39,847 nucleotides of DNA from a virus (Duplodnaviria > Heunggongvirae > Uroviricota > Caudoviricetes): IMG/VR virus record IMGVR_UViG_3300046519_000060, positions 128,001-167,847 of that record. One strand, written 5' to 3'. Every line of letters starts with the position of its first letter. The stretch's first letter is position 1. A program made the translations under genes and the position numbers. Of the stretch, positions 1 through 39,847 are shown in pieces. A model generated the notes under the pieces. It saw nothing but the letters and a program-made list of their open reading frames with translations, was not told where the DNA came from and searched no databases.

Positions 1-225
1 TTCGCGATCATCCGTCAGTACGACCGCGAAACCGGCAACGTTGGCATCGGCATCGTTCCGCTGGCCGACCTGACGGCAAATGGTTCCGTGCAAATCAGCA
101 CGTCGCAAGTGGTCTACACTGGCCAACCGAACGAACAGTTCTTGAAGCACTACACCGAGAAGGTGAACCCGCCGCTGGTTCAAGTGGCAGAGAAGAAGCT
201 GATCGTGCCGGGTGAAGGCGCGTAA
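1..225 (+). CDS. hypothetical protein, 5' truncated by window edge
   Basis: Open frame 1 (FAIIRQYDRETGNVGIG...KLIVPGEGA*) ending TAA at 223-225. Confidence 0.75.
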   Translation, partial: FAIIRQYDRETGNVGIGIVPLADLTANGSVQISTSQVVYTGQPNEQFLKHYTEKVNPPLVQVAEKKLIVPGEGA

Positions 226-240
226 GAAGTAACAGGTATT

Positions 241-281
241 GACAAAGCCGGGAATGTTCTCTTGACATTCCCGGCTTTGTC
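241..281. repeat. perfect 17-bp inverted repeat overlapping a promoter
   Basis: GACAAAGCCGGGAATGT (241-257), 7-nt loop, ACATTCCCGGCTTTGTC (265-281). Confidence 0.9.
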
Positions 282-290
282 GTTTATACT
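262..290 (+). promoter_or_regulatory. sigma70-type early promoter
   Basis: TTGACA-17 nt-TATACT, upstream of RBS AGGAGA. Confidence 0.8.
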
Positions 291-318
291 GGCCGGAAAT
301 CAACAGGAGAAATATAAG

Positions 319-642
319 ATGAAAATGACGACCGAACAGTACGAAGCCCTGAAAGCCGATGTCGATGCTGTTGCCCTGCACTGCCGACTGCTGCGCCGTG
401 GCGATACCTCACTGGCAGTCATGTGGGCCATCCTGCACGAAATCAACGCTCAACGGTCCTACTCGGATGAACACCCGCGCTGGAAGGTCCGTGAACGCTT
501 CCTGACCGCCACGCACGTTAACAAGAAGCACTGGCTGACCGACCTCTATGACGCGGGCCTGAACGATGTCCACATCAAGACGGCCCTCATGAAGATCGTG
601 ACCGAGTGGGGACGAATTCCCAAAGTTGAAAATAGTCATTGA
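319..642 (+). CDS. hypothetical protein
   Basis: ATG at 319 after AGGAGA; the longer TTG start lies inside the promoter. Confidence 0.75.
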   Translation: MKMTTEQYEALKADVDAVALHCRLLRRGDTSLAVMWAILHEINAQRSYSDEHPRWKVRERFLTATHVNKKHWLTDLYDAGLNDVHIKTALMKIVTEWGRIPKVENSH

Positions 643-667
643 CACTCCCAGATTCGTTTGATAATAT
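639..667 (+). promoter_or_regulatory. sigma70-type early promoter
   Basis: TTGACA-17 nt-TAATAT followed by the shared CATCGACAAC leader. Confidence 0.65.
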
Positions 668-700
668 ACACACATCGACAACAAACACGGAGCGACGAAC

Positions 701-1315
701 ATGGCAAAGATCAACTACCAAGCAAACGACGAACGCGGCGAACGCTTCCTGCTGATCCGTCTGGACAACGACCGTGGTAGCGATTACGCCCACATCAAGG
801 TCCAAGTCGTGCGTGCGGCAGTCCGTGACAGTGTGGACCCCGAGACGGGTCGCAAGCAGTACAACGATGGCGAGAACGCAACGGGCTATCGCAACTGCAA
901 GTGGTCCTCGGACAAGAACAACGCGCTGTACGTGGAAGATTTGTTCATCAATTCGCAAATCACCAAGCGCAGCATCAGCGGTGAATTCCCGGAAGAATTC
1001 AAGCCCTATGGCGTCGAACTGCGCTTCAAGCCGTTTGTTGTCGATGCCAGTAGCGCCCGCAAGATGGCCGACACGTTCGACAAGATCGGCAAGAAGCTGT
1101 CGCAGTATGACGAGGAATTCGGCTACTGCAACGACGATCTTCCGGCCTACATTCTGCGCGTCGCCAAGGCACTGAACATCAAGAAGTTCCTGACCGTGCC
1201 GAAGGAAGGTTCGCAGTGGTTGGATCGTGGCGAATACCGCGTCTGGAACGCCCCGGATGTCTCGTACATCGTGAGTTCCATGCTGGACGAAGTGAAGCCC
1301 GCCAAAGCCGAATGA
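701..1315 (+). CDS. hypothetical protein (204 aa)
   Basis: GGAG RBS, typical codon usage. Confidence 0.8.
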   Translation: MAKINYQANDERGERFLLIRLDNDRGSDYAHIKVQVVRAAVRDSVDPETGRKQYNDGENATGYRNCKWSSDKNNALYVEDLFINSQITKRSISGEFPEEFKPYGVELRFKPFVVDASSARKMADTFDKIGKKLSQYDEEFGYCNDDLPAYILRVAKALNIKKFLTVPKEGSQWLDRGEYRVWNAPDVSYIVSSMLDEVKPAKAE

Positions 1316-1551
1316 CAACGCAAAAACCAGTTCTGATCCTGTCGCCCTTTGAGTGGGCGGCAGTTGTCAACATGATAAAGAGGGGAATCGCTATGTTCGA
1401 ACGCTACACCACGTATGACCGTTCGCTGGATGCACGAGACGCCAAGATCGCGAAGTGCAAGTCGCAACTGTCGCTGGCCTATGCGTCGCGTAACAAGGCC
1501 GAAGTGACCCGCCTGACGACGCAGTTGAAGCGTCTGGGATGGTCCCTGTGA
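1312..1551 (+). CDS. hypothetical protein (alternative start 1393)
   Basis: ATGA overlap with previous stop; second RBS AGGGG before ATG 1393. Confidence 0.6.
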   Translation: MTTQKPVLILSPFEWAAVVNMIKRGIAMFERYTTYDRSLDARDAKIAKCKSQLSLAYASRNKAEVTRLTTQLKRLGWSL

Positions 1552-1763
1552 CGCAAGGAATGCTGCACAGTGACTTCGGCTACAGGTTCAAGATTGGTGA
1601 CATCTTGGTTCACGTTGCCGACTGGCACGATGTCATCACGATCATGCAACGGTTCAACGATGTTGACTCAGACATCGACTACTACTGGATTCGTGACGAA
1701 CGCGGAATACGGTCGATTCTGAAATCTTCCTACGTCGAACAAAACTACAAACCTGCACCGTAG
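1548..1763 (+). CDS. hypothetical protein
   Basis: GTGA overlap with previous stop. Confidence 0.6.
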   Translation: MTQGMLHSDFGYRFKIGDILVHVADWHDVITIMQRFNDVDSDIDYYWIRDERGIRSILKSSYVEQNYKPAP

Positions 1764-1822
1764 CACAGAAACAACAAGTTTGTAGAAGAAGTAAAGAAAG
1801 TAGAAAACAACAACGAAATAAC

Positions 1823-1852
1823 TTGACGACATACCCAAACTTGTGAGATAAT
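1823..1852 (+). promoter_or_regulatory. sigma70-type promoter
   Basis: TTGACG-18 nt-GATAAT with CCCAAACTTG box in spacer. Confidence 0.55.
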
Positions 1853-1879
1853 GTCGTTATTGGTTGAACGGGGAATTGA

Positions 1880-2413
1880 ATGAATCTGCTGCATGACTTG
1901 TACTTCCTGTCGTCGCTTGATCTGCACCGCGATGACGATACGTTCCTGACTAACTTCGACAAGAGCGAAGTGGTTCACTACCATCAAGCGATCACGCAGG
2001 ACTTGATCGAGAACAATCCCAACTACTCGTTGGAAATCCGCAAGGATGCCTACGATGTGTATGGCAATCGTGTCTACGACTGCTATGCGCTGCATGTGGT
2101 CGGTGATCGTGTGCGCGATATGTCGAACTTCTGGAACATCTTCTGGAAGATGGGCAAAAGACGCGAAAGCGGCGGTGAAGGAATGAAGCCGACTGTGTAC
2201 TACACGAAGGCCAACAGCCCTATCGTCTCTGGCGAACGTGTGTCGGTCGATCTGATCGAGCATTACCGTCTGGGTCAATCGAATGGTCATCGCGCCTTCA
2301 CGTCACCGGTTGTCACGGTTGGTGAAGATGGCACGACATTCGAGACGAAGAATTCGATGTACGTTCTGCGCGAAGCGCCGGAACAGTATGAACCGATGTG
2401 GCATCCGGTATAA
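1880..2413 (+). CDS. hypothetical protein; probably two genes fused by a 1-nt insertion (second start 2183)
   Basis: Internal GAAGGA-ATG at 2183; an alternative frame AKDAKAAVKE* stops at a TGA overlapping that ATG. Confidence 0.6.
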   Translation: MNLLHDLYFLSSLDLHRDDDTFLTNFDKSEVVHYHQAITQDLIENNPNYSLEIRKDAYDVYGNRVYDCYALHVVGDRVRDMSNFWNIFWKMGKRRESGGEGMKPTVYYTKANSPIVSGERVSVDLIEHYRLGQSNGHRAFTSPVVTVGEDGTTFETKNSMYVLREAPEQYEPMWHPV

Positions 2414-2416
2414 ATA
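2409..2416 (+). promoter_or_regulatory. T4-type late promoter
   Basis: Exact TATAAATA at the head of the tRNA cluster. Confidence 0.75.
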
Positions 2417-2425
2417 CAGAGCATA

Positions 2426-2485
2426 GGCAGTTCGCGGGATTCTGCCAGTGATGTGATAACGACATCCGAATCAACATCCGCACCA
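2426..2485 (+). ncRNA. putative CCA-terminated structured RNA (possible pseudoknot)
   Basis: GGCAG/CTGCC stem whose loop GCGGG can pair with 3' TCCGC, then ACCA. Confidence 0.4.
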
Positions 2486-2487
2486 GT

Positions 2488-2563
2488 GCCGGTTTAGCTC
2501 ATCTGGTAGAGCACTTGACTTGTAATCAAGGGGTGGCGGGTTCGAGTCCTGCAACCGGCACCA
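2488..2563 (+). tRNA. tRNA-Thr(TGT)
   Basis: GCCGGTT/AACCGGC acceptor, CTTGA-CT TGT AA-TCAAG anticodon arm, TTCGAGT T loop, encoded CCA. Confidence 0.95.
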
Positions 2564-2602
2564 AGAACAACTAGTGAAGTAGAAAACCCTAAAGGAAATA
2601 GC

Positions 2603-2815
2603 ATGTCCCGTCAGTCGAAGCAAGCCAAGAACGCAGCACGCGCCAAGATGTTCGCAAACGGTGGTCCGAAGTCCACCACGCCGAAGCACGGTAAAGACCC
2701 CGCCAAGCGCATCTACACGGCCCGTAGCCGTTCGCTGGAAGCGTTCCAAGCCAAGGGTAAGGAAGCCCGCAAATCGGCTGGTAAGCCCGCTGCTGGCAAA
2801 GGCGGTCGCAAGTGA
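2603..2815 (+). CDS. small highly basic (K/R/A-rich) protein
   Basis: AAGGA RBS; composition suggests nucleic-acid binding. Confidence 0.7.
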   Translation: MSRQSKQAKNAARAKMFANGGPKSTTPKHGKDPAKRIYTARSRSLEAFQAKGKEARKSAGKPAAGKGGRK

Positions 2816-3045
2816 AGTCGGATGTCTCACAAGCAATAGAAGTCTTTCGTCCGATCACCGTGACGATCACCCTCGAAACGGCAAGGGAAGCCGACGCGTT
2901 CCGTATGTTGGTGGACAACTACGAATCGGTGTGTGAGGCAGTGACCCCGAGCATCGAGAAGGAAATGGCACTACGCAACATTCTGGTTCCGCTGAATGCG
3001 CGACTGGCGGCAAGTGGTCTGTTCACCGGACTGACGTACCTGTAA
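2812..3045 (+). CDS. hypothetical protein, FxPxT paralog 1
   Basis: GTGA overlap; FRPITVTITLET motif. Confidence 0.7.
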   Translation: MKSDVSQAIEVFRPITVTITLETAREADAFRMLVDNYESVCEAVTPSIEKEMALRNILVPLNARLAASGLFTGLTYL

Positions 3046-3120
3046 CGAATCTTCACCCGTCGCACCGGCAACCCGCGTTCAAGCTAGAGGGCGGTAATTG
3101 TTTGTGGCAGTGATTTGTAT

Positions 3121-3275
3121 GGAGAGGACGGTATCCATGCAGTCGAAACCCTGACCGATCTTAGTGGCGGATGGCGCGTCAAGCACAGGGAAATTTAAAG
3201 CCGGATTGGTTCTCCTTATCGGACCAAAGGTGTGCGTGATACTAGGCGGTAGTGATGTGCTAGTTCGCATACCTT
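3121..3275 (+). ncRNA. structured non-coding segment upstream of tRNA-Ser
   Basis: GGAGAG/TTCTCC and CCCTG/CAGGG nested stems, then AAGGTGTGCG/CGCATACCTT hairpin. Confidence 0.35.
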
Positions 3276-3277
3276 CT

Positions 3278-3367
3278 GGCGGGATGGTAGAGCGGTTTAT
3301 TACACCGGTCTTGAAAACCGGCGAAGGTGAAAGCCTTCCGTGAGTTCGAATCTCACTCCCGCCGCCA
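3278..3367 (+). tRNA. tRNA-Ser(TGA)
   Basis: GGCGGGA/TCCCGCC, CCGGT-CT TGA AA-ACCGG, long variable arm, G73, CCA. Confidence 0.95.
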
Positions 3368-3376
3368 GAATTCAAT

Positions 3377-3502
3377 GGGACTGGTGTCTGAGTGGTTTAA
3401 GGTGTGGGTCATTAGCGCGTCTGCGTGAGGACTCTAGTCGGTATGAATACCTTGGCTGTATTCCTCTATCGACCGCAGGTTCGAATCCTGCCCGGTCCCC
3501 CA
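3377..3502 (+). ncRNA. tRNA-His-like RNA with 12-nt anticodon-loop insert and long variable arm
   Basis: G-1:C73, GGACTGG/CCGGTCC acceptor, canonical T arm, CCA; loop AT[TAGCGCGTCTGC]GTG AG. Confidence 0.65.
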
Positions 3503-3508
3503 TTACAT

Positions 3509-3597
3509 GGTCGCTGCATGGTTGCTTCATGATGATAATGGTTCACTCACAGGCGTCGTGAACTTCATCTACCGGTTCGATTCCGGTGCGATCACCA
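3509..3597 (+). ncRNA. tRNA-like RNA with no canonical anticodon arm
   Basis: GGTCGC/GCGATC acceptor, ACCGG-TTCGATT-CCGGT T arm, ACCA; GTTCAC/GTGAAC stem with 11-nt loop. Confidence 0.6.
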
Positions 3598-3624
3598 AGA
3601 CAACTAAACTGAGTAGAAAACTAG

Positions 3625-3831
3625 ATGCGAGTAGAACAAAACGAAGTGGTCCAGTTTCAACCGTTGACGGTTCATCTGGAAACGCAGCATGAAGTCGATA
3701 CGTTCAAGCAGTTGGTTCAAATGGCGTATCAAGAATCGCATTCGGGTTCGGACATCGAAGCACTGGCCGAAAAGCTGCGTGACATGCTGGACAGTACCGG
3801 TGGTTGGCAATCTTCGTCGTACAACTGCTAA
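3625..3831 (+). CDS. hypothetical protein, FxPxT paralog 2
   Basis: FQPLTVHLET motif. Confidence 0.7.
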   Translation: MRVEQNEVVQFQPLTVHLETQHEVDTFKQLVQMAYQESHSGSDIEALAEKLRDMLDSTGGWQSSSYNC

Positions 3832-3840
3832 GGACACACG

Positions 3841-4014
3841 ATGAAGTTTGAACGCGAGCAACCGAAGTTTCGTCCAATCACGCTGACCATTCAATCGGAA
3901 TACGAACTGAATTTTCTGATAGATGCGTTGCAGATTGCGTCGGACAATACATCCATCGCTGATCTGGTGGCATCGTGTAATGCGATGGAAGCCGAACTTC
4001 AAAAGCTGAAATAA
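3841..4014 (+). CDS. hypothetical protein (57 aa), FxPxT paralog 3; not in ORF track
   Basis: AAGGA RBS; MKFEREQPKFRPITLTIQSEYELNFLIDAL... Confidence 0.7.
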   Translation: MKFEREQPKFRPITLTIQSEYELNFLIDALQIASDNTSIADLVASCNAMEAELQKLK

Positions 4015-4033
4015 GTCTCAAAATCTTCGTTTG

Positions 4034-4041
4034 TATAAATA
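4034..4041 (+). promoter_or_regulatory. T4-type late promoter
   Basis: Exact TATAAATA upstream of the second tRNA sub-cluster. Confidence 0.75.
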
Positions 4042-4058
4042 GAGAACCGAAATGAATT

Positions 4059-4132
4059 CGCGGGTTCCGATAGTCGGACGCAGGGTTCATATCCCTGTCT
4101 GGGAGAAGGAGCGTTACCTTCGCCCGCTACCA
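4059..4132 (+). tRNA. initiator-type tRNA-fMet(CAT), atypical D and T loops
   Basis: C1xT72 mismatch, GGG/CCC anticodon stem, TT CAT AT loop, ACCA; 3-nt D loop; T loop AGCGTTA. Confidence 0.75.
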
Positions 4133-4137
4133 AACAA

Positions 4138-4267
4138 GTCTTGATGATCCGTTCAAGTGGGCCTTGTACTCCCACTTTCCTTTACACAGTCTCTAGGGAT
4201 AATGGCAGGGAACGTAGGTCAAGACGGTACACGCTGCGACTCAGGTAGCGTCAAAACACTGAGGCCA
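4138..4267 (+). ncRNA. multibranched RNA followed by an H-type pseudoknot ending in G-CCA
   Basis: GTCTTGAT/GTCAAGAC, CGTTC/GAACG, AAGTGGG/CCCACTT; S1 ACGCTGC/GTAGCGT, S2 CTCAG/CTGAG, GCCA. Confidence 0.55.
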
Positions 4268-4269
4268 AT

Positions 4270-4348
4270 TCCGCGAAACCCGAGCAAGGTGCATGGGCTT
4301 GACTGTTAATCAATGGCTAGGTGAGTTCGATTCTCACACGCGGAGCCA
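4270..4348 (+). tRNA. tRNA-Asn(GTT)
   Basis: TCCGCG/CGCGGA acceptor, TTGA-CT GTT AA-TCAA, TTCGATT, G73, CCA. Confidence 0.9.
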
Positions 4349-4389
4349 AGTATTTTACGTTTGTCAGTATCGGGAAAACTGACATCAGC

Positions 4390-4464
4390 GGGTTGATAGT
4401 TTATACGGTAAAACCTTGGACTCCAAACCCAAAGAACAACGTTCAAGTCGTTGTCGGCCCGCCA
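4390..4464 (+). tRNA. tRNA-Trp(CCA)
   Basis: GGGTTGA/TCGGCCC, CT CCA AA loop, TTCAAGT T loop, G73, CCA. Confidence 0.9.
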
Positions 4465-4531
4465 AGTTTTTGATTCCTGTCCTACCCCAAGCAAGCTGAT
4501 TGCCCTTGACGAATGTGGATAGGAGTCCTTT

Positions 4532-4609
4532 GGGACTGTAGCTGAGACGGTCGCAAGCGCCGGTTTGAAAAACCGGAGTACGTTGGTTCAACTCCAACCG
4601 GTCCCACCA
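4532..4609 (+). tRNA. tRNA-Phe(GAA)
   Basis: GGGACTG/CGGTCCC, CCGGT-TT GAA AA-ACCGG, CCA. Confidence 0.92.
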
Positions 4610-4684
4610 TGAATTTGATAACCATAAGTAAAAAGGCCAAACGGGGATTCACAATCCAACCACATAATTAGGTCTTTAGCAGTA

Positions 4685-5626
4685 ATGCAGAATAGTAAGC
4701 TTTATGTTATAGCGGTAATGTCGAACCCTGTCCGATATGAAAGCCGCGAGCGGTTGTTCCATGAATTCGCATCACGCATGGAAGCAACGCCAAACGTACA
4801 GTTGATTCGAGTGGAACATGCCCTTGGTCGTCGTCCCCATGCCGTAACCGATCCGAAGTGTCCTTGGCACGTTCAGTTGCGTGGCGGTTCGGAGTACGAA
4901 CTATGGATCAAAGAAGGCATGATTAACGCGGGTTTGAAGCATCTGTACAAGATGGACCCGAATTGGGAATACGTCGCATGGGTCGATGCAGACATCAGCT
5001 TCGATAATCCTGATTGGGCGCTGGAAACGATCCATGCCTTGCAGCACTACAGCGTGGTTCAACCGTGGTCGATGTCCTACGACATTGGTCCCGACAACAA
5101 GCAAGTGATTCATGCAGCATCTTCGTTTGGTCACGACTACGCAACGGGTACGAAGCGTCGTCCGTGGGCGATCTACGAAGAATCGTATCATCCGGGCTAT
5201 GCTTGGGCGGCAACGCGCGAAGCAATCGATGGTCTGGGCGGTAAGCTGATCGAGTGGTGTCCTCTGGGCGCTGCTGACCATCACATGGCCCATGCCTTCA
5301 CCGGCAACATCTGGGCTGCTGTACCTGACTTTGTTGGTTCATCATATCGTCGTCGTGCATCGCAGTTTCAATTGCTGTGTGACCGGTATGTAAAGCATAA
5401 CTTCGGTTACGTCGATGGCGCGATCCGTCACTACTGGCATGGTCCGAAGCGCAAGCGTTACTACATCGAGCGCAACGACATCCTGAAACGCAATCGCTTT
5501 GATCCTGATTGGGATTTGGGCGTTGATAGAAATGGTCTGCCCTTCCTCACGGATGGCAAGCCGCAATTCCGCGATGAAATCCGCCTGTACTTCCGTGCTC
5601 GCGACGAAGATTCGATGGAACTGTAA
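4685..5626 (+). CDS. GT-A fold glycosyltransferase-like protein
   Basis: WIKEGMINAG, YVAWVDADISF (DxD), HPGYAWA, GAADH and HYWHG motifs. Confidence 0.6.
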   Translation: MQNSKLYVIAVMSNPVRYESRERLFHEFASRMEATPNVQLIRVEHALGRRPHAVTDPKCPWHVQLRGGSEYELWIKEGMINAGLKHLYKMDPNWEYVAWVDADISFDNPDWALETIHALQHYSVVQPWSMSYDIGPDNKQVIHAASSFGHDYATGTKRRPWAIYEESYHPGYAWAATREAIDGLGGKLIEWCPLGAADHHMAHAFTGNIWAAVPDFVGSSYRRRASQFQLLCDRYVKHNFGYVDGAIRHYWHGPKRKRYYIERNDILKRNRFDPDWDLGVDRNGLPFLTDGKPQFRDEIRLYFRARDEDSMEL

Positions 5627-5650
5627 AGAACACCTAAAGTGTAGGGTCTT

Positions 5651-5681
5651 GGACGTTCCCCTTGGAAAAGAACGTCCACCA
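5651..5681 (+). ncRNA. CCA-terminated minihelix
   Basis: GGACGTTC-11 nt-GAACGTCC followed by ACCA. Confidence 0.4.
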
Positions 5682-5683
5682 AT

Positions 5684-5831
5684 CGGGGAACCTGTTCGTG
5701 TGTGAACGAACGCCCGCGTGGAGCGGGGAGTAAGGTAATACTGGATGGCGAGTATGGTTCGTGGGGAGTTACAACACGTTGAAAGTCATTCTAATAACTT
5801 CGCGTTAGGTTCGATTCCTAGTCCCCGACCA
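5684..5831 (+). ncRNA. tRNA-Pro(TGG)-like RNA with about 75-nt expanded variable region
   Basis: CGGGGA/TCCCCG-A-CCA acceptor, TAGG-TTCGATT-CCTA T arm, CCCG-CG TGG AG-CGGG arm. Confidence 0.6.
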
Positions 5832-5832
5832 A

Positions 5833-6010
5833 GGATCGTAGTACATGTAAGGACAGCCCTTTGAGACATACAAGATTGAAGATGGGGACGCCCTGAAAGT
5901 CGTCGAACGTGTAGAACAACTGGTAGGTGATGTTATGACTACCAGCTACAAGCGGCGCAATGCGACATCCTGAATCGAAAGTGAGGGATGTTCGCGGATC
6001 GTAGTACATG
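5833..6010 (+). repeat. 15-bp direct repeats flanking a 148-nt structured segment
   Basis: GGATCGTAGTACATG at 5833-5847 and 5996-6010. Confidence 0.85.
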
Positions 6011-6034
6011 ACAACAACGAATCAAACATAAGTA

Positions 6035-6337
6035 ATGGAAAATCAACATCGCGTCATCAAAGGCTATGAATTGAGCGCAGAGGAAATCGCGCTGATGAAC
6101 GAAGTCAAAGAAGAAGGCCAACGTCTGGCCGATCTTTTGAAGAAGGTCGAAGATCATATCAACAAGCAGTATATGGACCAGTACGACATTCTGGATGGTG
6201 AAGTCTGGGATACGACCGAAGAACTGGATCGTCTGAATGCGGCAGAACCGTATCGCTGGCTTCAACATGCAGTGGATGAATACAAGACCGCGACGATGAA
6301 GTTGGTCCGCGCAGTAGCACAACCGACGACCTTCTGA
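6035..6337 (+). CDS. acb2: Acb2-like anti-CBASS cyclic-nucleotide sponge
   Basis: MENQHRVIKGYELSAEEIALMNEVKE...AEPYRWL...MKLVRAVAQPTTF closely matches the recalled Pseudomonas phage Acb2 pattern. Confidence 0.85.
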   Translation: MENQHRVIKGYELSAEEIALMNEVKEEGQRLADLLKKVEDHINKQYMDQYDILDGEVWDTTEELDRLNAAEPYRWLQHAVDEYKTATMKLVRAVAQPTTF

Positions 6338-6444
6338 TGCTACTAGACCTCTGTAAGTACGCGGCGGTATCGAAGCGGTATTGGCCTTTCCTCGATGCGC
6401 ATGTGAAGCTGTGGTGGATCATGGATAAGCTAGGTAAGGTCTGA
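6337..6444 (+). CDS. 35-aa hypothetical protein
   Basis: TGATG coupling at both ends. Confidence 0.5.
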   Translation: MLLDLCKYAAVSKRYWPFLDAHVKLWWIMDKLGKV

Positions 6445-6566
6445 TGCTGACGAAGATCAAGCTGGACAAAGACAATCGAATGCTGCGTGTCGGCTTCGGA
6501 AAGAACGAAGGAAGATGGTTCTTCCGTGTTGACCTGTGGTTCGCTGGATTCAGGTTGACTAAATAA
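6444..6566 (+). CDS. 40-aa hypothetical protein
   Basis: TGATG coupling; MLTKIKLDKDNRMLRVGFGKNEGRWFFRVDLWFAGFRLTK. Confidence 0.55.
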   Translation: MLTKIKLDKDNRMLRVGFGKNEGRWFFRVDLWFAGFRLTK

Positions 6567-6629
6567 AACATCGGGACATCGCGGAAGCTGGACTTAGATT
6601 CAAGTTATCCAGTGGCGTGTCCCCTACTT

Positions 6630-6714
6630 GGGCGTTTGGCAGAGTGGTCGATTGCGCGTGGCTGTAAACCACGTCTCGAAAAGCACGGTGGTTCGAATCC
6701 ATCAGCGCCCACCA
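6630..6714 (+). tRNA. tRNA-Tyr(GTA)
   Basis: GGGCGTT/AGCGCCC, CGTGG-CT GTA AA-CCACG, variable arm, CCA. Confidence 0.93.
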
Positions 6715-6778
6715 AATTTAACGGATTCGAAATCTGAAAATCTTCGCAATACTAAATATTAGTATTTGCGGAAATAGG

Positions 6779-7210
6779 ATGAAGCAATCCAGAAAGATAA
6801 CAGACCAAGAGTACGTTGACGCATACAACGAGTATCGTCATTGCGGAAAGATAGCGGCGCACTTCAAAGTCCCACACATCCAAGCATGGCGTCGATGTAA
6901 AGCCCTTGGTCTGGACTTCCCGAATGATGGTAATAACGGGAAAGGTAGAAAAGTAGCACTTGAAGAAATTCTCGAAGGTAAGCATCCTCACTTCCAAACC
7001 CTAAAGTTGAAGAAGAAGCTGTTGGAAGCCGGTATCTTTGAAAATGAGTGTCATGTGTGTGGCATCCGTGAATGGAACGGTCAATCATTGGTCATGCAAC
7101 TTGACCATATCAACGGCGATCCATCCGATCACGTTTTAACAAACCTTCGTATGTTGTGTCCGAACTGTCACGCACAGACGGATACCTTTTGTGGCAAAAA
7201 CAAATGCTGA
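6779..7210 (+). CDS. HNH endonuclease
   Basis: CHVCG...LDHINGDPSDHVLTNLRMLCPNCH. Confidence 0.9.
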   Translation: MKQSRKITDQEYVDAYNEYRHCGKIAAHFKVPHIQAWRRCKALGLDFPNDGNNGKGRKVALEEILEGKHPHFQTLKLKKKLLEAGIFENECHVCGIREWNGQSLVMQLDHINGDPSDHVLTNLRMLCPNCHAQTDTFCGKNKC

Positions 7211-7374
7211 AATCCATCACACAACTTCCGCTTGCGGAACAAGATCGTCTGCGCGAAACCGTTGGAGATTATCAAGTCCAAGTCGATCCGCGCACGTTCG
7301 AGCAGTACGTCCGATTCATGGGCGAGAACGTCAGCGTCAAGTCGATCCACGACAGCCGACTGCTTCTGGGCTAA
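7204..7374 (+). CDS. hypothetical protein
   Basis: Overlaps the HNH stop; plausible codon usage. Confidence 0.55.
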   Translation: MLKSITQLPLAEQDRLRETVGDYQVQVDPRTFEQYVRFMGENVSVKSIHDSRLLLG

Positions 7375-7377
7375 ACG

Positions 7378-7578
7378 ATGGCATACACCGCAGACCAACA
7401 AAGCGTCGTCAACGAGCGCGATGAACTGTCGCCCCGGCTGCAACGCATGAAGAACCAAGTCCAGTCGCCCTCTTTCGCAACGATTGACCGGGCGGAACAG
7501 GAACGTCTCACGAAGCAAGTGTGGGTCATGGGCCTGTACCTGAACATCCTGAACGAGCGCATCGCAGCGTTCGGCTAA
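7378..7578 (+). CDS. crAss001_48-like / T4 Y16Q (Sequestin)-like helical protein
   Basis: QQSVVNERDEL...F...EQ.RL..Q...M..Y...L..RI..F pattern; family assignment from memory. Confidence 0.6.
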   Translation: MAYTADQQSVVNERDELSPRLQRMKNQVQSPSFATIDRAEQERLTKQVWVMGLYLNILNERIAAFG

Positions 7579-7582
7579 ACAA

Positions 7583-7623
7583 GAACCCCAACATTGGCAA
7601 CGATGTTGGGGTTTTTCGTTTTT
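7583..7623 (+). terminator. rho-independent terminator
   Basis: AACCCCAACAT/ATGTTGGGGTT stem plus T tract. Confidence 0.85.
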
Positions 7624-7628
7624 GGGTG

Positions 7629-7656
7629 TTGACATTCATTCCCAGACCTGTATAAT
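7629..7656 (+). promoter_or_regulatory. sigma70 early promoter with box
   Basis: TTGACA-16 nt (TTCATTCCCAGACCTG)-TATAAT. Confidence 0.85.
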
Positions 7657-7687
7657 CCTTTTCATCGATTGAACGGGAGCGCAGGAC

Positions 7688-7951
7688 ATGGACATTAAGA
7701 AGTTGAATGCTGATGCAATCGTCAAGCACATCCGTCGCTACGGCGGCGCATACCGCATCATCCAAGTCGGCACGAAGTTCGACATGGAACGGTTCCGCAA
7801 GGGTGAGTGGATCGGTTGCGGCACGCTGAACACCAATTCGGCCAAGTCCGCAATCAAGCGCCTGTACCACTGGAAGTCGGAATCCTTCACGCTGTACTGG
7901 TCGGATGCCAGTTACCCGGAATTCATCAAGCAAGCTTTGAAGGGAGAGTGA
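7688..7951 (+). CDS. hypothetical early protein
   Basis: GGAG/AGGA RBS, directly downstream of promoter. Confidence 0.75.
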   Translation: MDIKKLNADAIVKHIRRYGGAYRIIQVGTKFDMERFRKGEWIGCGTLNTNSAKSAIKRLYHWKSESFTLYWSDASYPEFIKQALKGE

Positions 7952-7953
7952 AT

Positions 7954-8115
7954 ATGCGATACCTCGCCTACGAGAACGTCCCGCACGGATGGGAAGTGAT
8001 GGACACCGCCGCGATCCCGGCCCGGACCTTCGTTGTCGGCCTCACGGAAGATCAGGCAAAGGCTGTCGAGAAGGAACTGAACACGCTGGCACAACAACTG
8101 AACAAGGGACGCTGA
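7954..8115 (+). CDS. hypothetical early protein
   Basis: GGAG RBS, ATG 7954. Confidence 0.65.
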   Translation: MRYLAYENVPHGWEVMDTAAIPARTFVVGLTEDQAKAVEKELNTLAQQLNKGR

Positions 8116-8116
8116 C

Positions 8117-8344
8117 ATGACCTATCGAGTAAAAGTCACCATCGAAGTCGTCAACGAAGATGACGAAGTTGTAGATCACCGTGGATGGGTCAGCCACGTC
8201 AGCCGTAGGGATTTCACGCCGCTGCGCACCACTCAGTATTGGGATGGGTACGACTACGGTATCCAACAGGCAACCAAGCACTTGAATTCGCTGTTCAGGA
8301 CCGTTCAGGCCATCGGAGAAATTAATGTCCGTGAAGACGATTGA
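8117..8344 (+). CDS. hypothetical early protein
   Basis: Tightly packed operon ORF. Confidence 0.65.
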   Translation: MTYRVKVTIEVVNEDDEVVDHRGWVSHVSRRDFTPLRTTQYWDGYDYGIQQATKHLNSLFRTVQAIGEINVREDD

Positions 8345-8549
8345 TGACTACGTGAAGAAGTATGGCTTCTGCAACTGGCAAGCGCAGGATGTCATCAAGC
8401 AGCTTGAAGTGGCACACAAGGCGCTGGTCGAGACTGCGAAGTTCTTCGATATGCGTCAGCGTGAATTGGGCTGTCTGTCCAAGGAAGCCCAAGCACTCAA
8501 CGACAAGGTTTGTGCAGCAATCGCAGTCTGTGAGGCATGGAGTCTATGA
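8325..8549 (+). CDS. hypothetical early protein
   Basis: GGAG RBS. Confidence 0.65.
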   Translation: MSVKTIDDYVKKYGFCNWQAQDVIKQLEVAHKALVETAKFFDMRQRELGCLSKEAQALNDKVCAAIAVCEAWSL

Positions 8550-8719
8550 AGCTGATTCACCGCATCAACGTGTTGCTGGCCGGGTTCGTCAACTTCCGTA
8601 ACCCGGTGACGCCCTACTATCATGACAAGCGGGACTACCTCTGGTACAACCGTGGACGGAACCTGTCGAATCGTCTGACCTTTCATTTCTTCGAATGGAG
8701 ACAGCAATGGCCGAACTGA
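8546..8719 (+). CDS. hypothetical early protein
   Basis: ATGA overlap, GGAG RBS. Confidence 0.6.
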   Translation: MKLIHRINVLLAGFVNFRNPVTPYYHDKRDYLWYNRGRNLSNRLTFHFFEWRQQWPN

Positions 8720-8892
8720 CCGATACCCAAAGATTGGACTTCATCTTCGACCATCGGCCTGTGTTCGATGAAGATAATCGCGGCCCGTTCATGGTGTTCC
8801 GGTTCGAAGGCCATCACTGCGTCTCGCGCGGCAAGACCTATCGCCAGTGCATCGACAACGTGACGACCGGCAACTACAAGTACTCCGACTAG
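8707..8892 (+). CDS. hypothetical early protein
   Basis: GGAG RBS; TDTQRLDF N-terminal motif. Confidence 0.65.
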   Translation: MAELTDTQRLDFIFDHRPVFDEDNRGPFMVFRFEGHHCVSRGKTYRQCIDNVTTGNYKYSD

Positions 8893-9197
8893 ACGATCCC
8901 GTACCGCTTCTTCAAGGCGGCGAGTTCCTTCCTCGCCCCTTCCACAACCACGTCCGACATGTCGATGTCCGTGCGCTTCTTGAATGCCCGCAAATCTTCA
9001 TATAAGGTCTTGGGGACTTTGAAACTCATGGTCTGCGTCGCTTCCTTCTCTGGAAACTGAAACGGCGCAGGAACCTCTACAGCGGGCTGTTCGACCTGTG
9101 GTGATAGTTCGGTACTCGTCGGTACGTTCGAGCGCCGTGCGGCCTCGTCTGCCAACTGCTGGACCACATCTGGTATCGGCGCGAATCCCTTACTCAT
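8889..9197 (-). CDS. ribbon-helix-helix centromere-binding protein (ParG-like)
   Basis: Flexible P/E-rich N-terminus; C-terminal TMSFKVPKTLYEDLRAF...MSDVVVEG RHH pattern; coupled to ParA. Confidence 0.7.
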   Translation of the reverse strand: MSKGFAPIPDVVQQLADEAARRSNVPTSTELSPQVEQPAVEVPAPFQFPEKEATQTMSFKVPKTLYEDLRAFKKRTDIDMSDVVVEGARKELAALKKRYGIV

Positions 9198-9840
9198 TGA
9201 ATACCCCCTTGTAGATCGTCTCGATTTCGTCTTGTGCCTGTTCCGTGTCGCGGTTCCGGCGCAGTTCTACGACGCCCTTTCCCTCTGATGCCGCAACGCC
9301 GAACGCATTGCGCTTCACGACCTTGATCGGTTCGCACCCGAACGTCTCTTTCAGCTTATCAAATTCGTCTTGTAAGCTGACTGTCAACTGGTTCCTATCG
9401 TCTGCTGAAAGCTTGTTCATCACGGTGACGATACGGAAGGTGCGACCGCTGGCCCGCATGGTGTTAATCATCTGAGCCATCGCTGTCAACGACCAGACAT
9501 CGTACTGACCGGCCTCGGCTGGCAACACAAGGACATCACAAGCGCCGACCGCATAAACCAGTTCCGGTGAGTTCTTACCGCCAACATCCACAATCACAGT
9601 ATCAACGGCTTCACGTTCCGCCATCAAGTCGGAGTAGATGTTACCCGTCATCTTGGACAGAAGAATGTTCGGTTCGACGTTCTTCTGTCGGCGCAGCATT
9701 CCCCACATGTAAGCGTACTCGTCCGTGTCCGAGTCGATCAGCTTCACCACATGTCCACGCTTCGTCCGACTGACGGCGAGATTCGTGGCTATCGTTGTTT
9801 TCCCCACTCCACCCTTTCTTGTCGCCACTGCTATGAGCAT
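9190..9840 (-). CDS. parA: ParA/ParF-type deviant Walker A ATPase (type Ib, no N-terminal HTH)
   Basis: KGGVGKTT, IDSD and VIVDVGG motifs; 216 aa. Confidence 0.9.
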   Translation of the reverse strand: MLIAVATRKGGVGKTTIATNLAVSRTKRGHVVKLIDSDTDEYAYMWGMLRRQKNVEPNILLSKMTGNIYSDLMAEREAVDTVIVDVGGKNSPELVYAVGACDVLVLPAEAGQYDVWSLTAMAQMINTMRASGRTFRIVTVMNKLSADDRNQLTVSLQDEFDKLKETFGCEPIKVVKRNAFGVAASEGKGVVELRRNRDTEQAQDEIETIYKGVFNE

Positions 9841-9853
9841 TGGTATCTCCGTG

Positions 9854-9880
9854 CGTATATGCGTATATACAGCCGTATAT
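9854..9880. repeat. three CGTATAT repeats in the parA leader (candidate operator/centromere)
   Basis: CGTATAT at 9854, 9862 and 9874. Confidence 0.6.
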
Positions 9881-9906
9881 GTGACCCTGATTAAGCCTAC
9901 CGGCGA

Positions 9907-9935
9907 AGGTTAGCACTCGATCTTCCACATGGCAA
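9907..9935 (-). promoter_or_regulatory. sigma70 promoter of the parA operon
   Basis: TTGCCA-17 nt-TAACCT with extended TG, minus strand. Confidence 0.65.
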
Positions 9936-9945
9936 GAAAAATTGC

Positions 9946-9973
9946 TTGACACGTATTCCCAAACCTGTATAAT
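9946..9973 (+). promoter_or_regulatory. sigma70 early promoter with box
   Basis: TTGACA-CGTATTCCCAAACCTG-TATAAT. Confidence 0.85.
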
Positions 9974-10007
9974 CCGTCTCACTGAAACACATCTGGGAGC
10001 GAACAAT

Positions 10008-10244
10008 ATGATTGCACTCTGGACGGTAGTGGATGAAGGTAGCGATGTCGAAGTCTACGCAACGGCGTATTCGGTTGCGAAGGTCATCGAAAGTCGTGGA
10101 TTGGCGCTGGAACCGGAAGCCGATGGACCGGCTGATTTGGGTATGATCCTGTTCGTATTGAACAAGTGTGATCGCGGTCGTTTCTATGAACCCGGTCAAC
10201 GGTCGTGGAAGTACAAGGCGCAAGCACAGTACAACGTCAAGTGA
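10008..10244 (+). CDS. hypothetical early protein
   Basis: GGGAG RBS. Confidence 0.7.
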   Translation: MIALWTVVDEGSDVEVYATAYSVAKVIESRGLALEPEADGPADLGMILFVLNKCDRGRFYEPGQRSWKYKAQAQYNVK

Positions 10245-10251
10245 GGAAGGT

Positions 10252-10422
10252 ATGAAGAACTATCCCGTCATCTTCGAGAAAGATCACTGGATTTACCGGG
10301 AGTACGGCATCTGGCCGCAAGGTTTCGAATTCGTCGTGATGTCCCCGGAAGGCAAGGTCATCAAGAAGTATCCGACCATGAACCAAGCCAAGGAAGCCAT
10401 CGATCAACTTCTGGGAGACTGA
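10252..10422 (+). CDS. hypothetical early protein
   Basis: GAGGA RBS. Confidence 0.65.
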   Translation: MKNYPVIFEKDHWIYREYGIWPQGFEFVVMSPEGKVIKKYPTMNQAKEAIDQLLGD

Positions 10423-10425
10423 CCC

Positions 10426-10665
10426 ATGTACTCCAAATGCAAAGCCAACAAGCGGTTCTTCAAGTTCTCGTCGCCCGACAAGCTGGTGGACATGTGGTTC
10501 ACCACTTCTTACAACATCGTGCCAGACAATGCGCTGCATCTGGGTATCCGGGACGGCGAAGGTAACACGCTGATGTTGCAGATTCCCGGTGAAGAAGCCG
10601 AAAGTCTCGCCCTGTTCATCTTGCGGGAACGCGAAAAAGTCAAAAACAAGTCCGGGAATAGTTGA
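10426..10665 (+). CDS. hypothetical early protein
   Basis: GGGAG RBS. Confidence 0.65.
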   Translation: MYSKCKANKRFFKFSSPDKLVDMWFTTSYNIVPDNALHLGIRDGEGNTLMLQIPGEEAESLALFILREREKVKNKSGNS

Positions 10666-10689
10666 CAAGCGTTCCCAAACCTGTATAAT
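10662..10689 (+). promoter_or_regulatory. sigma70 early promoter with box
   Basis: TTGACA-AGCGTTCCCAAACCTG-TATAAT. Confidence 0.85.
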
Positions 10690-10721
10690 CCTTTCCATCG
10701 ACAACGCATCCGGGACTGAAC

Positions 10722-10961
10722 ATGAAGCTGACCAAGGCAATGCAACAACTGGTTCTGGATGCGCAAGTTGCTGGCTACACGGTGCGCAACGAGCACGACA
10801 TGTGCGTGGACATCGTGAAGCTGACGAAGCACGCCAAGCCCCGCGTCATCAAGGGTCTGCGCATCTGGGCTGACGGCAACGCCTTCGACGCCACGATGGA
10901 CCTCGCTGCGGCCAAGTCGATCCGCACGCAGAAAGAACAGCGCAAGTTCCTCGGCATCTAA
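10722..10961 (+). CDS. hypothetical early protein
   Basis: Directly downstream of promoter and shared leader. Confidence 0.7.
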   Translation: MKLTKAMQQLVLDAQVAGYTVRNEHDMCVDIVKLTKHAKPRVIKGLRIWADGNAFDATMDLAAAKSIRTQKEQRKFLGI

Positions 10962-10973
10962 GGGAGATTAGAT

Positions 10974-11192
10974 ATGAATGATGTTGTCCTCATACCGGAA
11001 GGCACTGACCGATTCCCGCTTGGTGTGTCCGTCGAGATTCGGACGGAAGGCGACACGAAGTACGTGACGATCCTCGCACGGCTTCATGTGAACAAGCGAT
11101 TCGAATTGCCGCACTGCTATTCGGCCAAGTTCACGACCGCCGAAATCCTGCGTGACCATTCGTTCTACAAGTATCTCAGTCGCTACAACTGA
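10974..11192 (+). CDS. hypothetical early protein
   Basis: GGGAG RBS. Confidence 0.65.
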   Translation: MNDVVLIPEGTDRFPLGVSVEIRTEGDTKYVTILARLHVNKRFELPHCYSAKFTTAEILRDHSFYKYLSRYN

Positions 11193-11208
11193 TTTCCACG
11201 TTTGGGTA

Positions 11209-11236
11209 TTGACAAACAATCCCAAACCTGTATAAT
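11209..11236 (+). promoter_or_regulatory. sigma70 early promoter with box
   Basis: TTGACA-AACAATCCCAAACCTG-TATAAT; inverted box CCACGTTTGGG just upstream. Confidence 0.85.
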
Positions 11237-11263
11237 TCGTTTCATCGACAACGGGAGACGAAC

Positions 11264-11524
11264 ATGAGCAAGCAGACGGCAGTGCAAATCAAGGCGCAAC
11301 TGGACCAACTGGCTGCTGAGTTCGGCGGTGTGGTGATTGGTTCGGACTGCCGCCGTGGTATGGCTTGGATTCGTCTCTCGCCCACGTATGTCGCGCAGTT
11401 CCCGTTCTGGAAGGGCATCGAAGCTGCGCATCTGGACCAACAGTTCCGCACGCATGTTCCGACCCGCAACTGCCGCAATCTGTGCCGTGTCGAAGGTTCG
11501 CAATTCTTTATCGCTGGCCTTTAA
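11264..11524 (+). CDS. hypothetical early protein
   Basis: GGGAG RBS. Confidence 0.7.
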   Translation: MSKQTAVQIKAQLDQLAAEFGGVVIGSDCRRGMAWIRLSPTYVAQFPFWKGIEAAHLDQQFRTHVPTRNCRNLCRVEGSQFFIAGL

Positions 11525-11552
11525 ATCTAACCCACTTTTGAGGATTCTCTAC

Positions 11553-11762
11553 ATGAACGCATCCCAACGTCGCATCGCTATCCGCGCACTCCCGAAGCAA
11601 GGTTCGAAGGTCGGCTACCACGGCAAGAACGGCCTGATCGATGTCCGCGTGGGCGGGCTGCTGGTGAAGGACAATGGCAAACCGTCGCTCTGGCGTATCA
11701 AGGTCACGAACCCGGCCACGCGCGGTCGTGCGACCCCGAAGCTTTCGCAACTGGTGTACTGA
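11553..11762 (+). CDS. basic hypothetical protein
   Basis: GAGGA RBS, ATG 11553. Confidence 0.65.
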   Translation: MNASQRRIAIRALPKQGSKVGYHGKNGLIDVRVGGLLVKDNGKPSLWRIKVTNPATRGRATPKLSQLVY

Positions 11763-11768
11763 TCGATC

Positions 11769-11972
11769 ATGGACCTGACAATCACGATCCGGGTTTCGGA
11801 CAACGCGAAGCCCGATGAACTGCACTATGCACTTCGTTCTGCCGCCGAAGAAGCTGCGAACCTGATCTTGAAGTACGGGAATACGGGCGAAGACGGCTAT
11901 ATGTGCTACCTGCACGCCACGGAAATGCACGTTCCGTGCGTCCAAGAAGCCACGTACAAGAGGACGGACTGA
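11769..11972 (+). CDS. hypothetical protein
   Basis: Operon ORF. Confidence 0.6.
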   Translation: MDLTITIRVSDNAKPDELHYALRSAAEEAANLILKYGNTGEDGYMCYLHATEMHVPCVQEATYKRTD

Positions 11973-11974
11973 GC

Positions 11975-12130
11975 ATGTACAAGACCGAACAGAAGCCCCG
12001 CATCAAGCTGACGTTGGGCTACTACCACGTCTCCTTCTATGACGAGTGTCCGTTCCTGCACCTGTGGAACCTCGCGTTCGACTGGTGTTACGACATGAAT
12101 GGGAAGAAGTATAGAAAGCCAACAAAGTAG
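11975..12130 (+). CDS. hypothetical protein
   Basis: Operon ORF, ATG 11975. Confidence 0.55.
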   Translation: MYKTEQKPRIKLTLGYYHVSFYDECPFLHLWNLAFDWCYDMNGKKYRKPTK

Positions 12131-12159
12131 TTGACACCCATTCCCGGTTCTGGGATAAT
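12131..12159 (+). promoter_or_regulatory. sigma70 early promoter
   Basis: TTGACA-17 nt-GATAAT with ATTCCCGG in spacer. Confidence 0.75.
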
Positions 12160-12192
12160 TCTTTTCATCGCAACGGACACGGAGTTTCAGAC

Positions 12193-12546
12193 ATGAGCGA
12201 AATCGTCAAGACCGGCCCGGAAGTCATCGTGCGCATCGGTCAGTTCGTCAGGGCGCTGGAAAAGTTCTGCAACGAAGTGAACCAGTGCAAGCACCTGTAT
12301 GCCATCGTTCTCGAAGCCGAAGTCGGCAAGAAGTACGCTCGCATCGTGCGTCGCGACAAGTGGCCCGATCAAGCGCCGACCGGTGGTTCGGCACACTGCT
12401 TCATCGATCTGGCGAACGGCAACATCCTGAAAGCTGATGGCTGGAAGCGTCCCGCGCCGCAGATTCGCGGCAACATCTTCAAGGATGACTTCGACATCGG
12501 CCCCGGCAAGGCGGTTGGTGAGTTCGGTGCAGCATATCTTCGATAA
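12193..12546 (+). CDS. conserved phage protein of unknown function
   Basis: GKKYARI...SAHCFID...GNILKADGWKRPA...RGNI pattern, widespread in phages. Confidence 0.75.
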   Translation: MSEIVKTGPEVIVRIGQFVRALEKFCNEVNQCKHLYAIVLEAEVGKKYARIVRRDKWPDQAPTGGSAHCFIDLANGNILKADGWKRPAPQIRGNIFKDDFDIGPGKAVGEFGAAYLR

Positions 12547-12549
12547 GGG

Positions 12550-12846
12550 GTGAACATGGCGAAGTACACGGAAGAACAGAAAGCCGCCGCGCGTCTCGCG
12601 CTGGATCACAAGGTTCGCGAAATGATCCATGAAGCGAGTCTCGATGCCATCGCCAGACTTGAAAAGCTGATGGATGATGACGCATCCGGCCTTCTGGAAA
12701 CGGAACTGGAAGGCGGCGCATACGAAGCATCGAAGAACTTCATGGTTGCTCTGGGACATCACCTGATCTGGGCGTATGGCAAGCCCTACGCGAAGAACGA
12801 CCGGAAGTGGTTGAACAAGATCAAGAAGTTGAAGCTGAAAATCTAA
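12550..12846 (+). CDS. hypothetical protein
   Basis: Operon ORF (ATG alternative at 12556). Confidence 0.7.
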   Translation: MNMAKYTEEQKAAARLALDHKVREMIHEASLDAIARLEKLMDDDASGLLETELEGGAYEASKNFMVALGHHLIWAYGKPYAKNDRKWLNKIKKLKLKI

Positions 12847-12857
12847 AGGAAGAAGAA

Positions 12858-13094
12858 GTGAAGAACTGGTTCATCAATCGCTGGACATCCCTCAAACGCG
12901 CCTTTGCCTATGGCATCGGCGTATTTTCTTGGAAGCTGACGTTCCTCTACGCCGTACTGTCGGCATTCTGCTGGTATGTGGACATCAGCCCCATCCATTT
13001 CATCGGCGTGCTTGCTATCGTGACGCTGATCGACGCAGTTTCCTACTCGCGCGGTATTCGTATCGAGCGAGAAATCCAAAACCGAATTCGTTAA
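12858..13094 (+). CDS. small membrane protein
   Basis: GTG start after AAGGA; two hydrophobic segments. Confidence 0.65.
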   Translation: MKNWFINRWTSLKRAFAYGIGVFSWKLTFLYAVLSAFCWYVDISPIHFIGVLAIVTLIDAVSYSRGIRIEREIQNRIR

Positions 13095-13097
13095 AAC

Positions 13098-13348
13098 ATG
13101 ACCTTAGATGAAGTAGAAAAAGTGGATCAGGACGCCCCACTGTATCAAGTTCACCTGTACATGAAGTCTGGAAACGTGATCGAACTATTCAACCTGTTGA
13201 AGTTCAAGTTCGAACAAACCGGGCGTGGAAAACCGTTTCATGGCAGTTTCACCCGGACGACAACACGTTCAACTTGATGGGCGGCGGCGCACTGGACCTC
13301 GATCAAATCGAAGCAGTCACGTACAAGGTTCAAGAAGGATTGATGTGA
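13098..13348 (+). pseudogene. frameshifted hypothetical gene (or sequencing indel) at GGAAAAC 13227-13233
   Basis: Frame 0 MKSGNVIELF...; the -1 frame continues TVSWQF...LDLDQIEAVTY and its TGA overlaps the next GTG start. Confidence 0.55.
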
Positions 13349-13494
13349 GCAAGACGGAAATAGCAGAGAAGTTCAAGGAATATCTGGAAACCGTTCAGGA
13401 CTCCTACCCGAATGAGTATTACGCAACTGATCGAGCGTTGGCTGCAAGCTTCATTGGCGAGTTTCTAACGTTCATCAACGTGAAGTACAACTAA
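13345..13494 (+). CDS. hypothetical protein
   Basis: GTG start after AAGGA. Confidence 0.6.
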   Translation: MSKTEIAEKFKEYLETVQDSYPNEYYATDRALAASFIGEFLTFINVKYN

Positions 13495-13520
13495 AAGAAG
13501 TAGAGAAAGAAGAAAAGAAC

Positions 13521-14540
13521 ATGACAGCAATCCTTCGTAAATTCCCGAGCATCGACCAGTACAAGAACGTCATCACGAACATCCGGCAGTACTGCAAGAA
13601 GCACGACAAGCCGATTCCGACCCTTCGCTTCGAAGGCACGATCAAGCTGCACGGCACGAACGGTGGTATCGGCTATGACGCCACGACCGATGAAATCTGG
13701 GCGCAATCGCGTGAACGTATCATCACGCCGTATGACGACAACGCGGCATTCGCCAAGTATGTCGAAGCCAACAAGGACGCACTGAAAGCCTATCTGCGTG
13801 CGCATACCGATGAAACCGGTCTGGCGTACCTGTTTGGTGAGTGGGCTGGTCCGAACGTCCAGAAGGGTGTGGCAATCAGCCAAATCCCGGCCAAGTCGTT
13901 CTTTGCATTCGAACTGCTGACGATCCATCGCGAAGATGACGGTACGGAACATGTCCACTATGGCGACCTGATGCTTGGTGGAAACAACCTCAGTCACATC
14001 CCGGACACGTATCGCATCGGTTCGTTCCAGACGCACCACATGGACATCGATTTCAGCCGTCCGCAAGACTTCCAGAATGAGTTGGTGCGTCTGACTGATC
14101 TGGTTGAAGAAAACTGCCCTGTGGCCGCTGAGTTCGGTCAGTCGGGCATCGGTGAAGGCATCGTCTGGCACAACCGTGAAACGGGTCTGCGCTTCAAGGT
14201 GAAGGGTGAGAAGCATTCGGTATCCAAAGTATCGACCGTGAAGCCGATTTCGGAAGCTGACCTCGAACGCATCAAGACCATCGGCAACTTCGTGGATGTG
14301 GTCGTGACCGATAACCGTCTCGAACAAGGTCTGTCGAAGCTGACGGAACTTGGTAAGCCGCACGACATCACTTCGACCGGCGACTTCATCAAATGGGTCG
14401 TGGGCGACGTGCTGAAAGAAGAAATGGACCTTATCATCGCCTCGATGCTGGACAAGAAGGAACTGAACCCGGCGATGTCGAACAAGGCCAAGAACTTCTA
14501 CATGAACTACATCAAGTCGCAAGACGCAATCGCAGCATAA
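13521..14540 (+). CDS. rnlB: RNA ligase 2 (Rnl2 family)
   Basis: Motif I KLHGTN, GEW, FAFE, EGIV and FKVK motifs plus C-terminal helical domain. Confidence 0.8.
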   Translation: MTAILRKFPSIDQYKNVITNIRQYCKKHDKPIPTLRFEGTIKLHGTNGGIGYDATTDEIWAQSRERIITPYDDNAAFAKYVEANKDALKAYLRAHTDETGLAYLFGEWAGPNVQKGVAISQIPAKSFFAFELLTIHREDDGTEHVHYGDLMLGGNNLSHIPDTYRIGSFQTHHMDIDFSRPQDFQNELVRLTDLVEENCPVAAEFGQSGIGEGIVWHNRETGLRFKVKGEKHSVSKVSTVKPISEADLERIKTIGNFVDVVVTDNRLEQGLSKLTELGKPHDITSTGDFIKWVVGDVLKEEMDLIIASMLDKKELNPAMSNKAKNFYMNYIKSQDAIAA

Positions 14541-14557
14541 TTCGGAATCCGTAGCAA

Positions 14558-15826
14558 GTGGCTAGTAAATTGAATTTCACAGAAGAACAGATGGTCGCGA
14601 TTCAGGCGATCACTGAGTTTGCAACCGACATGTTCACGCCTTCGTGGTATTTCGTGTTTACCGGCCCTGCTGGTTCCGGCAAGACGGCGTGCATGATGGA
14701 AGTGCAGTCGAAGATGAACGCACGAAAACTCAATTGTGTGTTCACTGCACCAACGAACAAAGCTGCAAAGGTTCTGCGCGGTGTCGTCGGCAAGGCACAA
14801 ACGACCTACACGTTCCTGAATCTGCGTGTCGCGGCGGATGGTGCAGTCAAGCGTATCGCCAAGGGTAAAGACCCAGACCTGTCGCAGATTGACGTTCTCG
14901 TAGTCGATGAATCCTCGATGGTCAACAAGGAACTGTTCGCATACCTTGAAGAAGCTGCAAAGCGTTGGAATTTCCGCGTCATCTTCATGGGCGATTCGTT
15001 CCAGTTGCCGCCAGTGCATGAGGCGTTCTCGAAGGCGTTGCAAGGAAAGTCGTCGGCATCCCTGAGTACCGTGATGCGCCATGACAACCAGATTTTGACG
15101 TTCGCAACGGAAGTGCGCCGACAGATTGATAGCCGCAAGCCTTCGATCAAGCTGCGTGATGACAATGACGACGAAGAAGGTATCTGGGTTCTCGATTCGG
15201 ATGACTTCAAGCATCTGATCTATGCGGCGGCACAGGAAGGCCATTTCAGTGATGGTGAGACGGCCAAGGTCATCGCGTGGCGGAACGTGCAGGTTGCGTT
15301 CTACAACAACCTGATCCGCCACGCGATCTATGGCGAGAAAGCCCAACCGGGTTACTTCCTGCTGAACGAGCGCATCACGGCGGGCGAACCGTGTTCGTGG
15401 GGCCAAGAACCCCTGATGCACACGGATGAAGGTGGTGTCATCAAGGGCATCGTAGAGAAGCGTCACCCGGTTTACGACGACTTCAAGGTGTTCGAACTGA
15501 CGGTCGAGAAGGACTACACCAAGCAAGAAGTGAAGCTGCTGTCGATTCACCCGGACAGTGCCGATGATTTGCAGTACTTCCTTGATGATCTATCCACGCG
15601 GGCGAAAGCTGCACCGTCGCTGTGGGGTGACTTCTGGGAAGCGAAAGAGTGGTTCCATGACATCCGCTATGGGTATGCAGAGACGGCCCATAAGTCGCAA
15701 GGTTCGACGTACCAAGACGTGTACGTAGATTCCGCCGACATTCTGCGCAATAAGAAGCAAGACGAAGCGTACCGGTGTTTCTACGTTGCCTGTACTCGCC
15801 CGACAACACGTTTGATTTTGGTTTGA
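14558..15826 (+). CDS. dda: Dda-like SF1B DNA helicase
   Basis: GPAGSGKT, APTNKAA, VDESSM, GDSFQLPPV, TAHKSQGSTY, YVACTR. Confidence 0.88.
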   Translation: MASKLNFTEEQMVAIQAITEFATDMFTPSWYFVFTGPAGSGKTACMMEVQSKMNARKLNCVFTAPTNKAAKVLRGVVGKAQTTYTFLNLRVAADGAVKRIAKGKDPDLSQIDVLVVDESSMVNKELFAYLEEAAKRWNFRVIFMGDSFQLPPVHEAFSKALQGKSSASLSTVMRHDNQILTFATEVRRQIDSRKPSIKLRDDNDDEEGIWVLDSDDFKHLIYAAAQEGHFSDGETAKVIAWRNVQVAFYNNLIRHAIYGEKAQPGYFLLNERITAGEPCSWGQEPLMHTDEGGVIKGIVEKRHPVYDDFKVFELTVEKDYTKQEVKLLSIHPDSADDLQYFLDDLSTRAKAAPSLWGDFWEAKEWFHDIRYGYAETAHKSQGSTYQDVYVDSADILRNKKQDEAYRCFYVACTRPTTRLILV

Positions 15827-15829
15827 TAC

Positions 15830-17065
15830 ATGAAATTCCCGCTGATCCAAAACATCCAAGACGTTCTTCCGCACATCGAAGGAAAGCCCGAATTCGTTGT
15901 GGCTGAACGTGATGGCTTCACCGTCATCAACTACATGGTTGCGTTCGATACCACGTTCCCGAATCTTCCGCAAGAACCGACGAAGATGGGCGTCATGATG
16001 CAGACAGAGTACGAACGCGAGTACCTTCATGCGTCGATGCTTCGCGAATGTCGCGGCCTGATGTTCGACCGCGATGGCAAGTTGATTAGCCGTCCGATGC
16101 AGAAGTTCTTCAACATGAACGAGCGCATCGAGACGTTGGCCGACAACTACGATTTGACCGGTCACGACTACGTTGTGCTGGAAAAGCTGGATGGATCGTT
16201 CATCCGCCCGGTGCGCATCGACGGCATCATCCGCCTGTGTACGAAGATGGGTATTACTGAGCAATCGCATCAGGCCGAAGAATTCCTCGAAGGCATGGAA
16301 GATGACGAACTGCATCAGAAGTATTTTGAGTTCTTCGAATCGTTCGTTGACGACTACACGCCGGTATTCGAGTTCTGTTCGCGCAAGAACCAAATCGTCA
16401 TCGACTACCCGGAAGATCGGTTGGTCCTGCTATCGATGCGTCACAACCTGACGGGCGCATACATCGGGTATCGCTACCTGACATCCATCGCTAAGGCGTT
16501 CGGCATCCCGCTGGTTCAGCCGTTGTTCCAAGTTGGCGACGAGAACCCGGACACCGATCCATACACCGCCGAAGCACTGGTCGAGCGTATCCGTCCGTTG
16601 ATCGGCGTCGAAGGTGCGGTCCTGTCGTTCGACGATGGCCGCAAGGTCAAGATAAAGGCAGAGGACTACTGCGTGAAGCATGGCGCGAAAGATGGTCTGC
16701 TGCTTGAAAAGAACGTGCTGGCGACGTTCCTGAACGAGAAGCTTGACGATGTACTCCCGCTGCTTGACGACGCGTTCAAGGCCCGCGTAGAGGCTTACAC
16801 GGCCACTGTTGCCGATGGCATCCAGTTCACGGTGTTCGATGCTGAACAAGTTGTGCGTTTCATCAAGAAGCATTATGAGACGCGCAAAGAACAAGCCATC
16901 TTCATCAAGGACAACATTCGTCCCTTCTCGCAATCGCTGATGTTCGCGGGTCTGGATGGTAAGGACATCCGAAAGGCTGTCATCGACAAGATTCTGAGCA
17001 ACACGCGGACGCAGACGGAAGTTGATTCGATCCGGGAATTCATCGGGAATCCGACATGGGCTTGA
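15830..17065 (+). CDS. rnlA: RNA ligase 1 (T4 gp63-like)
   Basis: RECRGLMF, KFFN, EKLDGS, FEF, EGAV and KIK motifs. Confidence 0.88.
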   Translation: MKFPLIQNIQDVLPHIEGKPEFVVAERDGFTVINYMVAFDTTFPNLPQEPTKMGVMMQTEYEREYLHASMLRECRGLMFDRDGKLISRPMQKFFNMNERIETLADNYDLTGHDYVVLEKLDGSFIRPVRIDGIIRLCTKMGITEQSHQAEEFLEGMEDDELHQKYFEFFESFVDDYTPVFEFCSRKNQIVIDYPEDRLVLLSMRHNLTGAYIGYRYLTSIAKAFGIPLVQPLFQVGDENPDTDPYTAEALVERIRPLIGVEGAVLSFDDGRKVKIKAEDYCVKHGAKDGLLLEKNVLATFLNEKLDDVLPLLDDAFKARVEAYTATVADGIQFTVFDAEQVVRFIKKHYETRKEQAIFIKDNIRPFSQSLMFAGLDGKDIRKAVIDKILSNTRTQTEVDSIREFIGNPTWA

Positions 17066-17487
17066 TCTACCGAATCGAGAATGCCGAAGGTACTGGCCCG
17101 TACCAAGGCATGAGTGATGACGAATCTCCGCTTCCGATGCAGTTCAGTGAGACGCACCCTTCGCCCGAAGATGATTCGTTGTTGGTGCGAGCGTTTCGCG
17201 ACTATGCACGAATCAACGAACTTGACACCGATGGAACCCGAACAATCTGGGGAATGATCTACGGGGACTTCCTGTTCGGGTTTGGGTCGCAAGACCAACT
17301 ACGTCGATGGGTCTACAACGACGAGTGGATGGTGAAGCTGGACAACGCCGGGTTTCACCTGTCGGTCTACGAAATCCCCGATGAAAAGATGATCGTCGGT
17401 CACACGCAAGCTGTATTCGAACGTAGTGCGGGTCGTCAGAAGTACCGTTGCAAACTGTGCGATTTCTTCGCAATCCCAACTGAGTAA
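17056..17487 (+). CDS. T4 gp61.2-like (AdfA-like) protein
   Basis: IYRIE..GPY, PxPEDxxLV, FGFGS..L.RW, GFHLSVYEIPD..IVG..Q.VF resemble the recalled gp61.2 C-terminal domain. Confidence 0.5.
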   Translation: MGLIYRIENAEGTGPYQGMSDDESPLPMQFSETHPSPEDDSLLVRAFRDYARINELDTDGTRTIWGMIYGDFLFGFGSQDQLRRWVYNDEWMVKLDNAGFHLSVYEIPDEKMIVGHTQAVFERSAGRQKYRCKLCDFFAIPTE

Positions 17488-17490
17488 AAC

Positions 17491-17763
17491 ATGGCATACG
17501 CAGAAAAGAAATTAGAGCAAGAAGAAGTCATCACCTTGGTTGACGTAACGCGGGTTCAACTGAACCTCAGTGTCGAAGAAGCGAACCTTGTTCACGACAT
17601 CTTGATGATGGCCGGTGGATGTCCCGAGCGTTCCCGCCGTCGCATTGCTGACGATGTAAAGAAGGCGCTTCGCGCTGCGGGCATCACTGGTGGTCCGCAT
17701 GACGAATATCTGTATCCGATGGACCTTCGCGACCAAAGCGGCATCTACTTCAAGGAACAATAA
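17491..17763 (+). CDS. hypothetical protein
   Basis: Operon ORF. Confidence 0.7.
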   Translation: MAYAEKKLEQEEVITLVDVTRVQLNLSVEEANLVHDILMMAGGCPERSRRRIADDVKKALRAAGITGGPHDEYLYPMDLRDQSGIYFKEQ

Positions 17764-18251
17764 TGAAAGAACTGATTATGCTGGCTGGTATGCCCGGTTG
17801 TGGTAAGTCCACATATCGCAATCCGTATGGTTTCGATGTTATCTCGTCGGACATCTACATCGAAGCATGTGCCGAAGCGTCCGGTCTGTCGTACAACGAA
17901 ATCTTCTCGGATGTCGTCGGCCAAGCAACCGAGAACATGTACGCCCACATGGAATCGCTGTTGAAGAACGAAGTCAAGCAAATCGTCTGGGACCAGACGA
18001 ACTTGACGGCCAAGACCCGCAAGCAGAAGTTGGAGAAGTTCAACAAGGCCGGTGGTTCGGACTACCGCAAGATTTGCCTGTTCTTTGAACCGAATTGGGG
18101 ACTGGCAGTTGAGCGCAACGAAGCCCGCCGTGAAAGTGGCCGCTCGATCCCGCTGCACGTTCTGGAAAACATGTTCAATACGTTCCAGACCCCAAAGAAG
18201 GCCGAAGGCTTCGACTACATCTTCCACGTTCCTGTCGATTCGCAGATGTAG
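17763..18251 (+). CDS. P-loop polynucleotide kinase-like protein (kinase domain only)
   Basis: GMPGCGKST, SSD, WDQTNL and RNEAR motifs. Confidence 0.8.
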   Translation: MKELIMLAGMPGCGKSTYRNPYGFDVISSDIYIEACAEASGLSYNEIFSDVVGQATENMYAHMESLLKNEVKQIVWDQTNLTAKTRKQKLEKFNKAGGSDYRKICLFFEPNWGLAVERNEARRESGRSIPLHVLENMFNTFQTPKKAEGFDYIFHVPVDSQM

Positions 18252-18278
18252 ACCCAAACTTGGGAATTGTGCTATAAT
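18249..18278 (+). promoter_or_regulatory. extended -10 promoter of DNA polymerase with box
   Basis: TAGACC...CCCAAACTTGGGAAT...TGcTATAAT. Confidence 0.6.
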
Positions 18279-18306
18279 GGCACTTCCCGTAACGACAAGA
18301 GTAGAC

Positions 18307-20802
18307 GTGCAGTTTTATCTGAACAGTAGACAATACGGCAATAATGTGCTTGTGCGGGGAATCGAGAACGGTGAGCGTTTCATCGAGAAGATTCCCTTCC
18401 AACCTACGCTGTACAGCCGGGTGAACCGGCAAACCGGGTTCAAGTCCCTGACCGGCGAGAACCTTCTTCCGACCGTGTTTGATGACATTAACGCGGCGCG
18501 GGACTGGATCAAGAAGTACAAGGACATCGACAACTTCCCGGTCTTTGGCAACACTGCGTATCATTTCCAGTGGATCAGTGAGAACTACAAGGGCGAAATC
18601 GACTATGACCTGAGTCTTATCAAGGTCATGTCCATCGACATCGAAACGACCGTAAACTACGGACGACCAGACTACTTCGACCCGAAGGAATCGATCACTC
18701 TGATTACATGTCGAGATAAGGTCACGAAGGCCATCACGACATTCGGGTGTTGGGACTACATGCCGAAGAAGAAGGGCGTCGAGTATGTCCGTTGTCGCGA
18801 TGAAGTTGATCTTCTGTGTAAGTTCATCAACTTCTGGCATCGCGATCCACCCGACATCATCACTGGCTGGAACACCGATGACTTCGATATTCCGTACATA
18901 GTCCAACGATGCCGCAAGGTTGTCGGTGAGGACATCACGAAGAAGCTTTCCCCGTTCGGCGTCATCAAGCATCGCGATGTCGAGATTCAGGGCAAGATGA
19001 AGATGGAGTTCGAAATCTACGGCATCGCCTCGCTGGACTATCTGGCGCTGTTCCGTAAGTTCGCCTTCCTGAAATTCGAGAACGAAAAGCTGGACACCGT
19101 AGCATTCCATGTTCTCGGACGCAACAAGATTGAAAACCCGTACAGTTCGTTCCGGGAATTCTATGAGAAAGACCCAGACCTGTTCACTGACTACAACATC
19201 GTTGACGTAGAACTGGTAGACGAACTAGAAGGGAAGTTGAAGCTGATCGAACTGGCAATCTCGATTGCGTACATGGCGAAGATCAACTTTGACGATGTGT
19301 ATTCCCCGGTGAAGATGTGGGACACCATCATCTATAACCACTTGCTAGACCAAGGTATCGTAGTCCCCTTCAAGAAGGACACCATCGAGAAGCAGATTGA
19401 AGGTGCGTTCGTGAAGGAAGTCACACGCGGTCGTCATCGTTGGATTGTATCGTTCGACTTGGCATCGCTGTATCCGCACATCATCATGGCGCTGAACATG
19501 TCGCCCGAGACGATTGCGAATCGCATGATCGATACTTCGGTTGCCGAACTGTTGGCAGGGGACCGTAGTAAGGTTCTACCGGGTCACTCGTTGGCCCCGA
19601 ATGGTTCGATGTATGACATGAGTATCAAGGGCTTCTTGCCGTTCCTGATGTCCAAGTACTACAACGGACGTAAGACGGTTAAGAACGAAATGCTGGCCTT
19701 GAAGAAGGAACTTGAAGCACGACGCCATGACATGACGGCAGAAGAAATTCGCCAGATGGAGAACAAGATCACGGCGAAGGCGAACATGCAGCAAGCGTTG
19801 AAGATTGCGATTAACTCGGCCTATGGCGCACTTGCGCAGAAGTCGTTCCGCTTCTTTGACACTCGCATCGCAGAAGGCATCACGATGTCTGGTCAGCTTA
19901 TCATCCAGAACGCGATGCGTGCCGGTAACGGATTCCTGAACAAGCTGCTGGAAACGGAAGCGAAGGACTACGTGTTGATGGCCGACACGGACTCGTCGTA
20001 CTTCCTGATGGACCCGTTTGTGCAGAAGTATTATCCGGGTAAGTCGGTCAATGAAACCGTGGACTTCATGTGCAAGGTCTGTGATGGTCGGATGCAGAAG
20101 CGTCTCAATGATGCCTGTGACGAACTTGCTGCGTCTTTGAACTGGAACCAAGGCTTCATCAACTTCAAGCGTGAAGCAATCTCGTCTGTCGGTGTCATCG
20201 TCGCGGGTAAGAACTATGCGCTACTGGTGCATGACAACGAAGGTGTCCGATACGAAGAACCAGACCTGAAAGTGATGGGTCTTGCGCTTGTCCGGTCATC
20301 GACACCAGACGTGGTGAAGGAACCGTTGCGCCAGTGTATCGGCGTAATTCTGAATGGCACGGAAGAAAAGCTGCACCAGTATGTTCGAGACGTTGAAGAA
20401 ATGTACATGAAGCAACCTCACGAAGTCATCGCGTTCCCGCGTGGTGTGAACAACCTCGCGAAGTACAGTTCGAACAGCACGATCTACGTGAAGGCACACT
20501 GCCCGATCCAAGTGCGTGCGGCGCTGCTGTACAACCATCTGTTGAAGGAACATGGTCTTAACGAACTTGAACCGGTGCAAGAAGGTGGTCGCGTGAAGTA
20601 CATCTACTTGAAGGAACCCAACACCCTTCGAGAAAATGTAGTTGGCTTTACTGACAAAATCCCGGCTGAGTTCAATCTGATCCGGTATGTCGATTACGAC
20701 ACGATGTTCAACAAGTCGTTCATCGAACCGTTGAAGAAGCTGACCGAAGCTGTAGGCTGGTCCCACAAAGAAGTAGCAACCCTCGAAGGTCTGTTCGAAT
20801 GA
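18307..20802 (+). CDS. 43: family B DNA polymerase (T4 gp43-like)
   Basis: DIET exonuclease, SFDLASLYPH, KIAINSAYG and DTDS motifs; GTG start (MQFYLN) chosen because ATG 18277 overlaps the -10. Confidence 0.95.
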   Translation: MQFYLNSRQYGNNVLVRGIENGERFIEKIPFQPTLYSRVNRQTGFKSLTGENLLPTVFDDINAARDWIKKYKDIDNFPVFGNTAYHFQWISENYKGEIDYDLSLIKVMSIDIETTVNYGRPDYFDPKESITLITCRDKVTKAITTFGCWDYMPKKKGVEYVRCRDEVDLLCKFINFWHRDPPDIITGWNTDDFDIPYIVQRCRKVVGEDITKKLSPFGVIKHRDVEIQGKMKMEFEIYGIASLDYLALFRKFAFLKFENEKLDTVAFHVLGRNKIENPYSSFREFYEKDPDLFTDYNIVDVELVDELEGKLKLIELAISIAYMAKINFDDVYSPVKMWDTIIYNHLLDQGIVVPFKKDTIEKQIEGAFVKEVTRGRHRWIVSFDLASLYPHIIMALNMSPETIANRMIDTSVAELLAGDRSKVLPGHSLAPNGSMYDMSIKGFLPFLMSKYYNGRKTVKNEMLALKKELEARRHDMTAEEIRQMENKITAKANMQQALKIAINSAYGALAQKSFRFFDTRIAEGITMSGQLIIQNAMRAGNGFLNKLLETEAKDYVLMADTDSSYFLMDPFVQKYYPGKSVNETVDFMCKVCDGRMQKRLNDACDELAASLNWNQGFINFKREAISSVGVIVAGKNYALLVHDNEGVRYEEPDLKVMGLALVRSSTPDVVKEPLRQCIGVILNGTEEKLHQYVRDVEEMYMKQPHEVIAFPRGVNNLAKYSSNSTIYVKAHCPIQVRAALLYNHLLKEHGLNELEPVQEGGRVKYIYLKEPNTLRENVVGFTDKIPAEFNLIRYVDYDTMFNKSFIEPLKKLTEAVGWSHKEVATLEGLFE

Positions 20803-21233
20803 GTGAAGGAACCCCGATTGAAGAACTGTTGGAAGGGGTTCCGGCCCTCCCAAACGTTGAAGTGAAGTTCGAGAACTACGCTGAACTGGATGTCAAAAGC
20901 GTAGTCATCTATGGTCATCGCATCCTCGATCAAGCTGAACGCAAGTTCAAGTACCGTGCAACACTGGCGCTACTGATGAACGAAACGAATCAGCAACCGT
21001 TGATGCTGAACTTCCATCTTCATGAAATCTTTGACGATGCCGAAGTGATGGCCCGAACCTCCGTGATGTGGGCGAACATGATGTTCGGTCATGTCTCGAA
21101 GATGGTCAGCGTGTTCGACCTCAACACGGAAGATCGCATCGCGCACATCAACGTACAACAACTTGTAGAAATTGAAAGCGCAGTAGAAGAACTGAAACAC
21201 ATCCACCGCACTGACATGAGGCAAATCAATTGA
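20799..21233 (+). CDS. hypothetical protein
   Basis: ATGA overlap. Confidence 0.75.
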   Translation: MSEGTPIEELLEGVPALPNVEVKFENYAELDVKSVVIYGHRILDQAERKFKYRATLALLMNETNQQPLMLNFHLHEIFDDAEVMARTSVMWANMMFGHVSKMVSVFDLNTEDRIAHINVQQLVEIESAVEELKHIHRTDMRQIN

Positions 21234-21475
21234 CACTCCTAGCAATCTACATCTGCACCGTCATCTTCTGTACCACGGCACTGATTCTCGCCACGAAGCA
21301 GGTTGATAAGCGTGTCACGGTCGGAACCTTCGTGAACTGCTTGTTCTGGGGCGTGTTCCCGGTCTTCAACATCTTGGTCACGGCGATTGTCGGTTTACTC
21401 ATGATCTCACTTACGAACTTCTGGGAAGAACTGTCCGAACGCATTTATCTGCTCGCAAAGAAGGAGCTGTTTTGA
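21230..21475 (+). CDS. small membrane protein, paralog 1
   Basis: TTG start; VTVG...FPVFN. Confidence 0.7.
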   Translation: MTLLAIYICTVIFCTTALILATKQVDKRVTVGTFVNCLFWGVFPVFNILVTAIVGLLMISLTNFWEELSERIYLLAKKELF

Positions 21476-21702
21476 TACTCCTATCCATTTTTGTTCTGTT
21501 CCCGCTGGCCCTGATTTTGTTGTGTCTGTCGCTATCGGTCATCGAAGGTGAACTGAATCGACTGACCTACGGCGATCTGGTCGAAATGATCTGCTACTCG
21601 TTCTGCCCGGTCTTCAATCTATTTTTCTTGGCGGGCATGGTCAGCGTGTTCTTCACGCAGAGCAAGACCATCCGCAAGCTTCACAACAAGAAGGTGTTCT
21701 AA
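21472..21702 (+). CDS. small membrane protein, paralog 2
   Basis: TTG start after AAGGAG; LTYG...CPVFN. Confidence 0.7.
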   Translation: MILLSIFVLFPLALILLCLSLSVIEGELNRLTYGDLVEMICYSFCPVFNLFFLAGMVSVFFTQSKTIRKLHNKKVF

Positions 21703-21914
21703 TGGAACTGTATTTCTTTGGATGCTTCTTACTTTGGTTGTGCCTCGTCTTCGGTACGAAGGTGCTTGATGGGTACGTGACTCTTGGGGAACTGATCCTC
21801 ATGTGGTTCATAGCTATCTTCCCGGTCATGAACATTTTCATGGGGCTATCCGTGCTTGGGTCGTTGCTGTTCTCGCGTGGGGTTCGGAATTTCCTTTCCA
21901 CCAAAGCGTTTTAG
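21702..21914 (+). CDS. small membrane protein, paralog 3
   Basis: TAATG coupling; VTLG...FPVMN. Confidence 0.7.
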   Translation: MELYFFGCFLLWLCLVFGTKVLDGYVTLGELILMWFIAIFPVMNIFMGLSVLGSLLFSRGVRNFLSTKAF

Positions 21915-21915
21915 T

Positions 21916-21944
21916 TTCCCACGTCCGGGAATTTGTGTTATAAT
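21916..21944 (+). promoter_or_regulatory. extended -10 promoter with inverted box
   Basis: TTCCCACGTCCGGGAAT...TGtTATAAT. Confidence 0.6.
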
Positions 21945-21972
21945 GCTGTTCTGTTCCTGAGAGAAGCCCTAC

Positions 21973-22284
21973 ATGACCAACGACATCATCAATGCGGCGT
22001 TCGAATTTACCGGCGCTCTGTTCGTCCTGAACAACTGCTGGACACTGTATCGAGATAAGCTGGTCCGTGGGGTTTCCCTGCTGACGACCCTGTACTTCAC
22101 GACATGGGGCGGCTGGAACGTGTTTTACTATCCTTCCCTCGGCCAACGCTGGTCGTTTGTCGCGGGCATGTGCATCTGCACGGCGAATATATTATGGATT
22201 TTCTTGATGCTATATTACAAACGTAAAGAAAAGCGCAATCACAATGAGTCTGTTGGAACGTCTCAGGAAGCAGTCTACGATTAA
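21973..22284 (+). CDS. PQ-loop/SemiSWEET-like three-helix membrane protein
   Basis: Three hydrophobic helices with LYRDKLVRGVS loop and WxxWNxxYY. Confidence 0.55.
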   Translation: MTNDIINAAFEFTGALFVLNNCWTLYRDKLVRGVSLLTTLYFTTWGGWNVFYYPSLGQRWSFVAGMCICTANILWIFLMLYYKRKEKRNHNESVGTSQEAVYD

Positions 22285-23362
22285 AGAAGCTGCTGTCCTC
22301 ACCGAATCAAAGCTGTATAACGCGAAGGACATGATTTCGACGCCAGTACCCGCGTTCAACGTGGCGCTGTCTGGCAAACTCAGTGGCGGGTTCGTCCCCG
22401 GTGTCACCCTGATCGCTGGCCCGTCACGCCACTTCAAGACAGGCTTCGTCCTGTTGATGATTAAGGCGTATCTGGACCAATACCCGGAAGCTGTTGTGAT
22501 TTTCTACGACAGTGAATTCGGCACGCCGCAGTCGTACTTTGACGCATTCGGTATCGATACGTCGCGCATCCTTCATGTCCCGATCAAGGACATGGAAGAA
22601 TTGAAGTTTGACGTGATGAATTACTTTGATCCGAAGAACAAAGAAGGCATCAAGCGTGGCGACAAGGTTCTGATCGCGATTGACTCTCTGGGTAACTTGG
22701 CCTCGCGTAAAGAAGTCGAAGATGCTACGAACGAAAAGTCCGTGGCCGACATGACCCGCGCCAAGCAGATGAAGTCGATCTTCCGCATGATTACCCCGCA
22801 CCTTCGTATGAAGGACATCCCGCTGGTCGGTATTCAGCACACGTACCAGACCCAAGAAATGTACAGCAAGACGGTCGTTTCTGGCGGCACTGGCGGCATC
22901 TATTCCGCTGACACTATCTTCATCATTGGTCGTCAGCAAGACGCCGAAGGCGAAGGCGCAAAGAAGGTTCTCAACGGTTATGACTTCATCATCAACGTAG
23001 AGAAGTCCCGCTACGTCAAAGAGAAGTCGAAGATTCCGGTCACTATCTCGTTCACTGGCGGCATGTCGAAGTGGTCTGGCTTGTTTGAATGGGCCGTTGA
23101 AGGCAACTTCATCAAGCTGAACGGCAAGAAAGAACGTCGCGATGCTTACTCAGTGGTCGATCAAGAAACCGGTGAACTGGCCGAAGCGAAGTACACGAAG
23201 AAGGAACTGAACACGGCTGACTTCTGGATTCCGGTCATGTCCGACAAGAAGTTCCAAGCATTCGTTGAAGCGAAGTACCGTCTGTCCGAAGCAAAGATGT
23301 TGAGCGATGACGAAATCGCAGACATCTATGATGATCTTGAAGAAGTAGAAGTGGAAGAATAA
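22244..23362 (+). CDS. uvsX: UvsX RecA-like recombinase
   Basis: GPSRHFKT, YDSEFG, IDSLGNLAS, ADMTRAK, SGGTG. Confidence 0.95.
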   Translation: MSLLERLRKQSTIKEAAVLTESKLYNAKDMISTPVPAFNVALSGKLSGGFVPGVTLIAGPSRHFKTGFVLLMIKAYLDQYPEAVVIFYDSEFGTPQSYFDAFGIDTSRILHVPIKDMEELKFDVMNYFDPKNKEGIKRGDKVLIAIDSLGNLASRKEVEDATNEKSVADMTRAKQMKSIFRMITPHLRMKDIPLVGIQHTYQTQEMYSKTVVSGGTGGIYSADTIFIIGRQQDAEGEGAKKVLNGYDFIINVEKSRYVKEKSKIPVTISFTGGMSKWSGLFEWAVEGNFIKLNGKKERRDAYSVVDQETGELAEAKYTKKELNTADFWIPVMSDKKFQAFVEAKYRLSEAKMLSDDEIADIYDDLEEVEVEE

Positions 23363-23366
23363 GAAC

Positions 23367-23645
23367 ATGGCGCACCCGAATTATGACCTGATCGAAATGG
23401 ACGGTGAAGATTCGTGGTGCATCAAGATTATGTCCGGTGAATACGCGGACGTGGTGTACAAATACAACTACGTCCGTGTTATCGAACCGAATGATCCTGA
23501 TGGCTACGCTACTTTGAAGTTCGATTATGAAGTTCTGTATCACGCAGAACTAGCCGAAGATAAGTTTACGAAAGCGTTCGAGACGGTTCTAGGTGACATC
23601 CTATATGACGTAATAAGTACATCACCTGAACCCGAAGAAGATTGA
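23367..23645 (+). CDS. gp40-like head vertex assembly chaperone
   Basis: Position between uvsX and gp41 as in T4; acidic 92 aa. Confidence 0.55.
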   Translation: MAHPNYDLIEMDGEDSWCIKIMSGEYADVVYKYNYVRVIEPNDPDGYATLKFDYEVLYHAELAEDKFTKAFETVLGDILYDVISTSPEPEED

Positions 23646-23649
23646 ATAG

Positions 23650-25065
23650 ATGGAACGCATTGAAAAGACGATCCTGCAAAGTCTGATTTACAACGAAGAA
23701 TACATGCGTAAAGTGTTCCCCTTCTTGAAGAAGGAATACTTCACCGACCAGATTGACGGTCGCATGTACAAGGCAATCTCAGGCTTCATCGACCAGTACA
23801 ACAAATGTCCTTCGAAAGAAGCGATTGAGATTACCCTACAGAATGACAAAGGCATTGGCGAAGATACCTACGAAAGTTGCATCGAAGAACTGAACGACTA
23901 CGCGCCGACTGATACTGTCAATGAGTTCCTAATCAACGAGACGGAGAAGTTCTGTAAGGAACGCGCGGTCTACAACGCTATCACCCGATCCATCACGATC
24001 ATGGACGGGAAAGACAAAGAGATTGGGGAAGATGGTATCCCTCAGTTGCTTCAAGATGCGCTGGCAGTCGCCTTCAATTCGAACGTGGGTCACGATTACT
24101 TCGCGGACGCAGAGAAGCGGTTCGAGTTCTATAACCGCGAAGAAGAACGTGTCCCGTTCCATCTGGACCTACTGAACAAGGTCACGAAGGGTGGACCGCC
24201 GAAGAAAACGCTGACCTGTGTGTTGGCCCCGACTGGTGCGGGTAAGTCGTTGTTTATGACCGATTGGGCTTCGTTCCTCGTCGCGTCAGGCTTCAACGTG
24301 CTGTACATCACCTGTGAAATGGCGGAAGAACGCATCGCAGAACGTAACGATGCGAACTTGCTGGATGTGCCGCTGGACCAGTTGAAGAAGATGGACAAGG
24401 AAACCTACCTTGGCCGCATGTCGAAGATCACGGCCAAGACGCAAGGCCGCATGTTCATCAAAGAGTATCCGACATCGAGCGCACACGTAGGTCACTTCAA
24501 GGCGCTTCTGAATGAACTGAAAATCAAGCAGAAGTTCGTCCCCGACATCATCTTCGTGGACTACATCAACATCTGCCTGTCGCAGCGATACAAGGCCGGT
24601 GGTAACGCGAACAGCTACACCATCGTCAAGGCAACGGCGGAAGAACTGCGCGGCATGGCAGTTGAATTTGATGTGCCAGTCGTCACGGCTACTCAGGTGA
24701 ATCGAGACGGCATGGACAACAGCGACATCGACATGACCAACACTTCGGAATCGATGGGTCTGCCTATGTCACTGGACATCTTCTTCGCGCTGATCCCGAC
24801 CGAAGAATTAGAGAAGATGAACCAAATCATGATTAAGCAGTTGAAGAACCGGTTTGGGGACATCAACTACTACAAGCGGTTCGTGGTCGGTATCGACCGA
24901 TCCAAGATGCGCCTGTACGATGTCGAGACAACAGCACAAGACAACGTGATGAAGGATGCGGCGGCGAAGGAAGCCAAGTCCGCATACGAATCCGATGACT
25001 TCAAAGCTGCGATGACGAAAGCCAAGCCCAAGTCTGGGTTCGACTTCGACGGTATCAAGTGGTGA
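23650..25065 (+). CDS. 41: replicative DNA helicase (T4 gp41-like)
   Basis: VGHDYF, APTGAGKS, EMAEE, IKEYPT, VDYINI, TATQVNR, QLKNRF. Confidence 0.95.
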   Translation: MERIEKTILQSLIYNEEYMRKVFPFLKKEYFTDQIDGRMYKAISGFIDQYNKCPSKEAIEITLQNDKGIGEDTYESCIEELNDYAPTDTVNEFLINETEKFCKERAVYNAITRSITIMDGKDKEIGEDGIPQLLQDALAVAFNSNVGHDYFADAEKRFEFYNREEERVPFHLDLLNKVTKGGPPKKTLTCVLAPTGAGKSLFMTDWASFLVASGFNVLYITCEMAEERIAERNDANLLDVPLDQLKKMDKETYLGRMSKITAKTQGRMFIKEYPTSSAHVGHFKALLNELKIKQKFVPDIIFVDYINICLSQRYKAGGNANSYTIVKATAEELRGMAVEFDVPVVTATQVNRDGMDNSDIDMTNTSESMGLPMSLDIFFALIPTEELEKMNQIMIKQLKNRFGDINYYKRFVVGIDRSKMRLYDVETTAQDNVMKDAAAKEAKSAYESDDFKAAMTKAKPKSGFDFDGIKW

Positions 25066-25101
25066 CGTGTAAATACTCTCAGAACCACTCTGGGAGTAGT
25101 C

Positions 25102-25776
25102 ATGCAACACGCACGCAAGATCAACCGGCGCTTGAAGCCGATATATGACACTCTGAGGCGTCGGCAGGAGATTAGTCACGCTGACCTTCACAAGCTGATC
25201 CAGACCGCTATACGCCCGTTTAAAGCCCGCTGTGTGCTGTATGGTGAACCTATCGCGAATGACGATTGCGGTATCAGTGGTGTATTCCAACCGGAAGATC
25301 ACCACTGGCCTATCCACATCGAAGTTCATGTCTCTAAGTACTCCGACAAGGTATATCTGTCACCCAAGCTGACGAAGCATCTGGTGTATGCGATCTTCCA
25401 GTCGCTATCACACGAACTGATTCATCAGCACCAGTACCGCTACCGGGACGACCGAGCGCCGATCATCATGTACATGCTTGGCGATGGTTGCCCGATGACG
25501 GAGAAGCAAGCGTACCTTGCGGAAGTCGATGAAATTGATGCCTACGCCCATGACATCGCCATCGACCTGTATCACCACTATCCGGGCAACTACATGGACC
25601 ATCTTCGCGACGGTCGCTACATGACTTCAATGGCTTGGCAGATGTACGTCGAAGCCTTCCACGGAACCGACTGGAAAGACATCCGCAATCGTCTTTACAA
25701 GAAGGTATTTCAACATATCACCCGTATCCGGGACAAAGATGAAGGATTCACATGTACGATCACCTTTTTTCGCTGA
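25102..25776 (+). CDS. HExxH metallopeptidase-like protein
   Basis: SHELIHQHQ and YL..DEIDAYA; GTAAATA late-like element upstream. Confidence 0.55.
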   Translation: MQHARKINRRLKPIYDTLRRRQEISHADLHKLIQTAIRPFKARCVLYGEPIANDDCGISGVFQPEDHHWPIHIEVHVSKYSDKVYLSPKLTKHLVYAIFQSLSHELIHQHQYRYRDDRAPIIMYMLGDGCPMTEKQAYLAEVDEIDAYAHDIAIDLYHHYPGNYMDHLRDGRYMTSMAWQMYVEAFHGTDWKDIRNRLYKKVFQHITRIRDKDEGFTCTITFFR

Positions 25777-25925
25777 TGGATTTGATTCAACTTGTTCTCA
25801 TGATTGGGGCATGTTATGCTTGCTACATTCGTGGGAAGCGTGATGCAGCAATCGCGATCTTTACTCAGCTTGAAGCAGCGGGTGTTGTGAAGATACAACA
25901 CGAAGAAGAACAAGAAGAAAACTAG
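25752..25925 (+). CDS. 57-aa membrane protein; not in ORF track
   Basis: AAGGA RBS; hydrophobic segment then acidic tail. Confidence 0.55.
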   Translation: MYDHLFSLMDLIQLVLMIGACYACYIRGKRDAAIAIFTQLEAAGVVKIQHEEEQEEN

Positions 25926-25934
25926 AAAATGTAG

Positions 25935-25963
25935 TTGACCACGTTTGGGAATTCCTGTACAAT
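25935..25963 (+). promoter_or_regulatory. sigma70 promoter with inverted box
   Basis: TTGACC-ACGTTTGGGAATTCCTG-TACAAT. Confidence 0.75.
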
Positions 25964-26036
25964 GTGGTTTCACAGTTGATGATGTCGGTCAACAACGGTT
26001 GGTAGGAAGTCCGTGCAAAACTTCCCATACTTGATT

Positions 26037-26176
26037 GTGGACGTGGCGGAATTGGTATACGCGCCTTGTTAGTAGGTATGTCGGCTGGAACCCATCGACA
26101 GGGGAAATTGTCGCGACGTACTGAGGACAGGGTTCCCGATAAAAAGGGAGTGTGGGTTCAACTCCCATCGTCCACA
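26037..26176 (+). ncRNA. tRNA-Leu(GAG)-like RNA with 52-nt structured insert in the anticodon loop
   Basis: GTGGACG/CGTCCAC-A, Leu-type D arm GCGGAATTGGTATACGC, long variable arm, TTCAACT T loop; CCA not encoded. Confidence 0.7.
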
Positions 26177-26261
26177 CAACCGGGTAGAGCGAGCATTTAC
26201 GCCAGTTATCGGGAACATGCGACCCCGACTACCCGAACTTAAACCTGTAGAAAACTAAACA

Positions 26262-26468
26262 ATGAAGAATCAAGTCTCCCAGAAGTCGAAGATCGAAGCA
26301 ATCCTGCGCAAAGGCCGTCTCCTGACGCCGACGCAAGCAAAGTCGTATGGCATCACCAAGCCGTCCGCACGTATCAGCGAACTGCGCGATGATGGCGTGA
26401 ACGTGGTCAGCACCACGAACAAGTCGGGTAATTTCGCGTGGAAGTTGGGTACGCCCGCTTTCGCCTAA
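26262..26468 (+). CDS. small winged helix-turn-helix protein
   Basis: LTPTQAKSYGITKPSARISELRDDGVNV pattern. Confidence 0.7.
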   Translation: MKNQVSQKSKIEAILRKGRLLTPTQAKSYGITKPSARISELRDDGVNVVSTTNKSGNFAWKLGTPAFA

Positions 26469-26563
26469 GCATCATCCCGCACTGAACCGCGCCACAAGCG
26501 GACCTTTCCCAAACATCTACGCTTGTGGCGTGTGCGAACACCTACATCAAACTGAGAAACTTA

Positions 26564-26983
26564 ATGCTGCATAATCTGTCGTTCCAAGAAGTCCAAAACA
26601 ACGTTGTCAACGAGCAAGACCCGGAAACCCTGCGCCGCGCGCTGCTGCTGTCGAATGCTCTGGTCAGCAAGCTGGACGAGACGGTTGCATCGCTGGTCGA
26701 TGAACTGAAAGACCTGAACGAAGAAAACGAACTTCTGATCGCTGATGTCGATGCACTCGCGGCTGATGCAGACCGTTATGCACTGCTGAAATCGGTTCTC
26801 CCGGCGTGCCTCGAAATCGCGGCAACGGCTGGTGTGAAGCACGCAGCAACCTTCGGTGGTCTGGACCCGGCCCGTCTCGATCAATCGCTGGATACCCTGA
26901 TCGAACTTGGCGCACTGGACCAACTGCGCGAAGCCTACGAAGCGGAAGAACTGGCGCAAGCTGCTGGTAGCCGTCAAGACTAA
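26564..26983 (+). CDS. acidic coiled-coil hypothetical protein
   Basis: Heptad-rich; DADRY motif. Confidence 0.7.
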   Translation: MLHNLSFQEVQNNVVNEQDPETLRRALLLSNALVSKLDETVASLVDELKDLNEENELLIADVDALAADADRYALLKSVLPACLEIAATAGVKHAATFGGLDPARLDQSLDTLIELGALDQLREAYEAEELAQAAGSRQD

Positions 26984-27103
26984 TACCGGTAGTGTCAGGT
27001 AGGGAAAGCAAACGGAGAATGGGAAGCGATGGTCCTGACAACCTAGCGGATACCTCACCGGCCTGATACACAGAAACCCCAAACATGTTTTCATCGAAAG
27101 ATG

Positions 27104-27132
27104 TTGACACGTTTGGGGTTTTTTGTTATAGT
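27104..27132 (+). promoter_or_regulatory. sigma70 promoter embedded in an inverted repeat
   Basis: TTGACA-17 nt-TATAGT; IR arms 27074-27088 and 27107-27121. Confidence 0.75.
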
Positions 27133-27163
27133 TCTTCCATACCAACGAAACGGAGCGCATCAC

Positions 27164-28339
27164 ATGACCCAACTTACTGTCGTTGAATACCGTGTTCAGG
27201 AAGTCTACGCCCGCGTTGAGAAGTTCAATCGCAAGGCAAAGAAGTTGAACCTTCCGGCCATCACGGTTGCCAAGACGGGTAGCAAGGTTCGCAAATTCCG
27301 CACGGAGACGGCAGACGGCGTGACCGAACAGTTCGAATTGAACTTCGTGACGCTGGAACTGACGGGCGACATCCCGCGCATCGACGGTTGGGCGATTCAC
27401 TCGAAGGTCGAACCGTCTGGCGTCTTTGGTCAGAACTTCGTCTACTCGCAACCGGGCTTCGAACCGGTCGAAGGTCTGCGCACCACGAAGATGATCTGCG
27501 AACACTGCAATCACAATCGCGCACGTTCGCTGGTGTACCTGCTGCAAAACATCGAGACGGGCGAACAGAAGTTGGTTGGCAAGACCTGCCTCAAAGACTT
27601 CCTACCGAACATCGACGTTGCCGCGCTGCTGTCGTATCTGGAAGGCTTCCGTGAACTGTCGAGTTCGGATGCGGATGAAGATTACGAACGTGCGCCGCGT
27701 GCTGAGTGGATGTACAGCGTACAAGACCTGATCGCAGAATGCCTCTACTCGATCCGCAAGATCGGTTATCGCTCGAAGAAGGCCGCACGCGACATGGGCG
27801 AAGAAGGCACGGAAACCTCGGCGTGGATCGGGATTTCGGATGTCAAGAAGCGTGAAAAGCTGTACCCGTCTGCTGAGTTGCGGGTGTTCTATGAAACCGG
27901 TGAAATCGACAAGGTTGTGGACTTCATCAAAGCCATGAACCCGCGTGATGACTTCGGCTACAACCTGCAACTGGCAGTCGAGCAAGTCAACGCACCGGTC
28001 AAGATGTTTGGTTTCGTGGCCGCTGGCGTGAACATGTACATCAAGGCGACGGAGAAGGCCGCAGAAGCGACGAACAAGACCAATGAATGGGTCGGCACGG
28101 TCGGCAAGCGGGAAGTGTTCAGTGGCCTCAAAATCGTGCGCTGCACGGCAACCGAAGGTCACTATGGCACGACCTTCGTGACCGGGTTCGAAGATGAAGC
28201 TGGTCGCACGTTCATCTGGTTTGCATCGAGCAAGATCGGTGACGTGGGTGAAGTGATGGACCTGAAAGCAACCGTGAAAGAACACGGTGAGTACAAGGGA
28301 ACGAAGCAGACGGTCATCACCCGAGCAACGAAGATGTAA
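27164..28339 (+). CDS. conserved phage protein with CxHC...C Zn motif and C-terminal OB-like domain
   Basis: CEHCNHNR...VGKTCLKDF; C-terminal WFAS...KATVKEHGEYKGTKQT. Confidence 0.75.
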   Translation: MTQLTVVEYRVQEVYARVEKFNRKAKKLNLPAITVAKTGSKVRKFRTETADGVTEQFELNFVTLELTGDIPRIDGWAIHSKVEPSGVFGQNFVYSQPGFEPVEGLRTTKMICEHCNHNRARSLVYLLQNIETGEQKLVGKTCLKDFLPNIDVAALLSYLEGFRELSSSDADEDYERAPRAEWMYSVQDLIAECLYSIRKIGYRSKKAARDMGEEGTETSAWIGISDVKKREKLYPSAELRVFYETGEIDKVVDFIKAMNPRDDFGYNLQLAVEQVNAPVKMFGFVAAGVNMYIKATEKAAEATNKTNEWVGTVGKREVFSGLKIVRCTATEGHYGTTFVTGFEDEAGRTFIWFASSKIGDVGEVMDLKATVKEHGEYKGTKQTVITRATKM

Positions 28340-28345
28340 GAGACT

Positions 28346-28373
28346 GGCCCGCGAAAGCGGGCTTTTTCTTTTT
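28346..28373 (+). terminator. rho-independent terminator
   Basis: GCCCGC-GAAA-GCGGGC plus T tract. Confidence 0.9.
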
Positions 28374-28402
28374 GGGATAAGTAAAGGACAACTGAGGGAA
28401 AT

Positions 28403-28672
28403 ATGTTACGAGAATGTAAAATCCGCACAGAGAACTGGTACTGGAACCGACAGCTACAGCTTCGATTATTTCAGCTTGGTGTGTTCTGGCCGGGAGTAGG
28501 CCAACAACTTTGGAACGTGCGGAATGGGCGGGGAGACTTCCTGTTCTTGCAACAGGACTACAAAGGCGACAGATTCTACCTGTCGTGGGGAAGGGAACGG
28601 GAATTTGACGGTTCCACGTTGCCCGAGACGACCGCCAAGATGTTACTGAATGACCTCGAAGCTACTGTCTGA
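28403..28672 (+). CDS. hypothetical protein
   Basis: GAGGG RBS. Confidence 0.6.
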   Translation: MLRECKIRTENWYWNRQLQLRLFQLGVFWPGVGQQLWNVRNGRGDFLFLQQDYKGDRFYLSWGREREFDGSTLPETTAKMLLNDLEATV

Positions 28673-28781
28673 AAACGATAAATAGACAGTAGTACTCATT
28701 TCTCGCCTACCGGCGACTTCGCTTCGCTCAGAGGACATGTTTAGCTAGTCCTTCATTTCGAGCATGAAAACCCGAAACAGC

Positions 28782-28810
28782 ATTATATCAATGACGGGAA
28801 TTCTTGTCAA
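28782..28810 (-). promoter_or_regulatory. perfect-consensus antisense sigma70 promoter
   Basis: Minus strand TTGACA-AGAATTCCCGTCATTGA-TATAAT (17-nt spacer). Confidence 0.85.
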
Positions 28811-28840
28811 GATAAATATTGTCGTTACAATCCATAAATA
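28811..28840 (+). promoter_or_regulatory. T4 late-promoter-like elements
   Basis: GATAAATA and CATAAATA upstream of the structural-type gene. Confidence 0.55.
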
Positions 28841-28850
28841 GGACACAAAC

Positions 28851-29369
28851 ATGTCAAGTTGGACTCTCAACACCCCGCCGACATTCCACCCGGATGCGGT
28901 CGCTTCGGCTGCTGGCTGGAAGCATCCTGTGACTGGTGAAGTGCTGGTCGCCATTCGTGGCCTGACGACGAAGAACGTGGATGCAGGAACCGTCCCGACC
29001 TTCGTGCTGGCCGTTCCTGCCGATGGCACCTACCACGCTGGCGACAAGCTAACGTTCACCGTCACGGCCTCGGAAGCTGTCTCCGTCTCCGGTACGCCGT
29101 CGATTGATGTCACCATCGGCGCAAACATCCGTCAGGCGCAATTCACTGGCATCGACGCAACAAACAAGATTCTGACGTTCCAATACACGCTGGTTGCTGG
29201 TGATGCGGGCGCGACGGGAATCACGGTTTCCCCGAGCATCGACCTGAATACGGTCAGTAAGGGTAAGTCGAAAGTGGTGGACCTGATTGCTGGTTCCGCT
29301 GGTCAACCGGTCGATGCGTCGAAGCTGACGTTCACTGTCCCGGCAACTACAGGTATCGTTACCGCGTAA
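28851..29369 (+). CDS. putative virion surface protein with Ig-like domain
   Basis: GWKHPVTGEVLV N-terminus; T/V/G-rich beta repeat (TFTVTASEAVSVSGTP...LTFQYT). Confidence 0.65.
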   Translation: MSSWTLNTPPTFHPDAVASAAGWKHPVTGEVLVAIRGLTTKNVDAGTVPTFVLAVPADGTYHAGDKLTFTVTASEAVSVSGTPSIDVTIGANIRQAQFTGIDATNKILTFQYTLVAGDAGATGITVSPSIDLNTVSKGKSKVVDLIAGSAGQPVDASKLTFTVPATTGIVTA

Positions 29370-29371
29370 TA

Positions 29372-29779
29372 ATGATGGTTAAAGTCGATTTGTCTGAGGA
29401 TAACTTCGAATTCTTCGCGATCAAGCATTACGATGATCCGAATTGCCTTGGAGTGGCAGAATTCCGTGAGGATTTGCAACGGTTCAAATACCTGAATCGA
29501 CTTTTAAACAAGTTTGAGGAATCAGGAGATTTGAAAGTGAACCTGATCCTTAATCACATTGTTGTCCTGTATAACCTGTTTAACGATGCGGCCACGAACC
29601 TATTGTTCTATCGCGTCGCAGAAAAGCACTGGCCGATCCTAGTCCCGTTCCTGATATTCATTAATCGGATGCCCGCAATGGTACACGTCAATACCCGACG
29701 CACCTTGCACGATTCCGATATAGCGATTGACATGAACGTGGTTACGGCTTTGCGTGAATTCAACCGTCAAGGTTGTTGA
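29372..29779 (+). CDS. conserved T4-like phage hypothetical protein
   Basis: DNFEFFAIKHYDDPNC...EDLQRFKYL..L...LILNHIVVLYN.F pattern. Confidence 0.75.
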   Translation: MMVKVDLSEDNFEFFAIKHYDDPNCLGVAEFREDLQRFKYLNRLLNKFEESGDLKVNLILNHIVVLYNLFNDAATNLLFYRVAEKHWPILVPFLIFINRMPAMVHVNTRRTLHDSDIAIDMNVVTALREFNRQGC

Positions 29780-29787
29780 GGATAAAT

Positions 29788-29985
29788 ATGACGAATGACA
29801 ACAACACGACGCGACGGCCCATCAAATCATTCAAGGTGTTCTGTGAGGATGCTGGTGCGGTCGCTGGCGGCGCTGTAGCCACGAATGCTACTGGTCCCGC
29901 TGTCGCTGGTACTGGTGACGACAAGAGTACGGTCGTCGTCAAGAAGAAGCCAACCATCCAAACACGGAGTAAACCTGTCCTATGA
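29788..29985 (+). CDS. hypothetical protein
   Basis: GAGGA RBS; KSFKVFCED motif. Confidence 0.6.
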   Translation: MTNDNNTTRRPIKSFKVFCEDAGAVAGGAVATNATGPAVAGTGDDKSTVVVKKKPTIQTRSKPVL

Positions 29986-30248
29986 AGCGAATCATCGCAA
30001 AGGTGAAGGCCATCTTCTCGAAGAAAGAAGCCGCTGAACCAGTGCATATCCCATTACCCACGGTAACACCCGAAGTGGTTGAACCGAAGGTTGAGAAGAA
30101 GCCGCAACAGCCAAGAAAGCCGAAGCAAAGTACGGAGACAAAGCGCAAGCCCGGACCCAAGAAAGAAGTGCCGGGTGATGTTAAAACAACACCGCCGAAA
30201 CGTAAACGCAAACCTCGGTCCAAACCGGTAAATCAAAATGGGCGATAA
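29982..30248 (+). CDS. K/P-rich basic protein
   Basis: ATGA overlap; low complexity. Confidence 0.6.
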   Translation: MKRIIAKVKAIFSKKEAAEPVHIPLPTVTPEVVEPKVEKKPQQPRKPKQSTETKRKPGPKKEVPGDVKTTPPKRKRKPRSKPVNQNGR

Positions 30249-30732
30249 TTACGAAATGGACATCGCCCTATTGAAGCGCGATACCGAACAAACTTCTCAG
30301 ATTGTCACCAAGCTTGATAATGCAATTGAGAAACTAACCGATCTGGGGACTGACATTTCTAAAATGTTGGCCCTACATGAACAACGTCTAGGACGACTGG
30401 AACAAATCGACAACGAGATTCACGGTCTTGTAGAAACGCGACGTGCCGAACTTCAAACCGACATCAATGCTTTGGAGGGTAAGTTGGCTTCTACAATTAA
30501 GGAAATTTCGAACGACATCAACCAGACGGAAGATCGACTCATGGGCGCTATCAAAGGCGTCAAGGATGACATCAAGACGGAGAGCGTTGAGAAGAAGAAG
30601 GATCACGATGCACTGGTGAAGCGGGTGGAAGCCCTCGAACGCTGGCGCTACATCCTGATCGGTGGCGGGTTGGCCCTTGGCTTCCTGATCGAGAAGGTGC
30701 TACCCATCTTCGGCATCGGCCACGCTGGTTGA
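30238..30732 (+). CDS. coiled-coil protein with C-terminal transmembrane helix
   Basis: Heptads, then LERWRYILIGGGLALGFL. Confidence 0.75.
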   Translation: MGDNYEMDIALLKRDTEQTSQIVTKLDNAIEKLTDLGTDISKMLALHEQRLGRLEQIDNEIHGLVETRRAELQTDINALEGKLASTIKEISNDINQTEDRLMGAIKGVKDDIKTESVEKKKDHDALVKRVEALERWRYILIGGGLALGFLIEKVLPIFGIGHAG

Positions 30733-30747
30733 TCGAACCACACAAAG

Positions 30748-30767
30748 AACCGCCTTCGGGCGGTTTT
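30748..30767 (+). terminator. terminator with cUUCGg tetraloop
   Basis: AACCGCC-TTCG-GGCGGTT-TT. Confidence 0.85.
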
Positions 30768-30781
30768 GTCGTTTCTGGGCC

Positions 30782-30810
30782 TTGCAAAATTCCCAGACGT
30801 GTGCGATAAT
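30782..30810 (+). promoter_or_regulatory. sigma70 promoter of primase with box
   Basis: TTGCAA-AATTCCCAGACGTGTGC-GATAAT. Confidence 0.7.
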
Positions 30811-30843
30811 GCCGTTACTGACACACATGCAGGAACTTTCAAA

Positions 30844-31902
30844 TTGCTCTACATTGACGTTAAGTACGTCGCCTTCATCGCTTCCCGTCTCGAAAGATTC
30901 CAGAAGAAGGATGCCACACTCTGGAATTTCCGGTGTCCCATCTGTCTCGATTCCGCACAGAACAAGTTCAAGGCGCGTGGCTACCTGTACGCGAAGGAAC
31001 AGAAGCTTGTGTACGCGTGCCACAACTGCGGCGCATCGATGCGCTTTGGTAAGTTCCTTGAACAAGTCGATCCGGTCATCTATGGTGAGTATCGGCGCGA
31101 AGTCTACAAAGAGACGCACGACGAGAGACGACCAAAGAAAGTAGAGAAGGTAGAAGCGGTAGAAGATGATGGCCTCAAAGACCTCGCAAAAACGGATACA
31201 GCGTCACGGTTCGGCAAGAAGGTAGCGGCACATCCCCCAAGCCTTCTCGATGGCCTGATGGACCGTTTAGACCGTCTGCCGGATGACCATGAAGCCGTGG
31301 CCTACGTGCTGGATCGAAAGATTCCGCGTGACCAGTTCCACAAGATGTACTTCATCCCGAACATGCTGGACATCGTTCAGCTATCGGATCGATATGAAGG
31401 GCGCATTAGGACGAACGAACCACGCATCGTCATGCCGTTCTATGACACCAAGGGTCAGCTATCGGGCGTCACATGCCGTGCGATCCGTGGCGAAGAACTG
31501 CGCTATGTCGTCGTGAAGGTGAAGGACGATACGCCGCTGATCTTCGGTATCAACGACATCGACCGTTCCAAGAAGGTGTACGTGGTTGAAGGGCCGATTG
31601 ACTCGATGTTCATTCCCAATGCTGTTGCTGTTGGCGGTACGGGGATGGGGAAGATCAACTTCCTTGGTCTACGCGATACAACAATCGTGTTTGATAATCA
31701 ACCAAGGAACAAAGATGTGTGTAGAATACAGGAAAGGGCGATAGCCAACGGTGACAACGTGGTGGTCTGGAACCCTCGACTGACCCAGAAGGACATCAAC
31801 GACATGGCGAAAGATGGCGTTGACTACATGCGTGAAATCGAATCCCGGACGTTTTCCGGGCTACAAGCAAAACTAGAATTCGATAGGTGGAAGAAGTGTT
31901 GA
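30844..31902 (+). CDS. 61: DNA primase (T4 gp61-like)
   Basis: NFRCPICLDS...CHNCG zinc ribbon; VVEGPIDS and FDNQPRN TOPRIM; TTG start after AGGA. Confidence 0.93.
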   Translation: MLYIDVKYVAFIASRLERFQKKDATLWNFRCPICLDSAQNKFKARGYLYAKEQKLVYACHNCGASMRFGKFLEQVDPVIYGEYRREVYKETHDERRPKKVEKVEAVEDDGLKDLAKTDTASRFGKKVAAHPPSLLDGLMDRLDRLPDDHEAVAYVLDRKIPRDQFHKMYFIPNMLDIVQLSDRYEGRIRTNEPRIVMPFYDTKGQLSGVTCRAIRGEELRYVVVKVKDDTPLIFGINDIDRSKKVYVVEGPIDSMFIPNAVAVGGTGMGKINFLGLRDTTIVFDNQPRNKDVCRIQERAIANGDNVVVWNPRLTQKDINDMAKDGVDYMREIESRTFSGLQAKLEFDRWKKC

Positions 31903-32069
31903 TGAAGCACAAAACCGTCAGTCTGTTTAATGACACCGACTTGTTCGACTGGAAGATAGAACAACTTCTGACCGAAGGTTGGTACTGCAACGGTTTCTTG
32001 GATACGGCCATCGACAATGATGGGAACGTGTTGTATACGCAAGCCATGATGAAAACGGTGACATCATGA
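31902..32069 (+). CDS. hypothetical protein
   Basis: TGATG coupling. Confidence 0.6.
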   Translation: MKHKTVSLFNDTDLFDWKIEQLLTEGWYCNGFLDTAIDNDGNVLYTQAMMKTVTS

Positions 32070-32224
32070 TCGACGCATGTGCATGTATGGGACCGATCAA
32101 GGGTGAACCGTACTGTCCCTGTCAGATGCAACAGATGGGACTTCGGACTGTCAAAGATTACGAGTGGTCCGAAGAAGATAAGCAGAAGTTTGAAGACGCA
32201 CTTAGATCATTGGGCTGGAAATGA
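32066..32224 (+). CDS. 52-aa Cys-rich protein; not in ORF track
   Basis: MIDACACMGPIKGEPYCPCQM...; ATGA overlaps at both ends. Confidence 0.65.
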   Translation: MIDACACMGPIKGEPYCPCQMQQMGLRTVKDYEWSEEDKQKFEDALRSLGWK

Positions 32225-32532
32225 AATTCACAATCAATCTGCATGTTCCGCGCATCGGTGCGGACTATGAATGGGCTTCTGTCTCGTTGTACGGGCAAGA
32301 GTACGCCCGGTTTGGCGACGCCTACCACGACAAGGGCGCTGACAAGGCCGAAGGGTGGTGCGAAGGGTACGCCAATGCACTCGGCGTGAAGGACTTCCAA
32401 ATCGACCGTATCGAGTTCCATGACCCGGCGTGCTACGACTATCAATCGCCGTGCGAAGTCTGTGCCGACACCGGCCACTACTTTCGCCAGACATCAACTG
32501 GCGGTGAGACTACGCCTTGCTGGAAGTGCTGA
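32221..32532 (+). CDS. hypothetical protein with C-terminal CxxC...CxxC
   Basis: CEVC...CWKC. Confidence 0.65.
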   Translation: MKFTINLHVPRIGADYEWASVSLYGQEYARFGDAYHDKGADKAEGWCEGYANALGVKDFQIDRIEFHDPACYDYQSPCEVCADTGHYFRQTSTGGETTPCWKC

Positions 32533-32855
32533 TGGACATTAAGCGAGAACTGAGGAACTTGGTTCCCGAGAAGGTTCATCTTCATGGCCGGAATCTCGTC
32601 ACGCATGACTACCTAAAGTACATGTACACGGACAACTATGAACTGAGGGAACACGTCAACCGTGACCTAGCATATGACTTGTCCAACCTGATCTTGGATG
32701 ACAAGAAGGATGCGTTCACTGAGAGCGAACATCCAGAAGGGCGACTGTACAGCGCAGACTTGGTAGTTTTCAGTCCTGACGAGTGGCGTAAATATCAGTC
32801 CGATCTATACAACCTGTTTTACGGGGTGCAAAGCTGCCCTGAAATCTACGAATGA
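32532..32855 (+). CDS. hypothetical protein
   Basis: TGATG coupling. Confidence 0.65.
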   Translation: MDIKRELRNLVPEKVHLHGRNLVTHDYLKYMYTDNYELREHVNRDLAYDLSNLILDDKKDAFTESEHPEGRLYSADLVVFSPDEWRKYQSDLYNLFYGVQSCPEIYE

Positions 32856-33682
32856 CAATCGAAGCAAAAATCATCGCTGACTCGTTCTACTACGTTGGCG
32901 ACAAGAAACACCGCATCACCACGTTCCAACTGCGGTATCCCCGGTTCTTCCATGCCGAATTCATGACGCATCGCGTGTTCTCGCGCAATGCTTCGTCGTC
33001 TCGCGCCATCCCGGTCATGAAGATGTTGAAGGACATCTGGACCGATCCGGCCATGCCGATCCATTGGGGCCAAAATCAGGCCGGTATGCAAGCCAAGACC
33101 GAACTGGAAGGCTTCAAGCGTCGTCTCGCTGAAACCCTCTGGCGTGGCGCTGGCAAGGCTGCGTGCATCTTCGCCTATGGCATGAACAAGTTGGGACTGC
33201 ACAAGCAAGTCGCCAACCGAATCACGGAACCGTGGCAGCACATCAGCGTCATCATCACGGCGACTGAACTGGACAACTTCTACGCACTTCGCGATCACCC
33301 GGACGCACAGCCCGAGATTCGTGACCTTGCGCAGAAGATGAAAGCCGCACAAGACGCATCGACGCCACGCGAACTGAAATCCGGTGAGTGGCACTTGCCG
33401 TACTGTTCGGATGCCGAAATCGCTACGTTGCCGCTGGAAGTCTTGAAGAAGATTTCGGCTGCACGATGCGCACGCGTCTCGTATCTGACGCACGATGGTC
33501 TGATGCCTAACGTAGAGAAGGACATCGCACTACATGACCGTCTGGTTGCATCTGAACCGATCCATGCAAGTCCGGTTGAACATCAAGCTACGCCGTCCGG
33601 TGATGATCTGTTCCACAAGAACTTCAAGGGCTTTATCCAGTACCGCGAAGAAGTCGAAGCACAACTGAAACCTACACGATGA
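32852..33682 (+). CDS. thyX: flavin-dependent thymidylate synthase
   Basis: EFMTHRVFSRNASSSRAIP, LR..DAQPEI, ARCARVSY, HASPVEH. Confidence 0.88.
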   Translation: MTIEAKIIADSFYYVGDKKHRITTFQLRYPRFFHAEFMTHRVFSRNASSSRAIPVMKMLKDIWTDPAMPIHWGQNQAGMQAKTELEGFKRRLAETLWRGAGKAACIFAYGMNKLGLHKQVANRITEPWQHISVIITATELDNFYALRDHPDAQPEIRDLAQKMKAAQDASTPRELKSGEWHLPYCSDAEIATLPLEVLKKISAARCARVSYLTHDGLMPNVEKDIALHDRLVASEPIHASPVEHQATPSGDDLFHKNFKGFIQYREEVEAQLKPTR

Positions 33683-33966
33683 AATACACCATTCGCGACG
33701 TACCGTTGATCGAAGCCATGCAATACCCGCACGATGATAGCGACGAACTTCTGATGGAAGAATTCGTTGCGTGGGCGGAACGTTGGCACTTCGAATACAA
33801 GCCCGATCTTGACTATCCGGGTGGTGAAGGTATCAAGTTTCGCCGCAAGCAGACGTTGGACCCGGATGATTGGGTCCATGTGAATCGCGGTGACTACATC
33901 GTTCCCGGATTCGATCACGTCATCTATACGGAATACGAATTCCAACGACGCTTCACGCCCGCATGA
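33679..33966 (+). CDS. hypothetical protein
   Basis: IEAMQY...GDYIV...EFQRRF pattern. Confidence 0.65.
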   Translation: MKYTIRDVPLIEAMQYPHDDSDELLMEEFVAWAERWHFEYKPDLDYPGGEGIKFRRKQTLDPDDWVHVNRGDYIVPGFDHVIYTEYEFQRRFTPA

Positions 33967-34196
33967 AAACGATTATTCACGTCAACCAACACATCATTAA
34001 GTCGAACCGCAAGAACGACACTCGCGAACCGGTTCTGACCGTGAAAACGTACAAAGACAATAAGTACGGGTCCAACGTCTGCATCGTTGATGCTGATGGA
34101 AACTATGTGGCCCGTATTGTCTACTCCCCAGACAAGCCGCTGTCGTGCGGCGCACATGTCTGGATCGAAACCAACCACGAAGTAATTGTGAACTAA
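33963..34196 (+). CDS. conserved phage hypothetical protein
   Basis: IHVNQH...P.LTVK...VYSPDKPLSCGAHVWIET. Confidence 0.75.
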   Translation: MKTIIHVNQHIIKSNRKNDTREPVLTVKTYKDNKYGSNVCIVDADGNYVARIVYSPDKPLSCGAHVWIETNHEVIVN

Positions 34197-34633
34197 TGGC
34201 ATTCGACTACAACGCAGAAGTCCAAGCCAAAATCCAAACCATTATTAAAGAGTACAGAATGAACCAAGCAATCATCGACGCAGCAAACCTTATCACCAAA
34301 GTTTCGCACGACGCATCACTGGCCGCTGGCTGGTGGCATGACCTCAAAACGGGCGAACTGGTCGAACCGAACATCGGTGAAAAGCTGATGCTGATCGTGA
34401 CCGAAGTTGCCGAAGCGTGCGAAGGCGCTCGCAAGAACCTGATGGACGACAAGTTGCCGCATCGCAAGATGATCGAAGTCGAACTGGCTGACGCAGTGAT
34501 CCGCATTGGCGACCTGTGTGGCCGTCTGGGTCTGGACCTCGGTGGCGCAATCGCAGAGAAGCTGGAATTCAACGCTTCCCGCGAAGATCATAAGATCGAA
34601 AATCGCAAGAAGGAAAACGGTAAGCGGTTCTGA
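34196..34633 (+). CDS. MazG-like nucleotide pyrophosphohydrolase
   Basis: LIVTEVAEACE...EVELADAVIRI.D...K..FN..R; alternative start 34259. Confidence 0.8.
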   Translation: MAFDYNAEVQAKIQTIIKEYRMNQAIIDAANLITKVSHDASLAAGWWHDLKTGELVEPNIGEKLMLIVTEVAEACEGARKNLMDDKLPHRKMIEVELADAVIRIGDLCGRLGLDLGGAIAEKLEFNASREDHKIENRKKENGKRF

Positions 34634-34671
34634 CCGGTCAATAAATAGTAACCCGAATTAAGAACGACATC

Positions 34672-35061
34672 ATGTTCACACTGTCTGAAATCAAGTTCGC
34701 CGTGGTATCGGTTGCGCTTGTCAGTGCGATTGGTGGTTCGTTCTTCTACGGTCAGCACACGCAGAAGGAATCCGATGCACTGCTGGCCGTGAAGGACCAA
34801 ACCATCATGCAGACCAAGATCGACAACGAGGCTGCACGACGCAACGACATTTCGCAAAAATTCGAGGACAAGCTTGACAACTTGAAGATCGTCAATACCA
34901 CGATCAACAAGACCGTCACGCAAGAACTTCAAAAGCAAATCTATACGGACTGCAAACTTCCCGCTACGGGAGTTGCCCTTATCAATAGTAACGCCGATCA
35001 ACTGAACGCCGTGCGTCACGGCACTGCTGCATCGGCCCCTGTACCCGCTTCTGCACCATGA
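34672..35061 (+). CDS. inner-membrane spanin (Rz-like)
   Basis: N-terminal TM, coiled coil, late Cys; AATAAATA late element at 34640. Confidence 0.7.
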   Translation: MFTLSEIKFAVVSVALVSAIGGSFFYGQHTQKESDALLAVKDQTIMQTKIDNEAARRNDISQKFEDKLDNLKIVNTTINKTVTQELQKQIYTDCKLPATGVALINSNADQLNAVRHGTAASAPVPASAP

Positions 35062-35333
35062 AAAAACTGATCGCACTTGTGGCGATCTGTGTAAGTCTGA
35101 CGGCGTGTGTGTCTGCACCGCCGACTCCTACCCTTGCACCGATTGCAACCCCTGCTGACCTGACCCGCGTTTGTCCCGACATCCCGTACATTGATGCCGA
35201 TGCTTCGCTTGGCGTGGCGATGACCTACATCACCAATTTCCAAGTCCAGTACAACACATGTGCGATGCGTAATGACTCCCTTCGTGAAGTGACCAGTCCG
35301 CAACAACCACAGTCATCTTCACAAGGGAAATGA
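35058..35333 (+). CDS. outer-membrane spanin lipoprotein (Rz1-like)
   Basis: Lipobox LTAC, Pro-rich, two further Cys. Confidence 0.72.
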   Translation: MKKLIALVAICVSLTACVSAPPTPTLAPIATPADLTRVCPDIPYIDADASLGVAMTYITNFQVQYNTCAMRNDSLREVTSPQQPQSSSQGK

Positions 35334-36337
35334 TGGCAACACCTAACATTCAAAAGAAAACTGACAGTCTTATCACGCAGTACCCGGAAGTCGAAGAATT
35401 CGTCAAGAAGCAATTGTCGATCTTCTGGCTTCCTGACGAAGTGAAGGTCGAGAAGGACGTTCAGGACGTGCTGGTGAATATGATCCCGTCTGAGAAGCAC
35501 GGTGTCACCACTACGTTGAAGCTGTTCACGAAGTACGAACTGAAAGCGGGCGCTGACTACTGGATGGGACGATTCAAGCGCCGCTTCCCGCGTCCCGAGT
35601 TTCAAGAAATGGCCGCAACGTTCGGTATGTTCGAACTGGCGATCCACAAGCGGTTCTACCAGAAGATCAACGAACTGACGTTCCTGCACACGGACGAGTT
35701 CTACAACAGCTACACGGACGATCCTACGCTGTCGTCGCGGATGCAGTTCATTGATGACGTGATTAGCGACAACTCCGATCTGGTATCGCTGGCCGGGTTC
35801 GCGATGATCGAAGGCGCGATCCTCTACAGTTCGTTCGCATTCCTGAAACACTTCCAACAGCAAGGCAAGAACAAGCTGTTGAACATCGTTCGCGGTATCA
35901 ACTTCTCAGTGCGTGACGAGAATCTTCACTCGATGGCGGGTGCATGGATTTTCCAAAAGCTACTGGAAGAAATGAACCCGGATGAAGCGTACCGCGAAAC
36001 CTTGAAGGAACGCATCTACTCGATGGCCCGCGCACTCTATGAGCATGAGTGCCGCATCGTGGACATGATCTTCGAGAAGGGAACCATCCCCGGCATCACG
36101 GCGCATCAGTTGAAGAACTTCGTGATGTCGCGCATCAATGAAGTGTTGAAGAAGCTTGGGTTCGAGAAGCTTGAAAAGGTTGAGTACAACCCGATTGCTG
36201 AATGGTTCTACAAAGCCATCAACAGCTACACGTTCAACGACTTCTTTAGCGGTATGGGAAGTCAATACCATCGTTCATGGGACGAAGAAGCGTTCGTCTG
36301 GAAAACTAAGGCACAGCGAGAAGCGGAATCGACATGA
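35330..36337 (+). CDS. nrdB: ribonucleotide reductase class I beta subunit
   Basis: FWLPDEV, E..IH...Y, IEG..LYSSF, RDENLH. Confidence 0.92.
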   Translation: MMATPNIQKKTDSLITQYPEVEEFVKKQLSIFWLPDEVKVEKDVQDVLVNMIPSEKHGVTTTLKLFTKYELKAGADYWMGRFKRRFPRPEFQEMAATFGMFELAIHKRFYQKINELTFLHTDEFYNSYTDDPTLSSRMQFIDDVISDNSDLVSLAGFAMIEGAILYSSFAFLKHFQQQGKNKLLNIVRGINFSVRDENLHSMAGAWIFQKLLEEMNPDEAYRETLKERIYSMARALYEHECRIVDMIFEKGTIPGITAHQLKNFVMSRINEVLKKLGFEKLEKVEYNPIAEWFYKAINSYTFNDFFSGMGSQYHRSWDEEAFVWKTKAQREAEST

Positions 36338-36828
36338 CACAAGACGAACTGAAACGTTTGGTTCGTTATGAAGATGGAAAGCTGTATTGGTTGGAGACTG
36401 GCACTGGCCGGAAGGCTGGTGCCATCGGATACGTCGAGAACCACGGATACCGTCGAGTAAAGATTGAAGGTATCCGTTATCTGGTCCATCGCTTAGTGTG
36501 GTTGTTCTTTCATGGTGTTATGCCAGAAAATATGATCGACCACATAGACGGCAACAGAGATAACAATCGTGTTGAGAATCTTCGTGAAGTGACGAATGCA
36601 GAGAATCTTCAAAACCAAACGAAGGCTATGAACACGAATTTGACAGGATTCCTTGGAGTCTCGTTCAAGCCACACTTCAACAAATATATCGCCAGAATCA
36701 GGAAAGACGGCAAGTTGACACATCTAGGATCGTTCAACACAGCGGAAGAAGCGCACCAAGCTTACTTGATCGCTAAAGCTTCACTCCATCCGTTCGGCAC
36801 TATCAGTAAGGAACAACATGTCAACTAG
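36334..36828 (+). CDS. HNH homing endonuclease with AP2-like domain
   Basis: HRLVW...IDHIDGNRDNNRVENLR; GVS...A.I...HLGSF..AEEA. Confidence 0.9.
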   Translation: MTQDELKRLVRYEDGKLYWLETGTGRKAGAIGYVENHGYRRVKIEGIRYLVHRLVWLFFHGVMPENMIDHIDGNRDNNRVENLREVTNAENLQNQTKAMNTNLTGFLGVSFKPHFNKYIARIRKDGKLTHLGSFNTAEEAHQAYLIAKASLHPFGTISKEQHVN

Positions 36829-38521
36829 CATTTACGAACAACTATCAGAAGAACGCAAGGCACTCCAAGAACAAGGTTTGGTCCCCGGATGGTACACGTC
36901 CGCAGGGTATCAGATGTTCAAGGACAAGTACGAGTACGAAGTCCACGGACAATCGGTGCGTGGTCAGTTCAAGCGTATCGCTGCTACGGCTGCACAGTAC
37001 CTTCCGGTGAGCATGAGTGAACTTGGCGAACAGTGGTTCTTCAAGCTGCTGTGGAATGGTTGGTTGTCCCCATCGACGCCGGTTCTCGCGAATACCGGCA
37101 CGAATCGCGGTATGAGCGTGTCCTGTTCGGGTGGATTCATTGACGACTCGATCTATGGCTTCTACAAGCACAAGCTGGAAACGGCGATGCTGACGAAGAA
37201 CGGTTTCGGTACGTCCGGCTATCTTGGTGGCGTCCGTCCGCGTGGTTCGTTCATCAGTGTTGGCGGTAAGGCATCGGGCGTTCTGCCGGTCCTCAAAGGT
37301 ATCATCCAAGACATGCGTGATGTCGCGCAAGGCACGGCACGACGCGGCGCATATGCGGGCTACCTTGAAGCGGATCACGGTGACTTCGATGAAGTGTGTG
37401 ACTTCGTGTACAACAACCCGGATGACGCCAACATCGGCTGGATCATCACGGACGAATTCGTAGCACGCCTTGAAGAAGGTGACGCGGACACGCATCGTCG
37501 CTTCCGCAAGATGTTGAAGTTGAAGATGGTTCATGGGAAGGGTTACTTCTTCTTCGTGGACAAAGCGAATCGTCATAGCCCGGAAATGTACAAGAAGCTG
37601 AACCTTCGGGTGAACAACAGCAACCTGTGTTCCGAAATCATGCTGTTCAATGACGCGGATCATACGTTCACCTGCGTATTGTCCTCGATGAACGTGGCGA
37701 AGTATGACGAGTGGAAAGATACGGACGCGGTGTATTGGGCGACCATCTTCCTTGACTGCATCGCAGAAGATTTCATCCAACGCGCCAAGAAGATTCCCGG
37801 CCTTGAAGCTGCGGTTCGCTTCACGCAGAAGGGTCGTGCGCTTGGTCTGGGTCAGTGCGGGTTCCATACCTACCTGAAACAAAACATGATCGCTTACGAG
37901 TCGTTCGAAGCGCACATGAAGAACCTTGAAATCGCGAAGCACATCTGGGACGAATCGCTGCGTGCGTCGCAGTTCATGGCGGTCGAACTTGGTGAACCGG
38001 AATGGTGTAAGGGCTTTGGTGTTCGCAACACGCATCGTATTGCAATCGCTCCTACGAAGTCCACGGCGAATCTGATGGGCGGTGTGTCGGAAGGTATCAA
38101 CCTTGATCCGGCGAACGTCTACACGGCCTCTGGTGCAGCGGGCGAAATGGATCGTATCGACCCTACTCTGCTGGCAGTGATGAAGGCCAAGGGCGTCTAC
38201 AACAAGCGCACCATTGCCGACATCGCAGACAAGCAAGGTTCCGTACAGCACGTCACATGGTTGACGGATGAAGAAAAGGCAGTGTTCCGTACTGCTTTCG
38301 AAATCAACCAGAAGGCGCACGTTCGCATGTGTTCCACTCGCGGTCGATTCGTTGACCAGTGGCAGAGTGTGAACCTGTCGTTCCCGGCAGACGAAGATGA
38401 AGAATGGATTGCAGAAGTCCACCAAGAAATCTTCCTTGACGAGAACATGCTTGCAAGCTACTACATCTACACGTCCGCTGGTGTGCAAGGCGCGAAGGGT
38501 GAATGTGAGGCTTGCCAGTAA
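36818..38521 (+). CDS. nrdA: ribonucleotide reductase class I alpha subunit (no ATP cone)
   Basis: SPSTPVLAN, VSC, RRGA, SNLCSEI, APTKS, YY, C-terminal CEAC. Confidence 0.93.
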   Translation: MSTSIYEQLSEERKALQEQGLVPGWYTSAGYQMFKDKYEYEVHGQSVRGQFKRIAATAAQYLPVSMSELGEQWFFKLLWNGWLSPSTPVLANTGTNRGMSVSCSGGFIDDSIYGFYKHKLETAMLTKNGFGTSGYLGGVRPRGSFISVGGKASGVLPVLKGIIQDMRDVAQGTARRGAYAGYLEADHGDFDEVCDFVYNNPDDANIGWIITDEFVARLEEGDADTHRRFRKMLKLKMVHGKGYFFFVDKANRHSPEMYKKLNLRVNNSNLCSEIMLFNDADHTFTCVLSSMNVAKYDEWKDTDAVYWATIFLDCIAEDFIQRAKKIPGLEAAVRFTQKGRALGLGQCGFHTYLKQNMIAYESFEAHMKNLEIAKHIWDESLRASQFMAVELGEPEWCKGFGVRNTHRIAIAPTKSTANLMGGVSEGINLDPANVYTASGAAGEMDRIDPTLLAVMKAKGVYNKRTIADIADKQGSVQHVTWLTDEEKAVFRTAFEINQKAHVRMCSTRGRFVDQWQSVNLSFPADEDEEWIAEVHQEIFLDENMLASYYIYTSAGVQGAKGECEACQ

Positions 38522-38973
38522 TGGACCTGACCCAGAAGATTTTCTGGGTTAAGCCAAGGTTTGTCGATGTGAAGAAGTCCTTCACAAAGATAGCGGATCG
38601 AACTGTCCCTGCCGGTCGGGGACGGGCTATCCTGATTCGTGACCGCGTGCTGGAAATGGGTGTCGCCTATGACCACGCGCGGATCGCACCAGTGACCGAC
38701 TCCATCTGGCGTCAGCTAGACGATAGTCGGTCATGGTGGACCTTGACTCCCCATGACGTGAATCAAGAACTACTGGCGGAACACGTCCGCGATCCGGTTG
38801 CCACGGTCGGCAACATGGTTGACCAGTTCAATGCTGGCCGCGTCGATGCACCGATCATCGTTACGCACAAGCTACCTCATTCGTCTAGCTATTCCCTTGT
38901 TGTTGGGAATTTGCAACTCATGATCTGTCGTTCCTCAAAAATCATTCCCAAAGCTGTGTTTGTGGAAATTTGA
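38521..38973 (+). CDS. hypothetical protein
   Basis: TAATG coupling. Confidence 0.65.
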   Translation: MDLTQKIFWVKPRFVDVKKSFTKIADRTVPAGRGRAILIRDRVLEMGVAYDHARIAPVTDSIWRQLDDSRSWWTLTPHDVNQELLAEHVRDPVATVGNMVDQFNAGRVDAPIIVTHKLPHSSSYSLVVGNLQLMICRSSKIIPKAVFVEI

Positions 38974-38991
38974 TCCCAAACGTGTTATAAT
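38973..38991 (+). promoter_or_regulatory. extended -10 promoter with box
   Basis: ATCCCAAACG-TGtTATAAT, 6 nt before ATG. Confidence 0.6.
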
Positions 38992-38997
38992 GTCGTT

Positions 38998-39204
38998 ATG
39001 AAAATCCTGAAAGAACAAAATCTCGAATGGCCGGTTCTAGTCGGCCCGCGAGATAGCCTGAGTATCGACTATAACGGCGAGCATGTATGTACGGTCCCCG
39101 TTGGTAATCCGATGCTTATTGACCGCGTTGTAATCTGTGAAATCCAAGACGAATTCGGTTTCAAAACCGGACTCGCAGCATTTATGGGCGAAAGCAAAGA
39201 GTGA
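38998..39204 (+). CDS. hypothetical protein (probably leaderless)
   Basis: ATG at the predicted transcription start. Confidence 0.6.
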   Translation: MKILKEQNLEWPVLVGPRDSLSIDYNGEHVCTVPVGNPMLIDRVVICEIQDEFGFKTGLAAFMGESKE

Positions 39205-39716
39205 GAACCATTTTCCTAGATATGGACGGAGTTTTCGTCTCGTTTGATGAACACTTCCATGAGTTGCATGGCCGCTGGCCCCACGAAGTAGGCGAAGAAA
39301 ACTTCTGGAAGGTGTTCGATACCAAGCGTGACGGTTTCTTCCGCGACTGCTTGCCGTTCGAAGGTCATTTGCAATTCTTGGCAGAAGTGGAAGATGTTGC
39401 TGACCACTTCGGTTTCAAAGTGGAAATGCTGACGGCACTCCCGCGTCGTTCCACACATCCGACTGCGCTTCAAGAAAAGCAAGATTGGATGAATCTACAC
39501 GGCATGAGCCACATTATCATGAACGTTGGTCCCTATGCCATCGACAAGCAGAAGTGGTGCAAACCGGGCGACATCCTGATCGATGACAAAGACCTGAATA
39601 TCATCCAGTGGCGTAATAAAGGTGGTCTGGGGATTCATCATATTCCGGGCGATTTCCTCACGTCCTACCGAACACTTCGGGCTTACGCATCGTCCTGCGA
39701 CCTCTCAGAAGAATGA
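39201..39716 (+). CDS. HAD-family 5'(3')-nucleotidase-like protein
   Basis: FLDMDGV, LT, K, LIDD motifs. Confidence 0.85.
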   Translation: MRTIFLDMDGVFVSFDEHFHELHGRWPHEVGEENFWKVFDTKRDGFFRDCLPFEGHLQFLAEVEDVADHFGFKVEMLTALPRRSTHPTALQEKQDWMNLHGMSHIIMNVGPYAIDKQKWCKPGDILIDDKDLNIIQWRNKGGLGIHHIPGDFLTSYRTLRAYASSCDLSEE

Positions 39717-39847
39717 ACATCCGCGTCCAGTATAACGACGCAAAACGGCTGCTGATCCTCTATTCGGGCGATCAGCTTCTAGCCCTGTATCGGAATATCG
39801 ACTGGACTACAGCACACACGATTTACCAAGGTGTGACCGATGCCGAA
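39713..39847 (+). CDS. hypothetical protein, 3' truncated
   Basis: ATGA overlap; open to window end. Confidence 0.5.
   Translation, partial: MNIRVQYNDAKRLLILYSGDQLLALYRNIDWTTAHTIYQGVTDAE

Follow-up and report, generated by a model that had tools for sequence, protein, structure and literature searches.

A near-invariant 34-nt module, predicted to form a pseudoknot at the 3' end of a probable small phage RNA, and its possible role as a decoy for a host protein

What is the RNA that lies between two tRNA-like genes of a T4-like phage and ends in a predicted pseudoknot followed by G-CCA? The question comes from the window analysed here, a stretch of 39,847 nucleotides that forms the last 39.8 kb of a 167,847-base (about 168-kb) virus record, a dsDNA T4-like genome with T4-like replication genes. 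The putative RNA would be 130 nt long; it occupies positions 4138-4267 of the plus strand, and is located within a tRNA region, where it starts 5 nt past the CCA of a tRNA-Met-like gene and ends 2 nt ahead of a tRNA-Asn-like gene (Table 1). No open reading frame of at least 60 amino acids spans it. An earlier note on this DNA had proposed that the element is an independent dsDNA-phage version of the tRNA-like structures (TLSs) of plant viruses.

Table 1. Features at and around the element (positions in the window; rows, aligned copies of the module)
Feature	Position	Strand	Remarks
Candidate T4-type late promoter TATAAATA	4034..4041	+	Ahead of the tRNA-Met / element / tRNA-Asn / Trp / Phe run
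tRNA-Met(CAT)-like gene, atypical, CCA end	4059..4132	+	ARAGORN, relaxed threshold only; cloverleaf fold z −2.3
5' domain, lineage-specific: P1 (4138-4145/4218-4225) around a three-way junction	4138..4225	+	Minimum free energy fold = centroid
S1 (4232-4237 with 4245-4250, 6 bp, one G-U), L1 (4238-4239), S2 5' strand (4240-4244)	4232..4250	+	Invariant in 7/7 aligned copies
L3, A-rich (U-Y-AAAACA)	4251..4258	+	Sole variable core position 4252: C in 5/7, T in 2/7 rows
S2 3' strand, 5 bp with 4240-4244	4259..4263	+	5/5 pairs Watson-Crick, invariant in 7/7 rows, no compensatory change
Tail: invariant GC, then CA (CCA end), A/T-rich trailer	4264..4269	+	GCCA in 5/7 rows; GCTA in L001; GCCG in L050
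tRNA-Asn(GTT)-like gene	4270..4348	+	ARAGORN, relaxed threshold only; blastn to annotated phage tRNA-Asn

The motif ahead of this run, that of T4 late promoters, has three copies in the genome: one here, one before the major-capsid homologue and one before tRNA-Thr. It is not enriched, since about 4.2 copies would be expected. A sigma-factor-like gene scored under the Pfam cut-off (E 4.4e-5). The tRNA-Met-like gene has a non-canonical T loop and a short D arm, and is identical in the related record L001.

Other structured RNAs were recorded on the plus strand of the window. A 125-nt tRNA-like RNA (3378-3502) has an acceptor stem, T arm and CCA, with two extra hairpins replacing the anticodon and variable region; strains X2 and X3 have no clean unit there (joint 3375 to 3509). 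Next to it is an 88-nt tRNA-like RNA (3510-3597) with a T arm and CCA, a D arm that is reduced and, in the middle, a long hairpin; neither ARAGORN at default settings nor the Rfam tRNA model called it. An RNA of about 148 nt (5684-5831) combines a 6-bp acceptor-like closing stem, a T arm, CCA and several internal hairpins, and has no Rfam match. Far downstream, an isolated tRNA-like gene with a long insertion was found at 26037-26177 (Rfam tRNA 40 bits; fold z −3.5; ARAGORN intron 46 nt). Among the proteins, that encoded at 4685-5626 (+; 313 aa) has no Pfam or PHROG match and 597 homologues, two of the 120 listed being annotated as PF00535 glycosyltransferase. Inside the tRNA region, 1.8 kb downstream of the element, 6035-6337 (+) encodes a 100-aa Acb2/Tad1-family protein (PDB 8h2j, E 8e-16; Pfam PF24729), which by these matches is likely an anti-CBASS sponge.

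We examined whether the proposed fold agrees with the letters. The earlier note had drawn S1 as ACGCTGC (4231-4237) with GTAGCGT (4245-4251), and these strands are indeed at that place, with one G-U pair. The 2-nt L1, S2 (CTCAG with CTGAG), an L3 at 4252-4258 and the G-CCA at 4264-4267 were confirmed at their coordinates as well. Nested folding found S1 and recovered the multibranch 5' domain with the closing stem that had been described, with no excess stability (z −1.2; 27 of 200 shuffles were as good). Across the 7/7 aligned copies, S1 pairs had probabilities of 0.56-1.0 in nested folds, and the 3' strand of S2 was taken by nested alternatives in L002 and L003/L044 (unpaired probability 0.09-0.98). 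Rough energies, which depend on the penalty values assumed, were −9.1 kcal/mol for the knot, or −12.4 if its stems stack coaxially, and −8.4 for the S1 hairpin by itself, which places the knot about 0.7 to 4 kcal/mol lower.

A pseudoknot descriptor (S1 of at least 6 bp, S2 of at least 5 bp) was then applied to both strands of the 168-kb genome. It fitted 9 places on the plus strand and 8 on the minus strand, and NCCA followed only at this element. Among 3000 dinucleotide shuffles of a 135-nt stretch, 8 fitted, 2 of them with NCCA. Because 17 places in the genome fit, the knot by itself is not rare. What lifts the element above chance is conservation, as 33 of the 34 core positions are invariant in 7 aligned copies.

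The conserved unit is this 34-nt core (4232-4265), which is smaller than the 130-nt RNA. Pattern scans of IMG/VR found the full module in 7 viral records, making five lineages with the window. Scan rows in which the pairing was absent were dropped (4 of 11, 8 of 13, 5 of 12, 1 of 8 and 24 of 31), and the 24 loop-only matches of the last set keep at most 2/4 inner S1 and 3/5 S2 pairs. The alignment consists of the window, L001, L050, L003, L044, L002 and L004; L005 was omitted as identical to L004 there. The first lineage is the window's T4-like phage with L001. The second is another T4-like phage, L050, with a capsid 45% identical (its genome G005 is a 12-kb fragment). The remaining lineages are a Pakpunavirus-like pair, L003 and L044, with a terminase 38% identical to that of Pseudomonas phages; L002, from a siphovirus-like 56-kb phage with a tmRNA; and the lambdoid-like records L004 and L005. 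Each record searched has one copy. A metagenome scan gave two matches that were taken as L004/L005 and not counted, and contigs of three DNA runs, perhaps including the source run of this DNA, held close strains only. In L051, positions 701-727 (+) keep S2, L1 and most of L3 with S1 pairing absent (15.8 bits, E 0.07); this is possibly a decayed copy or a chance match, and was not counted.

The contrast with the rest of these genomes is large. Proteins common to the lineages are 27-56% identical (G003 compared over 40 of 64 kb, G005 as its 12-kb fragment), and 11 pairs of tRNAs with the same anticodon are 58-74% identical, their longest exact runs spanning 7-11 nt. In 7/7 rows each of the 11 core pairs is preserved, none of them through compensation. 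The outer A4231-U4251 pair survives in only 2/7 rows, those of the window and its close relative, which leaves a conserved stack of 6 + 5 = 11 bp and assigns U4251 to L3. Scans with patterns that freed either stem or both (IMG/VR) yielded no covarying copy, nor did the 24 loop-only matches. Since no copy shows a compensatory change, the H-type pseudoknot is a prediction and is not proven. By analogy with CptI, as presented in the sections consulted of PMC4627078, L3 is predicted to pack in the minor groove of S1 as a triplex.

The module has a sharp 5' edge, similarity being lost within 0-2 nt of the S1 start in all five lineages. On the 3' side, the five positions after the invariant GC are C in 5/5, A in 4/5, A in 5/5, T in 4/5 and T in 4/5 lineages, and in L001 and strain X2 identity to the window ends at 4265. 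Upstream of the knot each lineage has its own 5' domain, about 28 to 95 nt long: the window has a three-way junction, L002 one long irregular hairpin, L003 three hairpins, and L004 and L050 a single small hairpin each. A hairpin stands 0-9 nt from S1 in each, different in every lineage, and blastn detected no homology between the 5' domains of different lineages. Within the first lineage, L001, X2 and X3 share T4145C and A4147T relative to the window; the former turns a U-G into a C-G pair in the closing stem, and the latter allows one more pair in the L001 fold.

In most lineages the module neighbours a tRNA-type gene. Two tRNAs flank it in the window, L001 and L050; it comes directly 3' of tRNA-Gly in L003/L044 and about 290 nt after the tmRNA in L002. 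In L004 it follows an HTH gene: a −10-like motif stands before a unit of hairpin plus knot, 64 nt in all, and behind this unit is a GC-rich hairpin with a run of U; these were recognized by eye, and a consensus scan called neither promoter nor terminator. In all five lineages the module has the same sense as its neighbours, and the G-U pair favours this strand. It is upstream of terminase genes in G002, G003 and G004. The tmRNA of L002 (1784-2150, minus strand), also upstream of terminase genes, is of the permuted, two-piece betaproteobacterial type with the tag ANDAQFLVAANA. The array of L050 has two more non-canonical tRNA-like RNAs, at 1000-1137 and 461-556 (+): one of about 137 nt with a T arm and a CCG end, and one that ARAGORN was unable to assign. 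Intein-like domains were seen in two proteins, the G004 terminase and a portal/MuF fusion encoded by G002 (L068 1406-3994, L069 6068-8818). An NAD-salvage pair of G005, made up of NMN adenylyltransferase-NUDIX and NAMPT, has homologues in the genome to which the window belongs (G000:C1:19504-21988, L066 2850-5396).

Host clues point to Betaproteobacteria in 4/5 lineages. They consist of the beta_tmRNA match in L002; 48 homologues of which 3 carry an organism name, Polaromonas and Xenophilus being among these names; best capsid matches to Ralstonia and Delftia phages; and a best NrdA match to a Limnohabitans phage, with Vibrio phages just 5 points behind. No host clue came from G003 or from the DNA polymerase of the window.

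We looked for known relatives of the element. Rfam 15 gave no match over it at gathering thresholds or at E ≤ 10, with riboswitch, ribozyme and TLS models included. Searches by blastn against cultured phages, plasmids and E. coli genomes returned chance-level pieces or nothing. The model R1 found nothing in the cultured phages RSP15, PhiW-14, DC31 and T4 (T4 at E ≤ 1, its tRNA region at E ≤ 10), and a structure-only scan showed no knot of this kind on the strand of RSP15 that carries the tRNAs, nor any next to a CCA end in DC31. Among 185,579 prokaryote genomes, an exact 19-nt core never occurred with its 3' half, in a search by exact matching that diverged prophage copies may escape. Three 19-nt matches in prokaryotes were rejected; they lack L3 and the 3' strand of S2 and fall within open reading frames or at their margins. 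No complementary target of at least 12 nt was present in five records (G003 in part). A description of the motif or module was not found in the literature consulted, and neither six of the nine supplementary files of PMC10690425 nor the four supplements consulted of PMC12283969 (tenpIN) contained a match. We regard it as a real, uncatalogued and unusually invariant phage RNA module.

How far, then, does the likeness to plant-virus TLSs go? TLS-Val of tymoviruses and TLS-His of tobamoviruses, in the sections consulted of PMC7749636 and PMC8127992, have a 3' H-type pseudoknot with a last 5-bp stem followed by N-CCA, a short loop crossing it and an 11-12-bp stack. The element, too, has a predicted 3' H-type pseudoknot followed by G-CCA, with the potential to pair in 7/7 rows but no covariation; the features that give TLSs the tRNA L-shape find no support. 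The 12 bp of TLS-Val start from a conserved T-loop and are made up of T-stem plus pseudoknot (4/3/5 or 3/3/6; PMC7749636), the 11 bp of TLS-His come with a near-perfect T-loop (PMC8127992), and both carry an anticodon arm (PMC7749636, PMC8127992). In contrast, the stack of the element is 6/5, without a T arm or T-loop. The equation of 12 stackable bp with an acceptor plus T arm therefore fails: the conserved 11 bp are all pseudoknot, with an open far end and no T-loop cap. We found no T arm with a T-loop stacked on the knot (a 7-nt loop is present in L003/L044 only), no conserved anticodon arm with a D-loop analogue (L004 and L050 hold one small hairpin), no Rfam TLS match, and a dsDNA T4-like genome instead of the 3' end of a (+)ssRNA genome. 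ARAGORN at −ps100 or −ps90 made no call confined to 4138-4267, and no cloverleaf with an acceptor stem and T arm was found. The unlike 5' domains, with no common anticodon arm, and a CCA encoded in 5/7 copies only speak against a tymovirus-style TLS. The stems are also invariant where those of TLSs covary, and the element is a small RNA of a dsDNA phage, not the end of an RNA genome. As the earlier note expected, tRNA finders do miss the element, neither ARAGORN at default nor Rfam giving a call; the S2 strands are unchanged in homologues (5/5 pairs in 7/7 rows, no covariation). The element would share with TLSs a pseudoknot placed before N-CCA, but is not a member of their class.

Even so, the knot could work as an acceptor-arm mimic, its 11-12 bp and G-CCA being charged by a synthetase, or read as a minihelix by a CCA-adding enzyme or EF-Tu. 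Exactly N-CCA follows S2, as in TLSs and as at no other of the 17 descriptor fits; CCA stands in 5/7 rows, with the other two one base off, and the module is placed in tRNA arrays. The phages have no CCA-adding enzyme (0/5; control 10/14), so a mimic would need host CCA repair, which is possible, as for T4 tRNAs. However, the missing T arm, T-loop and common anticodon arm and the unkept 12th pair argue against it. The element of G005 (L050) has CCG though its 8/8 ARAGORN tRNAs encode CCA, conservation extends past the CCA (next A in 5/5 lineages), and the invariance of S1 and both loops is left unexplained. We consider this reading unlikely, though it heads the rivals. Next in our estimate, and also improbable, is a portable 3'-end cap or processing signal, in which the knot would block 3'-5' exonucleases and stabilise a grafted 5' cargo RNA that holds the function. 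In every lineage a structured domain of variable make-up (about 28 to 95 nt) precedes the knot, and the tail after S2 is short, which suits a cap. Protection should nevertheless allow compensatory changes, yet the 11/11 core pairs never vary, and the cargo in L004 and L050 is one small hairpin.

An almost complete lack of variation in a compact A-minor pseudoknot is what aptamers and ribozyme cores typically show. A small-molecule aptamer acting as an RNA sponge that binds a nucleotide signal, or else a small ribozyme aiding array processing, would match this invariance, the lack of a linked expression platform in 4/5 lineages and the nearby Acb2. It is at odds with the lack of any Rfam riboswitch or ribozyme match at E ≤ 10 and with a distance to the upstream tRNA that varies (about 0-11 nt), and we rank it third and doubtful. 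The element presumably lacks HDV-like, pistol and hammerhead cores, as judged by eye against consensus sequences, and families outside Rfam such as theta ribozymes were compared with it in the same way. A cis element on the nascent transcript, for example for antitermination or pausing, that engages host RNA polymerase upstream of late genes would explain the position before terminase genes in G002, G003 and G004, in G004 with a terminator-like hairpin right behind it; if the target is a conserved host polymerase, invariance would follow too. Both T4-like lineages, however, place the module as a tRNA-spaced unit in arrays far from terminase, the tail is CCA-like, and in G004 an HTH regulator gene is already present close upstream, so that this role seems still less probable. 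We give least credence to a DNA site or a recently transferred neutral block with an incidental pseudoknot. The absence of covariation, the overlapping inverted repeats and the break of strain identity exactly at 4265 are in its favour; the loss of similarity 0-2 nt from the S1 start in five lineages, the fixed strand, the single copy and the fact that none of 185,579 prokaryote genomes carries the 19-nt core exactly together with its 3' half are not.

The reading that we prefer, with a probability of roughly 40%, is that a small phage RNA gene carries the near-invariant 34-nt 3' module as a sequence-specific decoy for a conserved host protein. The element would be transcribed late or from its own promoter. 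Host tRNA-processing nucleases may free an RNA with a short GCCA-type tail behind an interchangeable, merely stabilising 5' hairpin domain, and 5' processing of the tRNA-Asn-like gene would release the 3' end. The L3 adenosines and L1 may pack on the stems to make a rigid surface that is read base by base. The partner would be a betaproteobacterial factor, most likely a defence nuclease or toxin, or a tRNA-end surveillance enzyme, and the phage would gain by titrating it. A role in counter-defence is possible.

Several observations argue for such a decoy. Every base of the knot seems constrained, which suggests base-specific recognition by one conserved host partner, and the core stays 33/34 invariant against 27-56% identity in proteins and 58-74% in tRNAs. 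Variation is confined to the unpaired outer pair and one L3 base, the paired core bases never changing. The placement by tRNA, tmRNA or late genes on the strand of the neighbours in five lineages and the convergence of host clues on Betaproteobacteria in 4/5 of them are in line with it, and the Acb2 homologue 1.8 kb downstream lends weak support to a counter-defence neighbourhood. There is also a precedent in phage PhiTE, whose pseudo-ToxI mimics an antitoxin RNA, as the part consulted of PMC3475682 reports, and CptI and TenpI share the same plan. On the other side, invariance without compensatory change fits other roles too; the energy gain of the knot over S1 is roughly 0.7 to 4 kcal/mol, and nested alternatives cover the 3' strand of S2 in L002 and L003/L044. 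The promoter and terminator of L004 were not called by the consensus scan, Acb2 homologues occur in only 2/5 other records (G001 and, partial, G002), and with only five lineages recent transfer could add to the invariance.

Type III antitoxin RNAs (CptI, TenpI, ToxI), in the sections consulted, are similar to the predicted fold of the module in being 34-50-nt H-type pseudoknots with S1 longer than S2, a very short L1, a long A-rich loop and single-stranded ends. For CptI and TenpI, single loop changes abolish function in knots with a long S1, short L1 and A-rich loop, according to the parts consulted of PMC4627078 and PMC13682666. Unlike these antitoxins, the element is single copy, without tandem repeats, and no adjacent toxin gene was seen, its neighbours being tRNAs or terminase-region genes. 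We rejected an antitoxin assignment, since the element is single copy with no toxin beside it and has no tandem repeats upstream of a terminator and toxin gene; the analogy is to a decoy. Phage tRNA clusters also hold unexplained RNAs, T4 RNAC/RNAD (species 1 and 2), in the consulted sections of PMC3014915 and PMC12685909. These are non-tRNA RNAs of similar size (139 and 119 nt) in a T4-like tRNA cluster, but there is no sequence match and no comparable pseudoknot there, and the module crosses phage families. The gene 32 mRNA of T2/T4, in the accounts consulted, has a compact phage H-type pseudoknot of two stacked stems that binds protein; whereas that one is a cis operator before gene 32, the module has no fixed downstream gene.

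A bolder version of the decoy idea is itself unlikely, though we place it above each of the rivals. The element would be a pseudoknotted acceptor-end decoy, independent of plant-virus TLSs, whose G-CCA on a rigid 11-bp knot soaks up an enzyme or toxin of the host that either attacks the 3' ends of tRNAs or senses them. The 34-nt cassette would have been swapped among lytic and temperate phages of Betaproteobacteria, and would be the first phage counter-defence RNA to cross families. More generally, when a 34-nt module is more conserved than the adjoining tRNAs in lytic T4-like phages and temperate phages alike, the implication is a single, unchanging target in the host. The module is short enough for synthesis, probing and use as bait, which offers a direct route to the role of RNAs of the T4 RNAC/RNAD type. 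As a decoy, it would join a very short list of RNA-based counter-defences; were it charged, it would be a pseudoknotted tRNA mimic outside RNA viruses.
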